Assembly (NCBI GenBank): GCA_964511545.1 | Contig: CAZEFS010000001.1 | Location: 1-34,932 of the forward strand | From: an uncultured Opitutales bacterium | GTDB taxonomy: Bacteria > Verrucomicrobiota > Verrucomicrobiia > Opitutales > CAZEFS01 | Reading direction: 5' to 3' | DNA: 34,932 nucleotides | Shown here: positions 1 to 34,932 of the stretch, in pieces | Layout of the letters: each line of letters begins with the position of its first letter | Position numbering within the stretch: position 1 is the stretch's first letter | Made by a program: the position numbers and the translations under genes | Notes under the pieces: model-generated | What the model saw: only the letters and a program-made list of their open reading frames with translations | The model's database searches: none | Told to the model about the DNA's origin: nothing

Positions 1-15
1 TTTTTGTCAGGTAGT
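1..15 (+). mobile_element. Last 15 nt of an IS4-like right terminal inverted repeat (window appears to open at the edge of another IS copy)
   Basis: nt 1-15 TTTTTGTCAGGTAGT are identical to 19678-19692, the inner part of the right IR of the IS at 18235-19696. The next 4 nt differ (ATGA vs TTAA). Confidence 0.4.
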
Positions 16-32
16 ATGATTTTTCTTGAATT

Positions 33-50
33 TTAGGCTTGACTTTTTGT
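33..50 (+). promoter_or_regulatory. Promoter-like 18-mer containing TTGACT, shared with the tRNA-Ser upstream region
   Basis: TTAGGCTTGACTTTTTGT (33-50) matches 14415-14432 at 17/18 positions. It contains a TTGACT -35-like hexamer. No convincing -10 could be placed. Confidence 0.25.
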
Positions 51-325
51 TTCAACTTTTATATACCGAAACCTATAATTTATTTTTGTTCTTTTACATT
101 CAAATCAGCCTTCTCAGTTTTTGCAAGCTCATTTTTAAAAAAGAGGTTCTCACCGCTTTTTTAAAATGAAGAAGCAGGCCCCCCTGATAATTTTAGCTAA
201 AGTCTACAAACCCCGACCTATAATGATCTTTGATCATCAAAGTAGATTAAAAGGGATTAAAGGGCGGCTGCTTTAGATCCTCTCCTTTTTAAAAAGAAGA
301 AATTCTCTACTTACCCCCCCCCTCC

Positions 326-470
326 CCCCTACGCGGGGTTAGAGCTGAAATTACGCTGCAACCGTAGGGGCGTAGGCGAATGAAATTACGCCGTAGCCTT
401 GGGGAAAGAGAAAGGCTCCCCTACGCGAAGTTAGAGGCTGGGAGTAAACCTCTTGGTGGGCCTACGTATT
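326..470 (+). repeat. GC-rich repeat block, module P (CCCCTACGC-type units, hairpin forming)
   Basis: CCCCTACGC occurs at 326-334 and 418-426 (and again at 18662-18670). The inverted copy CGTAGGGG at 363-370 gives an 8-bp stem with 326-333. TGAAATTACGC is duplicated at about 346-356 and 380-390. Local GC is far above the surroundings. Confidence 0.6.
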
Positions 471-472
471 AT

Positions 473-572
473 TTTGCTTGGCCTGCCGGGCGTCTACACC
501 GAGCCTTCAGGCGTCGCTCTACGAGCGACGTGTCAGGCATAGTTCGCAGAACGACACCTGAACCCAGGCAGC
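473..572 (+). repeat. GC-rich structured repeat, module Q (compact copy)
   Basis: Three blocks are shared with 18593-18748: TGCCGGGCGTCTACAC (14/16), AGCCTTCAGGCGTCGCTCT (19/19) and AGCGACGTGTCAGGC (14/15). Perfect 8-bp hairpin CGTCGCTC-TAC-GAGCGACG at 512-530. TTCAGG (506-511) pairs with CCTGAA (557-562). Imperfect terminal inverted repeat GCCTGCCGGG / CCCAGGCAGC. Confidence 0.65.
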
Positions 573-664
573 TAAAGACAATGGTTTCGCAAGAGGTCTA
601 AAGTAGGGGGAGGAATATCAGACATATAAAAAATCAATGCATATTCAACACGCTTCTGAGAACT

Positions 665-2011
665 TTATTTATTATCATACAAAGGGAACATCTCACCTCT
701 TTGAAAAATATAGACTTGGCCCGTACTAGAAGAAACTGTAATTGCCATACAACTAGCCGCCAGAGAAATGGCTAGGGCTGCAGCATGCCGAGTGCCTAGC
801 CCTCCAGGCAGTTCTTTATAATAATTGGGCGCATGGATGAGACTACCTGCAGATTCTAAGACCCCATCCCCTCTGACCACAAAGGCACCATCTAGGCTAG
901 AAAACTCCTTTATCGTCTCATCCATAAAGGGGTTTAGGATATTGCGATCTTCTTCTTTATAGCCGTAAAAAGGATTCAAGATCAGGGGCTTGGTAAAAGG
1001 AGCGAGTTCTTTGGTATCTCCTATCACAAAGCAAGTGCCTACTGCCCTTCCTTCACGGCCTTCAAGGCCTAGCTCCATGGCGATAGCCAGCACACGCTCT
1101 AGCACTTCAGGCTTAATATGATCTGGCAAAATATTTTTCTTCTTACTAAATAAAGCCGAAAATTCTTTCTCCACTTCTACTACCACCAAGGTATCAAACT
1201 GATTGCTGCCCGCAACTCCCCCTACGCAACAGATTTTATCCTTAACCTCCACTACCCCACGGCTTAGGGCGATTAACACAGCACTCCGTAGCTGCGAGAG
1301 CCGATTACTAGAATAAGAACGTACAATAATCGTTTCATCCACTATGCTTTCTGTAAAGCTATGGTTACTCGCATCTTGAGTGACTAGTATCGTCTTAAAA
1401 CGGGTAAATTGGCTGGGAAGATTAAAGTTTCCACTGAGCGTATCCGCAAAAATCATGATGGTAGAGCAGCAAGTACCCCTTGCCATATGATCTGCCTCTT
1501 TCAGGATAAACTGATTAAACTTATTGCTTTTTACCTTTGGGCTATGGGTACTCCCTCTGAAGATTTGTAGAGCCTCTTTCTTCAGTAAAGGGAGCTTTTC
1601 TACCTGAAATAAACGATTGACAATAGGTTTATCATGAAAAATACGGGCTAAAGCTGCTAAAACCTTGAGGTAGGACTTATCTGTCTCTGAGGCCAGGAGC
1701 AACAAGACAAATTTGAGCTGCCGGTAATCTTCTATATCCTCATAGTCTAGGCCTTGCTTACAACGGCCTAAGACAAAGATATAGGGCTTCTTACTCTTGA
1801 TTCTAAGGTGGGGGATGGCTATGCCACTACTGAGACAAGTAGTGATATTGGCTTCTCGCTTTAATAGCTCTTGATGGATATGGTCTGGTTTCCCGGCAGT
1901 CTCAAAAACGGATAGAGGACAGACGGTTAGCATCTCTTCTAAAGCCGCGCTAAAGGTGTGGCTTTGTAAGTCTATAATGCGGCTAGGCTGGATATAGCGG
2001 TCTAGTCTCAT
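665..2011 (-). CDS. PTS EIIA type-2 domain :: central alpha/beta domain :: diadenylate cyclase (DAC/DisA_N) fusion protein
   Basis: 448-aa ORF. The N-terminus has the EIIA-2 signature around SGIAIPHLRI. The C-terminus has the DAC motifs EGREGRAVGTCFVIGD, LDGAFVVRGDG and GGLGTRHAAALAIS. The start lies 3 nt after the nuoA stop. Confidence 0.8.
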   Translation of the reverse strand: MRLDRYIQPSRIIDLQSHTFSAALEEMLTVCPLSVFETAGKPDHIHQELLKREANITTCLSSGIAIPHLRIKSKKPYIFVLGRCKQGLDYEDIEDYRQLKFVLLLLASETDKSYLKVLAALARIFHDKPIVNRLFQVEKLPLLKKEALQIFRGSTHSPKVKSNKFNQFILKEADHMARGTCCSTIMIFADTLSGNFNLPSQFTRFKTILVTQDASNHSFTESIVDETIIVRSYSSNRLSQLRSAVLIALSRGVVEVKDKICCVGGVAGSNQFDTLVVVEVEKEFSALFSKKKNILPDHIKPEVLERVLAIAMELGLEGREGRAVGTCFVIGDTKELAPFTKPLILNPFYGYKEEDRNILNPFMDETIKEFSSLDGAFVVRGDGVLESAGSLIHAPNYYKELPGGLGTRHAAALAISLAASCMAITVSSSTGQVYIFQRGEMFPLYDNK

Positions 2012-2014
2012 ATG

Positions 2015-2389
2015 TTATTGATCCCATTCAAGCGCTTTTTTTCGAAATTCGTAACAAAGACCAAAAGCCAAAAGGCCAATAAACGCTAAGATAGGCCCTA
2101 CTATAGGAAGCTTTGCAGCTAGAAACTCTCGATGTATGGTCACCCAAGGGAGGAGGAAGACAAGCTCAATATCAAACAAGATAAATAAGATCGCGGTGAG
2201 GTAAAACTTTACCGAAAAACGAGGGTGGGCCTTCCCTTGAGCTATCAGACCGCACTCGTAGGCAGAGTCTTTGATGGTACTAGGCCTAGCCCTTTGGCCA
2301 AAAATATGACTCAAGACAAGAATAAGAACGACTAAGCCGCTCGCCACTAAAAGCTGAGCGAGAACAGGAAGATAAGCAGCATACTGCAT
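2015..2389 (-). CDS. nuoA: NADH-quinone oxidoreductase subunit A
   Basis: 124 aa, three TM segments. Hallmark motifs YECG, FYLTAILFILFDIELVFLLPW and a C-terminal ALEW. Confidence 0.9.
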   Translation of the reverse strand: MQYAAYLPVLAQLLVASGLVVLILVLSHIFGQRARPSTIKDSAYECGLIAQGKAHPRFSVKFYLTAILFILFDIELVFLLPWVTIHREFLAAKLPIVGPILAFIGLLAFGLCYEFRKKALEWDQ

Positions 2390-2603
2390 AAAAATTATGT
2401 GAATGAAAGAAGCCCTTAGTTATAAAAGGCAAGTCATTTTAGCTGGATTTTTCTCTTTTGAAAACAAAAAACTGAAACTATTTTTGCACCTTTGCATCTC
2501 ATTTTAGAAAGCCCTAGCTACGCTGGGCACAATCTTATTTTATCCAGTATTCAGCCCTAAATACAGCTTGACTTTCGCTCTAGGCTGAGCAGATTTATTG
2601 TTT

Positions 2604-3027
2604 AAGAAGAGAGCTGGAGCGTTCGCCTCTTTTAGCCTAAAAACTAAGAGGGGAGGAAAGTCCGGACACCGCAAGGCACGCCTCCTCATGAAAATGAGGG
2701 CTTCCTGGGCTATACCCAGGGGGATGGACAGTGTCACAGAAAATATACCGCTTTCCAGGGAAGGCTTTTAGCTTTTTCGAAGAAGTAAGGGTGAAATGGT
2801 AGGGTAAGAGCCTACCGCTAGCCTTGGCAACAAGCTAGGCACGAAAAACCCAGGCGGGTGCAAGGCAAAATAAGAGATACGGGCCGCCTGCCCAAGGAGA
2901 AGCGCCTCTATGCTTCTTCGAATATCTCGGGTATGCTGCATCAGATAAATGAACGCAAAAAGCAAAGTTTAAGGGTTCACCTGAGACCTAGTTTTTACAG
3001 AATCCGGCTTATGAAGGCTCTCTTCTT
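2604..3027 (+). ncRNA. rnpB: RNase P RNA, bacterial type A
   Basis: Conserved blocks GAGGAAAGTCCGGAC (P4 5' side), ACAGAAAATATACCGC, GGGTGAAATGGTAGGGTAAGAGCCTACCGC and ACAGAATCCGGCTTATG (P4 3' side). P1 pairing joins AAGAAGAGAGC (2604-2614) to GCTCTCTTCTT (3017-3027). Confidence 0.92.
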
Positions 3028-3031
3028 TTTT

Positions 3032-3167
3032 CTTTTATAGTCGATTCAGTTGAACTAGCGTACAGAAGTTGATCCTCTAAGGTAAAACAATTCATAATTT
3101 TGAAAGCTATTGAAATCCATTCATTCCTTTTTTAGATACGCTAGCTCAACTGAATTTACTATAAAAG
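3032..3167. repeat. 136-bp palindromic element: 31-nt inverted repeats (28/31) around a 74-nt AT-rich core, MITE-like or a long terminator for rnpB
   Basis: Left arm CTTTTATAGTCGATTCAGTTGAACTAGCGTA (3032-3062). Right arm TACGCTAGCTCAACTGAATTTACTATAAAAG (3137-3167). Confidence 0.6.
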
Positions 3168-3405
3168 TGACTAGCCTGGGTTGATTTTGAATAGACCTCT
3201 TGTCAAACCCTAGACTCCTTGGGCAACCCTTGTCTTGTCCTCCCGGAGGGCCTCAAACCTGCATTCGAAGCCCTTGTTTACGCCTTGGGTGAGACCTTTT
3301 TGATATCTCTTAGCTACGGCCCAAGCTTTTAGATCGTTTCCAAAGAGATCTATTCTGGCATATTCCTAGAAGATCTTGTCTTCAAAGGACGCTTTAGCTT
3401 AGCCA

Positions 3406-5076
3406 CTATCGTGCCCTTTTTGTCCGAGGGGCGTTTAAGGATCCTTCTTGTTTCTCTTCTATAGCCTTGAGTAAGCGCTCTTGCTCTTCGGTATCTTTTA
3501 CAGTCTCCTCCACTACTGCTTTACGAAAGTCTGGATGCAGTTCAGTACGAGTGACGATAGCCGTGATAAGATCTGTTTTTGCGTCATCCGAAGCCAGATC
3601 ATACAGCCTACGAAATGCTACGAAATGATTCTGAAGCGGTTCCTCTTCCAATAGATCTTCCTCTTTTACTAGAGGCCAGTTTTGACATAGGGTTGTTATG
3701 ACGAGATTTTTTATTTTAGTATCAAGAATGCCTTCTACAAAAGCTATCGCTGCATGCATGGAGCGAAAAGCATCAATGCTCAAAATATTGGCAATAATAG
3801 AAGGATAGAATTCTTCTTGTATTCTTTGATTCATGATCAGCTGTGCAGCCCTCAGTCGATAGTGGATAGGTCTTACTGTAGGATCTTGATCGATAGCATA
3901 AGGCCACAGACGCATTCCAGTATCTACTTGAGGATCTTGAGCGATCGAAAGACAAACTGCATCGCGTTGAGTAGTGTCTTCGATTCGCTCAGCAGCTCTC
4001 AGGCGATCGGCAGGATATACTTTAAGATCTTGAGCGATAGAAAGATAAGCTGCATCGCGCTGAGTAGCGTCTTGGATCCGCTCTGCAGCCCTCAGGCGAT
4101 CGGCAGTATCTACTTTAAGATCTTGAGCGATAGAAAGGCAAATCGCATCGCGCTGAGTAGCGTCTTGGATTCGCTCCGCAGCCCTCAGGCGCTTGGCAGG
4201 ATATACTTTAAGATCTTGAGCGATAGAAAGGCAAATCGCATCCACTACATCACGCTGGTTAAAATCTTTTATCCGCTCTGCAGCCTGTAGGCGATTGTTG
4301 ATATCTACGGTAAGATCTTGAACGATGAAAAGATAAGCTGCACCGTTCTGGGTAGCCTCTTTGATCAACTCCGCAGCCCGTAGGCGATCATTGATATCTA
4401 TTTTAGGATTTTGAGCGATAGAAAGGTAAGCTGAATTGCGCTGGGGATATCCTTGGATCGCTTCTATGGATCTCAGGCGATTATCGAGATCGATCTTAGG
4501 ATCTTGAGCGATACAAAGATAAGCTGCATCGCGCTGGGGATAGGCTTGGATCATCTTCGCAGCATTCAGGCGATTATTGGGATCGACCTTAGGATCTTGA
4601 GCGATGCAAAGATAAGCTGCATCGCACTGAGTACCCTCTTGGATTAGGTTTGCAGCATTCAGGCGACAGAAGCTACTTACCTTAGGATCTTGAGCGATGG
4701 AAAGATAAGCTCTATCACGCTGAGTACCCTCTTGGATCAGCTCTGCAGCCTTTATGCGCTTGCTGGTAGGTACGTTACAATCTTGAGCGATAGAAAGATA
4801 AGCTCTATCGCGTTGGGTATCGTCTTGGATCCATTTTGCAGTCATCAGACGCTCATTGGTAAATTCTTGAGGATCTTCAGCGATGAAAAGAGCTTCCAGT
4901 TCCACCATATTCCCCGGAGCTTCAGCTAAATGGCCTTGTATGGCTGGATTGGCTTCTTGCTGGCTTATAGGCTGATTGGCTTGGTCTGAAGCTGTCTTGC
5001 GGCTTTGATCCGCCTGAGAACTGGCATTGTGTAGACTCTTTCCACCTGGATTAGATATGTTAGTTTGTGTATGCAT
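3406..5076 (-). CDS. Tandem-repeat protein with 11-12 copies of a 31-33 aa HEAT/PBS-lyase-like helical repeat, a polar disordered N-terminus and a basic C-terminal tail
   Basis: 556-aa ORF. The unit AAYLSIAQDPKVDxxxRLRAAERIQDATQRD is reiterated. The protein ends in PRTKRAR. No Shine-Dalgarno motif; AT-rich upstream region. Confidence 0.8.
   Translation of the reverse strand: MHTQTNISNPGGKSLHNASSQADQSRKTASDQANQPISQQEANPAIQGHLAEAPGNMVELEALFIAEDPQEFTNERLMTAKWIQDDTQRDRAYLSIAQDCNVPTSKRIKAAELIQEGTQRDRAYLSIAQDPKVSSFCRLNAANLIQEGTQCDAAYLCIAQDPKVDPNNRLNAAKMIQAYPQRDAAYLCIAQDPKIDLDNRLRSIEAIQGYPQRNSAYLSIAQNPKIDINDRLRAAELIKEATQNGAAYLFIVQDLTVDINNRLQAAERIKDFNQRDVVDAICLSIAQDLKVYPAKRLRAAERIQDATQRDAICLSIAQDLKVDTADRLRAAERIQDATQRDAAYLSIAQDLKVYPADRLRAAERIEDTTQRDAVCLSIAQDPQVDTGMRLWPYAIDQDPTVRPIHYRLRAAQLIMNQRIQEEFYPSIIANILSIDAFRSMHAAIAFVEGILDTKIKNLVITTLCQNWPLVKEEDLLEEEPLQNHFVAFRRLYDLASDDAKTDLITAIVTRTELHPDFRKAVVEETVKDTEEQERLLKAIEEKQEGSLNAPRTKRAR
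3840..4890 (-). repeat. Coding tandem repeat, period 93-99 bp, about 11 units
   Basis: The core GATCTTGAGCGATAGAAAG(A/G)TAAGCTGCATCGCG recurs near 3932, 4026, 4118, 4212, 4311, 4406, 4500, 4593, 4686, 4778 and 4872. Confidence 0.9.
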
Positions 5077-5230
5077 ATGATTTTATGGTTTATTTTTTAT
5101 GTTTACGAAATAAAGACTAGCTTGTAGTCACTTGCAGTCGTAATTCACTCAATTAGTAAATAAATCTTCAATTTACAAGAAAAAAATAAAAAATATATGA
5201 ACTATTTTAGTAGAGCAAAGATGCATCGAC

Positions 5231-5258
5231 TGAGCCTTCATACAAAGGCTTGCTTTTT
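5231..5258 (+). terminator. Weak terminator/attenuator-like hairpin in the leader of the CorC-family gene
   Basis: AGCCTT-CATACA-AAGGCT stem-loop followed by TGCTTTTT, about 35 nt upstream of the ATG at 5293. No upstream + strand gene for it to terminate. Confidence 0.2.
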
Positions 5259-5292
5259 GATGCAGCGGTGCTAGATAGTAGGTGTTTTATTT

Positions 5293-6597
5293 ATGCTGTC
5301 TGATATTGTTACTGCTTGTTTCTCCCCGCTTGCCTTATGGGTACTGCTCCTAGCGTGCATGGCTGTAAACGCCCTGTGTGTGGCGTCCTTTTTTGCTTTA
5401 GTAAAAATCCGCTATGCACATCTCATATCGGAGTCCTGGGTACAGCTGCAGAAAAAGAAAGCATTTGCATTTGTACTCAAATACGCAGAACCCTTAGGCG
5501 CTGCCCTGTACTTTTATAATTTACTGAGCTTTTTTTTACTCGGTATTGTAGACTACTTGCTGATTCAAGAAAGCCTAATGGTCTGTGGATCCGATCTAGG
5601 CCCCCTCCCCTGGGTCAGCCTGAGTCTTATATTTTTCCTTTTCCAGTACCTTGTAAGCTATTATCTTCCTCGTATCCTAGGAATGGCCTATGCACAAAAG
5701 CTGATTCAAGCGACCGCTTGGTTATTAAAGATTTTCTACTTCCTGAGCTTACCTTGGGTTTTTTGCATGAAAGCTTTAGGGAGTCGTTTTTTGAGTCTTT
5801 TGGATATCAAACCTGAAGAAGCCTTTCACGTTTTAGATTTAGACCTTCAAATTAGAGCATTAGGAGACAAGGGTAAATCCATCCCTCGTTTTACCTACGA
5901 AATCCTTGAAAACGCGCTAAGAATGAAGGATCTAGAGGCAGCAGATATTCTCTTGCCCCGAGGCCAGGTGCAATACTTAGACCTACGTGAACCCGTCTTA
6001 GACAATATTAAAAAAGCTAAACAAGAAGGCTATACACGCTATCCCCTCTGCGAAGGAGATCTAGACCATACCTTGGGGATCATCCACATGCAGGATCTTT
6101 TCTGCGCTAAAGTTTCCCTAGAAAAACTAGACCTAAGCCTTATAAAACGCCCCATCATACGGGTCCCCCTCAAGACCCCCATCCAAAGAGTCTTGAGAAG
6201 GCTCTTGCAGCAGCGCATGCATATGGCCTTAGTTACGGATGAGTTTAGGCGTACAGTCGGCCTCATCACCCTAGAGCATATCCTGGAAGAACTTGTGGGG
6301 GATATTCAGGATGAGTTTGACCATGAGGAAGACTTTATCCAGCTTGTCTCCAAAAACATCTACAAAATTGCAGGCCTTACCCCCATTCATGAGGTAGAAG
6401 AAATTTTAGGCCTCAAGCTCTCGCACCAGGGAGTGTCTACTTTCGGTGGCTTAATTACCTCAGAGCTAGGACATATACCCGAAAAGAATGAGAAACTTAC
6501 CTTTCAAAACCTGCATATTCAGATCGAAGAAGTGAGTAAAAAGCGCATCATTGCCACTAGGGTAAAGGTTTTAGGCTTATCCTCATCGGAGGCCTAA
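5293..6597 (+). CDS. CNNM/CorC/TlyC-family transporter (DUF21 membrane domain, CBS pair, CorC_HlyC C-terminal domain)
   Basis: 434 aa. The N-terminal half has 4 TM segments, followed by a CBS pair and the typical LEELVGDIQDEFD motif plus a C-terminal transporter-associated domain. Confidence 0.85.
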   Translation: MLSDIVTACFSPLALWVLLLACMAVNALCVASFFALVKIRYAHLISESWVQLQKKKAFAFVLKYAEPLGAALYFYNLLSFFLLGIVDYLLIQESLMVCGSDLGPLPWVSLSLIFFLFQYLVSYYLPRILGMAYAQKLIQATAWLLKIFYFLSLPWVFCMKALGSRFLSLLDIKPEEAFHVLDLDLQIRALGDKGKSIPRFTYEILENALRMKDLEAADILLPRGQVQYLDLREPVLDNIKKAKQEGYTRYPLCEGDLDHTLGIIHMQDLFCAKVSLEKLDLSLIKRPIIRVPLKTPIQRVLRRLLQQRMHMALVTDEFRRTVGLITLEHILEELVGDIQDEFDHEEDFIQLVSKNIYKIAGLTPIHEVEEILGLKLSHQGVSTFGGLITSELGHIPEKNEKLTFQNLHIQIEEVSKKRIIATRVKVLGLSSSEA

Positions 6598-6662
6598 TAC
6601 TTTGATTGTCACATTTGAGTTTGCCGAAAGCTCCATTTTTCTAATAAAAGCCCCTTAAAATT

Positions 6663-7250
6663 ATGACACTAGGTATCAACGTTTTTTTATTATCCTACCT
6701 TTGGGGTAGTATTCTATGGTCTGCCTTGCTGTGCAGGCTCAAAGGTAAAGATATCTTTAGTCTAGGGAGTGGCAATGCTGGGGCTACAAATGTTAAAAGG
6801 GTCCTAGGTCCGGCTTGGGCAAAACTGGTCTTTGGGCTAGACTTTCTAAAAGGCGCCCTAGCAGCCCTAGGGCCTTTGCTGATCCTCGGAGACGAAGGAG
6901 GGCTGAATTATGCCTTAGTGGCTTTCTTAGGAGCCATTGTAGGACACAGCTTTTCTCTTTTTTACAAATTTAGAGGAGGAAAAGCTGTCGCTACTACCAT
7001 GGGCGGGCTCTGTGTACTCGCACCAGGGGTACTGCTGGGAGGTATTGTCGTTTGGTTAGGGGTATTTTACAGCCTGCGCTATGTTTCAGTCGCTTCCATG
7101 GCTTTTGGGCTCAGTCTTCCCCTATTTAGCATCCTAACTCAGAAGCCCCGCGTATTTCAACATTTTGCGTTTTTGCTCATGGGCTTGATACTCGTATTTC
7201 ACAAAAAAAACCTGCTTAATCTTTGGCAAGGCAAAGAAAAAAAAATGTAA
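6663..7250 (+). CDS. plsY: Glycerol-3-phosphate acyltransferase PlsY
   Basis: 195 aa, polytopic. Motifs GSGNAGATNVKR and FRGGKAVATT. Confidence 0.9.
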   Translation: MTLGINVFLLSYLWGSILWSALLCRLKGKDIFSLGSGNAGATNVKRVLGPAWAKLVFGLDFLKGALAALGPLLILGDEGGLNYALVAFLGAIVGHSFSLFYKFRGGKAVATTMGGLCVLAPGVLLGGIVVWLGVFYSLRYVSVASMAFGLSLPLFSILTQKPRVFQHFAFLLMGLILVFHKKNLLNLWQGKEKKM

Positions 7251-7478
7251 GTTAGGCTTTAAAGCAGTTGTGTCAGGACCCACCCTTCGCTTAACAAGTG
7301 CGGCTCGGCAAACCATAGTTTTGATAGGTTTCAGGCCGTCTTCAATCTAATTAACTTTTCAGGAAAATTCGTTTAGCTTGGCCCTTCAGTCGTCTAAAAA
7401 GATGCTAGAAGGGGCTCTCATCAGTGCATATAGGGGCAAACAACCGATCTTATCTGAGGTCTATTCTCCTCTCCTCTC

Positions 7479-8408
7479 TTACTTTAGCCCTTCAACGATG
7501 GTGTGCACATTATACCGGACGACCCCTTCGTAGGTATCTAGAGGATAGGCTATATGCGTCAGAGGGTCTACGAAGTTTTCCTTAGGGCTGCCCAAGCTAT
7601 CTGAATACAGCTCTCCACCGACCTGGACGCACGCATCCCGGCTAATGCGTTCAATCACTGAGGGTGAAACGCTAGACTCTATAAAAATAGCCTTCACCTT
7701 GTGTTTTTTAATAAAGTCCACCATAGCAATAACATCAGAAAGGCCAGCCTCTGTAACTGTAGAAATGCCCTGAACGCCTTTCACCTCCACAGCATAAGCC
7801 CTACCAAAATAGGAATAAGCATCATGACTGGTAATCAAAATACGTTGCTCAGATGGAATCTGATTTAAGCTTGTTTGTACCCACTCATGCAATTTTGCAT
7901 ACTTTTGTTTTAGTTTTTCTCCTCTAGCCATAAAAGCAGCAGCATGCAAAGGGGCTTTTTCTGCCAGGGTGTTTGCTACAATATCCACACAATCAGACCA
8001 TAACTGCACATCAAACCAAATATGAGGGTCTGGTTGGTGCTGCTCCTTATCTTGCCGCAAAAGAGCACCTTCAGGTAGGTTAGCCCCTAATGCTTTTACA
8101 CTAGGGTTACGCTTTTGCATACTACGCAAGACTTCTTCCATACGGCCCTCAAGGTGGAGCCCATTATAAAAAATAACATCTGCTAGTCGCATTTTTTTTA
8201 TATCATGTGCTGTAGGTTTGTAGAGGTGAGGGTCTGTTCCTGGCCCCATAAGGCTGAGGATTTGCACATCGTCTCCTCCTATTTCACGCACCAGGTCTGT
8301 AATCATCGTAGTAGTAGTAACGACGACCAGATTTCTCCCTTTAGCTTGGCCGAACAAAAGACAAGAGGCAAAGAGGAAGCTAAAAATATGACTTGCGTAA
8401 GATTTCAT
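7479..8408 (-). CDS. Metal (Mn/Zn/Fe) ABC transporter substrate-binding protein, cluster-9 ZnuA/TroA/PsaA family
   Basis: 309 aa with a signal peptide. Motifs DPHLYKPT, DPHIWFDV and SHDAYSYFGRAY. No cognate permease or ATPase genes are adjacent. Confidence 0.85.
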   Translation of the reverse strand: MKSYASHIFSFLFASCLLFGQAKGRNLVVVTTTTMITDLVREIGGDDVQILSLMGPGTDPHLYKPTAHDIKKMRLADVIFYNGLHLEGRMEEVLRSMQKRNPSVKALGANLPEGALLRQDKEQHQPDPHIWFDVQLWSDCVDIVANTLAEKAPLHAAAFMARGEKLKQKYAKLHEWVQTSLNQIPSEQRILITSHDAYSYFGRAYAVEVKGVQGISTVTEAGLSDVIAMVDFIKKHKVKAIFIESSVSPSVIERISRDACVQVGGELYSDSLGSPKENFVDPLTHIAYPLDTYEGVVRYNVHTIVEGLK

Positions 8409-8453
8409 AAATAAGTGATCGATTTGAGTTCTTATTTAAAATATAAAAGTGAT

Positions 8454-9125
8454 CTATTCAAGCAGTATCTCAGCTTGTTCTAGCTTTTTTTTAGTTTTTT
8501 CACTTAAATGGCTATGAAAGACTAAGTCTGCCAAAGGTCGGTCTGCTCCAAAATATTGCTCTATAAGATACCTCAATAATAAGGCTGTAGCTAAGGCGTC
8601 GTGGAGAGCATTATGCCAATTACGTCTTCCCTTTGGGCACAATTTCAAGACTGCTTGAGCTAAGGATGCTTCTAGATTCAGAGCCTGAATGATGGATGAA
8701 AGCTGATAGCTTTCTAGGCTAAGGCAGGCCTTGCTTAGCCCATGGGTATCTATCCAGGGCCCCCAAGTAGACGTACTGGCCCCCAAAAAATCTGAGCTTT
8801 GGCTATGAAAAGGCCAATAAGAGCGTAGCAAATTATCCTCTACACTTGCATGATGCGCAACCAATAGACCGTCTTTCCGTAAGGATGAAAATAGCGCCCA
8901 ATGCTCATCAAAAGAAGAGAAACCTGAGAGGCTCTCTGCATGAAGACCGTGCACAAAACCTGGAATCTCAGACCTGCATTTTTCATTTCTGGGCTTACAA
9001 AAGCCTGTAGATACGGATTGGATAGCTCCTCCCAGGAGAGTGACCACTCCGTACTCTAGGATGCCCTCTTGGAGGGTACCCTCAAAGTCGATCACATGGA
9101 GAGGCGTGGTATAAGCAAGGTGCAT
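8454..9125 (-). CDS. DEDDh 3'-5' exonuclease (DnaQ/epsilon-like domain protein)
   Basis: 223 aa. Exo I VIDFEGT, Exo II LVAHHASVED and Exo III HNALHDALATA (H-x4-D). Confidence 0.75.
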   Translation of the reverse strand: MHLAYTTPLHVIDFEGTLQEGILEYGVVTLLGGAIQSVSTGFCKPRNEKCRSEIPGFVHGLHAESLSGFSSFDEHWALFSSLRKDGLLVAHHASVEDNLLRSYWPFHSQSSDFLGASTSTWGPWIDTHGLSKACLSLESYQLSSIIQALNLEASLAQAVLKLCPKGRRNWHNALHDALATALLLRYLIEQYFGADRPLADLVFHSHLSEKTKKKLEQAEILLE

Positions 9126-9143
9126 ACAAGCAGGAAAGAAACC

Positions 9144-9383
9144 CTATCCGCCATCAAACAGGCTGGCTTCTTCGTCAATTTTTAGGTCTAGTTTTTCAAT
9201 CTGCAGCTCTACAGCTTGAATTTGTGCTTGAGCAGCCTTTAGCAGCTCTATGCCTTGGGCATAATGGTTCACCCAACTTTCTAGCGGGAGTTCACCACTC
9301 TCAAGGCCCTCTAATAAGGCCTCCAGGGCTTTTAACTTGTCTTCAAAATTGAGAGATTCAGGCGCTATAGGATCGTGCTTCAT
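9144..9383 (-). CDS. xseB: Exodeoxyribonuclease VII small subunit
   Basis: 79 aa, a helical hairpin protein. FEDKLKALEALLEGLESGELPLESWVNHYAQGIELLK is typical of XseB. Confidence 0.85.
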   Translation of the reverse strand: MKHDPIAPESLNFEDKLKALEALLEGLESGELPLESWVNHYAQGIELLKAAQAQIQAVELQIEKLDLKIDEEASLFDGG

Positions 9384-9434
9384 TCAATAGTTTACAAGCG
9401 TAGATCATTTCTATAAACCTTCAAGCCTATAAAT

Positions 9435-10331
9435 ATGGCTACTTTTCTTTATCAACGAGTGCTATTTGGGCTATTTCTATATGGCTTAGGCAGTCTTTAC
9501 GCTCAGGCTAGCCGGGTAGCTACTTTAAATGTGCACAACTATGGCCTTGTAGACCGGGTGATAGATGGCCAATTCTATACGCAGTACCCAAAGCCTGAGG
9601 CTGAAAAAAAGGCCCTGCAAAACCTTCTACTCCAAACTAGGCCAGACATTCTTGCCCTACAAGAGATAGGAGACCTGAGCTACTTGAACGAACTCCAGGC
9701 AGATCTAAAAAGACAAGGGCTTGACTACCCTTATGCTATCCTAAGCCCGGGACCGGATACGCAAAGACAGCTGGCAGTCCTTAGCAAGCTAGAACCCATA
9801 AACGTCCATACCCATCCAAAAATTGCCTTTAAGTACTGTAAGCATTACACCTATGTCCGCCGCGGAATGTTAGAACTATGGTTCAAAGAAAAAGGCAAAA
9901 CTTGGGTGCTCTATGTGGTACACCTCAAGAGCCGTTATCCATCTAATAATGACAAAGACTTTGAATCTAAACAACTTCGCAAAGCTGAGGCCTATGCGTT
10001 AAGGAATAAAATCCAAAGCCTAACGCCACCCGTTACTCCTTACCTCATAGTAGGAGACTTTAACGACCATCCCTACAGCGCACCCTTAAGGGCTTTTTTA
10101 AAGAAAGGTGATAGCGTTTTAACCCACATGCTCCATGCCTACGATAGTAGGCAAGAAAGCTGGACCTTTCATAATGCTAAAATGGATGTTTATTCTCGTT
10201 TAGATTATATTTTAGCCTCTCAGGCCATGCTAAGGTATCTAAAAACAGGTTCTGCTCATATTGAGGACATCCTCCCCCATAGCCTAGAAGCGAGCGACCA
10301 TAGGCTGATTTATGTGGATCTAGCCTTTTAA
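9435..10331 (+). CDS. Secreted endonuclease/exonuclease/phosphatase (EEP) family protein
   Basis: 298 aa with a signal peptide. EEP motifs LALQEIGD, GDFND and the terminal SDHRLIYVDL. Confidence 0.8.
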   Translation: MATFLYQRVLFGLFLYGLGSLYAQASRVATLNVHNYGLVDRVIDGQFYTQYPKPEAEKKALQNLLLQTRPDILALQEIGDLSYLNELQADLKRQGLDYPYAILSPGPDTQRQLAVLSKLEPINVHTHPKIAFKYCKHYTYVRRGMLELWFKEKGKTWVLYVVHLKSRYPSNNDKDFESKQLRKAEAYALRNKIQSLTPPVTPYLIVGDFNDHPYSAPLRAFLKKGDSVLTHMLHAYDSRQESWTFHNAKMDVYSRLDYILASQAMLRYLKTGSAHIEDILPHSLEASDHRLIYVDLAF

Positions 10332-10466
10332 AGGCTTCTTATTAAAAGCTATTAAGCTATTTTTACACTAGACACCAGAGCAAGTTTCAGTTTTATAAGG
10401 AACAGTTGGGCGGAACGTGGACCCTAAGGCCCTTAGCTCATTCGTTGAAAATTAGCTTTTATCGCT

Positions 10467-11327
10467 ATGCTGTACTTATTATTGGTATCCCTCATCTGGG
10501 CTTTTTCCTGGGGGTTGATTAAAATTTACCTAAGCGGCCTGGATGCGAATTGTATCTCTTTTTTACGTATCGCCCTAGCGCTTCCTATTTTCCTGCCTTT
10601 TCTGAGGTTAAAAGGCCTTAACCTTCGTAAAATTTTTGTCCTTTTAGGCATAGGGGCCATTCAATATGGCCTGATGTACCTATGCGTTATCCGTTCCTAC
10701 CAGTATTTGCAAGCCTACCAGGTGGCACTATTTACGACGTTTACCCCTATTTATGTGACGCTGCTCAACGATGTTTTTTCACGCAAATTTCGTCCCTTTT
10801 CGCTCTTTACGGCCGTTTTAGCACTAATAGGAGCTGCCAGCATTTATTATAAAAGCAATGCCGACCTGTTTTTAATTGGAAAAGGTTTCTTACTCGTACA
10901 AGGAAGCGACCTTTGCTTTGCCTTTGGCCAAGTAGCTTATAAACGTTTTAGGGAAGGCAACCCAAAGCTAGAAGACGGAGCCATCTACGCTTGGCTATTC
11001 TTGGGGGCCTTACTTGTAACCGCTACCAGCACCCATTACTTTGGAAATTGGCATATCATCACTGCCCTATCCTTAGAACAGATAGGCGTGCTTGCCTACT
11101 TAGGAGTAGTGGCTACGGGCCTTTGCTTTTTCTGGTGGAATAAGGGGGGGGTAAAGGTCTCCGTCAGCACCTTGGCTGTCTTTAATAACCTCAAAATCCC
11201 CTTAGGTGTCTTGGCTTCTTTACTGATATTTAAGGAAGAAGCAGATTACCTTAGGGTAGGTCTTGCTTTAGGTATTATTATGTTTGCCTTAGTCTTGGCA
11301 CAGATCGGTGACAGAAAGACGAATTAA
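10467..11327 (+). CDS. EamA/DMT-superfamily transporter
   Basis: 286 aa with about 10 TM segments arranged as two EamA-like halves. Confidence 0.8.
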   Translation: MLYLLLVSLIWAFSWGLIKIYLSGLDANCISFLRIALALPIFLPFLRLKGLNLRKIFVLLGIGAIQYGLMYLCVIRSYQYLQAYQVALFTTFTPIYVTLLNDVFSRKFRPFSLFTAVLALIGAASIYYKSNADLFLIGKGFLLVQGSDLCFAFGQVAYKRFREGNPKLEDGAIYAWLFLGALLVTATSTHYFGNWHIITALSLEQIGVLAYLGVVATGLCFFWWNKGGVKVSVSTLAVFNNLKIPLGVLASLLIFKEEADYLRVGLALGIIMFALVLAQIGDRKTN

Positions 11328-11573
11328 AAGCCAAATCTATATTGGTTTGAAATAGATTTTGGCTTCTAAAATAAGCTCGAACAAACTCTAAGCATAAAAA
11401 GTACATTAAAAAAATGACCGGTGCTAGAGTAAGTATTAGAATTTTCTATCTTTATTGATGTAGCATTTTATTAAAAAAAATATATTTATTATTGCATTCT
11501 TAATTTCATTTGACGATATTCAACGATTGCACCATTTTTTAATCGTAGGAATTTTGATTTATTCTATTGCCAT

Positions 11574-14294
11574 ATGAGACCTATCTATAATCCCATTCAC
11601 ACATCTTCTAAGCCTAAGAACGAAACTCAAAGTAATAAACAGCCTCCAGCAGCCCCTAATTCACCTGGGCAAAATAGCAGTGTAGTCCAAAACCATTCGG
11701 ATGCTCCTCAAGCTTCCTTAGTAGGGGCTCCGGCACTAGGTCAAGAGGTCCAACCTAAGGCTAAGCTTAAACCTCTCGTATTTCGTGATGTAAGCGACCA
11801 AGATCTCAAAAATCTTATTAACAATGAAGAAACCTTTAGCCATGCCATGCAAAATGGTAGCATTTTTGGAATGCGATCACCCAATGCCAATGCCTTAGCA
11901 GCAGCTTGTCGTCTTCAAAAATTTGGTTTCGCTATACAGCTTTTAGGGCATCCTTTAGCTGAAGAGGCTTTTCTGGAAGACACTGCTGGAATTGCTAATA
12001 TTTTGGCAAGATTAGATTTGATGAACAATTATGACGAGTCTAAGCTAAAATCATTTTTGCGAACCTTGATTCAAGGCGTAAATATTCAAAAAATAGAAGA
12101 ATATTTTTCAGAAAAGAAACAACATAATTCTATTATTCCTATCTTGGTTGGTCTTTCACAATTCTTCACTTATAACCATGATAATGAGAGCTTAAAGAAA
12201 CTTTTATTCAGCATTAAGAAGGCTGATCATTTGCAGTGCTGTGAAGCAAGTTTAGAGCTCTTTCATGGCAGGATTAATGCTGGCAACATTCTCCAGTCTT
12301 TGGAGTGCATTCTAGAAGCAGGGATTAAACCCAGTAAAGAATGGTGTCATTCGGTTCTATTAAATCGAATGGGCACTTGTTCTCTTGATCATTTAGTAAT
12401 TTTTGAAATGCTAACAGCATTTAATCATAAAAATCTGATTTCCAAAGAAGATAATATTGAGCGTGATGTTTTACTTAAAATTTATAAAAAAACACAAGAA
12501 CGTACACTTTTAGATTGCGCGTTTAATTTATTAAATTATACACATAAAAGAAAAATAAATATATTAAAAAAAGAAGAAAAGAAAGAAATCATACATCAAG
12601 TGTTTTTCTCAATCATCAGTAGCTTCAGCTATGATGAAAAAGACATTCCAGCAGAATTGAAGGATAAAACAGAAAAATTATTTGAATCTATTGAGGTTTC
12701 TGAGGCCAAAGACGTTTTTAATGCTGAATTGATTAACCATTTTTTCACCCGTATTCCAAGGGTAATGTTGGATTGGAAACCCCTGCAGGCAGAATATGTT
12801 GATTGGATACTTGATAGAATGATTAGCACCTTAGGAGAAGAACATTTTATTAATTGTATCGAAACCTCTTCTTTATTAAGAAAGGTCGTGGAATGTTTGG
12901 TTCCTAATCCTTTAAAAATCAAAAGTCTTATCCAAAGAGGAGCGAATCCTATGGTAAAGATTGATTCGAAAACCTACCCTGATCCTTTATTAAACCTAGG
13001 CGTATCTCTAGATATACAACGCTGCCTAGCCCAGTCGCAACATCCGGAGTATAAAGCCTTTGTATTAAGTACTATGTTTGGCCTTAAGAGTGCTGGATTG
13101 CTCGGAAGCAACCCTGCCTCCTCTGTGCCTATTATTGAAAAAGGCTTTGAGGCATTTTTAGAAGCATTCCCATCTAAACTAGACAGCGCTGTCATAGACC
13201 GTATTCAAAAGGCCTATATACAGTCTGTGAGATTCGATAAAAGGCAGGATTTATTAAAACATTTTGCAGAAAGCCCTAGAGAGCCTGATACTATCCAGCT
13301 AGCCTATCTTGATGCTGACAGCCATACCTACGCCTACGTGATGTATCAAGATATGCTGATAGAGACTCAGCGCAGTGAAGAAGACAGTATGTTAGCAAAC
13401 GATAATCAACTATTTTACATGACTAACGCTACTGCTTTCGATGGGGAAAAAGTGCGTGCGATTCAGATGCTGCCTATTGATAAAGCAGAAGCTAGGAATT
13501 TGATAGAACAATCGAATTCAATTAACGATTATCACCTGCGTTTTGGTAAAGATACTGTAGGTTTTTGTCAAAAACACGGTACACCTATCAAAGACTTAGG
13601 CCCTTTATTAGAGCATCTAGGATTAGAAACTTCTTTTTCTACTATCACAGATCCTCTTCAACAGAAGAAAGTAGCCCTAGGAGAGATTTTTCAGAGCTTA
13701 GGCTATCTAGAAAAAGATGGTTCTGGAGCAATTTTGGATACCTTCAAAGACAAGGATAGTGCTGAACTAGTTCAAAATTTAGTTCAAGACACCGACTTAG
13801 ATCCACAAACCTTGACTACCTGGCTCGAAAACCCTTCTTTAAGCAAGATAGACTTTTTAAAGAAAGCCTTAGACATCTTAGGTATTACTCAAAAAAAGCT
13901 CTATTACGTTTCAGATGCAGATCGACAAGACCCTCTAGCCGCTATAGCGTTTGAAAAGACTCCTCAAAAGACAGGTAACTGTTATTTTGCCTCTCCTATG
14001 CTAAACTTTGGTGCGCTCATGTGGTGGGCTACCGTTTTAGAAAGGACGAAGCAGCAGAACATCACCGTAACCCGAGAGCATGTAGGCCAAAACCCAGAGT
14101 TTTATAAGGCTATCTACAAGGAGGTAGAGCCCACTTACAAAGAACTCGTGAGGTTTATGAAGCTGAACGCCTGGGAAGACTATCAGCAGCAGTTTGGCAA
14201 GCTATCCAATCCAGAGATGCAAGCCGAACTCGAAGCCAAAGTCGCTAAACTCAAAAGTCCATCCTACCTTCAAGATAGCGAAGAGGAGATCTAG
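11574..14294 (+). CDS. Large orphan protein (906 aa), possible secreted effector
   Basis: Long uninterrupted ORF. Pro/Gln/Ser-rich disordered N-terminal ~70 aa, a lysine-rich low-complexity patch and an acidic tail. Preceded by 240 bp of very AT-rich DNA. I could not recognise any domain with confidence. Confidence 0.7.
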   Translation: MRPIYNPIHTSSKPKNETQSNKQPPAAPNSPGQNSSVVQNHSDAPQASLVGAPALGQEVQPKAKLKPLVFRDVSDQDLKNLINNEETFSHAMQNGSIFGMRSPNANALAAACRLQKFGFAIQLLGHPLAEEAFLEDTAGIANILARLDLMNNYDESKLKSFLRTLIQGVNIQKIEEYFSEKKQHNSIIPILVGLSQFFTYNHDNESLKKLLFSIKKADHLQCCEASLELFHGRINAGNILQSLECILEAGIKPSKEWCHSVLLNRMGTCSLDHLVIFEMLTAFNHKNLISKEDNIERDVLLKIYKKTQERTLLDCAFNLLNYTHKRKINILKKEEKKEIIHQVFFSIISSFSYDEKDIPAELKDKTEKLFESIEVSEAKDVFNAELINHFFTRIPRVMLDWKPLQAEYVDWILDRMISTLGEEHFINCIETSSLLRKVVECLVPNPLKIKSLIQRGANPMVKIDSKTYPDPLLNLGVSLDIQRCLAQSQHPEYKAFVLSTMFGLKSAGLLGSNPASSVPIIEKGFEAFLEAFPSKLDSAVIDRIQKAYIQSVRFDKRQDLLKHFAESPREPDTIQLAYLDADSHTYAYVMYQDMLIETQRSEEDSMLANDNQLFYMTNATAFDGEKVRAIQMLPIDKAEARNLIEQSNSINDYHLRFGKDTVGFCQKHGTPIKDLGPLLEHLGLETSFSTITDPLQQKKVALGEIFQSLGYLEKDGSGAILDTFKDKDSAELVQNLVQDTDLDPQTLTTWLENPSLSKIDFLKKALDILGITQKKLYYVSDADRQDPLAAIAFEKTPQKTGNCYFASPMLNFGALMWWATVLERTKQQNITVTREHVGQNPEFYKAIYKEVEPTYKELVRFMKLNAWEDYQQQFGKLSNPEMQAELEAKVAKLKSPSYLQDSEEEI

Positions 14295-14414
14295 TGTATC
14301 CAGTGGGGCATCCACGTCCTAGGCCTTAGAAAAAGTACTTTCCTTGTAAGCATCTGAGGCTGTCTGAGAGGCATCTAGGACTATGCATATTCTAAAAACG
14401 CGTCAAAACTTGCT

Positions 14415-14432
14415 TTAGCCTTGACTTTTTGT
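14415..14432 (+). promoter_or_regulatory. Promoter-like 18-mer upstream of tRNA-Ser
   Basis: TTAGCCTTGACTTTTTGT matches 33-50 at 17/18 positions. It lies about 60-75 nt upstream of the tRNA 5' end. The -10 element is uncertain (TATAGT is only 12 nt away; TAGTTTTA lies 19 nt after TTTG). Confidence 0.3.
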
Positions 14433-14489
14433 CCTAGCTATAGTGTCTCTTAGTTTTATATAAAAATATAGGCAACGCCCTATTGTTTA

Positions 14490-14577
<88 letters not shown>

Positions 14578-14662
14578 GCTTTCGTTCTACGAACTACAGC
14601 TGGCAGGCCAAATTTATTTTAACGAAAGCTGTCCGCCGAAGCCTTAGCGAAGGAGGACTACT
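14578..14662 (+). repeat. Structured GC-rich linker between the tRNA-Ser 3' end and the GIY-YIG gene
   Basis: 9-bp stem GCTTTCGTT (14578-14586) / AACGAAAGC (about 14622-14630). Inner GTTC-TAC-GAAC hairpin. AGCTGGCAGG can pair with the tRNA 3' end CCGCCAGCT. The CCGAAGCC and AGCGAAGG motifs recur in the other GC-rich elements. It ends in a canonical AAGGAGG 6 nt before the ATG. Confidence 0.5.
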
Positions 14663-14905
14663 ATGTTTTATGTTTATTTAATCCGCTCAATTCCTTTCTC
14701 GGACCAAGTTTATGTTGGGATTACTGAAGATCTCAAAAAACGCCTAGAAACCCATAATTTTGGTGGTTCTGTGCACACAGCTAAATACAAACCCTGGGAA
14801 TTAATTGTCTATATGGGCTTTCAAAATGAAGTCAAAGCAAGGCAATTTGAAAAATATTCGAAATCTGGTTCTGGTCGTTTTTTTGCTAAAAAACGTTTAT
14901 GGTAG
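14663..14905 (+). CDS. Small stand-alone GIY-YIG nuclease-domain protein (UPF0213-like)
   Basis: 80 aa. FYVYLIRS....QVYVGITEDLKKRLETHN fits the GIY-(x10)-YIG core with the downstream R and the helix carrying H/N. Strong Shine-Dalgarno motif. Confidence 0.85.
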   Translation: MFYVYLIRSIPFSDQVYVGITEDLKKRLETHNFGGSVHTAKYKPWELIVYMGFQNEVKARQFEKYSKSGSGRFFAKKRLW

Positions 14906-14940
14906 ACCGGTACCTCACTTTTTCTGATTCTGCCATTTTA

Positions 14941-15000
14941 CCCCCGAAGTCTCCATTGTGATCCCTTGGGCGCCGTAGCTTAAAAAGCGAAGGCGAAAGG
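14941..15000 (+). repeat. GC-rich module-P-like fragment 3' of the GIY-YIG gene
   Basis: CGCCGTAGC (14971-14979) is identical to 389-397, with CTTGGG adjacent in both places. CCCGAAG and AGCGAAGGCGAAAGG echo motifs at 14630-14655 and 18715-18745. Confidence 0.4.
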
Positions 15001-15109
15001 AGTGTCTCCCAAAATGAATGACACACGCATTGATCAATAAAAGCTTATAGATCCTTTAAAAATAAAAAATATACTTGCGATGTCCTTAAAAATTCACGAT
15101 AGCTAACGC

Positions 15110-15625
15110 TCAAAGCTTTCTTATTTGAATACTGATATATATATCTAGCACAGTGGCGTTAGGATCCGTAGCTCTGGTATCATAGACTTCAAAGTCTGCC
15201 GTATAGGCTCTTTTTCCTCCCAGTTCTGCGGGTGACATCTTCCATATAGCTTCCCAAAGTTCTACACACACTGCAGGCATGGACCCACATTGGCTGGTAA
15301 ACTTCATATAGGTTTGCTCGGGTATCATGATCCTCTTAAGGGGTTCTTGCACTTCTGCAAAGCCACTAATAGCTTCACCTATAAAATACGTGTAGTCGCC
15401 CTTCCAATCGCGCTCATATTCAGTATACACACAATAAGTAGTGCCTGGATGAATACGGTTATGGAGCTGACTTGGGATAGATTGTCCAAAATAGTTTTGG
15501 ATGGTAGCAGCAATCGTATGTTTAGGAGGAGACCCTTCAAAGTTCTCCGCATTATTCGTACGAGCGCTAATACCTACTAACTGAAGAGCAGGTAAGGTAA
15601 CCCGTGTTTTTGAAAAGGGATGCAT
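15110..15625 (-). CDS. GyrI-like / AraC-effector-binding (Cass2-type) small-molecule-binding protein
   Basis: 171 aa. Typical beginning LPALQLVGISART, a duplicated beta-alpha-beta-beta pattern, and the ending ADFEVYD....TVLDIYISI. Confidence 0.7.
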   Translation of the reverse strand: MHPFSKTRVTLPALQLVGISARTNNAENFEGSPPKHTIAATIQNYFGQSIPSQLHNRIHPGTTYCVYTEYERDWKGDYTYFIGEAISGFAEVQEPLKRIMIPEQTYMKFTSQCGSMPAVCVELWEAIWKMSPAELGGKRAYTADFEVYDTRATDPNATVLDIYISIQIRKL

Positions 15626-15638
15626 CTAGATCTGAGAT

Positions 15639-16427
15639 TTAATGAGATGAGGCAGACTTATTTGAAATAGTAGATTTTCTTGGTTGAAATAAAAAAACTG
15701 ATAACGAAACGCATGTTCCGACGGCTATCCATTTCAGTTGGAATACACAAGGCAAAAAGGTACATCCAAGAAAGATTTTATGTAAAATGAGGAAGCTCAG
15801 AAAAAAGAAGGCTGTTGCAAAGCCTTTCCGAATAATACTGAGGGCCGTTGGGTTCCTCCCGAATCTATACTCTCCCGCATGAACTCCTATCAGAGCATAG
15901 TAGGCCATCCAGACATGGTCTTTTAAGCCATAAAGCCAATGGATATAAAGCATAAGAAGGCTCGCTGATGTCAGTAAAATTACAGGCAAATAAAGCCTAG
16001 TTTTTGGCATTTTTAAGAGCTGCTTATAAGACCATACCCACAGCAAGCCAACGGCTATTGCTCCTGCAATATCATAGGGTTGATGATAATTAAAATATAG
16101 CAGGCCTCCTGCTATCCCTATACAGATGAAGATACAAGCCCATCGAATCAAAGGATGACGCATAGATTGCAACAGCCAGGTATAAAACACAACGGCTAGC
16201 TGCATATGCCCACTTGGGAAAGCAAACCAGTCTTTACCGATAGAGGGATCTAAGGGGACCTTGAAGGTGACTTTTAGGACGCAATTTAAGAGCATGCTCA
16301 TGAGGATTAAGCTTATCGCATGGAAAAAAATCTTTCTGTCCCACCAAATATATCCCAAGACTACCAAAGGAATGATCATGGTATCATGACTAAACATCAA
16401 AAAGAAGCGAAATACGATATCTTCCAT
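15639..16427 (-). CDS. PAP2-superfamily membrane phosphatase
   Basis: 262 aa, polytopic. PAP2 motifs are approximated by KVTFKVPL, FPSGH and NYHQPYDIAGA. Confidence 0.7.
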   Translation of the reverse strand: MEDIVFRFFLMFSHDTMIIPLVVLGYIWWDRKIFFHAISLILMSMLLNCVLKVTFKVPLDPSIGKDWFAFPSGHMQLAVVFYTWLLQSMRHPLIRWACIFICIGIAGGLLYFNYHQPYDIAGAIAVGLLWVWSYKQLLKMPKTRLYLPVILLTSASLLMLYIHWLYGLKDHVWMAYYALIGVHAGEYRFGRNPTALSIIRKGFATAFFFLSFLILHKIFLGCTFLPCVFQLKWIAVGTCVSLSVFLFQPRKSTISNKSASSH

Positions 16428-16524
16428 AAAGGGTATATATACAGTATCAAAAACTTAAGGAAAGGATAAAAAAATAGAGCTTTCGGGTGGTGTTTGAAAA
16501 ATAATCGTGCGTAAATCGGATGCC

Positions 16525-17477
16525 TCATAGCACCTTACCCAGAGGAATATCGCTTGAGTCCGATGAATGATGAGCAGGATCATCAAACGGCATTGCTGTA
16601 TAGCCGTTTTTGAGATAAAATCTTAAGCTGCCCTGCCTCGATTCTACATGGATACTTTTGATGCCTGATGCTTTCAACCACTGCCTGATTAAGGCCAAAA
16701 ATTGACTACCCAAGCTTTGATTACGCTGATTCTCATCCACTACTATGATACGAATCGCCGCCCTTTGCTCAGACCAGAACTGAATATGGGCGTAAGCTAT
16801 AATCTCTGTACCTTGATATAAAACCAGATGGACATGCGCTTCATGATGAAATGTCCAGGTATAGGGGTCTTCTAGGCATTGAGGCTCAAAAAAATACTTA
16901 TCTCGAAAATGCTTCGCAGCAGCCCACTCAGTAGCGTCACTGCACTTCAGCATCCGAACTCTATTAAACCCCGCTTCTCTCAAAACGCTTCGAATAAAAT
17001 CGCCCTTGCGGAGCGTGTAATTTGTGAAAAGTGAATTTTCTTTATTCAATGATGATTCGTCTTGGATCAACTCCTTCTTAAGCTGGGCATAATCATCTCG
17101 TCTGTTCGGATGATTTCGTAGGTAATCCCTAAACATTAGGTTTAATTCAATTTCCGGATGAAATGCTTCGTATACATGAAGATTCAGGTCGATCTCTCCT
17201 CGCTTACTGAAACCATAGTGCAAGGGGATGTTGTATTCGCCTTTATGCTTCAGACCAATTGTCTCTAGTTGCTGAATTGCAAAAAGGGGTTTTGCACCAC
17301 AGCGATCATATCAATCTTAGGCTTAGCAGGAAGCCCTGGCACTGCAGTGGAGCCAATGTGGTGTATCTCTAAAAGGTTACTCCCTAAGGCTTGCTTGATA
17401 TGTGCTGCCTCTGCCTCAAACATATAAGGCCAGCTTGGGTTGTAGGGAAGAATCTCAATGTTTTTTGTTTTACTCAT
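16525..17477 (-). pseudogene. GrpB (UPF0157 nucleotidyltransferase-fold) :: GNAT acetyltransferase fusion, interrupted by a 1-nt frameshift
   Basis: The 70-aa ORF (17265-17477) carries the GrpB N-terminus (HIGSTAVPGLPAKPKIDMIAVV). The 232-aa ORF continues the GrpB C-terminus in another frame (upstream extension reads KPLFAIQQLETIGLKHKGEYNIPL) and ends in a GNAT domain (IIVVDENQRNQSLGSQF...YLKNGY). The frames switch within the run AAAACCCCTTTTT (17281-17293). Confidence 0.75.
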
Positions 17478-18234
17478 GTGATTTTAACTCTAATACAATA
17501 AACGTTATTAATTCACGAATATCAAAACAGCGATGAGGATGATGCTTGAAGTCTGAACGCTTAAGGCAATCCAGCAAAGAGCATAGATTCAATAAATGGA
17601 TAGTGCTAGACCAAGTATCAGGTAAGTCAATACCGCTTTTTTTTAAAGCATTGATGAAAGAAGTTTGAAATACAGGTGGCATTTTATGAGCGTATCTAAG
17701 CATGCTAGCAATATCCCAAAGATAAGACCCTGAAAAAGCAAATTCCCAGTCTAAAATTGCACTCACTTTCCAAACGTCTTTCACCTTATTTACCAAAATG
17801 TTTGCTGGATCAAAATCCCCATGAACAAGATGCTGTCCTTCTAAATAAAAACCTTGAGACGATCTAGATCATAGATAGCTGTGTTGTTCGAGGATAGTAC
17901 TAATTGCTAAAATGCTATCTGCAGTCAGCACAGATAATACCGTCTCATGGCTTAAACAATTCTTGGCACATTTTAAAACATCAGTACATGGGTAAGGCAT
18001 CACTCTTAATGCTTTATCCAAAAAACCTGTTTCTAAAAATGAATGCGATGCAATGCTTGATAGAGTCATGCCTACTTCATGCATGATTGCATTAAGGTCA
18101 TAAGGAACGTCTCCTAGCAAAAGATCCCGAAGGGGCATACCTGGCATAAACTCTGTAATGGCAAAGTGATACCCTGCAAGTTCACCGATGTAATACGTTA
18201 ACGGTACAGGTACGGTTTTTTTTATGAATGTTGC
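17470..18234 (-). pseudogene. Aminoglycoside/choline-kinase-type phosphotransferase (APH family), C-terminal two thirds, with an in-frame TGA
   Basis: Motifs HGDFDPANILV and ILDWEFAFSG. The ORFs 17470-17796 and 17869-18147 are in the same frame, separated by a TGA at 17869-17871. The reading frame continues upstream to the IS boundary at 18234. Confidence 0.85.
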
Positions 18235-18592
18235 TTAAACTACCTGACAAAAAAAAGGGGTAAGTTAAAAGCTTGATGAACAGTGGGAAAGCTGGCATCA
18301 AGCTTTTATGAAAAAAAAACACACTTACCCGATGGGTAGGCCATATTATATCGCTAAATAAGTCAAGAGCAAAGTGCTTAATGAGAATGATGACGGGGAT
18401 GATTACGCTGAGAACGGTCAATTTGAACCGATTAAGCCAGGCTTTTCGGCCGACGGTTCAAGAGGCCTCACACGAGCGCACCATGAGTCGTTTTCTGAAA
18501 GAAATACAGATAAATCCACTGGAAATCCTTCGGATAGTTAGAGCTATGCTCGCTGCGAAAAAAATAGAATACTTATGCAAATAGGTATCGTT

Positions 18593-18748
18593 TTTGTTGG
18601 CTTGTCGGGCGTCTCCACTACGCCATCTCCACTGCGCTGAAGCCTTCAGGCGTCGCTCTTCCCCCTACGCTCCTTGAGCTACGGGAGACAGGTAGCTTTT
18701 AAAGCGACGTGTCGGGCGAAGCTCAACGAGCGAAGCCCGAAGCCTGAA
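18593..18748 (+). repeat. GC-rich module Q copy, with a module-P-like segment nested in its hairpin loop, inserted in the transposase gene
   Basis: Shares the three blocks listed for 473-572. Here the two halves of the CGTCGCT/AGCGACG stem are separated by about 44 nt (18660-18702) containing CCCCTACGC. Flanking inverted repeat GGCTTGTCGGGC (18599-18610) / GCCCGAAGCC (18735-18744). Confidence 0.7.
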
Positions 18749-19292
18749 TAGAACAAACTGGAAAAGGGGAAAAAAGCACTTAAATTTCTTATTTATAGCT
18801 TTGAAAACGCAGCATTGGACCATCCCCATATGGGTCTTGCCTATCTGTGAGCAAAAACAAGGCAATCATAGCTTAGCTCAGCTAGAATCAGCTCTGGAGG
18901 CCGTTTTGAAGATAATTCCTGCTAAAAAAATAGATTATTTTTTAGGAGATACTGAATTTGGAGCACTGAGCCGAATTAAGCTTTTTCAAGAGAAGGGAAT
19001 TCCCTATATAGTCCGCCTAAAAGAGGAGTGGAATTGGGCTTATCAAGGCGAAGAGCGTCGTTATATTCATGAATGGTTTCGCGGTTTACCCGTAGGGAAA
19101 AGCCGCACTTTAGTGTTACAATTGGGAGAAAAAGCTGAAGTGACTACTTCGGTAACCGCTAAACGCCTCAAAGATGACAGTCTAATTATTGTGGCACATA
19201 ATTCATCCAAAAGAAATCCTATAGACATTTATCGATCCAGATGGAGTATCGAAACTCTGTTTCGTTCCCTTAAAACTAACAAATTTAATAGA

Positions 19293-19433
19293 TCCCTTGC
19301 GAAAGTAGGTATTTTGACTCCTGGGCAGGAAAAAATAGATGAAGAACCGCAGTGTACAGAAGTACATGAGGATTCTGAATGTATTTTTGACGAACCCAGG
19401 GAGCAAAAGACTTCTTTTCCCAAGGGTTCTAGT
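19293..19433. repeat. Small palindromic (MITE-like) in-frame insertion in the transposase C-terminal region
   Basis: 32-nt imperfect inverted repeats (24/32) at 19294-19325 and 19395-19426. ATAGA occurs on both flanks (19288-19292 and 19434-19438). The encoded acidic, low-complexity stretch of about 48 aa lies between KTNKFN and IESTGVTDP, where IS4-type transposases are normally contiguous. Confidence 0.5.
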
Positions 19434-19696
19434 ATAGAATCTACAGGAGTTACAGACCCTTTGAAACTGCGAAATTTAATCCATATTATCATTTTATGCT
19501 TCCTTTTTGTTCTCGATCAAGCCCAATATCTTTTTTCAAAGTTTCCCATTCCTTTTATCATTAAGGCACATGGCTATCCCGCTAAAAGTTATTGGAGATC
19601 CTTCTTTGACCGAATCCAATCCATCATTTTTGACCAATTTATCCCCTTCTTTTCCGCTTCCTATGCGTCCTAATTTTTTTTTGTCAGGTAGTTTAA

Positions 19697-19937
19697 ATGT
19701 TGCTAGTTTTTGTTCTTGATAAGCAGCAGCTTTACTGCGCAAATAAAGACGCAAAATCAGTGGTTGGTTTACATTTTCCAACTGAATTTTATAATTAAGA
19801 TTAGCGCACCCGCCAGCAATCAATTCAAATGCAGTAAGTTTTTTATCAGGATAAGCAAGGTTTATCATTCTTTCTACCATGCTATCTGGCAGCTGATATG
19901 TAACGCTTACTTTTTCCCAAGAGTTTTTAAACATCAC
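19697..19937 (-). pseudogene. APH-family phosphotransferase, N-terminal third (severed from 17470-18234 by the IS)
   Basis: The N-terminus carries ELIAGGCANLNYKI and ILRLYLR. Removing the IS plus one ATGTTGC copy restores a continuous frame ...YQEQKLATFIKKTVPVPLTYYIGE... The start codon (GTG 19937 or ATG 19934) overlaps the upstream GNAT stop. Confidence 0.85.
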
Positions 19938-20353
19938 AAGCTCCGCTTTAAAAAGATACAGCTAGAACCGCGCGTATAGCCCGACCTTTCAAAATCACTT
20001 ACGTATCCCAATTTTTCATAGAATAATTTTGTGCTCTGAAAGCTCATTGTGGCAACGGTGGCCATTGAACATCCTGATTTACGTCCATAGTCATGAACTG
20101 CTTCCATTAATTGATGTCCTAAGCCATTCTTACGATGAGCTGGATGTACCCATAATTGATCGGTATAAAGGCTGCCGAAAATGATACTCCCGTTGCAGCC
20201 TGCAATGATCTGATTGTCCTTATCTCTTATAAAAAATGCAAAAGGATGAGCTTCACCGAATTCAGGCGTTTCTTGATTGATTTTTTGTGTTAGAAAATCA
20301 ATATCTCCACTGGCACCTGTAGATGCATATTGAAGATCTAATGAAGATTCCAT
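19934..20353 (-). CDS. GNAT-family N-acetyltransferase
   Basis: 139 aa. Acetyl-CoA-binding motif QLWVHPAHRKNGLGHQLMEAV and the terminal FYEKLGY. Confidence 0.85.
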   Translation of the reverse strand: MESSLDLQYASTGASGDIDFLTQKINQETPEFGEAHPFAFFIRDKDNQIIAGCNGSIIFGSLYTDQLWVHPAHRKNGLGHQLMEAVHDYGRKSGCSMATVATMSFQSTKLFYEKLGYVSDFERSGYTRGSSCIFLKRSL

Positions 20354-20642
20354 GCCCTATGTTCCATTTTTTTACTCCAGGGATAGCTACTAACTATAGA
20401 GCAAACAAAAGTCATAGCCAATGAAAAGCGGCAAAAACAAGAAATATGCAAAAGAATAACCTTAAAAAATATGTTATCCTTTAAATTTATATAGATTTTT
20501 ACAACTAAAAAAATAAAGCAGGCTGAACAAAGTACCCGTTAAAATTTGTAAGTCTACTGGTGCCCTACCAGAAGTTTATTTTTAATAGAGTAATAATTAC
20601 TGGCTCTACTGAAGCATTTATAACCTGAGCCGAGCGTTTTTC

Positions 20643-21119
20643 TTAAGTTATAGCAGGAGATGAAGTTTGAACTAATAATTTTTGCTTAAGAATAGGGACC
20701 GCTTTTTTGCGTCTTTGCTTTTTATAGCCCTCGTCGGAAGCAGGAATTAATTCAATCAGTGCCATTTCCGCTGCATCTGTAGAGGTACGGTTTCCAAGCT
20801 TATAGATACGCGTATATCCACCGTGGCGATTAATGAATTCTTTTACAGTCTCGTCAAATAAATGCTTGATGACATCTCTATTTCTCACTTGGGCGATAGC
20901 TTGCCTGCGATAATGAAGCTTTTGCTCAGAGAGGCTTGTAGCTGCCGCTTTACGCGCCAAAGTCACAATTTTCTCAGCAAAAGGACGGAGAGCCTTAGCC
21001 TTAGCCAAAGTAGTTTTAATACGAGTGTGCTTAAAAAGAGCAGAGGCCAGGTTGGCCATGGTAGCTTCACGGTGCTCTTTTTTGCGACCTAATTGATGTT
21101 TGTGTTTAGCGTGACGCAT
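20643..21119 (-). CDS. rplQ: 50S ribosomal protein L17 (with a C-terminal extension of about 35 aa)
   Basis: MRHAKHKHQLGRKKEHREATMANLA...TTLAKAKALRPFAEK, and its position after rpoA. Confidence 0.95.
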   Translation of the reverse strand: MRHAKHKHQLGRKKEHREATMANLASALFKHTRIKTTLAKAKALRPFAEKIVTLARKAAATSLSEQKLHYRRQAIAQVRNRDVIKHLFDETVKEFINRHGGYTRIYKLGNRTSTDAAEMALIELIPASDEGYKKQRRKKAVPILKQKLLVQTSSPAIT

Positions 21120-21213
21120 AAAAAATAATTTTAATGGAGTTAAATAGATGCAATAAAGCTCTTAAGCGGTAAGAATGACCTATAGGGTTATCTAGAAAGA
21201 TTAGATGGATAAG

Positions 21214-22329
21214 CTAGGCAACAGGGCGGCTAGATTTAGACTTAGATCCAGGCTTTGGAGTTGATTCTTCAATGAACACAGCTTCCTCTGCAGGTATATC
21301 TGTTTCTCTTTCTAAAAATATATCCTCGGTATTGGGCCTATCACCCTCCAAAAACTGGCTGACGTTCATGCTTAAAGACAAGCCTAGCTCTTTTAATTTA
21401 TCGATAATTTCCTTCAGAGACTTTTTACCAAAATTACGATTTTTAAGTAATTCAGCTTCAGTTTTTTGAACAAGTTGCCCTATAGTTAGAATCTTAGCAT
21501 TATTGAGGCAGTTAGCTGCTCGGACAGAGAAGTCAATTTCATTGACGCTCATATTGAGCAGTGCACGCAACTTGTTGTTCTGATCATTGGCGGCCTTCTG
21601 CTTAGCCTCAAATTCGTATTCCTGATCACTCACCTGATCAAAGATACTGAGATGATGCTTGAGAATAGCTATTGCCTCCTTCAGTGCTTCATCGGGATGG
21701 ATACGACCATCGGTATGAATCTCTAAGATGAGTTTATCATAGTCAGTAATCTGGCCAACTCGAGTATTTTCAACCGCATACTTGACTAAATTCACAGGAC
21801 TAAATAAAGCATCAATAGGAATTTCACCTATAACCTGCTCTTCACGTTTATTATTTTCAGCAGAACAATACCCGCGACCAGATCTTACCTCGAATTCAGC
21901 ATAAAAAGGCTTCTTACGGTCAAGAGTACAAATCAACTGGTCAGGGTTAATGATACTGATGGAAGGATCACCCAAAATATCCGCAGCAGTAATAGCACCC
22001 TCTTTTTCAACGTTAATCACTAGCCGCACGGGTTCTCTTTTATTAGAAAACAATAATACTTTCTTAAGATTTAAGATAATATCCGTTACATCTTCCTTAA
22101 CGCCGTCTATGCTTTGAAACTCATGATGCACCCCTTGTATTTTCACATGAGTAATAGCAGCTCCCTCAATAGAACTCAGCAATACTCTCCTGATGGCATT
22201 GCCAATAGTATAGCCGTATCCTCTTTCAAAAGGCTCAGCTACATACTTAGCATAAGTGGGGCTTGCTTCTGCTAGATTTTTTGAGAACTTTCTTGGTAAT
22301 TCAAATTTCCCTAAACGCTTTAGTGACAT
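21214..22329 (-). CDS. rpoA: DNA-directed RNA polymerase subunit alpha (long form, 371 aa)
   Basis: GYGYTIGNAIRRVLLSSIEGAAIT, EDVTDIILNLKK and the alpha-CTD motif SVRAANCLNNAKILTIGQL. Confidence 0.97.
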   Translation of the reverse strand: MSLKRLGKFELPRKFSKNLAEASPTYAKYVAEPFERGYGYTIGNAIRRVLLSSIEGAAITHVKIQGVHHEFQSIDGVKEDVTDIILNLKKVLLFSNKREPVRLVINVEKEGAITAADILGDPSISIINPDQLICTLDRKKPFYAEFEVRSGRGYCSAENNKREEQVIGEIPIDALFSPVNLVKYAVENTRVGQITDYDKLILEIHTDGRIHPDEALKEAIAILKHHLSIFDQVSDQEYEFEAKQKAANDQNNKLRALLNMSVNEIDFSVRAANCLNNAKILTIGQLVQKTEAELLKNRNFGKKSLKEIIDKLKELGLSLSMNVSQFLEGDRPNTEDIFLERETDIPAEEAVFIEESTPKPGSKSKSSRPVA

Positions 22330-22362
22330 AGGAGATGAGTGTATATATATATATTGTTTAAT

Positions 22363-22968
22363 TTAGCGACTATAAAACTCGACCACAATCTGCATATTAA
22401 TTTCTTGTTCCAGCTCTGTAGGAATGGGGAAGCGCATTAACGTGGCAGACATAGCCTCGGAATTCATATCAATCCAAGCCGGTATGGCACGAGAATGAGC
22501 ATTTTCCAAATTCATATTTGCTTGGTGACGAGAAGATGTCTTGGGCCTAATTTCTATTTGATCCCCAACACGACATTGGTAGCTAGGAATATCTACTTTT
22601 TGGCCATTCACTTTTACGTGACCATGATTTACAAACTGACGGGCAGCAGGGCGAGACCTAGCCAATCCCATAAGGTAAACCACGTTATCCAAACGAGTTT
22701 CGAGCCCACGAATAAAATTTTCACCGGTGATGCCTTCAATACGCTTGGCTTCAGCCATATATTTACGCATTTGTTTTTCAGTTAAGCCATACTTAAATCT
22801 GATTTTTTGCTTTTCGATAAGGCCTTTTGAGTATTCTGTCTCACGACGCCTCAAGCGAGGACCGTGTATTCCAGGCAAATGAGGTTTACGCTCAAATGCT
22901 TTTTTAGGATTGAATACCGCCATTTTTAGGCGTCGATTAATTCTTGTCTTAGGACCAGTGTATCGCAT
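22363..22968 (-). CDS. rpsD: 30S ribosomal protein S4
   Basis: MRYTGPKTRINRR..., the S4 RNA-binding domain RLDNVVYLMGLARSRPAARQFVNHGHVKVNG. Confidence 0.97.
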   Translation of the reverse strand: MRYTGPKTRINRRLKMAVFNPKKAFERKPHLPGIHGPRLRRRETEYSKGLIEKQKIRFKYGLTEKQMRKYMAEAKRIEGITGENFIRGLETRLDNVVYLMGLARSRPAARQFVNHGHVKVNGQKVDIPSYQCRVGDQIEIRPKTSSRHQANMNLENAHSRAIPAWIDMNSEAMSATLMRFPIPTELEQEINMQIVVEFYSR

Positions 22969-22992
22969 ATAAATTTGATAGGATAAAAACGA

Positions 22993-23517
22993 TTAAACAC
23001 GACGCGGTTTTTTAGGCCTGCAACCGCCGTAAGCAACAGGAGTAGCATCTTTGATGCTTGAAACAACAATAGGTAAATTTGCTAGCGCTCGTACAGCCGC
23101 CTCTCTTCCTTGGCCAGCTCCTTTAATTTGAACATCTACCTCCCTAACGCCATGGGACATAGCTACTTTTGCCGCTTCTTGCATGGCTACCTGCGCAGCA
23201 TAAGCTGTTGACTTACGAGACCCCTTGAAGCCTACTTTACCTGCGCTTGAACTAGCTATAACAGCGCCTTCAGGATCTGTAATTGCAATATGTGTATTGT
23301 TGAAACTTGCCTTGATACAGCAGATAGCACGATGGACGTTCTTGCTTCCTTTTGCACGATGAACTTTTACATCCACTGACTCCAAGCTTAACAGATCAGC
23401 AGCTGATGGATGATTGACGACAGGACGTTCCACCTCTTGGGCTTTCTCAATCTTTTCAGATTTTCCGGCTAAATGGGTATCTTTTACCGCTGGTTTTTGC
23501 GTGTTTTTTTTAGTCAT
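22993..23517 (-). CDS. rpsK: 30S ribosomal protein S11 (with an N-terminal extension of about 45 aa)
   Basis: The core ICCIKASFNNTHIAITD...GFKGSRKSTAYAAQ...CRPKKPRRV. The ATG lies 12 nt after the rpsM stop. Confidence 0.93.
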   Translation of the reverse strand: MTKKNTQKPAVKDTHLAGKSEKIEKAQEVERPVVNHPSAADLLSLESVDVKVHRAKGSKNVHRAICCIKASFNNTHIAITDPEGAVIASSSAGKVGFKGSRKSTAYAAQVAMQEAAKVAMSHGVREVDVQIKGAGQGREAAVRALANLPIVVSSIKDATPVAYGGCRPKKPRRV

Positions 23518-23529
23518 AAAAAAATTTTG

Positions 23530-23904
23530 TTATTTACCGCGAACAGAGCCGATAGTGCGGCGCTTGCCTTTGCGTGTGCGGGCATTTGTAGAAGTACGTT
23601 GACCGTGCACCGGCAATCCCTTTTGATGACGAATTCCCCTATAGCACTTGATGCTCTGTAAAAGCTTGATATTAGCAGAAATTTCACGACGTAAATCACC
23701 CTCAACTACCCAATTTTGAGCAGTGATATAGGCCATAATTTTGCTAATTTGCTCTTCGGTCAGTTGATGAGCGCGCGTGTCCGGATGGATACTGAGATTG
23801 CGCACAACTTCTTGGGCCCGTGTAAGGCCTACACCATAGATGTATCTGAGCGCATATTCAATACGCTTATTATTTGGTATTTCTACTCCAAGTAAACGAG
23901 GCAT
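23530..23904 (-). CDS. rpsM: 30S ribosomal protein S13
   Basis: [26 protein letters not shown]... Confidence 0.97.
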
Positions 23905-23965
23905 ATATTATTTTTTAATTTATCAATAACTGTTTAAAACTGAAATTTTTTAAAAGGCAAGCCTG

Positions 23966-24793
23966 TTATGAGCTTATTTTTAATAACGAGGACTGGTCAT
24001 GAGTTATTTTTTGCGATTTGTCAATACTAGTTAAAACTTTTGCTTCATTATTCGTAATAAGCACCGTGCTTTCAAAATGAGCAGAAGGACTCCCATCTTG
24101 GGTGAGAACAGTCCAAGCATCCTTAGCATAGTAAACTGAAGGCCTGCCTAGATTTACCATAGGCTCTATAGCCAGAGTCATTCCTTCTTTAAGGAGGGGA
24201 GTTTTCGCAATAAGATGTTGGGACGTTATAAAATTAGGAATTTGGGGTTCTTCATGTAAGGACTTACCAATTCCATGACCCACAAAATCCCTAACTACAC
24301 TTAGGCCTTGTTTTTCTACATAGGTTTGGATTGCTAAGGAGATGTCTCCTACACGATTCCCAGGTCTTGCTTGTTCTATACCCAAAAAAAGTGCATTTCT
24401 GGTGCTATTGACCAGGTGTTCCAACGAAGGTGGTACAGGGGGGAGGAGGAGGGTAGTAGCATTATCTGCGGCATAGCCATCATAAATAATACTGACGTCT
24501 AAGCTTACTAGATCACCTGTTTTTAGGATTTTATCTTGCTTCCCTATCCCATGAACAACTTCATCATTGACTGAGATACAAGTATAAGCTGGAAATACTT
24601 TATTACCTATACGATAATGGTAGCAAGCACTCTTGGCCTGATAACGCTGAATGGCCTTAAAAGCTATTTGATCTAAATCATATGTACTGATACCTACAGC
24701 GACAGCATCCGCCATTTCTTTTAAAACAAGAGCTGCTATTTTACCTGCGGCCTCCATTTTAATAATTTCTTGAGCTGTTTTAGTAGGAATCAT
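23966..24793 (-). CDS. map: Methionine aminopeptidase type I
   Basis: Metal ligand context VVHGIG, DVSIIYDGYAADNA, FVGHGIG, LAIEPM and FESTVLIT. Start assigned to the internal ATG at 24793 (MIPTKTAQEIIKMEAAGK), which avoids overlap with secY. The ORF track extends to 24886. Confidence 0.9.
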   Translation of the reverse strand: MIPTKTAQEIIKMEAAGKIAALVLKEMADAVAVGISTYDLDQIAFKAIQRYQAKSACYHYRIGNKVFPAYTCISVNDEVVHGIGKQDKILKTGDLVSLDVSIIYDGYAADNATTLLLPPVPPSLEHLVNSTRNALFLGIEQARPGNRVGDISLAIQTYVEKQGLSVVRDFVGHGIGKSLHEEPQIPNFITSQHLIAKTPLLKEGMTLAIEPMVNLGRPSVYYAKDAWTVLTQDGSPSAHFESTVLITNNEAKVLTSIDKSQKITHDQSSLLKISS

Positions 24794-24822
24794 ATCAATA
24801 GAACATATCCAAAGAAGGACTA

Positions 24823-26313
24823 TTATAGCTGCCTTAAGAACCAAGCGATAATTCCGATAAAGAATATGATTGCTAGGGGAATCCACAAAAGGCGAATACT
24901 CATCACCTCTGCTTCAATCAAGGGGAGGGGGGAGGCAGCACGAGCTCGGGAGCTCTTTTTCAAAAAACCATCATAGTGCCTTTGTAGAAGATAGGTCTCC
25001 ATTTGCTTCATTGTTTCAAGGACAACACCTACGGTGATAAGAGTACCTGTGCCACCAAAAAATAAGGCGACAGAATAGGGAATATGATAAGTAAAATAAA
25101 GAATATCAGGAAACAATGCAATGAGCGTCAGAAAAATGGAGCCTGCCAGAGTTAAACGAGTCATCACAAAATCAAGAAATTTTGCAGTAGCATCACCGGG
25201 CCGCACGCCAGGAATATAGCCACCATTTTTCTTAATTTCATCAGCAATTTGGACGGGTTTGAACATCATTGAAACCCAGAAGTAGCTAAATGCTAAAATA
25301 AGAAAGCCAAAGACTAAATAATAGAAAAGAGAGCCTTGTGTGAGACCATACGCCAGATGTTGAAAAAATTTAATCCCTGAAGCACCACCGAGATAAGCAA
25401 AAATTTGCTGAGGAAAAACCAATATAGCACTAGCAAAAATAACAGGCATAATACCTGAGTAATTAACCTTTAAAGGAAGAAAGGAAGATTGAGCGCTATA
25501 AAGCTTACGCCCTACCATTCTCTGAGCATACTGTACCGGGATTTTTCGTTGAACCTGAGTCACAGCCACCATTGCAGCAATGACCAGTAGCAATAAACTC
25601 ACCAAAAGCAGCCCATGCACAAAGCCAAACTGAGGCCCTTCTGTACCCAACGGTGCAGTAAACATAAGCAAAAGCTGTGATACAGAGCTAGGCATTCCGG
25701 AAACAATTCCAACCGTAATAAGCAAAGATACACCATTACCAATGCCTCTTTCCGTGATTTGCTCTCCCAGCCACATCATGATACTAGTACCTGCTGTAAG
25801 AAAGAGGGTTGATCTTAATAAAAACCCGAATGGACTTGCAATCACAATAGGACCATATGAGCTCAAACTATAACCCGGAAACAAACGCTCTGGGTAATTC
25901 AGCAAAGCCAAAAGCAGTAAAACAGACTGAACTAAACAAATAATAATGGTTAAGTAACGAGTGAGCTGAACAATTTTTTGACGGCCCACATCTCCTTCTT
26001 GTTGTAAACGAGCTAAAGAAGGTAAGGCAGCAGTCATTAATTGCATAATAATAGAAGCACTGATATACGGCATGATACCTAATCCAAAAACGGCTCCTTT
26101 CATCAAAGCTCCCCCAGTAAACATATTAGCCAATCCTAATAAAGCGCTACTAGACTGTGCTTGAGCTGCAAAAAAAGCCTCTAGCGGCAAAGGATTAATA
26201 CCCGGCAGAGGTATATTGGAGCCTAAACGGGCCACAAAAACCAGGCCAAGGGTAAATAATATTCTTTGCCTTAGTTCTTGAATCTTAAAACAATTGGTAA
26301 AAACAGATAGCAT
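24823..26313 (-). CDS. secY: Preprotein translocase subunit SecY (496 aa, C-terminal extension of about 45 aa with an extra hydrophobic segment)
   Basis: 10-TM SecY pattern with GIMPYISASIIMQL, GEQITERGIGNGVSLLI and YDGFLKK, followed by ...MSIRLLWIPLAIIFFIGIIAWFLRQL. Confidence 0.96.
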   Translation of the reverse strand: MLSVFTNCFKIQELRQRILFTLGLVFVARLGSNIPLPGINPLPLEAFFAAQAQSSSALLGLANMFTGGALMKGAVFGLGIMPYISASIIMQLMTAALPSLARLQQEGDVGRQKIVQLTRYLTIIICLVQSVLLLLALLNYPERLFPGYSLSSYGPIVIASPFGFLLRSTLFLTAGTSIMMWLGEQITERGIGNGVSLLITVGIVSGMPSSVSQLLLMFTAPLGTEGPQFGFVHGLLLVSLLLLVIAAMVAVTQVQRKIPVQYAQRMVGRKLYSAQSSFLPLKVNYSGIMPVIFASAILVFPQQIFAYLGGASGIKFFQHLAYGLTQGSLFYYLVFGFLILAFSYFWVSMMFKPVQIADEIKKNGGYIPGVRPGDATAKFLDFVMTRLTLAGSIFLTLIALFPDILYFTYHIPYSVALFFGGTGTLITVGVVLETMKQMETYLLQRHYDGFLKKSSRARAASPLPLIEAEVMSIRLLWIPLAIIFFIGIIAWFLRQL

Positions 26314-26349
26314 GTAATTCTGTATTCAAAAAATATATCTACAATACTT

Positions 26350-26814
26350 TTAATCAGTATTTTCTAAAACTTGAGAGTGGATTTCAAACGCTTTACCACC
26401 TACAGTTTCAATTTTGACTTTAGCAGCAGCAGAAAACTTATGGGCTTTGATAGTGAGAGGCTTTGTCAGTTCGCCTTGAGCTAAAATCTTGTAACGCACT
26501 GAATTTGGGCGAATCAATCCAGCCTGAATTAGAGTCATGCGGTCTACAACCTCTACTCCCAGCAAAGCATCCAGGGATGATAAATTTACAACGTCATAAG
26601 CAATTCTATAATCAGCATTATTAAATCCTCTCTGGGGCAATCTTCTATAGTAAGGAATACCTGAGAAATTTATAGGCATATGATATCCCGAACGCGCCTT
26701 ATTTCCTTTATGACCTCGGCCAGAAGTCTTACCGTGACCTGTAGCACGCCCCTTACCCTTACGTTTCTTAGAATGAGTAGCCCCTGCAATTTTTGGTAAC
26801 TGATGAAGTTTCAT
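26350..26814 (-). CDS. rplO: 50S ribosomal protein L15
   Basis: KRKGKGRATGHGKTSGRGHKG motif, plus operon position. Confidence 0.96.
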   Translation of the reverse strand: MKLHQLPKIAGATHSKKRKGKGRATGHGKTSGRGHKGNKARSGYHMPINFSGIPYYRRLPQRGFNNADYRIAYDVVNLSSLDALLGVEVVDRMTLIQAGLIRPNSVRYKILAQGELTKPLTIKAHKFSAAAKVKIETVGGKAFEIHSQVLENTD

Positions 26815-26834
26815 AAAAATAGATCTTAAAATTT

Positions 26835-27377
26835 TTATTGACGGACACGTCGCATATCTTCTCTTGAGCGTAGCTGCCTTAAAGCATCCAGGGTGGCCTT
26901 CACCAAAGAGCCCTTATTATTAGAGCCCAAAGATTTTGATAGAACATCCTGTACTCCTGCATTTTCTAACATAGCTCTCACTGCTCCACCTGCCTTAATC
27001 CCTGTTCCTGGTGCCGCAGGCTTTAATAAAACTCTACTTCCTGAAGCCTTGCCGATAACAATATGAGGAATAGTAGTTCCTTGGAGGCAAATAGTATGCA
27101 GATGCCGGCTGCCGCGTTGGGTAGCTTTTTGCACAGCATCAGGAACTTCTTTTGCTTTTCCTTGGCCGATCCCTACGGATCCTTTTTGATTTCCTACTAC
27201 TACAAGCGCGTTAAAAGAAAAACGACGTCCTCCCTTATTACTTTTTGAAGAACGGCCTAAATTCACGAGTTTTTCTTTCAAAGCAGGCTTAGCATCACGG
27301 TCAGTAGATGATCTCGAGTCTGTACCCCTAGCGCCCTGTTTTCTGTTAGTATTTTTATTTTTATGGAAATGACTCAT
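26835..27377 (-). CDS. rpsE: 30S ribosomal protein S5 (N-terminal basic extension)
   Basis: [36 protein letters not shown]. Followed directly by rplO with no rpmD between. Confidence 0.96.
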
Positions 27378-27388
27378 ATTAAAATGAT

Positions 27389-27754
27389 TTAGAATGACAA
27401 AAATTCTCGTGCAGCATCCGCAAAGGCCTTAACTGTTCCGTGATAGCGTCGACCATTACGGTCAAAAACAACTTTTTCTATGCCTATTTTTTTAGCTAAT
27501 TGACCGAGAGTTTTACCGCCTAATATAGCACCCTCAACATTTGGCTTCACACGGTCTTGGCCCTTAGAGCTTTTTTTTGACAGACTAGACCAGGATACCA
27601 AAGTAATTCCTGCTTCATCATCTATACACTGACTGTGAATGTGTTGGTTTGTAAATCTTACAGATAGACGAGGACATACTTTTGTACCTTTTACCTTTTT
27701 TCGAATACGGTAACGTCTTTTTTGAAGCACTTCTAGCTTTTTATCAATTCTCAT
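27389..27754 (-). CDS. rplR: 50S ribosomal protein L18
   Basis: [17 protein letters not shown]...[21 protein letters not shown]. Confidence 0.96.
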
Positions 27755-27774
27755 AATACTCTAGTATTTAAATT

Positions 27775-28356
27775 TTATGAACTCTTTTTACCTTCTTTAC
27801 GGTGAACATATTGGCCGACAATAGTAACTCCCTTAGCCTTATAAGGCTCTACTTTTTTAAAGTGAAAAATATCTGCTGCAACCTTCCCTACTTGCTCCAA
27901 GCTCATTCCTTCTACTTTAATTTTTGTATTATCGGTTACAGTCAAGGTAATTCCCTCAGGAACTTGATACTGATCGGAATGCGATTTACCTAAAAACAAC
28001 TCAAGTGATTTTCCCTTTAAAACAGCACGGTAACCGGTCCCATTGATTTCTAAGTTTTTAGAAAATAAGTGTTGAACACCCTTCACCATACTCGCCACAA
28101 TAGAACGAGCTGTACCCTGCATCGCTTTAGCGAAACGGCTACCATCTCGTGGGGAAAATATAATTTGCTGTTCTTGAATACTAATTAGCACTGCTGGATC
28201 AAAAGTCTTTGTTAATTTTCCTTGAGGGCCTTGCACAGTGACTTGGTTATCTTGAAGACTAACCGTGACTCCTGCAGGAATGACAATAGGAGCACGACCT
28301 ACCCGACTAGTTTTAATAGATTTAGCTACAAAGGTTTCTTTTGTGGTGTTTTTCAT
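27775..28356 (-). CDS. rplF: 50S ribosomal protein L6
   Basis: SRVGRAPIVIPAGVTV...GTGYRA...VEPYKAKG. Confidence 0.96.
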   Translation of the reverse strand: MKNTTKETFVAKSIKTSRVGRAPIVIPAGVTVSLQDNQVTVQGPQGKLTKTFDPAVLISIQEQQIIFSPRDGSRFAKAMQGTARSIVASMVKGVQHLFSKNLEINGTGYRAVLKGKSLELFLGKSHSDQYQVPEGITLTVTDNTKIKVEGMSLEQVGKVAADIFHFKKVEPYKAKGVTIVGQYVHRKEGKKSS

Positions 28357-28374
28357 GGCAAAATATTTTTGGGG

Positions 28375-28779
28375 TTACCAAACTGTACAGAGTAGCTCTC
28401 CTCCTACTTTTTGAGAGCGAGCTTCTCTATCAGTCATAATCCCTTTAGAGGTCGTCAATATACCAAAACCCAAGCCTCCCAGTACCTTAGGAATAGCATC
28501 ACAACTATAATACAGTCTAAGGCCCGGCTTACTATGACGATTAATAGCGACTAAAGCTGGCACTTTATCTTGATTACCCAATCGGACATATTTTAGAGTA
28601 ATATCCAAGTAAGAGCGATTATTGGTTTCTTTGCGAACACTGTAGGCCGCAATAAAGCCTTTCTCAAGAAGAACTTTTGCAAGACCTTCTCGAAGCTTTG
28701 ACCAAGGAGCTGAACAATGCGACAGCTTGACCTGGTTAGCATTTCTTAAAATAGTAATAAAATCTCCTATTGTATCCAT
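28375..28779 (-). CDS. rpsH: 30S ribosomal protein S8
   Basis: DTIGDFITILRNAN...ILTTSKGIMTDREARSQKVGGELLCTVW. Confidence 0.97.
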   Translation of the reverse strand: MDTIGDFITILRNANQVKLSHCSAPWSKLREGLAKVLLEKGFIAAYSVRKETNNRSYLDITLKYVRLGNQDKVPALVAINRHSKPGLRLYYSCDAIPKVLGGLGFGILTTSKGIMTDREARSQKVGGELLCTVW

Positions 28780-28797
28780 ATAAAAAAATATAAAGTC

Positions 28798-29103
28798 TTA
28801 CCAAGATGCTTTTGTGACCCCTGCTAAACAACCTGAAAGTGCCATTTCACGCAAGGTAATTCTTGAGATGCCAAAATAACGATAATAACCCCGCGGCCTC
28901 CCAGTAATAGAGCAACGATTACGAATGCGCGTAAACGAGGAATTCCTTGGAAGAGAATCTAGAGCCTCTTGCGTGCTATAAAATTCTTCCTCGGTGAGAT
29001 TTGGATTTTTTAGTTTCTCTTTCAATTCTTTACGTTTAGCGGCGTATTTTTGTGATAGCTGTATACGCTTGAGATTGCGTGCTATGGATGATTTTTTTGC
29101 CAT
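28798..29103 (-). CDS. rpsN: 30S ribosomal protein S14 (long, non-zinc form)
   Basis: [13 protein letters not shown]...[41 protein letters not shown]. Confidence 0.96.
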
Positions 29104-29113
29104 ATTAAATTAA

Positions 29114-29707
29114 TTAAGCAGCAGGAGCGGTTAATTCTTGTTGAGTAGATGGATTTGCTTTGCGGAAAGGCATATGCATGAGACCTAGTAGCTCTTTGGC
29201 TGCTTTATCTGTAGCAGCTGTAGTGACGATTGTAATATCCATACCGATATTTTTACGACCAGGCTCAGCTATGACTTGCGGAAAAATAGTATGATCTGCT
29301 ATACCAATAGTGTAGTTACCATGACCATCAAATTTATTTGGAAGGCCCCGAAAGTCTCTAATAGCGGGTAAAACCACAGAAATCAAAGTGTATAGAAACT
29401 CATACATGGGATTGCCACGAAGGGTAACTTTTATACCCGTTGGCATGCCTTTTCGAAGTTTAAAATTCGATATACTATCACGAGCAGAAGTAATAATGGG
29501 CCTTTGTCCTGCTATTTTACGAATAGACTCAAATGTTTCAGTGACTAAAGCGCCGTCACTGTCAGAGCTAATACGAGAATTAATGACAATTTTCTCTATA
29601 CAAGGAACTTGATGTTCATTCTTGCAGGACAAAAGAACCTTGAGCTTAGGTACAATACTGTCTTGATAGATTGCTTTTAATTGAGGCTTTTGATGCGTTG
29701 TTTTCAT
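29114..29707 (-). CDS. rplE: 50S ribosomal protein L5
   Basis: KIVINSRIS..., FKLRKGMPTGIKVTLRG and FDGHGNYTIGI. Confidence 0.96.
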   Translation of the reverse strand: MKTTHQKPQLKAIYQDSIVPKLKVLLSCKNEHQVPCIEKIVINSRISSDSDGALVTETFESIRKIAGQRPIITSARDSISNFKLRKGMPTGIKVTLRGNPMYEFLYTLISVVLPAIRDFRGLPNKFDGHGNYTIGIADHTIFPQVIAEPGRKNIGMDITIVTTAATDKAAKELLGLMHMPFRKANPSTQQELTAPAA

Positions 29708-29755
29708 TTCTAAAAAATTGAGTTGCGGCTGAGCATTCTGAAAAAATAGATTTTA

Positions 29756-30004
29756 TCAAGCTTTTTTAGCTTGATCGTATTTTTCAGCTGCCATGAGGTT
29801 GGAATAATGAATACTCCCCTCTTTTTCTATAATAGCTCCTTCGGGGTGCTGCTCACTTTTGCGTAAATGGCGCTTTATTAAAGCTACCCCCTCGACGCGA
29901 GCTCTATTTTTAGCTTTTAAAAATTCAAGAATCTTACCCCGTTTCCCCTTGTGAGAACCAGAAATAACGATGACTTCTTGACCAATTTTCAATTTTTGAC
30001 TCAT
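29756..30004 (-). CDS. rplX: 50S ribosomal protein L24 (short, 82 aa; TGA stop)
   Basis: KOW motif GQEVIVISGSHKGKRGKI, plus operon position. Confidence 0.93.
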   Translation of the reverse strand: MSQKLKIGQEVIVISGSHKGKRGKILEFLKAKNRARVEGVALIKRHLRKSEQHPEGAIIEKEGSIHYSNLMAAEKYDQAKKA

Positions 30005-30010
30005 ATATGA

Positions 30011-30373
30011 TTAAAGTACTCCCTGGGCTAAAGATACTATTTTCATGAATTTTTTACGCACTTCACGGGCTACAGGTCCGAAAATACGGGTTCCCTTAGG
30101 ATTGCCATCTGTACCAATAATAACACAAGCATTTTCACCAAAACGAAGGTAAGAACCATCATCTCGGGCAATGGGATAACAGGTACGGACAATCACCGCA
30201 TCGCAAACGGTTCCCTTCTTGGCAACAGCATCTGGAGAGCTCTCAAGAATAGAAACCTTAATTACGTCTCCCACCCTAGCAGTAGATGAGACTTGTCCTA
30301 AACGGCGAATCATTTTGGCTTTTTTAGCGCCAGTATTATCGGCTACCTCCAAAACTGTTTCCATTTGAATCAT
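30011..30373 (-). CDS. rplN: 50S ribosomal protein L14
   Basis: [18 protein letters not shown]...[10 protein letters not shown]...[13 protein letters not shown]. Confidence 0.97.
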
Positions 30374-30403
30374 AAATATTTCCTCTTTATTTTTCTTTAA
30401 ATC

Positions 30404-30676
30404 TTAAGCTGATTTAGGAGCTTTTTGAACAATAGATAAAATACGCCAACGCTTTGTTTTGCTCAAGGGGCGGGCAGTTATAAGCTGCACTTTATCCCCC
30501 ACTGCACAGGCATTGCTCTCATCATGGGCGATCATTGTAGTTTCACAATTAATTTGCTTTTGATAGACAGGATGCGGTTTTGTGTAGGAAGAAGTCACCT
30601 TGACGGTTTTTTCTCCACAACGACTGACCACGACTCCGGTGTATGTTTTCTTTTTTTTGGAAAGCGTATCTGACAT
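30404..30676 (-). CDS. rpsQ: 30S ribosomal protein S17
   Basis: GVVVSRCGEKTVKV....YQKQI....AHDESNACAVGDKV...ARPLSKTKRW. Confidence 0.95.
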   Translation of the reverse strand: MSDTLSKKKKTYTGVVVSRCGEKTVKVTSSYTKPHPVYQKQINCETTMIAHDESNACAVGDKVQLITARPLSKTKRWRILSIVQKAPKSA

Positions 30677-30694
30677 AAAATATAAATTTTGAGC

Positions 30695-30886
30695 TTATCT
30701 AGAAGTGTTTTCTTGAAGAACGGTTTTAAAACGAGCAATAGTACGCTTTAGAAAATTCACACGCGAAGGTTTTTCAAGGGATTTTATTTGTCTACGCAAT
30801 TGTATATGCAAGAGCTCGTCTTGAAACCCACGAAGCTGTACTTGAGCCTCATTGATGGATAATTCTCTGATTTCTTTAGCTTTCAT
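30695..30886 (-). CDS. rpmC: 50S ribosomal protein L29
   Basis: MKAKEIRELSINEAQVQL...ELLHIQLRRQ, plus operon position. Confidence 0.93.
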   Translation of the reverse strand: MKAKEIRELSINEAQVQLRGFQDELLHIQLRRQIKSLEKPSRVNFLKRTIARFKTVLQENTSR

Positions 30887-30891
30887 AAGTT

Positions 30892-31320
30892 TTAATATTT
30901 TTCTAATTCTTCACGGTTTAAGAAGCGACAGTGTAAAGGCAATTTAGTGTCAGCTAAGCGCATAGCTTCGCGAGCCAAACTAGCAGGGACACCTGCTACT
31001 TCAAACAAAATAACCCCCGGTTTAATAACAGCTACCCAGTATTCGACAGGACCTTTTCCACGCCCCATCCGAGTTTCTGCAGGCTTTTTAGTGACAGGTT
31101 TGTGAGGGAATACGCGCATCCACATTTTTCCTTTTCGCTTCAAATAGCGGTTAATTGCAACACGGGCTGCTTCTAGTTGGGCAGAGGTCAAAACCCCTCG
31201 TGTCAGGGATTGAATACCATAGTCACCAAAAGCCAAGTAGTCACCTCCTTTTGCATTACCTCGAATACGTCCTTTTTGAACTTTACGATACTTTGTTTTA
31301 GCTGGAAGAATATTAGCCAT
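30892..31320 (-). CDS. rplP: 50S ribosomal protein L16
   Basis: [17 protein letters not shown]...[14 protein letters not shown]...RMGRGKG. Confidence 0.97.
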
Positions 31321-31354
31321 GATAGAAAAAACTTAAAATGATATCGAGGGAGAA

Positions 31355-32008
31355 TTAACTTTTACTTTTGTGAGCAATCCAACACTTGATCCCAATCAAA
31401 CCATAAATAGTTCTTGCTTCAAAGAAGCCGTAGTCTATAGGTTGGCGGAGAGTTTGCAAAGAAGCGGATCCGTCTTTTTGCTTTTCAGTTCGAGCTATTT
31501 CTGCACCGCCTAAGCGACCAGAACATTGCACTCGGATACCTTTTACTCCTAAACTCATAGCAGTTTGCACTGCTTTTTTTAATAGGCGACGAAAATGGGC
31601 TCTTTTTTCTATTTGCAAAGCAATGTTTTCAGCGACGAGTTGAGCATCGACTTCAGGCTTAGTTACTTCTTGGATTTCAAGAATTAAATCTAGAGCAGGA
31701 GCAGAAGGAAGGTTCGTTTTGTTAATTGCTTGCTTTAATTTATCACGCAATTTATCAAGCTCTTGGCCTTTGCGACCGATAATAACGCCTCGACGGCCTG
31801 AGTGGATAGTAACACGTAATCTTGACCCTGCACGCTCAATATCCACTTTTGACACTGCAGCAAAACGCAAGTGTTGAGTAATATAATCACGAATAATACG
31901 ATCGGCTCTAATATAGGCAGGAAAATCTTTTTTACTTGCGAAATAACGGCTGCGCCAATCTCTATCAACAACTAAACGAAAACCTTTTGGATGTGTTTTT
32001 TGACCCAT
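31355..32008 (-). CDS. rpsC: 30S ribosomal protein S3
   Basis: MGQKTHPKGFRL..., the KH domain, GIRVQCSGRLGGAEIARTE. Confidence 0.97.
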   Translation of the reverse strand: MGQKTHPKGFRLVVDRDWRSRYFASKKDFPAYIRADRIIRDYITQHLRFAAVSKVDIERAGSRLRVTIHSGRRGVIIGRKGQELDKLRDKLKQAINKTNLPSAPALDLILEIQEVTKPEVDAQLVAENIALQIEKRAHFRRLLKKAVQTAMSLGVKGIRVQCSGRLGGAEIARTEKQKDGSASLQTLRQPIDYGFFEARTIYGLIGIKCWIAHKSKS

Positions 32009-32017
32009 AATATAAAA

Positions 32018-32368
32018 TTAATTGGAGGATGAGAGAACAATACTGATATGTGTAGTACTCTTGTGAATAGGGTGCGCAGAACCTCTTGCAGCAGGCATGT
32101 ACCGCTTGATGGTAGTGCCTTGGTTAGCAGTGGCTTCTAAAATAGTTAATTTTGAAACCAAAAGACCATTGTTATTTTCAGCATTGGCAATGGCACTATT
32201 TAAAACTTTTAGAGTAAGTCGCGCAGCTTTGGTTGGTACAAATTTGAGGTACTGGGCTGCTTTTTCAGCATTCATCCCTCTAATAGGGTGTAGAATGTCT
32301 CGCACCTTCATGGGAGAGATACGGACAAACTTGGCTATGGCTTTTACTGTATTTGTCATAAGAATCAA
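32018..32368 (-). CDS. rplV: 50S ribosomal protein L22
   Basis: KFVRISPMKVRDILHPIRGMNAEKAAQYLKF...RGSAHPIHKSTTHISIVL. Confidence 0.96.
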   Translation of the reverse strand: MILMTNTVKAIAKFVRISPMKVRDILHPIRGMNAEKAAQYLKFVPTKAARLTLKVLNSAIANAENNNGLLVSKLTILEATANQGTTIKRYMPAARGSAHPIHKSTTHISIVLSSSN

Positions 32369-32378
32369 GAACTAAAAA

Positions 32379-32657
32379 TTATTTTTGAACCTTTTGAGTA
32401 GGCACGCTATGCCCTTTAAAGGTACGCGTAGGCGAAAACTCACCTAAACGATGACCAATCATATTGGTAGTAATATGGATAGAGTGGAAAGTTTTTCCAT
32501 TGTGAATCTCAAAGGTAAGGCCGACAAAATCAGGAGTCACCATAGATGCGCGGGCATAAGTTTTTATGGGTTTATGAGAATTGACTGCGCGGGCTTTCCT
32601 AACCTTGCTAGCTAGACTAGCATTGACGTAATAACCTTTTTTACTGGAACGTGACAT
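32379..32657 (-). CDS. rpsS: 30S ribosomal protein S19
   Basis: [11 protein letters not shown]...[32 protein letters not shown]. Confidence 0.97.
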
Positions 32658-32672
32658 AGAGTTATAAATTGA

Positions 32673-33524
32673 TTAATTTTTTTTCACTTTTCTACCATTA
32701 CGACGTATAATAATACGGCTATTAGTTATTTTTGAAAGGCGGCGAGTAGGTTTACCTTTTGCAAGTTGACCAAAAGGCGATTGAGGATGTTTACCCTTAG
32801 CCTTACCTTGACCTCCACCATGAGGGTGGTCGCAGGGGTTCATCACCATTCCCCTGACTCGTGGACGCTTGTTTTTCCAACGATTCCGTCCTGCCTTTCC
32901 GAGAGACTGGTCTTTATGGTAGCGATTCCCTACTTCCCCGATGGTCGCACGGCATTTTGCATCTACATAACGACGTTCACCACTTGGGAGTTTGACGATG
33001 GCCTGGGTAGTATCTATACCAATGAGCTCGGCACTATTACCAGCTCCCCGAGCAATTTTAGCACCCCTTCCAGGATATAACTCAAGGGAATGAATCTTCG
33101 TAGACGGAGGGATACGATACAAAGGAAGAGACATGCCCACTGGGTATTGCTCAACCTTTTGGTCTGTACTTAAAACCGACTGACCTACACTGAGCCCATC
33201 AGGAGCTATAATGTAGTGTTTCTCACCATCTTTATATGCGAGGAGAGCAATATTTGCTGAACGATTGGGATCGTACTCTATAGATTGGACAACGGCTGGA
33301 ATATCCAATTTTTTACGATAAAAATCAACCAAACGAATTCTGCGCTTATGACCACCTCCACGACGACGCGTAGTGATACGCCCGTAGCAGTTTCTTCCGC
33401 TAGAGCGTTTTTTGGAAGAAAGAAGTCCACGCTCTGGCTTTGCACCAGGAGTAAGCTCGGTGCGCTGATTAAGGATTAGAAAGCGCTGTGAAGGCGTGAG
33501 GGGCCTGAAAGTTTTTAGTGCCAT
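32673..33524 (-). CDS. rplB: 50S ribosomal protein L2
   Basis: GRNCYGRITTRRRGGGHKR..., GMVMNPCDHPHGGGQGK. Confidence 0.97.
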   Translation of the reverse strand: MALKTFRPLTPSQRFLILNQRTELTPGAKPERGLLSSKKRSSGRNCYGRITTRRRGGGHKRRIRLVDFYRKKLDIPAVVQSIEYDPNRSANIALLAYKDGEKHYIIAPDGLSVGQSVLSTDQKVEQYPVGMSLPLYRIPPSTKIHSLELYPGRGAKIARGAGNSAELIGIDTTQAIVKLPSGERRYVDAKCRATIGEVGNRYHKDQSLGKAGRNRWKNKRPRVRGMVMNPCDHPHGGGQGKAKGKHPQSPFGQLAKGKPTRRLSKITNSRIIIRRNGRKVKKN

Positions 33525-33533
33525 AGTAATGGA

Positions 33534-33824
33534 TTATGCGATTTCAATTTTATTTCCTTTGGCCAAGACAACTATAGCCTTTTTTAAATGAGAGGTACGC
33601 CCGATGCTGCCCTTGCGCCCCCTACTCCGCTTTAGTTTCCCTGGCTTATTGATAATATTCACTTTTAGTACCTTTACAGAAAATAATCGCTCTATAGCAT
33701 AGGCTACTTCGATACGATTAGCTGCAGGATGGATTTCAAATGTGTACTGATTGAGATCTGAGATTAATTGGTTTGTCTTCTCAGTGAATCGGATGTGTTT
33801 AATAACTTGGTCGATGGCTAACAT
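33534..33824 (-). CDS. rplW: 50S ribosomal protein L23
   Basis: Position between rplD and rplB. FEIHPAANRIEVAYAIERLFSVKVLKVNI. Confidence 0.94.
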   Translation of the reverse strand: MLAIDQVIKHIRFTEKTNQLISDLNQYTFEIHPAANRIEVAYAIERLFSVKVLKVNIINKPGKLKRSRGRKGSIGRTSHLKKAIVVLAKGNKIEIA

Positions 33825-33843
33825 AATAAAGAGTTCCGGTATA

Positions 33844-34470
33844 TTAAGCTGCAGAACGTTCTAATAGATACTCAAAAGCCCTCTGGCTTACCAAAACATA
33901 AGCATGATTGACAATATTTAAGGCATTCAGATTTTGAGCATACATTAAATCGACATAGGGTAAATTTCTAGCAGAGAGAATAGCGTTATCATTAAATTCT
34001 GTGTCTACTATGAGAATACGACCCCGTCTATTTAGATTTTTCACTAAAGCGTTAAAATTTTTTGTTTTAGGCTCTGTGATGTGCATTGCTTCAATAAGAG
34101 CGAGGCCATCTGTATGGATAGCATCAAAAATGGCTCTCTGAAAAGCAAGCAGCTTCACATTTTTATTAATTTTCTGTGAGTAGTCCCGAGGTTTTGGACC
34201 AAATACGACACCACCCTTAGTCCAAATAGGACTGCGTTTCTCACCATGCCGAGCATTACCAGTACCTTTTTGACGATAGGGCTTTTTTCCACTACCTGAA
34301 ACAGCTCCTCGATCCTTTGTGCAAGCATTCCCTTGACGCAAGTTAGCCTGATAGGCTTTGATGACTTGGTGTAGGGCAGCAACGCCTTTGTCTCCTTCGA
34401 AAATGCGAACGTTTGAGAAGTCGCGCTCCTCAAAGCTTGTTGCATCTTTATTATAAATTTTAACCTTCAT
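33844..34470 (-). CDS. rplD: 50S ribosomal protein L4
   Basis: GSGKKPYRQKGTGNARHGEKRSPIWTKGGVVFGPKPRDY. Confidence 0.96.
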   Translation of the reverse strand: MKVKIYNKDATSFEERDFSNVRIFEGDKGVAALHQVIKAYQANLRQGNACTKDRGAVSGSGKKPYRQKGTGNARHGEKRSPIWTKGGVVFGPKPRDYSQKINKNVKLLAFQRAIFDAIHTDGLALIEAMHITEPKTKNFNALVKNLNRRGRILIVDTEFNDNAILSARNLPYVDLMYAQNLNALNIVNHAYVLVSQRAFEYLLERSAA

Positions 34471-34482
34471 AGCTTTAATTAA

Positions 34483-34932
34483 TTATGCGGTAAACTTAGT
34501 TTTTTTAGCTGTACGAATCATCACTATACTGCCTTCTGATCCTGGAATACTCCCTTTAATAAGAATTAAATTTTTGCCAGGAATAATTTTTACAATAGGC
34601 AGATTTTGGGTAGTTCGTCTCTTACAACCTTGATGCCCAGGCATCTTACGCTGCTTATAAACGTGACCTGGTGTTTGGCGCATACCGATAGATCCTGGCC
34701 TACGGTGCATCATAGCGCCGTGAGTTTTTGGTTGGCCACTAAATCGAAAACGTTTGACCACACCTTGAAAACCACGACCGATAGTAATCGCAATAATATC
34801 GACTGTTCCTTGCTCTTGAAAATTCTCGACAGTCAGCACATACCCAACATTGAAGTCGGTAAGTTCGTCGACACGAAACTCCCCTACGTCAGCAAGTAGT
34901 GGCCGATCATGCTCCTTGCGATGACCAAGCTC
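34483..34932 (-). CDS. rplC: 50S ribosomal protein L3 (5' end lies beyond the window)
   Basis: GRGFQGVVKRFRFSGQPKTHG...PGSIG....PGHVYKQRKMPGHQG. The frame stays open upstream of the annotated Met to the window edge (ELGHRKEHDRPLLADVGEFRVDELTDFNVGY...). Confidence 0.95.
   Translation of the reverse strand, partial: ELGHRKEHDRPLLADVGEFRVDELTDFNVGYVLTVENFQEQGTVDIIAITIGRGFQGVVKRFRFSGQPKTHGAMMHRRPGSIGMRQTPGHVYKQRKMPGHQGCKRRTTQNLPIVKIIPGKNLILIKGSIPGSEGSIVMIRTAKKTKFTA

What the first reader, a model, noticed from the sequence alone, without database searches (positions are those of the whole stretch)
301..612. Composite GC-rich structured repeat block belonging to a dispersed modular family
A stretch of about 270 nt, far more GC-rich than its surroundings, lies 3' of the dac-nuoA operon and has no credible coding capacity. 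It resolves into two module types.

Module P (326-470) is built from CCCCTACGC units:
- Direct copies at 326-334 and 418-426.
- An inverted copy at 363-370, which gives an 8-bp stem.
- A duplicated TGAAATTACGC.

Module Q (473-572) has terminal inverted repeats, a TTCAGG/CCTGAA helix, a perfect 8-bp hairpin with a TAC triloop, and a second small hairpin (GTTC-GCA-GAAC). Together these suggest a compact three-way-junction fold.

Both modules recur elsewhere in the window:
- 18593-18748.
- 14971-14979, which shares CGCCGTAGC.
- C-TAC-G-closed hairpins also occur at about 2514-2530 and 14585-14597.

I do not recognise this as any described REP/BIME/MITE or RNA family.
Basis: seen in the sequence. 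Interest (0 to 1): 0.7.

Follow-up and report, generated by a model that had tools for sequence, protein, structure and literature searches.

The report
Nested mobile repeats: MITE plus hairpins
The GC-rich block is a pile-up of selfish repeated DNA: a 156-bp miniature transposon filled with GC-rich hairpin units, sitting beside other dispersed repeats, so it is an undescribed family of an ordinary kind and not a new structured RNA.

Summary
The motifs are at the stated coordinates, the block is about 56% GC against 41% for the window, and both modules have true homologues elsewhere.

The boundaries and the reading need changing.
- All of window 1-600 is repeated DNA; unique sequence starts sharply at 601.
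- "Module Q" is the interior of a miniature inverted-repeat transposable element (MITE) at 445-600. It has about 19-bp terminal inverted repeats (TAGACCTCTTGCRGAACC / GGTTYCGCAAGAGGTCTA) and TA at both ends.
- At least 10 further full copies, 141-412 bp, lie in different unique flanks on contigs of the same metagenome. Two more copies are in the window, at 3192-3352 and 19289-19432. The latter is a 144-nt in-frame insertion in an IS4-family transposase gene.
- The GC-rich content is a separate layer of about 30-nt REP/BIME-like hairpin modules (TCRGGC-GWA-GCTC-NNN-GAGC-GAA-GCCYGA) with compensatory changes. They colonise MITE interiors, IS copies and intergenic DNA.
- "Module P" is a third dispersed unit of about 60 nt with a hairpin of similar design.

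No Rfam family matches. The proposed three-way junction is not conserved. The transposase partner and the organism were not identified.

Verdict: a new member of known kinds (MITE plus REP/BIME-like mosaic), of modest interest.

The parts
1..22 (+). Right-end inverted repeat (TTTTTGTCAGGTAGT...) of an IS4-family IS copy. The body of that copy lies upstream of the window.
   Evidence: Matches the right inverted repeat of the complete IS at 19675-19696 (D5 and I5). Contig L001 extends 258 nt further left and shows the IS end with more hairpin modules.
19..172 (+). Dispersed repeat 'unit A', about 150 nt. It carries a promoter-like TTTAGGCTTGACT box and usually abuts the IS right end.
   Evidence: At least 10 copies at 85-93% identity in other contigs.
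173..322 (+). Dispersed repeat 'unit R', about 150 nt, ending in GAAGAAATYCTCTACTTA followed by a C-tract.
   Evidence: 8-9 copies. It is always followed by a C-tract and then GC-rich modules.
323..444 (+). 'Module P': two degenerate copies of a dispersed unit of about 60 nt. Consensus: CCCCTACGCGAGGTTAGAGCTARRATTACGCCGTAGCTTGAAAAGCGAAGGCGAAAGG.
   Evidence: Alignment of 10 copies. BLAST hits in L033, L058, L059, L053 and L039.
445..600 (+). MITE copy Q1, 156 bp including the TA at each end. The left terminal repeat is degenerate (TAAACCTCTTGGTGGGCC, 445-462). The right terminal repeat is GGTTTCGCAAGAGGTCTA (583-600).
   Evidence: Terminal-repeat scan, end BLAST, copy table with flanks, alignment A5, and sharp coverage steps at 445 and 600.
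512..530 (+). 8-bp hairpin with a TAC loop. It is formed by a reverse-oriented half module fused to the GAGCGACG of the next module.
   Evidence: Read from the sequence, predicted fold, and comparison with L044 and L059 interiors.
525..569 (+). Canonical GC-rich hairpin module: GACGTG-TCAGGC-ATA-GTTC-GCA-GAAC-GAC-ACCTGA.
   Evidence: Covariance model R1, 54.8 bits, E=8e-11. Pair statistics.
3192..3352 (+). Second MITE copy with the same terminal repeats (TAGACCTCTTGTCAAAC ... GTTTCCAAAGAGATCTA) but a different interior.
   Evidence: Also present in the other strain's contig L013.
14567..14611 (-). Weak, reduced hairpin module directly 3' of tRNA-Ser.
   Evidence: R1 24.8 bits, E=0.0017. BLAST fragments.
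14965..14998 (+). Partial P unit (GCGCCGTAGCTTAAAAAGCGAAGGCGAAAGG) downstream of the GIY-YIG ORF.
   Evidence: Alignment A4.
18590..18745 (+). GC-rich hairpin array ('Q2') inserted in the 5' part of the IS4-family transposase gene.
   Evidence: Absent from intact IS homologues L066 and L067. R1 hits at 18704-18748 (+, 67.8 bits) and 18652-18696 (-, 24.8 bits).
19289..19432 (+). Basic, AT-richer MITE copy of 144 nt. It is inserted in frame in the transposase gene between KFN and IEST.
   Evidence: Protein alignment and DNA alignment to the empty sites in L066 and L067. Terminal repeats.

Best explanation
The block is a mosaic of selfish repeated DNA deposited in the intergenic space 3' of dac. 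It is not a gene.

The core, 445-600, is a non-autonomous DNA transposon (a MITE). It has two imperfect terminal inverted repeats of about 19 bp, conserved subterminal regions of about 45 nt, and TA at both ends. I infer that it moves by cut-and-paste or copy-in when a DDE transposase encoded elsewhere binds the terminal repeats, most likely duplicating a TA target.

Its original AT-richer interior, of about 100 nt, has been replaced or expanded by a second layer of repeats. These are GC-rich imperfect palindromes of about 30 nt (TCRGGC-GWA-GCTC-NNN-GAGC-GAA-GCCYGA) and relatives. They occur singly, in tandem and in inverted pairs, as REP/BIME/REPIN elements do. The same units also invade IS copies and intergenic DNA.

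The MITE sits inside or next to a third repeat (P units) that follows a fourth (unit R with its C-tract).

Shown:
- repetition;
- the terminal repeats;
- unique flanks for each copy;
- a filled site versus empty sites in the IS;
- hairpin covariation.

Inferred:
- the transposase-in-trans mechanism;
- TA as a true target duplication;
- any effect of the hairpins on the 3' end of the dac-nuoA transcript.
For: 1. Repetition. Coverage of window 1-720 by other contigs is 8-25 fold up to position 600 and 0 from about 605. There are sharp steps at 445 and 600.
2. Terminal repeats. TAGACCTCTTGCRRAACC matches at 583-600 (minus strand) and 3192-3209 (plus strand), against 0.07 expected.
3. Copies. At least 10 full copies of 141-412 bp have conserved ends, unrelated flanks and TA at the ends.
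4. A filled site versus empty sites. Intact IS homologues read ...SLKTNQFN|IESTG... The window IS has 144 extra nt bounded by the terminal repeats.
5. Hairpin-array insertion. The same comparison shows a separate insertion of about 155 nt of GC-rich hairpins at 18590-18745.
6. Hairpin module.
   - 47 oriented instances were found by pattern.
   - The covariance model gave 74 hits at E<=0.1 in 212 kb.
   - 96.5% of cells are paired.
   - 4 of 10 pairs show double changes: 22 cells against 2.3 in shuffles, reached by 0 of 500 shuffles.
7. No Rfam family matches the block or 135 kb of copy-bearing contigs.
8. A different 120-nt TA-flanked terminal-repeat element at 3040-3159 is absent from another strain's contig. 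So TA-targeting MITEs have moved recently in this lineage.
Against: - No autonomous element with matching terminal repeats was found in the roughly 245 kb available.
- TA may simply be part of the terminal repeat. The one filled/empty comparison for this family fits TA duplication only with 3 extra nt.
- The left terminal repeat of the window copy is degenerate, with 5 mismatches, so this copy is probably immobile.
- Hairpin counts are not independent events, because copies share descent. The pattern used to collect them fixed parts of both stems.
- The loci were chosen by a hairpin 19-mer, so densities outside the window are biased upward.
Confidence: 0.78

Rival explanations
1. The primary mobile entity is the GC-rich hairpin unit, a REP/REPIN-like element moved by a RAYT-type (Y1, IS200-like) transposase acting on single-stranded hairpins. 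On this view the MITE with terminal repeats is only a favoured landing pad, and the block is essentially a BIME.
For: - The hairpin is conserved, with compensatory changes.
- Units occur in inverted pairs and in mosaics of alternating orientation.
- They are inserted into an IS relative to intact homologues.
- At the variable outer pair, G.T outnumbers A.C by 13 to 1 on the oriented strand, which hints at selection on one strand in single-stranded form.
- GTAG/CTAC motifs are frequent.
Against: - No Y1/RAYT homologue is in the 245 kb sampled. The queries were recalled from memory, so this is weak.
- GTAG lies in the internal loop, not at the 5' head of the palindrome as in classical REPs.
- At the inner stem the mismatches are C.A on the same strand (5 cases), which contradicts a clean strand bias.
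- The sharp repeat boundaries at 445 and 600 coincide with the terminal repeats, not with the hairpins.
Confidence: 0.3
2. The block, or module Q, encodes a structured non-coding RNA with a three-way junction, such as an sRNA or ribozyme.
For: - Q1 folds better than shuffles: z=-3.0 on the plus strand and -3.4 on the minus strand.
- The hairpins show covariation.
Against: - There are no Rfam hits, even at E<=10.
- Interiors of homologous copies differ in module number, order and orientation, from 141 to 412 bp, so no junction is conserved.
- Copies lie inside a transposase ORF.
- No promoter-like or terminator-like signal above background brackets the element.
- Palindromic DNA repeats yield the same covariation without any RNA function.
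Confidence: 0.05
3. The block is a decayed fragment of the IS4-family element, which itself carries the MITE and hairpin arrays. On this view it is not an independent insertion.
For: - An IS end abuts the region at window 1-22.
- IS copies do carry both the MITE and the arrays.
- The Q1 right end resembles IS-internal sequence at 19392-19411, because that stretch is the MITE copy inside the IS.
Against: - BLAST of the whole IS against the window finds only the IS itself.
- The sequences flanking 445-600 are a P unit on the left and unique DNA on the right. They are not the KFN/IEST transposase codons.
- Other MITE copies lie in many non-IS contexts.
Confidence: 0.05
4. The 8-9-mer recurrences are a by-product of GC-rich intergenic composition, with no homology.
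For: Some short matches, such as 2514-2530 and several 10-mers, are at chance level.
Against: - There are long colinear matches, covariance-model scores up to 67.8 bits, conserved ends of about 45 nt, and dozens of copies.
- The 19-mer gave only 11 isolated hits in unrelated taxa among 185,579 species genomes, as chance predicts, while the family is concentrated in one metagenome.
Confidence: 0.01

Closest known systems
Bacterial MITEs that use a TA target: Correia elements/NEMIS of Neisseria and RUP of Streptococcus pneumoniae (mobilised by IS630-Spn1). Named from my own knowledge of the literature.
   Same: - Size of about 100-160 bp in the basic form.
- Terminal inverted repeats of about 20-26 bp.
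- TA at both ends.
- No coding capacity.
- Many dispersed intergenic copies, often just 3' of genes.
- Internal deletion and expansion variants.
   Different: - The terminal-repeat sequence is unrelated to Correia or RUP, judged from memory and not tested.
- No cognate IS was identified.
- The interior is heavily colonised by a second family of GC-rich palindromes, so copies range from 141 to 412 bp.
REP / BIME / REPIN elements of Proteobacteria, with their RAYT transposases.
   Same: - GC-rich imperfect palindromes of about 30-35 nt.
- Found singly, in inverted doublets and in mosaic clusters with other short motifs.
- Compensatory stem changes.
- A preferred habitat at gene 3' ends.
- Can be associated with IS elements.
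   Different: - The conserved feature is a symmetric GWA/GAA internal loop (GCGAAGC / GCGTAGC motifs), not a 5' GTAG head.
- No RAYT was found in the sample.
- The units sit inside a MITE scaffold.
- The sequence core is absent from 185,579 species-representative genomes.
Rickettsia palindromic elements (RPE).
   Same: One copy (19289-19432) is inserted in frame in a protein-coding gene and keeps the frame open for 48 codons.
   Different: There is only one such case here, in a transposase gene that is already a pseudogene. Most copies are intergenic. There is no sequence relationship.
Nested or compound MITEs of cyanobacteria (for example Nezha and the Microcystis MITE families).
   Same: Several MITE and short-repeat families are nested in one another and in IS elements, in a repeat-rich genome.
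   Different: The family and the terminal repeats differ, and the host is unidentified.

Membership tests
MITE (non-autonomous DNA transposon with terminal inverted repeats) | Short (under about 500 bp), with no transposase or other credible ORF | tested here: met
   Copies are 141-412 bp. The only ORF in the block, of 73 aa, is not in the protein collection. A six-frame query found no homologues.
MITE (non-autonomous DNA transposon with terminal inverted repeats) | Terminal inverted repeats conserved among copies | tested here: met
   TAGACCTCTTGCRGAACC / GGTTYCGCAAGAGGTCTA in at least 12 copies. The left repeat of the window copy is degenerate.
MITE (non-autonomous DNA transposon with terminal inverted repeats) | Multiple dispersed copies in unrelated flanking sequence | tested here: met
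   Each copy has different flanks. Coverage drops to zero at 601.
MITE (non-autonomous DNA transposon with terminal inverted repeats) | Target-site duplication shown by comparing a filled site with an empty site | tested here: inconclusive
   TA is at the left end of 10 of 10 copies and the right end of 8 of 10, with no longer direct repeat. The IS filled/empty comparison fits a TA duplication only with 3 extra nt. A clean TA (or TATA) case exists only for a different MITE, at 3040-3159.
MITE (non-autonomous DNA transposon with terminal inverted repeats) | A cognate autonomous IS with the same terminal repeats | tested here: not met
   No terminal-repeat pair flanks a transposase in about 245 kb. 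L053 6948-8266 encloses an APH-like gene, not a transposase. The whole genome is not available.
REP / BIME / REPIN | GC-rich imperfect palindrome of 20-40 nt, repeated many times | tested here: met
   47 pattern instances. 74 covariance-model hits in 212 kb, 4 of them in the window. 96.5% of cells paired, with double changes.
REP / BIME / REPIN | Mosaic clusters and inverted doublets | tested here: met
   Arrays with both orientations occur in MITE interiors and IS copies. The minus strand of Q1 folds as one long doublet hairpin.
REP / BIME / REPIN | Conserved GTAG/CTAC tetranucleotide at the head of the palindrome | tested here: not met
   GTAG occurs in 23 of 47 units, but inside the internal loop (GGGC-GTA-GCTC). 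The conserved 5' flank is GACGTG.
REP / BIME / REPIN | An associated RAYT (Y1/HUH) gene flanked by the units | not testable with these tools
   tblastn with remembered IS200 TnpA and E. coli RAYT sequences found nothing in 245 kb.
Any Rfam RNA family | A covariance-model match at or near the gathering score | tested here: not met
   No match in the window block at gathering threshold, and only noise at E<=10. No match over copies in 135 kb of loci.
Correia element / RUP (specific families) | Family-specific terminal-repeat sequence and cognate IS | not tested
The dissimilarity is judged from memory only.

The most novel reading that the evidence does not exclude
The GC-rich hairpin units may form a previously unrecognised self-propagating palindrome system. 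Their conserved symmetric GWA/GAA internal loops are the GCGAAGC/GCGTAGC motifs known from very stable DNA mini-hairpins. An unidentified enzyme, not a classical RAYT, could recognise them in single-stranded form. It would insert or amplify the units preferentially inside MITE scaffolds and IS elements. The result would be a three-tier nesting of mobile DNA, and possibly the silencing of transposase genes.
Probability: 0.12. Interest if true: 0.6.

Novelty: new member of a known kind. Interest (0 to 1): 0.3.

Why it matters
This matters mainly for annotation and for understanding this uncultured lineage.
- It shows that a GC-rich 'structured' island next to dac is mobile-DNA debris, so it should not be annotated as an RNA gene.
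- It defines a MITE family, a hairpin-unit family and two further repeat units. These can be masked, or used as strain markers, in wastewater and activated-sludge metagenomes.
- The nesting (hairpin units inside MITEs inside IS elements, with one MITE in frame in a transposase) illustrates how mobile elements inactivate one another.
- The regular GWA/GAA hairpin design could be a useful substrate if the enzyme that spreads it is found.

Tried and rejected
- **Rfam.** Searched the window at gathering threshold, the block at E<=10, and 135 kb of copy-bearing loci. Only RNase P RNA and tRNAs were found.
- **Genome-collection scan.** The Q 19-mer AGCYTTCAGGCKTCGCTCT gave 11 isolated hits in unrelated taxa, with no flanking similarity. 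The pattern also did not cover the variant in L001.
- **Six-frame protein query.** A concatenated six-frame translation of the repeats, searched against the protein collection to catch spurious ORFs in other copies, returned nothing at E<=0.01. This was probably a poor use of a capped search.
- **Organism identity.**
  - Accession searches in the paper library found nothing.
  - Cluster members carry no informative names.
  - uL2 against PDB sequences is equidistant from many phyla.
  - The best plasmid match for the IS transposase is Neochlamydia sp. S13, at only 28% identity.
  - The organism remains undetermined.
- **Syntenic comparison of the block.** The nuoA contigs from other samples are too short to reach it.
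- **GIY-YIG link.** Only one copy of the GIY-YIG gene is in the sample, so a link to the repeats has no support.
- **Y1/RAYT search.** Queries recalled from memory gave no hit.
- **Viral contigs.** Only single chance matches, with no partner terminal repeat.
- **Terminator and promoter scan of 1-800.** Nothing above shuffles.
- **Literature search** for MITEs in chlamydia-like or amoeba-associated bacteria. Nothing describes this family.

Full report
**1. What is in the sequence**

Window 301-612 lies between an IS end at the window start and the 3' end of a gene on the minus strand.
- That gene, at 665-2011, has PTS_EIIA_2, DacZ_P and DAC domains. It is co-oriented with nuoA at 2015-2389.
- The block is 55.5-56% GC. 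The whole window is 41.4% GC.
- The only ORF of note, at 380-601 (73 aa), is not in the protein collection. A six-frame query had no homologue.

**2. The recurrence is real homology**

Q aligns colinearly with 18593-18748.
- The shared blocks are TTGGCYTGYCGGGCGTCT, an exact 19-mer AGCCTTCAGGCGTCGCTCT, and AGCGACGTGTCRGGC.
- The only public contig carrying the exact dac protein is JACCDN010627048.1 (GCA_013558295.1). It equals window 1-4871 and adds 258 nt on the left. That extra stretch holds another IS end with further Q-type units.

Scans of the public collections gave contrasting results.
- A 19-mer scan of 185,579 species-representative genomes gave only 11 isolated hits in unrelated taxa, with no flanking similarity. 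This is what chance predicts.
- A scan of the metagenome collection with GACGTGTYGGGCGWAGCTC returned 49 loci. About 24 are JACCDN01 contigs with obviously related arrays.

So the family is real, abundant in this organism or community, and absent from reference genomes, at least for that core.

**3. True boundaries**

I ran BLAST of window 1-720 against these loci, with the overlapping contig L021 left out and window 1-720 itself masked in the database.
- Coverage is 8-12 fold for 1-400.
- It dips to 0-1 at 407-444.
- It rises abruptly at 445 to 9-29 fold, then falls abruptly after 600.
- There are no hits from about 605.

The whole intergenic region is therefore repeated DNA. It resolves into these parts:
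- the IS inverted-repeat remnant, 1-22;
- unit A, about 19-172;
- unit R, 173-322, which ends in GAAGAAATYCTCTACTTA plus a C-tract;
- P units, 323-444;
- a sharply bounded element at 445-600.

**4. Module Q is the inside of a MITE**

Copies in other contigs share about 45 nt at each end.
- Left end: TAGACCTCTTGCAGAACCACGTATTATCTTGGTTGGCCTGCCGGGCG...
- Right end: ...GAACCCAGAGAGCAAAAGACAATGGTTTCGCAAGAGGTCTA
- The outermost 18-19 nt are inverted repeats of each other.
- The terminal-repeat pattern occurs twice in the window, against 0.07 expected.

Ten full copies were laid out with their flanks.
- Lengths are 141, 154, 156, 174, 187, 207, 232, 263, 292 and 412 bp.
- The flanks are unrelated to one another.
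- All ten begin with TA and eight end with TA. There is no longer direct repeat.
- A mismatch-tolerant scan adds more copies, including window 3192-3352.

The shortest versions are L019 1-141 and window 19289-19432. They are AT-richer and lack GC hairpins. The longer versions differ by blocks of GC-rich units inserted in the interior.

The window copy, 445-600, has a perfect right terminal repeat and a degenerate left one.

**5. A filled site versus empty sites**

The IS at 18235-19696 has 22-bp perfect inverted repeats, a 7-bp duplication ATGTTGC, and a DDE_Tnp_1 domain.

Its homologues from other samples are P0017, P0018 and P0019. Their contigs include L066, from an activated-sludge assembly.
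- They read SLKTNQFN-IESTG without interruption.
- The window copy has 48 extra in-frame codons, 144 nt, at 19289-19432. These are bounded by the MITE terminal repeats.
- The window copy also has a separate insertion of about 155 nt of GC-rich units at about 18590-18745.

So both the MITE and the hairpin arrays are insertions relative to an ancestral sequence.

The junction of the MITE in the IS fits a TA duplication only if 3 extra nt are allowed. I therefore treat TA duplication as likely, not proven.

**6. The GC-rich layer**

A pattern search oriented by the purine-rich internal loops found 47 units of the form TCRGGC-GWA-GCTC-NNN(N)-GAGC-GAA-GCCYGA, usually preceded by GACGTG.

Pair counts on 43 distinct sequences:
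- 96.5% of cells form standard pairs.
- 4 of 10 pairs show changes on both sides.
- 22 doubly changed cells were seen, against 2.3 in shuffles. None of 500 shuffles reached that number.
- Slid controls collapse to 17-40% paired.

Caveats: the copies share descent, and the collecting pattern fixed several stem positions.

A covariance model built from them finds 74 matches at E<=0.1 in 212 kb.
- Four are in the window: 525-569 (+), 18704-18748 (+), 18652-18696 (-) and 14567-14611 (-).
- Three are in an unrelated JGI contig, L026.

Strand signal is mixed.
- At the variable outer pair, G.T outnumbers A.C by 13 to 1 on the oriented strand.
- At the inner stem, the five mismatches are C.A on that same strand.

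The P unit was aligned from 10 copies. Its consensus is ...GGTTAGAGCTARRATTACGCCGTAGCTTGAAAAGCGAAGGCGAAAGG. I read its hairpin (CGCC-GTA-GCTT-GAA-AAGC-GAA-GGCG) directly from the sequence as having the same stem, GWA, stem, loop, stem, GAA, stem design. It is probably a cousin of the Q unit.

**7.

- The 8-bp TAC hairpin (512-530) is a reverse-oriented half unit fused to the GAGCGACG of the next unit.
- GTTC-GCA-GAAC is the inner stem of a canonical unit. It carries a compensatory GCTC/GAGC to GTTC/GAAC change relative to the L044 copy.
- CCTGAA is the outer 3' arm of that same unit.
- On the minus strand, the two oppositely oriented units pair into one long doublet hairpin of -48.8 kcal/mol. 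This is REPIN-like.
- Homologous copies differ in the number and order of units, so a three-way junction is not a conserved feature.

**8. Mechanism**

Shown:
- a non-coding element with terminal inverted repeats, dispersed in unique flanks;
- insertion into a gene relative to intact homologues;
- a second, smaller palindromic unit that also appears as insertions.

Inferred:
- The MITE is mobilised in trans by a DDE transposase that recognises the terminal repeats, probably one that targets TA.
- The hairpin units spread by a REP/RAYT-like route or by a recombinational route.

Supporting context: a different 120-nt element with terminal repeats, at window 3040-3159, is flanked by TA (or TATA). 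It is absent from the orthologous site of another strain (L013, about 97.5% identical). So TA-directed MITE insertion has been recent in this lineage.

Not found:
- an autonomous partner;
- a Y1/RAYT gene in the sample.

Any effect on dac-nuoA mRNA 3' ends is speculation by analogy with REP and Correia elements, from my own knowledge. The simple scan saw no intrinsic terminator.

**9. Comparison and novelty**

- In kind, this is a MITE of the Correia/RUP type carrying REP/BIME-like palindromes.
- In sequence, it matches no Rfam family. The tested core found no related copy in reference genomes. A literature search found nothing describing it.
- I file it as a new member of known kinds.
- The somewhat unusual points are the three-tier nesting, the in-frame MITE in a transposase, and the very regular GWA/GAA hairpin design.
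- The organism was not identified.

**Verdict**

Interest is about 0.3.

Noticed in passing
window 3040-3159 (flanking TA at 3038-3039 and 3160-3161): A 120-nt AT-rich element has 23-bp terminal inverted repeats (GTCGATTCAGTTGAACTAGCGTA / TACGCTAGCTCAACTGAATTTAC). It lies directly 3' of the RNase P RNA gene. It is absent from the orthologous site in another strain's contig (L013, JAHZTE010269410.1), whose empty site reads CTTCTA-TG-TAAAG. This is a polymorphic, TA-targeting MITE of a different family.
   Followed up: partly
window 18235-19696: A complete IS4-family IS with 22-bp perfect inverted repeats and a 7-bp duplication ATGTTGC. Its transposase is a pseudogene, interrupted by a hairpin array and by an in-frame MITE. 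The ORF fragments on its two sides, 19536-19937 to the right and 17470-17796 (plus 17869-18147) to the left, both on the minus strand, look like parts of one APH-type phosphotransferase gene that the IS disrupts. Only the 17470-17796 fragment was scanned, and its Pfam APH hit is below the curated cutoff.
   Followed up: partly
window 19-172 and 173-322; L058 1727-2264; L059 6048-7810; L017 3068-3790: Two repeat units of about 150 nt, A and R. Each has a promoter-like box and ends in a C-tract. They are present in 8-12 copies. Unit A almost always directly abuts the right inverted repeat of the IS4-family element. In another sample (L067) the same IS sits just upstream of a similar TTTAGGCTTGACT box in front of what looks like rpmB (my reading of the translation). 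This suggests insertion-site preference or co-mobilisation. Their function is unknown.
   Followed up: partly
window 14663-14905: An 80-aa stand-alone GIY-YIG nuclease ORF (Pfam E=3.4e-14) lies immediately downstream of tRNA-Ser(GGA). It is flanked by a weak hairpin unit (14567-14611) and a partial P unit (14965-14998). Only one copy is in the sampled DNA, so no link to the repeats could be shown.
   Followed up: partly
window 3829-4881, inside ORF 3406-5076 (minus strand): At least eight tandem copies of a 93-nt (31-codon) repeat lie inside a 556-aa ORF. The ORF has no confident family assignment.
   Followed up: no
window 2606-3029: The bacterial class A RNase P RNA (205.9 bits) appears to lack the P18 helix in the Rfam alignment. 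It has several lineage-specific insertions.
   Followed up: no
window 665-2389 (minus strand): nuoA stands alone, with no nuoB-N nearby. Its stop codon is followed directly by the start of a diadenylate cyclase gene with an unusual PTS_EIIA_2 + DacZ_P + DAC architecture.
   Followed up: no
L053 5936-8266; L033 2479-2523: Very short 'terminal repeat to terminal repeat' remnants of the MITE, about 30-45 bp, occur at L033 2479-2523 and L053 6948-6980. Oppositely oriented MITE ends bracket a rhodanese-like gene and an APH-like gene in L053. These may be separate remnants or a compound structure.
   Followed up: no
L026 (JGI Ga0272441_10136055) 401-485 and 2154-2195: Degenerate copies of the same hairpin unit occur in a contig from an unrelated JGI metagenome. 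So the unit is not confined to the JACCDN01 sample.
   Followed up: partly

What the first reader, a model, noticed from the sequence alone, without database searches (positions are those of the whole stretch)
14578..15005. Small GIY-YIG nuclease gene wedged against the tRNA-Ser 3' end, flanked by GC-rich repeat fragments, and the only gene here with a canonical Shine-Dalgarno motif
The 80-aa GIY-YIG ORF begins 85 nt after the tRNA CCA end.

The linker is highly structured:
- A 9-bp outer stem.
- A C-TAC-G hairpin.
- A segment able to pair with the tRNA acceptor 3' strand.

The 3' flank contains CGCCGTAGC plus CTTGGG, as in module P at 389-404. Motifs CCGAAGCC and AGCGAAGG occur on both sides of the gene and in the element at 18715-18745. 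A 9-10-nt piece of the tRNA variable arm (GTACCTCAC) reappears just after the ORF stop (about 14910-14919).

The ORF is preceded by AAGGAGG at ideal spacing. None of the roughly 25 other start regions I inspected, including all ribosomal protein genes, has a purine-rich SD. This suggests a foreign or cassette-like origin.

Hypothesis: the GIY-YIG protein could be the trans-acting nuclease associated with spread or maintenance of the P/Q repeats, by analogy with the REP/RAYT relationship.
Basis: inference. Interest (0 to 1): 0.62.

Follow-up and report, generated by a model that had tools for sequence, protein, structure and literature searches.

The report
tRNA-end hairpin cassette carrying GIY-YIG nuclease
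The small nuclease gene next to tRNA-Ser belongs to a widespread, apparently undescribed half-kilobase cassette (two REP-like hairpins plus an 80-aa Slx1-type GIY-YIG nuclease) that sits exactly after the CCA end of tRNA and tmRNA genes in many bacterial phyla and behaves like a selfish mobile element.

Summary
tRNA-Ser(GGA) is at 14490-14577, followed by an 85-nt structured linker and an intact 80-aa GIY-YIG ORF (14663-14905). This ORF has the only strong Shine-Dalgarno among 38 ORF starts, and GC-rich repeat fragments lie on both sides.

Relatives of the ORF (up to 91% aa identity) occur in many phyla. In 37 of 57 loci a tRNA or tmRNA ends 58-245 nt upstream on the same strand. The linker is itself conserved: 92-93% identical to distant genomes, against 65-74% for the tRNA. 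It consists of two hairpin modules of one type (stem, GAA, small hairpin, GAA, stem) in opposite orientation. The first module uses the tRNA's own NCCA as part of its stem, with strong covariation.

ORF-less copies are common, both after other tRNAs and dispersed. Six Parvibaculum relatives have the identical tRNA with nothing after CCA. In the window, a 148-nt repeat containing such a doublet is precisely inserted in an IS transposase gene.

The protein is an Slx1/UPF0213-type minimal nuclease.

Best reading: a selfish nuclease-plus-hairpin cassette that resembles REP/RAYT in organisation but is not a member. The "SD" is the 3' strand of a hairpin module. The "tRNA variable-arm piece" is coincidence. 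That the nuclease acts on the hairpins is inferred, not shown.

The parts
14490..14577 (+). tRNA-Ser(GGA), the host gene whose 3' GCCA (14574-14577) is the attachment point
   Evidence: ARAGORN and Rfam tRNA at 53.5 bits. In Parvibaculum the equivalent tRNA is syntenic and identical in relatives that lack the cassette.
14574..14604 (-). 5' hairpin module. Read on the - strand it is GCCAGCT-GTA-G-TTC..GAA-C-GAA-AGCTGGC. On the + strand its first four bases are the tRNA's GCCA.
   Evidence: Model R2 gives 40.8 bits, E 1e-8. The a/a' and c helices covary. It appears in the predicted folds.
14601..14610 (+). TGGC-AG-GCCA palindrome. The internal GCCA (14607-14610) repeats the tRNA end, and position 14610 is the left breakpoint of a population variant.
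   Evidence: Helix d is 91% paired but shows no double changes. The contig joint at 14610 in run X3 is.
14621..14629 (+). AACGAAAGC, the distal partner (b') of the first 9 nt after CCA (14578-14586). It is an alternative to the a/a' pairing.
   Evidence: Covariation: column 11 with column 122 gives GC 15, UA 6, CG 5 and none unpaired.
14631..14658 (+). Second hairpin module (P4), GTCCGCC-GAA-GCCTTAGC-GAA-GGAGGAC. Its 3' strand carries the SD AAGGAGG at 14650-14656.
   Evidence: Model R2 gives 37.6 bits, E 7e-8. The helix covaries. The fold sequesters the SD.
14663..14905 (+). 80-aa minimal GIY-YIG nuclease of the Slx1/UPF0213 lineage, with catalytic residues Y5, Y17, R27, H31 and E63 intact
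   Evidence: Pfam, family alignment, PDB sequence hits, AF2 model at pLDDT 88, and Foldseek hits to Slx1 and HIGLE at TM 0.72.
14906..14955 (+). 3' tail of the cassette, conserved with L001 (72%). Similarity to other loci fades after about 14955.
   Evidence: Alignment A1 and per-segment identities.
14971..14995 (+). Short hairpin module downstream of the ORF (CGCC-GTA-GCTTAAAAAGC-GAA-GGCG). Position 14971 is the right breakpoint of the X3 variant. The module also occurs in other contexts.
   Evidence: Model R2 gives 22.9 bits, E 8e-4. R1 also hits 14878-15001 on the - strand, E 3e-4.
18600..18747 (+). 148-nt GC-rich miniature element with imperfect terminal inverted repeats, inserted precisely in a degenerate IS transposase gene. 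It contains an ORF-less hairpin doublet.
   Evidence: Removing 18600-18747 restores ..IGIVFVDRTNWKRGKK.., matching the intact homologue P0272.
18659..18741 (.). Solo doublet with the same (-,+) arrangement as the GIY leader: module 18659-18689 (-) and module 18711-18741 (+). It is closed by GCGTCGCT 18650-18657 with AGCGACG 18703-18709.
   Evidence: Model R1 gives 35 bits, E 3e-8, on both strands. Model R2 gives E 0.006 and 0.014.
479..561 (+). Shorter second copy of the 18600-type element, with the same left end and the internal GCGTCGCT..AGCGACG segment. Its module is degenerate.
   Evidence: Alignment A7. Model R1 gives only E 0.26.

Best explanation
What it is. The ORF is an intact copy of a horizontally mobile cassette of about 0.4-0.55 kb found in many bacterial phyla. 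The parts, in order, are:
- a REP-like hairpin module whose stem begins with the NCCA of a host tRNA or tmRNA gene;
- a variable AT-rich spacer;
- a second module of the same type in the opposite orientation;
- an 80-aa Slx1/UPF0213-type GIY-YIG nuclease gene;
- a short tail.

How it probably works (inferred).
- No promoter-like or terminator-like site lies between the tRNA and the ORF, so the gene is probably expressed by read-through from the tRNA promoter. In this subfamily the second hairpin occludes the SD.
- The hairpins are the cis-acting sites. Their conserved non-Watson-Crick GAA/GAA internal loops indicate that a folded single strand (DNA, or possibly RNA) is recognised, not duplex DNA.
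- The structure-specific nuclease cuts at or near such hairpins.
- Repair copying then spreads the cassette, using the tRNA 3' half and/or module sequences as homology.
- This gives new insertions exactly after CCA, ORF-less derivatives and dispersed solo hairpins.

In organisation it is an analogue of REP/RAYT and of IS200/IS605-type structure-guided elements, built on a different enzyme.

Shown versus inferred.
- Shown: the anatomy, the covariation, the position at CCA, presence/absence between relatives, horizontal spread, decay of copies, and a precise insertion of a doublet-bearing repeat in this window.
- Inferred: that the nuclease is the acting enzyme, and how copying occurs.
For: Position at tRNA ends.
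- In 37 of 57 homologue loci a tRNA (Ser, Pro, Gln, Arg, Glu, Asp, Ile) or tmRNA ends 58-245 nt upstream on the same strand. Three more lie within 460 nt, with tandem leaders in between or a tmRNA found by Rfam.
- The leader starts at the base after CCA in every tRNA class.

Leader conservation.
- Model R1 finds the leader in front of the ORF in 43 of 57 loci. It finds only one weak partial hit in 416 kb of control loci.
- Covariation: the first base after CCA pairs with two partners (GC 14-15, UA 6, CG 5, none unpaired). There are 62 double-change cells against 17.6 in shuffles.
- The reverse complement of the 5' module and the second module share one consensus, with 96% of cells paired.

ORF-less copies.
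- Of 80 sampled genome loci with the 5' module, 44 abut a tRNA end, 26 have the ORF, and about 30 are dispersed solo hairpins. Some are the identical 28-mer in loci labelled as different phyla.
- Some solo copies keep N-terminal remnants of the ORF.

Mobility.
- The leader is 92-93% and the ORF 87-88% identical between the window and L001/L041, while the tRNA is 65-74% identical.
- Six Parvibaculum relatives share TesB-tRNA-Ser(gct) synteny with L007, five of them with at most one base changed in the tRNA. Their homology to the filled locus L007 ends exactly at CCA.
- The same element (94% over 569 nt) follows a different tRNA-Ser in L008.
- L018 has a 21-nt tRNA 3' fragment plus a second leader directly after the ORF.
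- L051 has a nested leader after a GTCCGCCA mimic of the tRNA end.
- Frameshifted copies occur in L023, L041, L051 and L056, and as a 4-nt deletion at 14859 in three metagenomes.
- In run X3 the 360-nt ORF segment (depth 3.5) is replaced by 154 nt of other sequence between the same two modules (depth 7.8).
- In the window, a 148-nt repeat containing a doublet is precisely inserted in an IS transposase gene.

Enzyme.
- The GIY-YIG catalytic residues are invariant.
- The closest solved structures are the structure-specific nucleases Slx1 and HIGLE.
Against: - No experiment or computation here shows that the protein binds or cuts the hairpins.
- A GIY-YIG hydrolase cannot carry out strand transfer, so host repair functions must be assumed.
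- No target-site duplication and no conserved right-end structure were found. The right end is defined only by loss of similarity.
- The protein is strongly conserved (60-90% identity across phyla), which would also fit a useful cellular function.
- The miniature element at 18600-18747 is not inserted at a CCA. Its stems differ from those of the ORF-linked leader, so another enzyme may move it.
- Only 35 kb of this genome is visible, so copy numbers here are unknown.
- Most loci are metagenome-assembled genomes whose taxonomic labels may be wrong.
- No close relatives were found in viral contigs or plasmids, so no transfer vehicle is known.
- The X3 variant rests on one 209-nt contig.
Confidence: 0.6

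Rival explanations
1. RNA-level cassette with a cellular or self-neutralising role. The leader acts as RNA in the tRNA precursor. The first hairpin presents the CCA|N junction, and the nuclease, which leaves a 3'-OH, cuts there. This cut matures the tRNA and frees its own mRNA. The second hairpin regulates translation by hiding the SD. In this reading the nuclease is a trailer-processing enzyme rather than a DNA-mobilising one.
For: - The ORF is always on the tRNA strand, with no promoter-like or terminator-like site between tRNA and ORF.
- The first hairpin includes the CCA, and the second sequesters AAGGAGG.
- The nearest structural relative, At-HIGLE, is described as acting on RNA hairpins (own knowledge; structure hit).
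- A fusion of a prokaryotic Slx1-like domain to the tRNA methyltransferase TrmH has been taken as a hint of a role in RNA metabolism (PMC1564403).
- The protein sequence is strongly conserved.
Against: - The two modules are the same motif on opposite strands, so in RNA one has GAA/GAA loops and the other UUC/UUC loops. This fits DNA-level repeats better.
- Solo hairpins occur far from any tRNA and inside an IS gene.
- Relatives with the identical tRNA manage without the cassette.
- RNA processing alone does not explain spread between genomes. It could coexist with the main explanation as a way of making insertions harmless.
Confidence: 0.2
2. Ordinary free-standing homing endonuclease gene. 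The nuclease makes a sequence-specific double-strand break in or next to empty tRNA genes, and the gene is copied in by recombination, as with T4 Seg proteins. The hairpins would be unrelated terminators or REP-like hitchhikers.
For: - It is a GIY-YIG nuclease next to tRNA genes, as for T4 SegB (PMC2330249, seen).
- Distribution is patchy and decayed copies are frequent.
- tRNA 3' fragments are duplicated next to some copies.
Against: - At 80 aa there is no DNA-binding domain. The protein belongs to the Slx1 lineage, not the HEase/UvrC lineage.
- Targets span at least eight tRNA identities plus tmRNA, which share little beyond the CCA end.
- The leader is more conserved than the ORF, covaries with the junction, and persists and multiplies without the ORF.
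- There is no homology downstream of the insertion between filled sites.
Confidence: 0.12
3. Chance neighbourhood. An ordinary small nuclease gene happens to lie beside tRNA-Ser, and the GC-rich motif matches are compositional noise.
For:
- The GTACCTCAC match is not significant.
- The region 300-460 is not detected by the models.
Against: - The tRNA adjacency recurs in 37 of 57 loci.
- Leader model hits reach E 1e-21, against almost none in controls.
- Covariation far exceeds the shuffled and slid controls.
- The leader is conserved more strongly than the tRNA.
Confidence: 0.02

Closest known systems
REP / REPIN elements with RAYT (TnpA-REP) transposases
   Same: - Short GC-rich extragenic hairpins occur singly and as inverted doublets.
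- One associated nuclease gene is itself flanked by the repeats.
- ORF-less copies outnumber ORF-bearing ones.
- Conserved unpaired nucleotides in the hairpins suggest recognition of folded single strands (REPIN/RAYT papers PMC3116915, PMC2817692 and PMC3479197, listed).
   Different: - The enzyme is an 80-aa GIY-YIG hydrolase, not an HUH/Y1 transposase.
- The module has two internal GAA (or GTA) loops rather than a 5' GTAG tag.
- The doublet is anchored on the CCA end of tRNA/tmRNA genes.
- It spreads across phyla, whereas REPIN-RAYT systems are described as mostly vertically inherited.
IS200/IS605 family (TnpA Y1; own knowledge)
   Same: - Ends are defined by subterminal hairpins.
- Insertion is immediately 3' of a short target sequence.
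- That target is read by base pairing with element-internal nucleotides. Here CCA plus the first 3 nt pair with Z'Y'X'TGG.
- There is no target-site duplication.
   Different: - There is no Y1 transposase and no covalent chemistry is possible.
- The pairing is ordinary Watson-Crick inside the hairpin stem.
- The target context is a tRNA acceptor end.
Free-standing GIY-YIG homing endonucleases (T4 SegB, I-TevI)
   Same: - A selfish GIY-YIG nuclease gene.
- SegB lies in, and cuts within, a tRNA gene cluster (PMC2330249).
- Distribution is patchy and copies decay.
   Different: - Those enzymes are 200-250 aa with separate DNA-binding domains and belong to the HEase/UvrC lineage.
- This protein is the bare Slx1-type catalytic domain.
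- They have no hairpin-doublet leader.
Slx1 / UPF0213 (YhbQ, BH0048) minimal GIY-YIG proteins
   Same: - Best sequence and structure matches.
- The catalytic Tyr, Tyr, Arg, His and Glu are present, and the C-terminal Asn is absent.
- Slx1 cuts branched and stem-loop DNA.
   Different: - There is no RING domain and no Slx4 partner.
- The prokaryotic members were treated as vertically inherited repair or RNA-metabolism proteins (PMC1564403).
- A fixed position after tRNA genes with a structured leader is not mentioned there.
tRNA/tmRNA-targeting integrative elements (tyrosine integrases; own knowledge)
   Same: - They use the 3' ends of tRNA and tmRNA genes as attachment sites.
- They leave partial tRNA 3' duplicates, as seen in L014 and L018.
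   Different: - There is no integrase.
- The element is about 0.5 kb rather than 10-100 kb.
- The junction is exactly after CCA rather than inside the T or anticodon loop.

Membership tests
GIY-YIG nuclease superfamily (Pfam PF01541) | Profile match above the curated cut-off | tested here: met
   53.3 bits against a cut-off of 22.6, E 3.4e-14, over residues 1-71.
GIY-YIG nuclease superfamily (Pfam PF01541) | Catalytic residues: two Tyr of the GIY/YIG motifs, Arg, and the metal-binding Glu | tested here: met
   Y5, Y17, G19, R27, H31 and E63 are invariant in 20 diverse family members and present in the window protein.
Slx1 / UPF0213 lineage of GIY-YIG | Closest to Slx1-type domains in sequence and fold, and lacking the C-terminal Asn of the UvrC/HEase lineage | tested here: met
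   PDB phmmer gives Slx1-type chains (7wme, 7cq2, 4xlg) at E 2e-5 to 7e-4 and UPF0213 1zg2 at E 0.09. Foldseek gives TMq 0.65-0.74 to Slx1/HIGLE. No conserved Asn follows E63. The criterion is from PMC1564403.
Eukaryotic-type Slx1-Slx4 nuclease | C-terminal RING/zinc-finger domain and an Slx4 partner | tested here: not met
   The protein ends at residue 80, directly after the catalytic domain.
GIY-YIG homing endonucleases (I-TevI / Seg type) | A separate DNA-binding region (NUMOD, HTH or zinc finger) joined to the catalytic domain, and a match to the intron-endonuclease model | tested here: not met
   Only 80 aa. NCBIfam TIGR01453 scores 15 bits against a cut-off of 56. The PHROG GIY-YIG homing endonuclease family matches only at E 3e-4, over residues 1-38.
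GIY-YIG homing endonucleases (I-TevI / Seg type) | Sequence-specific double-strand cleavage of the empty allele | not testable with these tools
   Needs a cleavage assay.
REP/RAYT (REPIN) systems | An HUH/Y1 tyrosine transposase (RAYT) flanked by its REPs | tested here: not met
   The repeat-flanked gene is a GIY-YIG protein. No Y1 transposase ORF was noticed in the window, but only part of the ORFs were scanned.
REP/RAYT (REPIN) systems | Short palindromic repeats occurring as inverted doublets and in many copies per genome | tested here: inconclusive
   Doublets and solo hairpins are shown. Copy number per genome could not be counted because only loci, not whole genomes, were available.
IS200/IS605 | A TnpA (Y1) gene, with or without TnpB | tested here: not met
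   The cassette of about 0.5 kb holds only the 80-aa ORF.
Any curated RNA family (Rfam 15) | Match of the leader to a covariance model | tested here: not met
   Only tRNA-related hits were found. The sub-threshold sX4 hit is its tRNA-Ser part.
Known anti-phage defence systems (PADLOC) | Profile match to a defence protein | tested here: not met
   Best E 0.004, over 35 residues only.

The most novel reading that the evidence does not exclude
This would be a new class of minimal bacterial mobile element. Its only protein is an 80-aa Slx1-type GIY-YIG nuclease. Its ends are structure-defined hairpins, and its target, the CCA end of tRNA and tmRNA genes, is read by base pairing with element-internal nucleotides (Z'Y'X'TGG against CCA-XYZ). 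It would also produce cosmopolitan REP-like solo hairpins. In effect it would be a second, independent invention of the REP/RAYT or IS200-type lifestyle on a hydrolytic nuclease.
Probability: 0.35. Interest if true: 0.9.

Novelty: new variant of a known kind. Interest (0 to 1): 0.78.

Why it matters
- If the nuclease-hairpin link is real, it gives a function to part of a very large, long-unexplained family of tiny bacterial GIY-YIG proteins. The family has 933 clusters at 50% identity with E <= 1e-10.
- It would add a second enzyme class to the REP/RAYT type of hairpin-repeat system.
- It would explain a set of cosmopolitan GC-rich hairpins found after tRNA genes.
- It would offer a very small structure-specific nuclease with a defined DNA or RNA hairpin substrate.
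- The predictions are directly testable with oligonucleotides and a simple mobilisation assay.
- For annotation, sequence immediately after tRNA CCA ends in many MAGs is cassette, not host trailer. The strong "SD" here is a hairpin strand.

Tried and rejected
- Synteny in relatives of the window organism. The 906-aa neighbour has no relatives in 185,579 genomes. RpoA only reaches 65% identity, to Opitutales MAGs. It was done in Parvibaculum instead.
- tRNA-derived post-stop segment. Rejected.
- Known RNA family or ribozyme after the tRNA. None found.
- Defence-system or phage-family membership. None.
- Phage or plasmid vehicle. No close relatives in IMG/VR by peptide patterns or in PLSDB by tblastn.
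- Promoter/terminator scan of 14250-15150. Nothing on the + strand between tRNA and ORF. The scan is uninformative about the tRNA's own promoter.
- A simple ORF-less allele at this locus. A closer look shows 154 nt of other sequence in its place, and the 14971 module also occurs elsewhere. The evidence is kept as suggestive only.
- Right-end definition from the empty Parvibaculum sites. This failed because the region downstream of that tRNA is not syntenic among the relatives.
- Literature. Eight full-text searches, including the module sequences themselves, found no description of this arrangement. The library lacks most subscription journals, so absence is not proof.
- A strict rule-based module finder missed weaker modules and was loosened. 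The false-positive rate was measured at about 0.75 per 35 kb.
Full report
OBSERVATION

The window carries tRNA-Ser(GGA) at 14490-14577. An 85-nt linker follows, then an 80-aa ORF at 14663-14905 that matches Pfam GIY-YIG at E 3.4e-14.

The linker's features are all present:
- GCTTTCGTT (14578-14586) pairs with AACGAAAGC (14621-14629).
- There is a GTTC-TAC-GAAC hairpin.
- AGCTGGC (14598-14604) pairs with the tRNA end plus three bases, GCCAGCT (14574-14580).

Folding as RNA or DNA gives two hairpins, with z about -2.5 to -2.8. The first hairpin includes the tRNA's CCGCCA. The second sequesters AAGGAGG (14650-14656).

Of 38 ORF starts, only this one has a strong anti-SD match: -11.7 kcal/mol, with -6.0 as next best.

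The GTACCTCAC shared by the tRNA variable arm and the post-stop region is not significant (28 of 500 shuffles). The post-stop copy is a cassette feature that L001 and L041 also carry next to tRNAs with different variable arms.

THE SAME ARRANGEMENT ELSEWHERE

Relatives of the 80-aa protein, up to 91% identical, were found in 57 genome loci. The labels include Patescibacteria, Gamma- and Alphaproteobacteria, Rickettsiales, Dependentiae, Desulfobacterales, Gracilibacteria and Cloacimonadota.

- In 37 of the 57 loci a tRNA (Ser with three anticodons, Pro, Gln, Arg, Glu, Asp, Ile) or a tmRNA ends 58-245 nt upstream on the same strand.
- Three more have one within 460 nt, with tandem leader copies in between or a tmRNA seen only by Rfam.
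- The family is large: 933 clusters at 50% identity with E <= 1e-10.

THE LINKER IS A CONSERVED ELEMENT

Printing the junctions and aligning 26 of them (A2) shows one architecture:

tRNA..NCCA | XYZ-TTC-[small hairpin]-TTC-Z'Y'X'-TGG-C..GCCA - variable AT-rich spacer - CGAA-Z'Y'X' - TG - [stem-GAA-G..C-GAA-stem] - 4 to 70 nt - ATG

- XYZ varies (GCT, GCC, TCC, CCC, CAC, TAC, CGC, GTC), and both of its partners covary.
- The first base after CCA pairs with the proximal partner (GC 14, UA 6, CG 5, none unpaired) and with the distal partner (GC 15, UA 6, CG 5).
- The structures are 88-90% paired, against 27-45% when slid. There are 45-62 double-change cells, against 13-18 in shuffles.
- The reverse complement of the 5' hairpin and the second hairpin fit one consensus, GCCnGCC-GAA-G-C(loop)G-C-GAA-GGnnGGC. 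This consensus is 96% paired, with 82 double-change cells against 27.

The leader is therefore an inverted pair of one REP-like module. The first copy uses the tRNA's own NCCA as the start of its stem.

The conserved GAA...GAA lies on one strand inside an inverted repeat. In the folded form these bases face each other unpaired. This argues for recognition of a folded single strand rather than of duplex DNA (inference).

In this window's subfamily the 3' strand of the second module happens to read GGAGGAC, which is why there is a "canonical SD". In other subfamilies that strand reads GTGTGGC or GTAGGAC, and the start codon lies further away.

SPECIFICITY OF THE MODELS

Covariance model R1 (whole leader):
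- It finds the leader in front of the ORF in 43 of 57 loci.
- It finds one weak partial hit in 416 kb of control loci.
- In the window it finds the leader (92 bits), a second doublet at 18645-18755 on both strands (35 bits, E 3e-8), and a weaker hit at 14878-15001.

Model R2 (single module) finds five modules in the window:
- 14574-14604 (-)
- 14631-14658 (+)
- 14971-14995 (+)
- 18659-18689 (-)
- 18711-18741 (+)

It shares only the 9-mer CGCCGTAGC and half a module.

ORF-LESS COPIES

- Leaders without an ORF abut other tRNAs in the same loci, for example tRNA-Val in L033 and L040 and tRNA-Arg in L034.
- Of the 80 loci returned, 44 abut a tRNA end exactly, 26 have the ORF within 600 nt, 20 have both, and about 30 are dispersed solo hairpins.
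- Several solo hairpins are the identical 28-mer in loci labelled Verrucomicrobia, Bacteroidota, Acidobacteriota, Patescibacteria and Alphaproteobacteria.
- Many solo copies are complete doublets, and some keep N-terminal remnants of the ORF.

EVIDENCE FOR MOBILITY

1. Between the window and L001/L041 the leader is 92-93% and the ORF 87-88% identical. The tRNA is only 65-74% identical and the flanks about 30%.
2. Six Parvibaculum relatives share the TesB-tRNA-Ser(gct) synteny of L007, five with at most one base changed in the tRNA and one about 92% identical, but have no leader or ORF. Their homology to L007 ends exactly at CCA.
3. The same element (94% over 569 nt) follows tRNA-Ser(cga) in L008. 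It runs from 33 nt inside the tRNA 3' end to 181 nt past the stop codon.
4. L018 has a 21-nt tRNA 3' fragment plus a second leader directly after the ORF. L014 has a tRNA 3' fragment before the leader. L051 has a second leader nested after GTCCGCCA, a mimic of the tRNA-Ser end inside the first leader. L004 and L023 have no tRNA, only a hairpin ending in ..TCTCCGCCA.
5. Frameshifted copies occur in L023, L041, L051 and L056. A 4-nt deletion at 14859 occurs in three metagenomes.
6. In wastewater run X3 the flanks have depth 9.3 and 8.3 but the ORF contig only 3.5. A 209-nt contig of depth 7.8 joins 14584-14610 to 14971-14995 through 154 nt of other sequence. The 360-nt ORF segment is thus replaced between the same two modules, and the left breakpoint lies right after the internal GCCA. 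The 14971 module also occurs elsewhere, so this evidence is only suggestive.
7. In the window itself, 18235-19696 is a degenerate IS with 22-bp perfect terminal repeats and a DDE transposase. An intact homologue (P0272, 75% identical) shows that 18600-18747 is a precise insertion. This 148-nt segment contains the solo doublet. Removing it restores ..IGIVFVDRTNWKRGKK... A shorter second copy lies at about 479-561, behind a similar ..TTTT..TTG flank.

THE PROTEIN

- Y5, Y17, G19, R27, H31 and E63 are invariant. An HTAKYKPW motif and a basic C-terminal tail are conserved.
- The best solved relatives by sequence and by fold are the nuclease domains of Slx1 and At-HIGLE, followed by UPF0213 BH0048.
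- This places it in the Slx1-like standalone group of Dunin-Horkawicz et al. 2006. That paper regarded the group as mostly vertically inherited and does not mention tRNA adjacency (PMC1564403).
- It is not a Seg/I-TevI-type homing endonuclease and not a known defence protein.

MECHANISM

Shown:
- a cassette that begins at the base after CCA;
- a covarying hairpin doublet;
- ORF-less derivatives;
- presence/absence between relatives;
- cross-phylum similarity greater than that of the tRNA;
- decay of copies;
- a precise insertion of a doublet-bearing repeat.

Inferred:
- The gene is expressed by read-through from the tRNA promoter. No promoter-like or terminator-like site lies between them.
- The Slx1-type structure-specific nuclease recognises the folded modules and nicks or cuts there.
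- Host repair copies the cassette, using the tRNA 3' half or module sequences as homology. This would explain spread among tRNA-Ser isoacceptors, subfamilies tied to tRNA types, tRNA-fragment duplications and module-bounded replacements.

An RNA-level role is the main rival and could coexist with this: cutting the precursor at CCA|N so that the insertion does no harm to the tRNA.

COMPARISON AND NOVELTY

In organisation the cassette works like REP/RAYT and recalls IS200/IS605 target reading. It fails the defining test of both, because it has no Y1 transposase. It shares the tRNA/tmRNA target with integrase-borne islands and the enzyme superfamily with T4 SegB, but it is a member of neither.

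Eight full-text searches, including searches for the module sequences, found no description of this arrangement. The library is incomplete, so prior description cannot be excluded.

I rate it a new variant of a known kind (a selfish nuclease with hairpin repeats). There is a substantial chance that it is a new class of element.

CAVEATS

- Only 35 kb of this genome is visible.
- Most comparison loci are MAGs with uncertain labels.
- The right end of the cassette is defined only by loss of similarity.
- No function was tested.

Noticed in passing
window 18235-19696: A degenerate IS. It has 22-bp perfect terminal inverted repeats (TTAAACTACCTGACAAAAAAAA) and a DDE_Tnp_1 transposase. The transposase gene is broken by the 148-nt GC-rich insertion at 18600-18747, by a frameshift near 18567-18585, and by an in-frame insertion of about 46 codons relative to homologue P0272 (FN|IESTG).
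   Followed up: partly
window 1-42: The window starts with another copy of the IS end (TTTTTGTCAGGTAGT..), similar to 19678-19719. A second IS copy probably lies just outside the window.
   Followed up: no
window 464-478 and 18585-18599: The flanks to the left of the two copies of the 148-nt-type element are alike (GTATTATTTTGCTTG and GTATCGTTTTTGTTG). This could be a target-site preference or co-copied flank, and is unexplained.
   Followed up: partly
window 300-460: A mosaic of other GC-rich repeats, with ..TACGCG(N4)TTAGAGCT(N5)ATTACGC.. occurring twice, plus CGCCGTAGCCTTGGGG. The hairpin-module models do not detect it. The same family precedes a copy of the 14971 module in another context in run X4.
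   Followed up: partly
window 2606-3029 (+), and 3032-3062 with 3137-3167: Bacterial RNase P RNA class A (206 bits). A 31-nt inverted repeat, 90% complementary, follows directly.
   Followed up: no
window 3829-4881, inside ORF 3406-5076 (-): At least eight tandem copies of a 93-nt unit (31-aa repeats) in a 556-aa protein with no clear family.
   Followed up: no
window 11574-14294 (+): A 906-aa ORF with no Pfam domain and no relatives in 185,579 genomes. It includes a stretch of 32% GC at 12001-13000.
   Followed up: partly
window, all gene starts (e.g. ribosomal protein operon 20.6-34.8 kb, - strand): The genome is essentially SD-less. 36 of 38 ORF starts show an anti-SD duplex weaker than -5 kcal/mol. 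RpoA is nearest (65%) to Opitutales MAGs.
   Followed up: partly
L149 about 300-460 (same contig as L002): A solo leader after tRNA-Ser(cga). Its second module, SD and ATG run directly into a different, host-like ORF (MFILQVAVPTPLYRLFDY..), so the leader may supply that gene's translation start.
   Followed up: no
L026 5363-5598; L054 5522-5878; L055 5613; L056 3257: In more distant relatives, a group II intron domain or another stable-RNA gene follows the nuclease ORF instead of preceding it. The genes are RNase P RNA and tRNAs.
   Followed up: no
L016, L025, L038 (upstream of the ORF): Two or three tandem leader copies lie between the tRNA or tmRNA and the ORF. The later copies lack the first few bases (XYZTT).
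   Followed up: partly
window 14859: Contigs from three other metagenomes (X3, X7, X9) carry a 4-nt deletion here. It frameshifts the last 15 or so codons of the nuclease.
   Followed up: partly

Follow-up and report, generated by a model that had tools for sequence, protein, structure and literature searches.

Within the window, the whole 34,932-nucleotide stretch of DNA analysed here, a minus-strand gene of the APH family (PF01636) is split by a defective insertion sequence (IS) of predicted IS4 type, and the transposase gene of this IS is itself interrupted by two MITEs (Table 1). The nesting is real but does not give a chronology. The best explanation, to which we assign a probability of about 85%, is that the IS was already dead when it entered the kinase gene and that it was moved in trans. 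The original prediction, made from the sequence of the window, had read the nesting as a relative timeline in which the IS came first, a GC-rich module Q second and a P-like segment within Q last. This order is unsupported, because the junction of the first MITE recurs in other copies of the IS and the composite of Q and P recurs on contig C81.

Table 1. Features of the interrupted kinase locus, in window coordinates.
Feature	Coordinates	Strand	Remarks
APH-family 3' fragment	17470..18234	-	last two bases of codon 80 to stop
In-frame TGA	17869..17871	-	codon 199 from ATG; TGG (Trp) in the 97.5%-identical intact L029 gene
Target-site duplication ATGTTGC	18228..18234	.	second copy 19697-19703; once in L029
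Defective IS4-family insertion sequence, 1462 bp	18235..19696	+	inverted repeats, transposase match, relatives
Transposase start codon and A-run (18311-18319)	18308..18319	+	comparison with L011
MITE1, 3'-truncated MITE	18565..18748	+	left end TAGAATACTTATGCAAATAGGTATCG; L011 alignment, shared ends
Tandem duplication of ~14-15 bp (TCTCCACTACGCCA / TCTCCACTGCGC) inside Q	18612..18637	+	not in near-identical C70 copy
Extra 43-bp segment (P-like)	18660..18702	+	loop between CGTCGCTCT and AGCGACG of Q
C-terminal three quarters of transposase frame	18747..19673	+	begins NRTNW where relatives have DRTNW
MITE2, complete 144-bp palindromic MITE	19289..19432	+	site empty in L011 and L030
APH-family 5' fragment	19697..19934	-	codons 1-79 and first base of codon 80

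That a 1462-bp IS4-like element divides an APH-family gene had been predicted, and is borne out by matches to PF01636 and PF01609 and by a natural empty site in the metagenome contig L029. In-silico excision of the IS together with one copy of ATGTTGC restores, as anticipated, a 999-nt frame that runs from 19937 to 17470 on the minus strand and whose sole in-frame stop is the previously noticed TGA at 17869-17871. The restored protein matches PF01636 over residues 37-263 (E 3.5e-22, 79.8 bits; gathering score 23.2 bits), and it is colinear with 24 full-length homologues (50-66% identity), without a gap at the junction, which falls at residue 80. The invariant residues of the catalytic loop HGDxxxxN and the metal-binding Asp of DWE (H215, D217, N222 and D239) are all kept, the motifs HGDFDPAN and DWE being undamaged in the 3' fragment. 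The 5' fragment contains the upstream copy of the target duplication, and the start codon at 19934 agrees with that of the L029 gene (P0263). The 24 homologues have 52 invariant positions, 51 of which are retained in the restored protein. The sole departure, F80, lies at the junction; an error of reconstruction was considered and could be ruled out, since L029 has F80 too. This near-complete retention, with its only exception common to L029, supports the view that the inactivation of the kinase gene is recent. An 18-bp, six-residue extra stretch after the TGA, which includes the palindrome GATCTAGATC, was also considered as a lesion or as the excision footprint of a MITE. It matched no repeat and is found in the intact L029 gene as well, and we therefore regard it as a lineage feature and not as damage.

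L029 (NCBI GCA_020047555.1) derives from a close relative, with about 96-97.5% DNA identity, and matches window positions 20029-19696 and 18235-16671 at 96.4%. It carries the uninterrupted kinase gene as an intact 331-aa ORF (translation table 11) that differs from the restored gene at 25 of 996 nt (2.5%), and the target heptamer (GCAACAT) occurs in it once. This natural empty site shows that the IS was inserted in codon 80 with a duplication that confirms the predicted ATGTTGC, readable as 7 or 8 bp owing to an ambiguous terminal A/T. The GNAT-kinase-GrpB/GNAT cluster is intact in this relative and decaying in the genome studied here.

The gene product is predicted to be an APH/ChoK-fold kinase (PF01636). 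Membership in resistance families was assessed with P0002, the closest intact homologue of the first protein search (~65% identical), as query in place of the restored protein of the window. P0002 fell below the NCBIfam cut-offs of the aminoglycoside-resistance kinase families (APH(3'), APH(4), APH(7'') and others), its best match being APH_3p with 24 bits (cut-off 205 bits), and it reached 32-34 bits against homoserine-kinase models with cut-offs of 256-271. The gene is located directly downstream of rplQ in the GNAT-kinase-GrpB/GNAT cluster; the GrpB-GNAT gene next to it has lost 1 bp.

The IS is bounded by inverted repeats at 18235-18256 and 19675-19696 (TTAAACTACCTGACAAAAAAAA), which are complementary at 22 of 22 positions and thus as perfect as had been proposed. 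Its transposase ORF matches PF01609 (DDE_Tnp_1) with 37.6 bits, compared with 46.3 bits for P0121, the 353-aa transposase of an intact relative of ~1160 bp (L011, from a sludge metagenome); the cut-off is 23. The best NCBIfam model is NF033591 (IS4_2, E 1.8e-31). P0121 scores 109.5 bits against the NCBIfam IS4 cut-off of 152, which a more distant relative, P0126, passes with 183.7 bits. The window copy has a complete YREK motif (YRSRWSIETLFRSLK, 19230-19274), with the spacing Y-(2)-R-(3)-E-(6)-K by which De Palmenaer, Siguier & Mahillon (2008; PMC2266710) define it. With this motif, the DDE_Tnp_1 transposase and terminal inverted repeats of ~22 bp, the element can be assigned to the IS4 family. 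By the length of its duplication, 7 (or 8) bp, the nearest described subgroup is ISPepr1, which has direct repeats of 7-8 bp, a size of 1500-1600 bp and the end consensus YT-AA-YTT---A (De Palmenaer, Siguier & Mahillon, 2008; PMC2266710). The window ends TTAAACTACCTGA begin with TT.AA and fit this consensus at positions 1, 2, 4, 5, 7 and 13, but not at 8-9, and the intact relative is only ~1160 bp long. Because of this difference in size and the partial match of the ends, we did not file the element as ISPepr1.

No intact transposase of this IS was detected in the 72.5%-complete assembly, and no relatives of the IS were found among 185,579 species genomes; 40 genomes of the same order yielded only one match, at 34% identity. 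The copies within the genome are fragments, are nested or have variant ends (TTACAC, TCATAC, CTACAC), and L012 and L013 are located inside piles of IS ends. No clean target duplication was obtained from any other copy, so that the length of 7 bp is that of the window insertion. A candidate target repeat of L030, TTTTTTC, was discarded as unreliable, as it belongs to a conserved flank common to many right ends.

Mapped against the intact L011, the lesions of the window transposase predict a dead enzyme. A net gain of 1 nt in or just after the A-run at 18311-18319 (the location is approximate) causes a frameshift. Further downstream, a 184-bp insert at 18565-18748 is accompanied by the loss of about 24-27 bp of the IS, and the missing codons, NKIGLIVD, include the first catalytic Asp (the Asp of DRTNW). 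The C-terminal frame still holds GDTEF (18945-18959) and the YREK motif, and five codons past the YREK lysine it accommodates the 144-bp palindromic insert in frame as 48 codons. The original prediction had described a transposase broken by module Q and carrying an in-frame palindrome. The break and the palindrome are indeed there, but this level consists of two insertions of one MITE family, with Q as the interior of a truncated MITE and no separate module, and the earlier description lacked both the deletion of the catalytic Asp and the separate N-terminal frameshift.

MITE1 starts at 18565 (TAGAATACTTATGC...) and its GC-rich modular interior corresponds to Q (18593-18748); its right end is missing together with the lost IS bases. 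MITE2 is complete and folds end to end (z = -6.75). In an alignment of MITE copies the ends are shared and the interior is variable and modular, and we therefore interpret Q as part of a truncated member of MITE2's family and not as an element of another kind. The P-like segment does lie nested in Q, as was claimed, and is not present in a simpler Q at window positions 473-572. The composite of Q and P, with a further insert, also occurs in the C81 MITE, and was thus probably not built in the window. Of 123 loose matches to the MITE end motif across the genome, several dozen are convincing copies, including one at 18572 whose left flank is that of the IS copies on C18, C37 and C70. Alignments of 100 bp or more to the 144-bp type numbered nineteen, the window copy being one of them. 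Short length, terminal inverted repeats, many copies and both filled and empty sites identify these sequences as MITEs.

They resemble the Correia/NEMIS elements of Neisseria and the RUP elements of Streptococcus pneumoniae in their size (~110-190 bp), terminal inverted repeats and dozens of copies per genome, as well as in being flanked by TA-containing ends, lacking transposase coding capacity and inserting into genes and mobile elements. They differ in their ends (TAGAC.TCTTGCGGACCTACGTATT), in a modular interior that swaps GC-rich hairpin units, in a TA duplication that is irregular at the single site that can be compared with its empty form, where the junction has one extra base (1 bp), and in the lack of a cognate transposase, as no IS630-type match was found in the assembly. 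The interior of Q also recalls REP/BIME sequences, being composed of short, dispersed GC-rich stem-loops in varying combinations, but here these units travel inside a MITE bounded by terminal inverted repeats.

Rickettsia palindromic elements (RPE) are selfish DNA known as in-frame insertions within protein-coding genes. Similarly, the 144-bp palindrome is in frame in the transposase gene, and sister copies of the MITE2 type occupy a common reading frame in a glycosyltransferase-2 (GT2) gene on C89 and a Fic-domain gene on C19, both with Pfam matches beyond the insert; the host, too, appears to be a reduced-genome bacterium. However, there is no sequence relationship to RPE, and three of the six frames of the 144-bp element are open, so that open-frame insertions are expected by chance. 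We consider it rather unlikely that the palindrome is an RPE-like coding element which is preferentially retained in one frame and tolerated by host proteins, with GC-rich sister forms carrying independently shuffling hairpin modules. In that case, the inserted peptide would be acidic and ~45-48 aa long (...GQEKI[ND]EEP[EQ]CT..VHEDSE.[IV]FD.PREQKT...).

The order of events can be approached through the other copies of the IS. A MITE with Q lies at the identical junction, GAAAAAAA/TAGA, in the IS copies on C70, C18 and C37, and the derived bases flanking it are shared by these three and the window copy and absent from L011 and L012. Divergence from the window copy is 3-14% among the copies with MITE1 (12-14% for C18 and C37). 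L030, a metagenome contig that is ~10-12% diverged, has a degraded MITE1 remnant at the corresponding position. The truncated junction, GAAGCCTGAA followed by IS sequence, is found in C21 and L030, the latter without a further 13 bp of the IS. As L030 has the remnant at site 1 and an empty site 2, MITE1 is older than MITE2. The insertion of the IS into the kinase gene is in turn absent from L029, a relative only 2.5% diverged. Since MITE1 is present in copies that are 3-14% apart and the IS is lacking at 2.5%, the IS most likely was already defective on entering the gene.

In the scenario that we favour, the IS lineage would earlier have received a MITE at a TA within the Ile codon that shortly precedes the first catalytic Asp. 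This MITE1, with its GC-rich hairpin modules, would later have lost its right end plus the Asp codon; another member of this MITE family would have inserted in frame after the YREK motif, and a frameshift may have arisen in the A-run near the transposase start. The non-autonomous IS would subsequently have been cut and pasted into codon 80 of the kinase gene, with duplication of 7 (or 8) bp, by a transposase supplied in trans from an intact sister copy. Such mobilisation would still have been possible because the terminal repeats stayed perfect. L011 represents an intact sister of the kind that could supply the enzyme; the incomplete MAG yielded no donor of such an enzyme acting in trans. In this scenario, MITEs lying in copies of the IS also recombine, which produces the internally deleted derivatives found elsewhere in the genome, e.g., on C70 and C18.

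A literal reading of the nesting, according to which an active IS entered the gene, Q and the palindrome were added in place, P followed, and the other copies descend from that in the window, appears improbable. The physical nesting is real, and the left half of the C70 copy, which is 96.7% identical and nearly identical around the MITE1 junction, could be that of a daughter copy; moreover, recombination has made mosaics of the IS copies (the C70 copy has 97% identity in its left part and 78% in its right part), so that shared segments can spread afterwards. However, the junction and its derived flanks also occur in C18 and C37 despite their divergence and as a remnant in L030, the kinase gene received the IS only after the 2.5% split, and the composite of Q and P exists elsewhere. 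In addition, neither the inverted repeats (44 bp) nor the duplication (14 bp) have changed, whereas the interior of the IS differs by ~8% from the closest intact relative. Other MITE-bearing copies could stem from the window copy, or the latter could have gained the MITE-bearing segment by recombination after landing. A strict-clock genealogy of the IS copies was abandoned because the copies are mosaic. The C21 fragments share the junction yet have only 76-81% identity to the window copy, compared with 92-96% for the MITE-free L011; these distances do not fit a strict clock and imply that rates differ, that copies recombine or that a hot spot was hit repeatedly. An entry of the IS in an already dead state remains our preferred reading.

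The in-frame TGA is a TGG>TGA nonsense change relative to L029 that may have arisen before or after the IS insertion, and the earlier statement that decay continued after the disruption is consequently not upheld. If TGA were read as Trp (code 4 or 25), the IS alone would inactivate the gene. The public gene call P0001 does translate this codon as W, L029 has Trp at the same position, and the core genes of the window end in TAA or TAG. Genome-wide, however, 106 of 720 long ORFs terminate in TGA, readthrough adds only 12% to the summed length of ORFs with 200 aa or more, and there are 2587 TGG codons against 466 in-frame TGA codons even when frames are forced open; three genes of the window end in TGA as well. 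Reassignment is therefore very unlikely and was rejected on the basis of genome-wide stop usage, which points to a standard genetic code in this genome. Hardly credible at all is an assembly artefact in which a repeated IS wrongly joined two unrelated gene fragments: although the genome is a fragmented MAG of 201 contigs full of IS and MITE fragments, the flanks are halves of one gene that meet at the 7-bp duplicate and are contiguous in L029, the middle of the IS (positions 640-790) is unique within the assembly, which leaves no second copy for a collapse, and a second, independent assembly (65,297-bp contig) encodes the identical broken gene products.

The RpoA of the host is closest to that of Opitutaceae, and the organism probably belongs to the Verrucomicrobiota as an Opitutales-like member, in a lineage without a genus- or family-level relative among the reference genomes. 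The locus is an ordinary pseudogene with nested repeats of known kinds, an accessory gene, inactivated recently, of an uncultured bacterium with an apparently reduced genome, and it should be annotated as the IS-disrupted pseudogene of a predicted kinase and not as a resistance gene. With an IS4-type element and a modular MITE, the locus also documents two repeat families not described before, both in a lineage of Verrucomicrobia. The nesting of mobile elements is commonly taken for a clock, but would mislead here: judging from the sister copies and the natural empty site, the inner elements are most likely older than the outer insertion, since elements that are defective yet retain their ends go on moving in trans. 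In reduced or symbiont-like genomes, dating the activity of repeats by nesting alone would thus give the wrong order.

The kinase gene on the minus strand is split by an IS4-like element of 1462 bp, which is bounded by perfect 22-bp inverted repeats (TTAAACTACCTGACAAAAAAAA) and has ATGTTGC on either side; the target duplication comprises 7 bp, or alternatively 8 bp, since the adjoining base is ambiguous. In silico excision of the element and one duplicate yields a 999-nt frame with a single internal stop (TGA), and the restored protein matches PF01636 (APH; E 3.5e-22, 79.8 bits versus a cut-off of 23.2). Full-length homologues number in the hundreds in a large protein collection (320–335 aa, 50–66% identity, 98–100% coverage), and alignment with 24 homologues is colinear and gap-free across the junction (...KLATF/IKKTVPVPL... 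versus ...KLAALIKETVPVPL...). A natural empty site is found in a close relative. The 331-aa P0263, which falls in one protein cluster with the window's gene call, is encoded on contig L029 (NCBI GCA_020047555.1, 1891 bp), which aligns to both flanks of the element with 96.4% identity. The two alignments overlap at GCAACAT, present once there, and the sequence at the site, GAACAAAAACTAGCAACATTCATAAAAAAAACC, exactly matches the excision product. The L029 kinase gene is intact (table 11), differs from the restored window gene in 25 of 996 nt (8 synonymous and 17 non-synonymous codons), and has TGG at the window's TGA. From the empty site, the single GCAACAT and the TGG, we infer that insertion, 7-bp duplication and nonsense change are real events on the window's lineage, all younger than the 2.5% split. 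The split APH-family gene, the repeats with their ATGTTGC duplication and the in-frame TGA of the original prediction are thus borne out by boundaries, restored frame and relative alike. In a more distant relative (contig L026; RpoA 88% identical), the GNAT-APH pair is uninterrupted, downstream of rplQ.

Judged by its sequence, the split gene is that of an APH/ChoK-fold kinase to which no substrate is assigned. Its HGDFDPAN (catalytic loop) and DWE motifs are intact, and 51 of 52 positions invariant across the 24 homologues are kept, the exception, F80, being common to L029. P0002, the closest intact homologue of the first protein search (~65% identical, and not the window's own protein), scored below every NCBIfam cut-off for resistance kinases and homoserine kinases. 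Following the TGA, a stretch of six additional residues, SRSSQG, contains a 10-bp palindrome (GATCTAGATC) and is absent from all 24 homologues; it is nevertheless a lineage trait and not part of the decay, because the intact L029 gene carries it. Called with table 11, the window contig yields only the last 104 aa of the kinase. A public call, P0001 (225 aa), has the TGA as Trp and evidently stems from gene calling under a TGA=Trp code in another assembly (65-kb contig); we regard this as a code-choice artefact, since this genome uses TGA as a regular stop. Kinase homologues include proteins of Orientia, Caedibacter and Chlamydiae MAGs, frequently as fusions with GrpB or GNAT. Downstream of the window kinase, a 1-bp deletion (CCCTTGCTTGCG in L029, CCCTT-TTTGCA in the window) leaves a GrpB-GNAT fusion gene as two ORFs; in L029 this gene is uninterrupted over at least 269 aa. 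RpoA is 67–69% identical to Opitutaceae proteins and 84–90% to metagenome proteins, and the GTDB relatives are same-order only. The region after rplQ varies among close relatives: GNAT follows directly in the window, a tRNA-binding-domain gene is present in one relative, and PAP2 and GyrI-like genes precede the GNAT-kinase pair in another.

Coordinates of the disrupted locus and of related copies (window positions unless a contig is named; C, contigs of the same genome; L, contigs of relatives)
Feature	Position	Remark
Restored kinase frame	19937 to 17470	minus strand
IS	18235-19696	
Inverted repeats	18235-18256, 19675-19696	
ATGTTGC	18228-18234, 19697-19703	
In-frame TGA	17869-17871	
SRSSQG	17852-17869	minus strand, codons 200-205
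P0001	17470-18147	
L029 alignments	20029-19696, 18235-16671	
GrpB-GNAT gene	16525-17477	minus strand; deletion near 17284
Region after rplQ	19934-20640	L024:7474-8224, L026:6431-8175
+1 base, versus L011	18311-18319	in or beside A-run after start codon; frame shifted
Insert in transposase (MITE1, site 1), versus L011	18565-18748	truncated on right after CCTGAA (18748)
Loss of ~24-27 bp, versus L011		coded NKIGLIVD, incl. Asp of DRTNW; frame resumes as NRTNW at 18747
Y-2-R-3-E-6-K motif	19230-19274	complete
144-bp in-frame insert (MITE2, site 2), versus L011	19289-19432	five codons beyond YREK lysine
Module Q	18593-18748	GC-rich
P-like segment	18660-18702	
Simpler Q	473-572	
AAATTTAAT-type sites	19284-19290, 19474-19482	
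144-bp copies in other genes	C89:3318-3449, C19:6930-7035	glycosyltransferase-2; Fic-domain
Internally deleted IS	C70:958-1751, C18:3730-4162	
Right ends with CTTTTTTCGCATTTTAGGCT(TGAC) flank	C1:19, C70:958, C81:66, C102:1559, C142:2818	also L030, L012
Stacked IS ends	L013:1-140, L012:1-130	

The transposase pieces are encoded in frame 3 of the IS and match PF01609. Protein search identified an intact 353-aa relative (P0121, 86% identity) on L011, a 1370-bp activated-sludge contig whose element of ~1160 bp has the same ends; with the best NCBIfam model, IS4_2, P0121 scores below and a distant relative above the cut-off. Comparison with L011, our reference for the lesions, upholds the earlier view of a transposase broken at module Q and carrying an in-frame palindromic insert. 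An intact transposase of this type was not found in the window's 72.5%-complete assembly, 40 same-order genomes or 185,579 species genomes. Repeats of 7–8 bp are typical of the ISPepr1 subgroup (IS4 survey, PMC2266710) and agree with the window IS, but because its size and, in part, its end consensus do not fit, we give it no IS4 subgroup.

Scanning for the MITE end motif CTTGCGAAAGTAGGTAT (up to 4 mismatches) returned 123 places, several dozen of them clearly true copies. The family consensus begins with TAGACCTCTTGCGGACCTACGTATTATCTTGGTTGGCCTGCCGGGCG and ends with ...GAAGCCAGG.AG.AAAAGAC..GCTTTCCCAAG.GGCCTA, while interiors vary: the smallest holds a single hairpin (108 bp, C18), others hold several GC-rich modules or an AT-rich filling, as in the 144-bp type. 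Q is preceded by TAGAATACTTATGCAAATAGGTATCGTTTTTGTTGGCTTGTCGGGCG (from 18565), a family left end 81% identical to the C18 copy; Q is therefore the inner part of a MITE that belongs to one family with the palindromic insert. MITE1 and the 144-bp element both fold into hairpins (z = -3.2 and z = -6.75, respectively). The P-like segment is indeed extra relative to a simpler Q; it was probably not assembled in place, as the composite, with a further insert, also occurs in a MITE on C81, and a near-identical copy on C70 differs in sequence at this interval and is without the 14–15-bp tandem duplication. The interior is thus a shuffling mosaic. The family targets AAATTTAAT-type sites, of which the IS has a first, occupied in the window and C40, and a similar second ~190 bp downstream (a direct repeat), occupied in C81 and C24.

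The left MITE1 junction, GAAAAAAA/TAGA, is found again in the IS copies of three contigs, C70, C18 (with CAGA for TAGA) and C37; in the adjoining IS segment these copies have derived bases in common that L011 and L012, both MITE-free, lack. On the right, the truncated junction (GAAGCCTGAA, then directly IS sequence) also occurs in C21 and L030, the latter a contig of another metagenome assembly with a further 13 bp of IS missing there. MITE1 is older than MITE2, because in L030 the left part of MITE1 survives as a degraded remnant at the corresponding place and site 2 is empty. MITE1-bearing copies are 3–14% diverged from the window copy, against an insertion younger than the 2.5% split, and the 58 bp of inverted repeats and duplication are unchanged. 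These data are explained most economically by movement in trans: an element that was long dead, but had kept its ends intact, was carried into the kinase gene, in which case the nesting order gene > IS > Q > P would not be a time order. Some of the distances are not clock-like, and IS copies are mosaics (identity of C70 to the window copy is 97% on the left, 78% on the right). A rival reading, in which recombination followed the insertion or the other MITE-bearing copies came from the window copy, is improbable in our view, and we retain movement in trans. The original prediction is therefore confirmed in its observation but only partly supported in its interpretation, the timeline read from nesting being the unsupported part. 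The C70 and C18 derivatives have breakpoints at MITE sites (site 1 joined to site 2 or 3), which suggests that recombination between MITEs within one IS removed the transposase core.

Many variant right ends of the IS (TCATAC and TTAAAC types) are followed by the same CTTTTTTCGCATTTTAGGCT(TGAC) flank, which is either a repeated sequence favoured as target or part of a longer composite unit. Some copies lie behind stacks of 2–4 partial left or right IS ends, which suggests that the IS inserts repeatedly into, or beside, its own termini.

The locus itself is an ordinary pseudogene, disrupted by an IS and containing nested repeats, and the two repeat families, an IS4-type element and a modular TIR-bounded MITE, are undescribed but of known kinds. 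Copies of the 144-bp MITE also lie in frame in a glycosyltransferase-2 and a Fic-domain gene, both with Pfam matches on the far side of the insert, and are read in the same frame as in the transposase (...GQEKINEEPECT..VHEDSE.IFDEPREQKT...). Three of the six frames of the element are open, so that in-frame placement could be chance. This placement resembles that of Rickettsia palindromic elements, and the in-frame palindrome in these two genes is the one lead of wider interest here.

Follow-up and report, generated by a model that had tools for sequence, protein, structure and literature searches.

Several families of small repeats described in bacteria resemble the elements discussed here. 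BOX elements of S. pneumoniae and S. suis are composite and MITE-like: the modules at their ends are conserved, and those in between vary in number (boxA-boxB(n)-boxC; PMC3049150). They are 67–637 bp long (Croucher et al. 2011, PMC3049150), as compared with 45–585 nt for the family described below, which has the same kind of layout. In both cases, the elements fold strongly, contain open frames on either strand, lack an identified transposase of their own, and change in length through the gain and loss of modules. The likeness is one of architecture only, and no sequence relationship is expected. Unlike BOX, with its tandem copies of a single boxB, the present family holds GC-rich tagged hairpins in both orientations, and its host belongs to the Verrucomicrobiota.

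A second comparison is with REP, BIME and REPIN repeats, including the GTAG- and CGTC-tagged superfamilies (PMC3733652). These are short GC-rich imperfect palindromes with an unpaired tag at one end, as are the 29-nt hairpin units of the present family, and both occur as singletons, inverted pairs and clusters, at times within genes or longer palindromes (PMC3733652). The complement of the unit tag, CACGTC, contains CGTC, as in CGTC-tagged REPs, at two nt from the stem. The text of the same paper describes CGTC families 1–4 as having an 8–9 bp stem that starts with A/T pairs, a 4–5 nt loop, a CCA tail and a terminal CGTC (PMC3733652); by that description, the present units stand apart, with a 6 + 4 bp stem, a 3 × 3 internal loop, a 3-nt loop and an AG(CC) tail. 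The units further differ from REPs in that most lie inside elements bounded by terminal inverted repeats (TIRs), and in that no RAYT was found in ~345 kb. Opitutus terrae has been singled out as a REP-rich species, intragenic REPs included (Di Nocera et al. 2013, PMC3733652).

Third, QMITE2 of Coxiella burnetii is, like the present family, a MITE that encloses a REP and comes in larger and smaller forms (Wachter et al. 2018, PMC5896051). In QMITE2, the direct repeats measure 7–11 nt and the one REP, of the GTAG type, is targeted by IS1111 (PMC5896051), whereas the present elements hold arrays of several units, and here the element lies within the insertion sequence (IS) rather than the reverse. 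Lastly, RUP (S. pneumoniae), Correia (Neisseria) and RPE (Rickettsia) elements are, like the present family, small, palindromic and non-autonomous, but they are simple, non-modular and of fixed length, with other termini and hosts. According to a passage in PMC3049150, RUP has been proposed to prefer insertion into or near IS elements.

Here, we describe a locus in the window (the whole stretch of DNA analyzed, 34,932 nt) that combines features of these systems. Here, a degenerate IS4-family element harbors a truncated, lineage-specific MITE that is modular and has a REP-like interior. This MITE is no new kind of mobile element: repeats nested in IS, modular MITEs and REP-bearing MITEs have all been described already. 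The locus documents the erosion of insertion sequences by small palindromic repeats, and the family of this MITE illustrates cleanly how slippage and exchange between copies reshuffle the interior of a modular MITE.

The insertion sequence and its transposase gene

The host IS occupies 18236–19695 on the plus strand (1,460 nt), as shown by its terminal inverted repeats (IRs), its match to DDE_Tnp_1 and its collinearity with an intact relative on contig L001. The IRs have 22-nt arms that are 100% complementary (18235/6–18256 and 19675–19695/6), and a direct 9-bp target duplication, AATGTTGCT, lies on either side (left copy, 18227–18235; right copy, 19696–19704), as is characteristic of IS4-family elements. 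The transposase matches Pfam DDE_Tnp_1 with E = 1.9e-9, and its named database homologues are called “IS4 family transposase”. In the alignment of homologues, the Y(2)R(3)E(6)K signature of the IS4 family is present, with Y284, R287, E291 and K298 invariant; D190 and E192 are likewise invariant. The first catalytic Asp, which homologues carry in the motif DRTNW, is gone from the window copy.

The N-terminal part of the transposase gene lies at 18308–18564 (plus strand), with an ATG at 18308 followed by a run of nine A residues (18311–18319). The 67-aa ORF at 18381–18584 is the in-frame remainder of this part of the gene; it shares a frame with the 290-aa ORF at 18801–19673, with three stops between the two. 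The closest intact relative is P0002, a 353-aa transposase encoded on L001, a contig from activated sludge that is collinear with the window IS at ~92% nucleotide identity. L001 lacks two segments of the window IS: a GC-rich one, and an in-frame one of 144 nt at 19289–19432. The window IS is dead; the GC-rich segment is an insertion into it, since the intact relative lacks that segment. The run of A residues after the start codon (18308–18320) is also 1 nt out of frame relative to L001 (ATGAAAATCGAAAAACTT), and this frameshift is a third, independent lesion of the window copy.

The preliminary description of this DNA had placed a GC-rich element at the first catalytic Asp of an IS4-type transposase, with LNRTNW following it, and had taken the segment to be foreign to the IS. 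Both points hold: all intact homologues read DRTNW at this position, and none of those compared, i.e., L001 and >80 further homologues, carries the segment. The “N” of LNRTNW is an AAT codon that belongs to the element, rather than a mutated Asp codon. A contrary reading, to which we give practically no credence, is that the segment is native to the IS lineage, e.g., as an optional domain or a regulatory hairpin. All that speaks for it is the presence of the segment in two IS copies, that of the window and that of locus L141; against it, the segment brings in three in-frame stops and eliminates the invariant Asp; neither the 353-aa intact relative nor any of 85 other homologues has the segment; and its component units recur across the genome.

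The copies of the inserted element used for comparison all derive from JACCDN, a single short-read metagenome assembly (GCA_013558295.1), in which contig JACCDN010627048.1 also encodes the product of a gene neighboring the locus in the window. No intact copy of the IS was seen among the JACCDN contigs in a 331-kb sample, and IS fragments in the sample bear arrays or elements at at least five IS positions (~170, 330, 1056, 1246 and 1340). The window begins within the right end of a further, related copy of the IS (1–22; …TTTTTGTCAGGTAGT). In contig L033/L054 (JACCDN010627048.1), which overlaps the window, this copy has a GC-rich hairpin array fused at IS position ~1340, a junction also present in L153, L073, L119 and L126. 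In L096 (679–913), ~235 nt comprise the first ~85 nt and the last ~69 nt of the IS; this is a classical IS-derived MITE of the IS4 element, separate from the TAGACC family described below. As for the surroundings of the IS in the window, it interrupts a minus-strand gene, an APH-like pseudogene with fragments at 17470–18235 and 19696–19937. The APH phosphotransferase match of this gene is weak (E = 4e-4, under the Pfam cut-off), the gene is itself split into several ORFs, and a GNAT acetyltransferase gene adjoins at 19934–20353.

A family of modular palindromic elements

The GC-rich segment belongs to a family of elements whose source organism in JACCDN is a member of the Verrucomicrobiota with 41% GC. 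Its RpoA has its best named relatives in the Opitutaceae, at ~68% identity, and a Chlamydiae-like host was rejected for this reason. In a metagenome scan, GACGTGTYRGGCRWAGYTC, which is the reverse complement of the 3′ half of the hairpin unit, matched at least 118 loci, ~40 of them from JACCDN; among the at least 118 loci listed, none from outside JACCDN carries the family. Family statistics refer to 331 kb, i.e., the JACCDN loci listed and the window, which together are a motif-selected part of one genome. The termini of the family are TAGACCTCTTGC… on the left and …GCAAGAGGTCTA on the right, with conservation extending to ~40 nt. At least ~35–40 complete, TIR-bounded copies of 45–585 nt are present in the loci listed and the window. 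The elements have the traits of MITEs: they are small and non-coding, they have TIRs, and the many copies are dispersed among unrelated flanks. When short and long copies are aligned, they share an AT-rich backbone of ~143 nt that folds into a single long hairpin, and GC-rich arrays lie at the same interior positions; most copies contain such an interior array of 29-nt GC-rich hairpin units.

Searches of other collections placed no outside relative beside the family. A scan of the window against Rfam 15 at gathering thresholds returned RNase P and a tRNA only, and within 18200–19700 there were sub-threshold matches to generic hairpins and no matching family. Blastn of the family against a plasmid collection gave no match, and a pseudo-protein made from the stop-free translations of the element (≥25 residues, six frames) had no match in the protein database at E ≤ 0.01. 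A genome-collection scan with the 18-mer AGCCTTCAGGCGTCGCTC gave 31 single matches, all in GC-rich unrelated genomes, which is chance level.

Two complete members lie in the window on the plus strand. The first, “Q copy A” (445–600, 156 nt), has the termini TAAACCTCTTGG… and …TTCGCAAGAGGTCTA and a hairpin unit at 533–561. The second (19289–19431, 143 nt) consists of backbone only, lacks GC units, is bounded by family termini, and lies in frame within the IS. Downstream of the RNase P RNA is a probable degenerate member (3192–3352, plus strand), with TAGACCTCTTGTC… at one end, …CCAAAGAGATCTA at the other, and a 28/37 match to the family terminus at 3211. The GC-rich stretch at 295–444, which abuts Q copy A, holds two cores of the sequence CCCCTACGC and a different module (…TTAGAGCTGAAATTACGC…GTAGGCGAA…) that also adjoins family termini in L036, L037, L121, L126, L142 and L147. 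This stretch, the “module P” of the preliminary description, is probably part of an adjacent partial element.

The GC-rich segment in the IS, “Q copy B”, is a right-truncated member at 18565–18749 (plus strand), with a left terminus (TAGAATACTTATGCAAATAGGTATCGTTTTTGTTGGC), a GC-rich hairpin array inside, and no right terminus. It starts at 18565 with TAGAATACTTATGC… and ends at ~18749 with …GCCTGAAT, a string that is element sequence in other family copies. Between 18565 and 18601, 26 of 37 positions are identical to family left termini, above the 99.99th percentile of all positions in the window; higher scores are found only at other family termini, except for 446, which is a 1-nt offset of the terminus at 445. 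Q copy B also aligns to the family backbone. That 18565–18601 is a family terminus explains why this stretch cannot sensibly be aligned to L001, although the flanking IS is ~90–95% identical to it. A left boundary at 18593, with 18565–18592 as diverged IS, was rejected, since that stretch matches the family terminus and aligns to the backbone. Alignment to the intact IS upholds the insertion claimed in the preliminary description, and the match to family termini moves its left boundary from 18593 to 18565.

On the right, 26 nt of the IS (TCAATAAAATAGGATTAATAGTGGAT), including the Asp codon, have been lost together with the terminus of Q copy B. The net change in the length of the IS is +159 nt, and the 67-aa and 290-aa ORFs are therefore still in frame; Q copy B introduces the three in-frame stops into the transposase gene and removes its first catalytic Asp codon. 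The right junction, …GCCTGAAT|AGAACAAACTGG, is found in the window only, and the loss of the right end by deletion is accordingly a reconstruction. We consider it probable that 18565–18749 is a truncated copy of a lineage-specific, non-autonomous palindromic MITE in an IS4-family transposase gene and that its right end was lost later. The MITE would have entered the IS after …GCGAAAAAAA, at IS position ~330, and a subsequent deletion would have taken its right terminus together with the 26 nt of IS that held the GAT codon for the first catalytic Asp.

The backbone-only member at 19289–19431 is better preserved. It forms a near-perfect hairpin (z = −6.05) and adds 144 nt, i.e., 48 aa with no stops, to the transposase gene 5 residues past the lysine of the YREK signature. 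The segment is missing from L001 and from all transposase homologues, and the same site is also occupied in L126 and L141. It provides the single pair of empty and filled sites: L001 is empty (AATTTAAT|ATAGAATC), and the window and L141 are filled. On the assumption that the element is AGAT…ATCT, the pair would fit a 3-nt AAT duplication; read by eye, an ANT repeat flanks only ~16 of 30 family copies. The earlier statement that these repeats were mobile is borne out by the precise termini, the dozens of copies, and this one filled/empty pair. In work from 2000 attributed to Ogata et al., RPEs are said to insert in frame within coding genes, and the insertion at 19289–19431 resembles such in-frame insertions. 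The 278-aa database protein P0001, which is 100% identical and labeled a “transposase”, includes the 48 MITE-encoded residues; this serves as a warning for annotation.

Hairpin units and the supposed nested module

The interior arrays are built from hairpin units of 29 nt, each with a 6-bp outer stem, a 3 × 3 internal loop, a GYTC/GARC inner stem and a 3-nt loop. There are 80 such units in the JACCDN loci listed and the window, against 0–1 in 20 shuffles. Among the 80, the outer stems covary, with TCAGGC/GCCTGA in 22, TCGGGC/GCCCGA in 13, TCCCCC/GGGNGA in ~6 and TCGCCC/GGGGGA in 4, and the inner stem is GCTC/GAGC in 68 and GTTC/GAAC in 12. A GACGTG tag is present at exactly one end of 56 of the 80 units and at both ends of none, and the oriented consensus is (C)GACGTG-TCRGGC-RWA-GYTC-NNN-GARC-GAA-GCCYGA. 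The units are REP-like in these properties: they are short imperfect palindromes with compensatory variation and a conserved one-sided tag.

Q copy B holds three parts of such an array, all on the plus strand: (i) at 18644–18658, the half-unit CTTCAGGCGTCGCTC, i.e., the 5′ half of a U-type hairpin without its canonical 3′ partner; (ii) at 18660–18688, a complete V-type unit, TCCCCC-TAC-GCTC-CTT-GAGC-TAC-GGGAGA, which contains CCCCTACGC; and (iii) at 18706–18740, a GACGTG tag followed by a U-type unit, TCGGGC-GAA-GCTC-AAC-GAGC-GAA-GCCCGA. The preliminary description had noted three conserved blocks of a module “Q” in the same order here and at 473–572, and direct reading agrees with this. The 16-mers GGCCTGCCGGGCGTCT (481–496) and GGCTTGTCGGGCGTCT (18599–18614) differ at 2 positions, the 15-mers AGCGACGTGTCAGGC and AGCGACGTGTCGGGC at 1, and the 19-mer AGCCTTCAGGCGTCGCTCT is identical at all 19 positions in 502–520 and 18641–18659, which are its only matches in the window even at 3 mismatches (0 expected). 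The reported splitting of a stem is likewise real, with CGTCGCT at 18651–18657 and AGCGACG at 18702–18708, 44 nt apart. Between them lies the core of “module P”, CCCCTACGC, at 18662–18670; the window has 4 copies of this core, against 0.12 expected.

What does not survive is the account given of this arrangement, in which a simple Q, as at 473–572, entered the IS, and P then entered the hairpin loop of Q. We consider that sequence of events very improbable. The 44-nt interval does contain a complete, self-contained unit (18660–18688), and the sequences flanking this unit do form an 8-bp stem in Q copy A. However, the stem, CGTCGCTC/GAGCGACG, exists in Q copy A only, there is no duplication around the 44-nt interval, and the predicted fold of Q copy B makes no use of the CGTCGCT/AGCGACG stem. 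In the JACCDN loci listed and the window, CAGGCGTCG[CT]TC is followed 13 times by its canonical partner NNN-GA[GA]CTAT, six times by the V unit TTCCCCCTACGC (twice in L073, and once each in L081, L097, L144 and the window), and once, at 473–572 in the window, by NNN-GAGCGACG. The junction GCGTCG(C/T)TC|TTCCCCCTACGC thus occurs in five elements other than Q copy B, and in these AGCGACG is absent or 104 nt away. The 8-bp hairpin of Q copy A is the exceptional arrangement, because its junction occurs once as against 13 and six times for the others; the junction of Q copy B is common and inherited.

The spacing in Q copy B can be traced through L073. Q copy B is 95–97% identical to an element in L073, its closest relative, on either side of 62 nt that are present in L073 but not in Q copy B, and the 62-nt stretch is flanked by CGGG(A/C)GACA repeats. 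Judging from these two sequences, the 44-nt spacing appears to have arisen by a slippage-type deletion of 62 nt from an L073-like array, rather than by a second transposition; such a deletion would have placed an ordinary hairpin unit beside AGCGACG. What was called a “nested module” is a single 29-nt hairpin unit of the type standard in these arrays, and Q and P are parts of one modular family, not the two separate elements they had been taken for.

Movement and rearrangement of the elements

The family copies would have been moved in trans, into A/T-rich AAT/ATT sites, by a transposase that recognizes their termini. No autonomous partner was visible in the preliminary description, and a wider search gives the same result: in 331 kb, a fraction of one genome, no pair of family TIRs encloses an ORF, and tblastn with seven published RAYT/TIRYT queries (from E. 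coli, O. terrae, R. baltica, Pseudomonas and others; PMC3733652, Additional file 5) gave no match at E < 0.1 in ~345 kb, part of the genome. The IRs of the IS4 element itself (TAAACTACCTGACAAAA) are unrelated to the family termini. One candidate autonomous element, L078 5275–6913, was rejected, being an IS-end remnant beside unrelated genes.

Two JACCDN loci bear on the order of events. L141 is a second copy of the IS with other flanks; it has the same left junction at the first insertion site (18565 in the window), including the diverged terminus. Its interior units differ, and on its right side it enters the right terminus of the element at the second site (19289 in the window), with the middle of the IS deleted. 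L126 has the left junction of the second site, a long array (436 nt), and a right flank that is not IS. Both look like products of recombination between family copies. An interpretation of L126 as an in-situ gain of three GC blocks is weakened, as its non-IS right flank recurs elsewhere. The preliminary description had concluded that the repeats moved after the IS arrived. This fails for the first site: because L141 has the same left junction in different flanks, the insertion there is older than at least one of the two IS copies.

It is also shown that the interior array alters by deletion and by exchange between copies, with short repeated motifs as homology, and the same blocks therefore recur in differing orders. 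In a single short-read assembly, repeat-induced chimeras may add to this apparent mosaicism, above all in L141 and L126. One could go further and propose that gene conversion or ectopic recombination brought the segment into the window IS from some other IS or MITE copy, or that the contig itself is a repeat-induced assembly chimera. L141 has an identical left junction, and the arrangement therefore does spread from one IS copy to another; both L141 and L126 are hybrid, with sides from different lineages, the left part of L141 being ~95% and its right part ~80% identical to the window IS; and the data are a short-read metagenome assembly. Nevertheless, we find this proposal quite improbable. 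Conversion merely shifts the question to the donor copy, in which the insertion must have occurred, and the window IS is collinear on either side of the segment, is longer by a net 159 nt, and has perfect IRs between the two copies of its 9-bp target duplication.

A different alternative to insertion of a MITE is that the 29-nt tagged hairpins are the mobile entities themselves, REP/REPIN-like and dependent for movement on an HUH tyrosine transposase (RAYT) or some other enzyme, and that they invade MITE backbones and IS copies site-specifically; the segment would then be a REP cluster. We retain this reading, the main rival though an unlikely one, because some units are solitary, including hairpins right after tRNA genes. 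The few solitary cases lie in unique sequence or beside tRNA genes (L098 344, L073 2904 and window 14575), and 33 of the 80 units have no family terminus within 600 nt, although many such “terminus-less” units are at contig ends or in rearranged elements. The same reading draws on the GC-rich imperfect palindromes with their covarying stems and one-sided tag, and on an array in L141 that has no termini and substitutes for 53 nt of the IS. Backbone-only copies exist, and independent copies have arrays at the same backbone positions. The related species O. terrae is REP-rich, intragenic REPs included (PMC3733652). However, at its left edge the segment has a family terminus that precisely abuts the IS, as insertion of a MITE predicts. 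L126, first taken as an in-situ gain, has a non-collinear right flank and is better explained by recombination. The failure to find a RAYT or TIRYT in ~345 kb counts in the same direction, with the proviso that a single-copy gene could easily be elsewhere.

A related idea is that the GACGTG-tagged hairpins are an active REP-like system that colonizes the MITE backbone at fixed positions as well as IS copies (i.e., REP in MITE in IS), maybe without a classical RAYT. We regard this as unlikely. If it were true, such a system could help explain how “orphan” REPs of the CGTC type proliferate, a question left open by Di Nocera et al. 2013 (PMC3733652).

Hairpins of the same architecture also occur at the ends of tRNA genes. 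At 14575–14603, the hairpin CCAGCT-TTC-GTTC-TAC-GAAC-TAC-AGCTGG, which has a different outer stem, overlaps the 3′ end of tRNA-Ser (14490–14577). At ~2904 in L073, a tRNA gene is followed by a solitary unit and then by a T/A run, an arrangement like that of an intrinsic terminator. The units may also function as terminators, or they may have originated from them.

The flank of the intact IS in L001 (1167–1369) is 96.6% identical to 1054–1256 of L117, a JACCDN locus. L117 has a TAGACC-family MITE (1261–1665) at nearly the same position at which L001 has the IS. It follows from the identity of the flanks that a close relative of the host lives in another metagenome, with different mobile-element content.

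Other repeats are present in the window. At least eight tandem copies of a 93-nt unit, 66–74% identical, lie at 3829–4881, inside a 556-aa minus-strand ORF (3406–5076) without a confident Pfam match. The bacterial RNase P RNA (2606–3029; 205.9 bits) is followed by a 31-nt inverted repeat (3032–3062 and 3137–3167; 90% complementary), after which comes the degenerate family member at 3192–3352.
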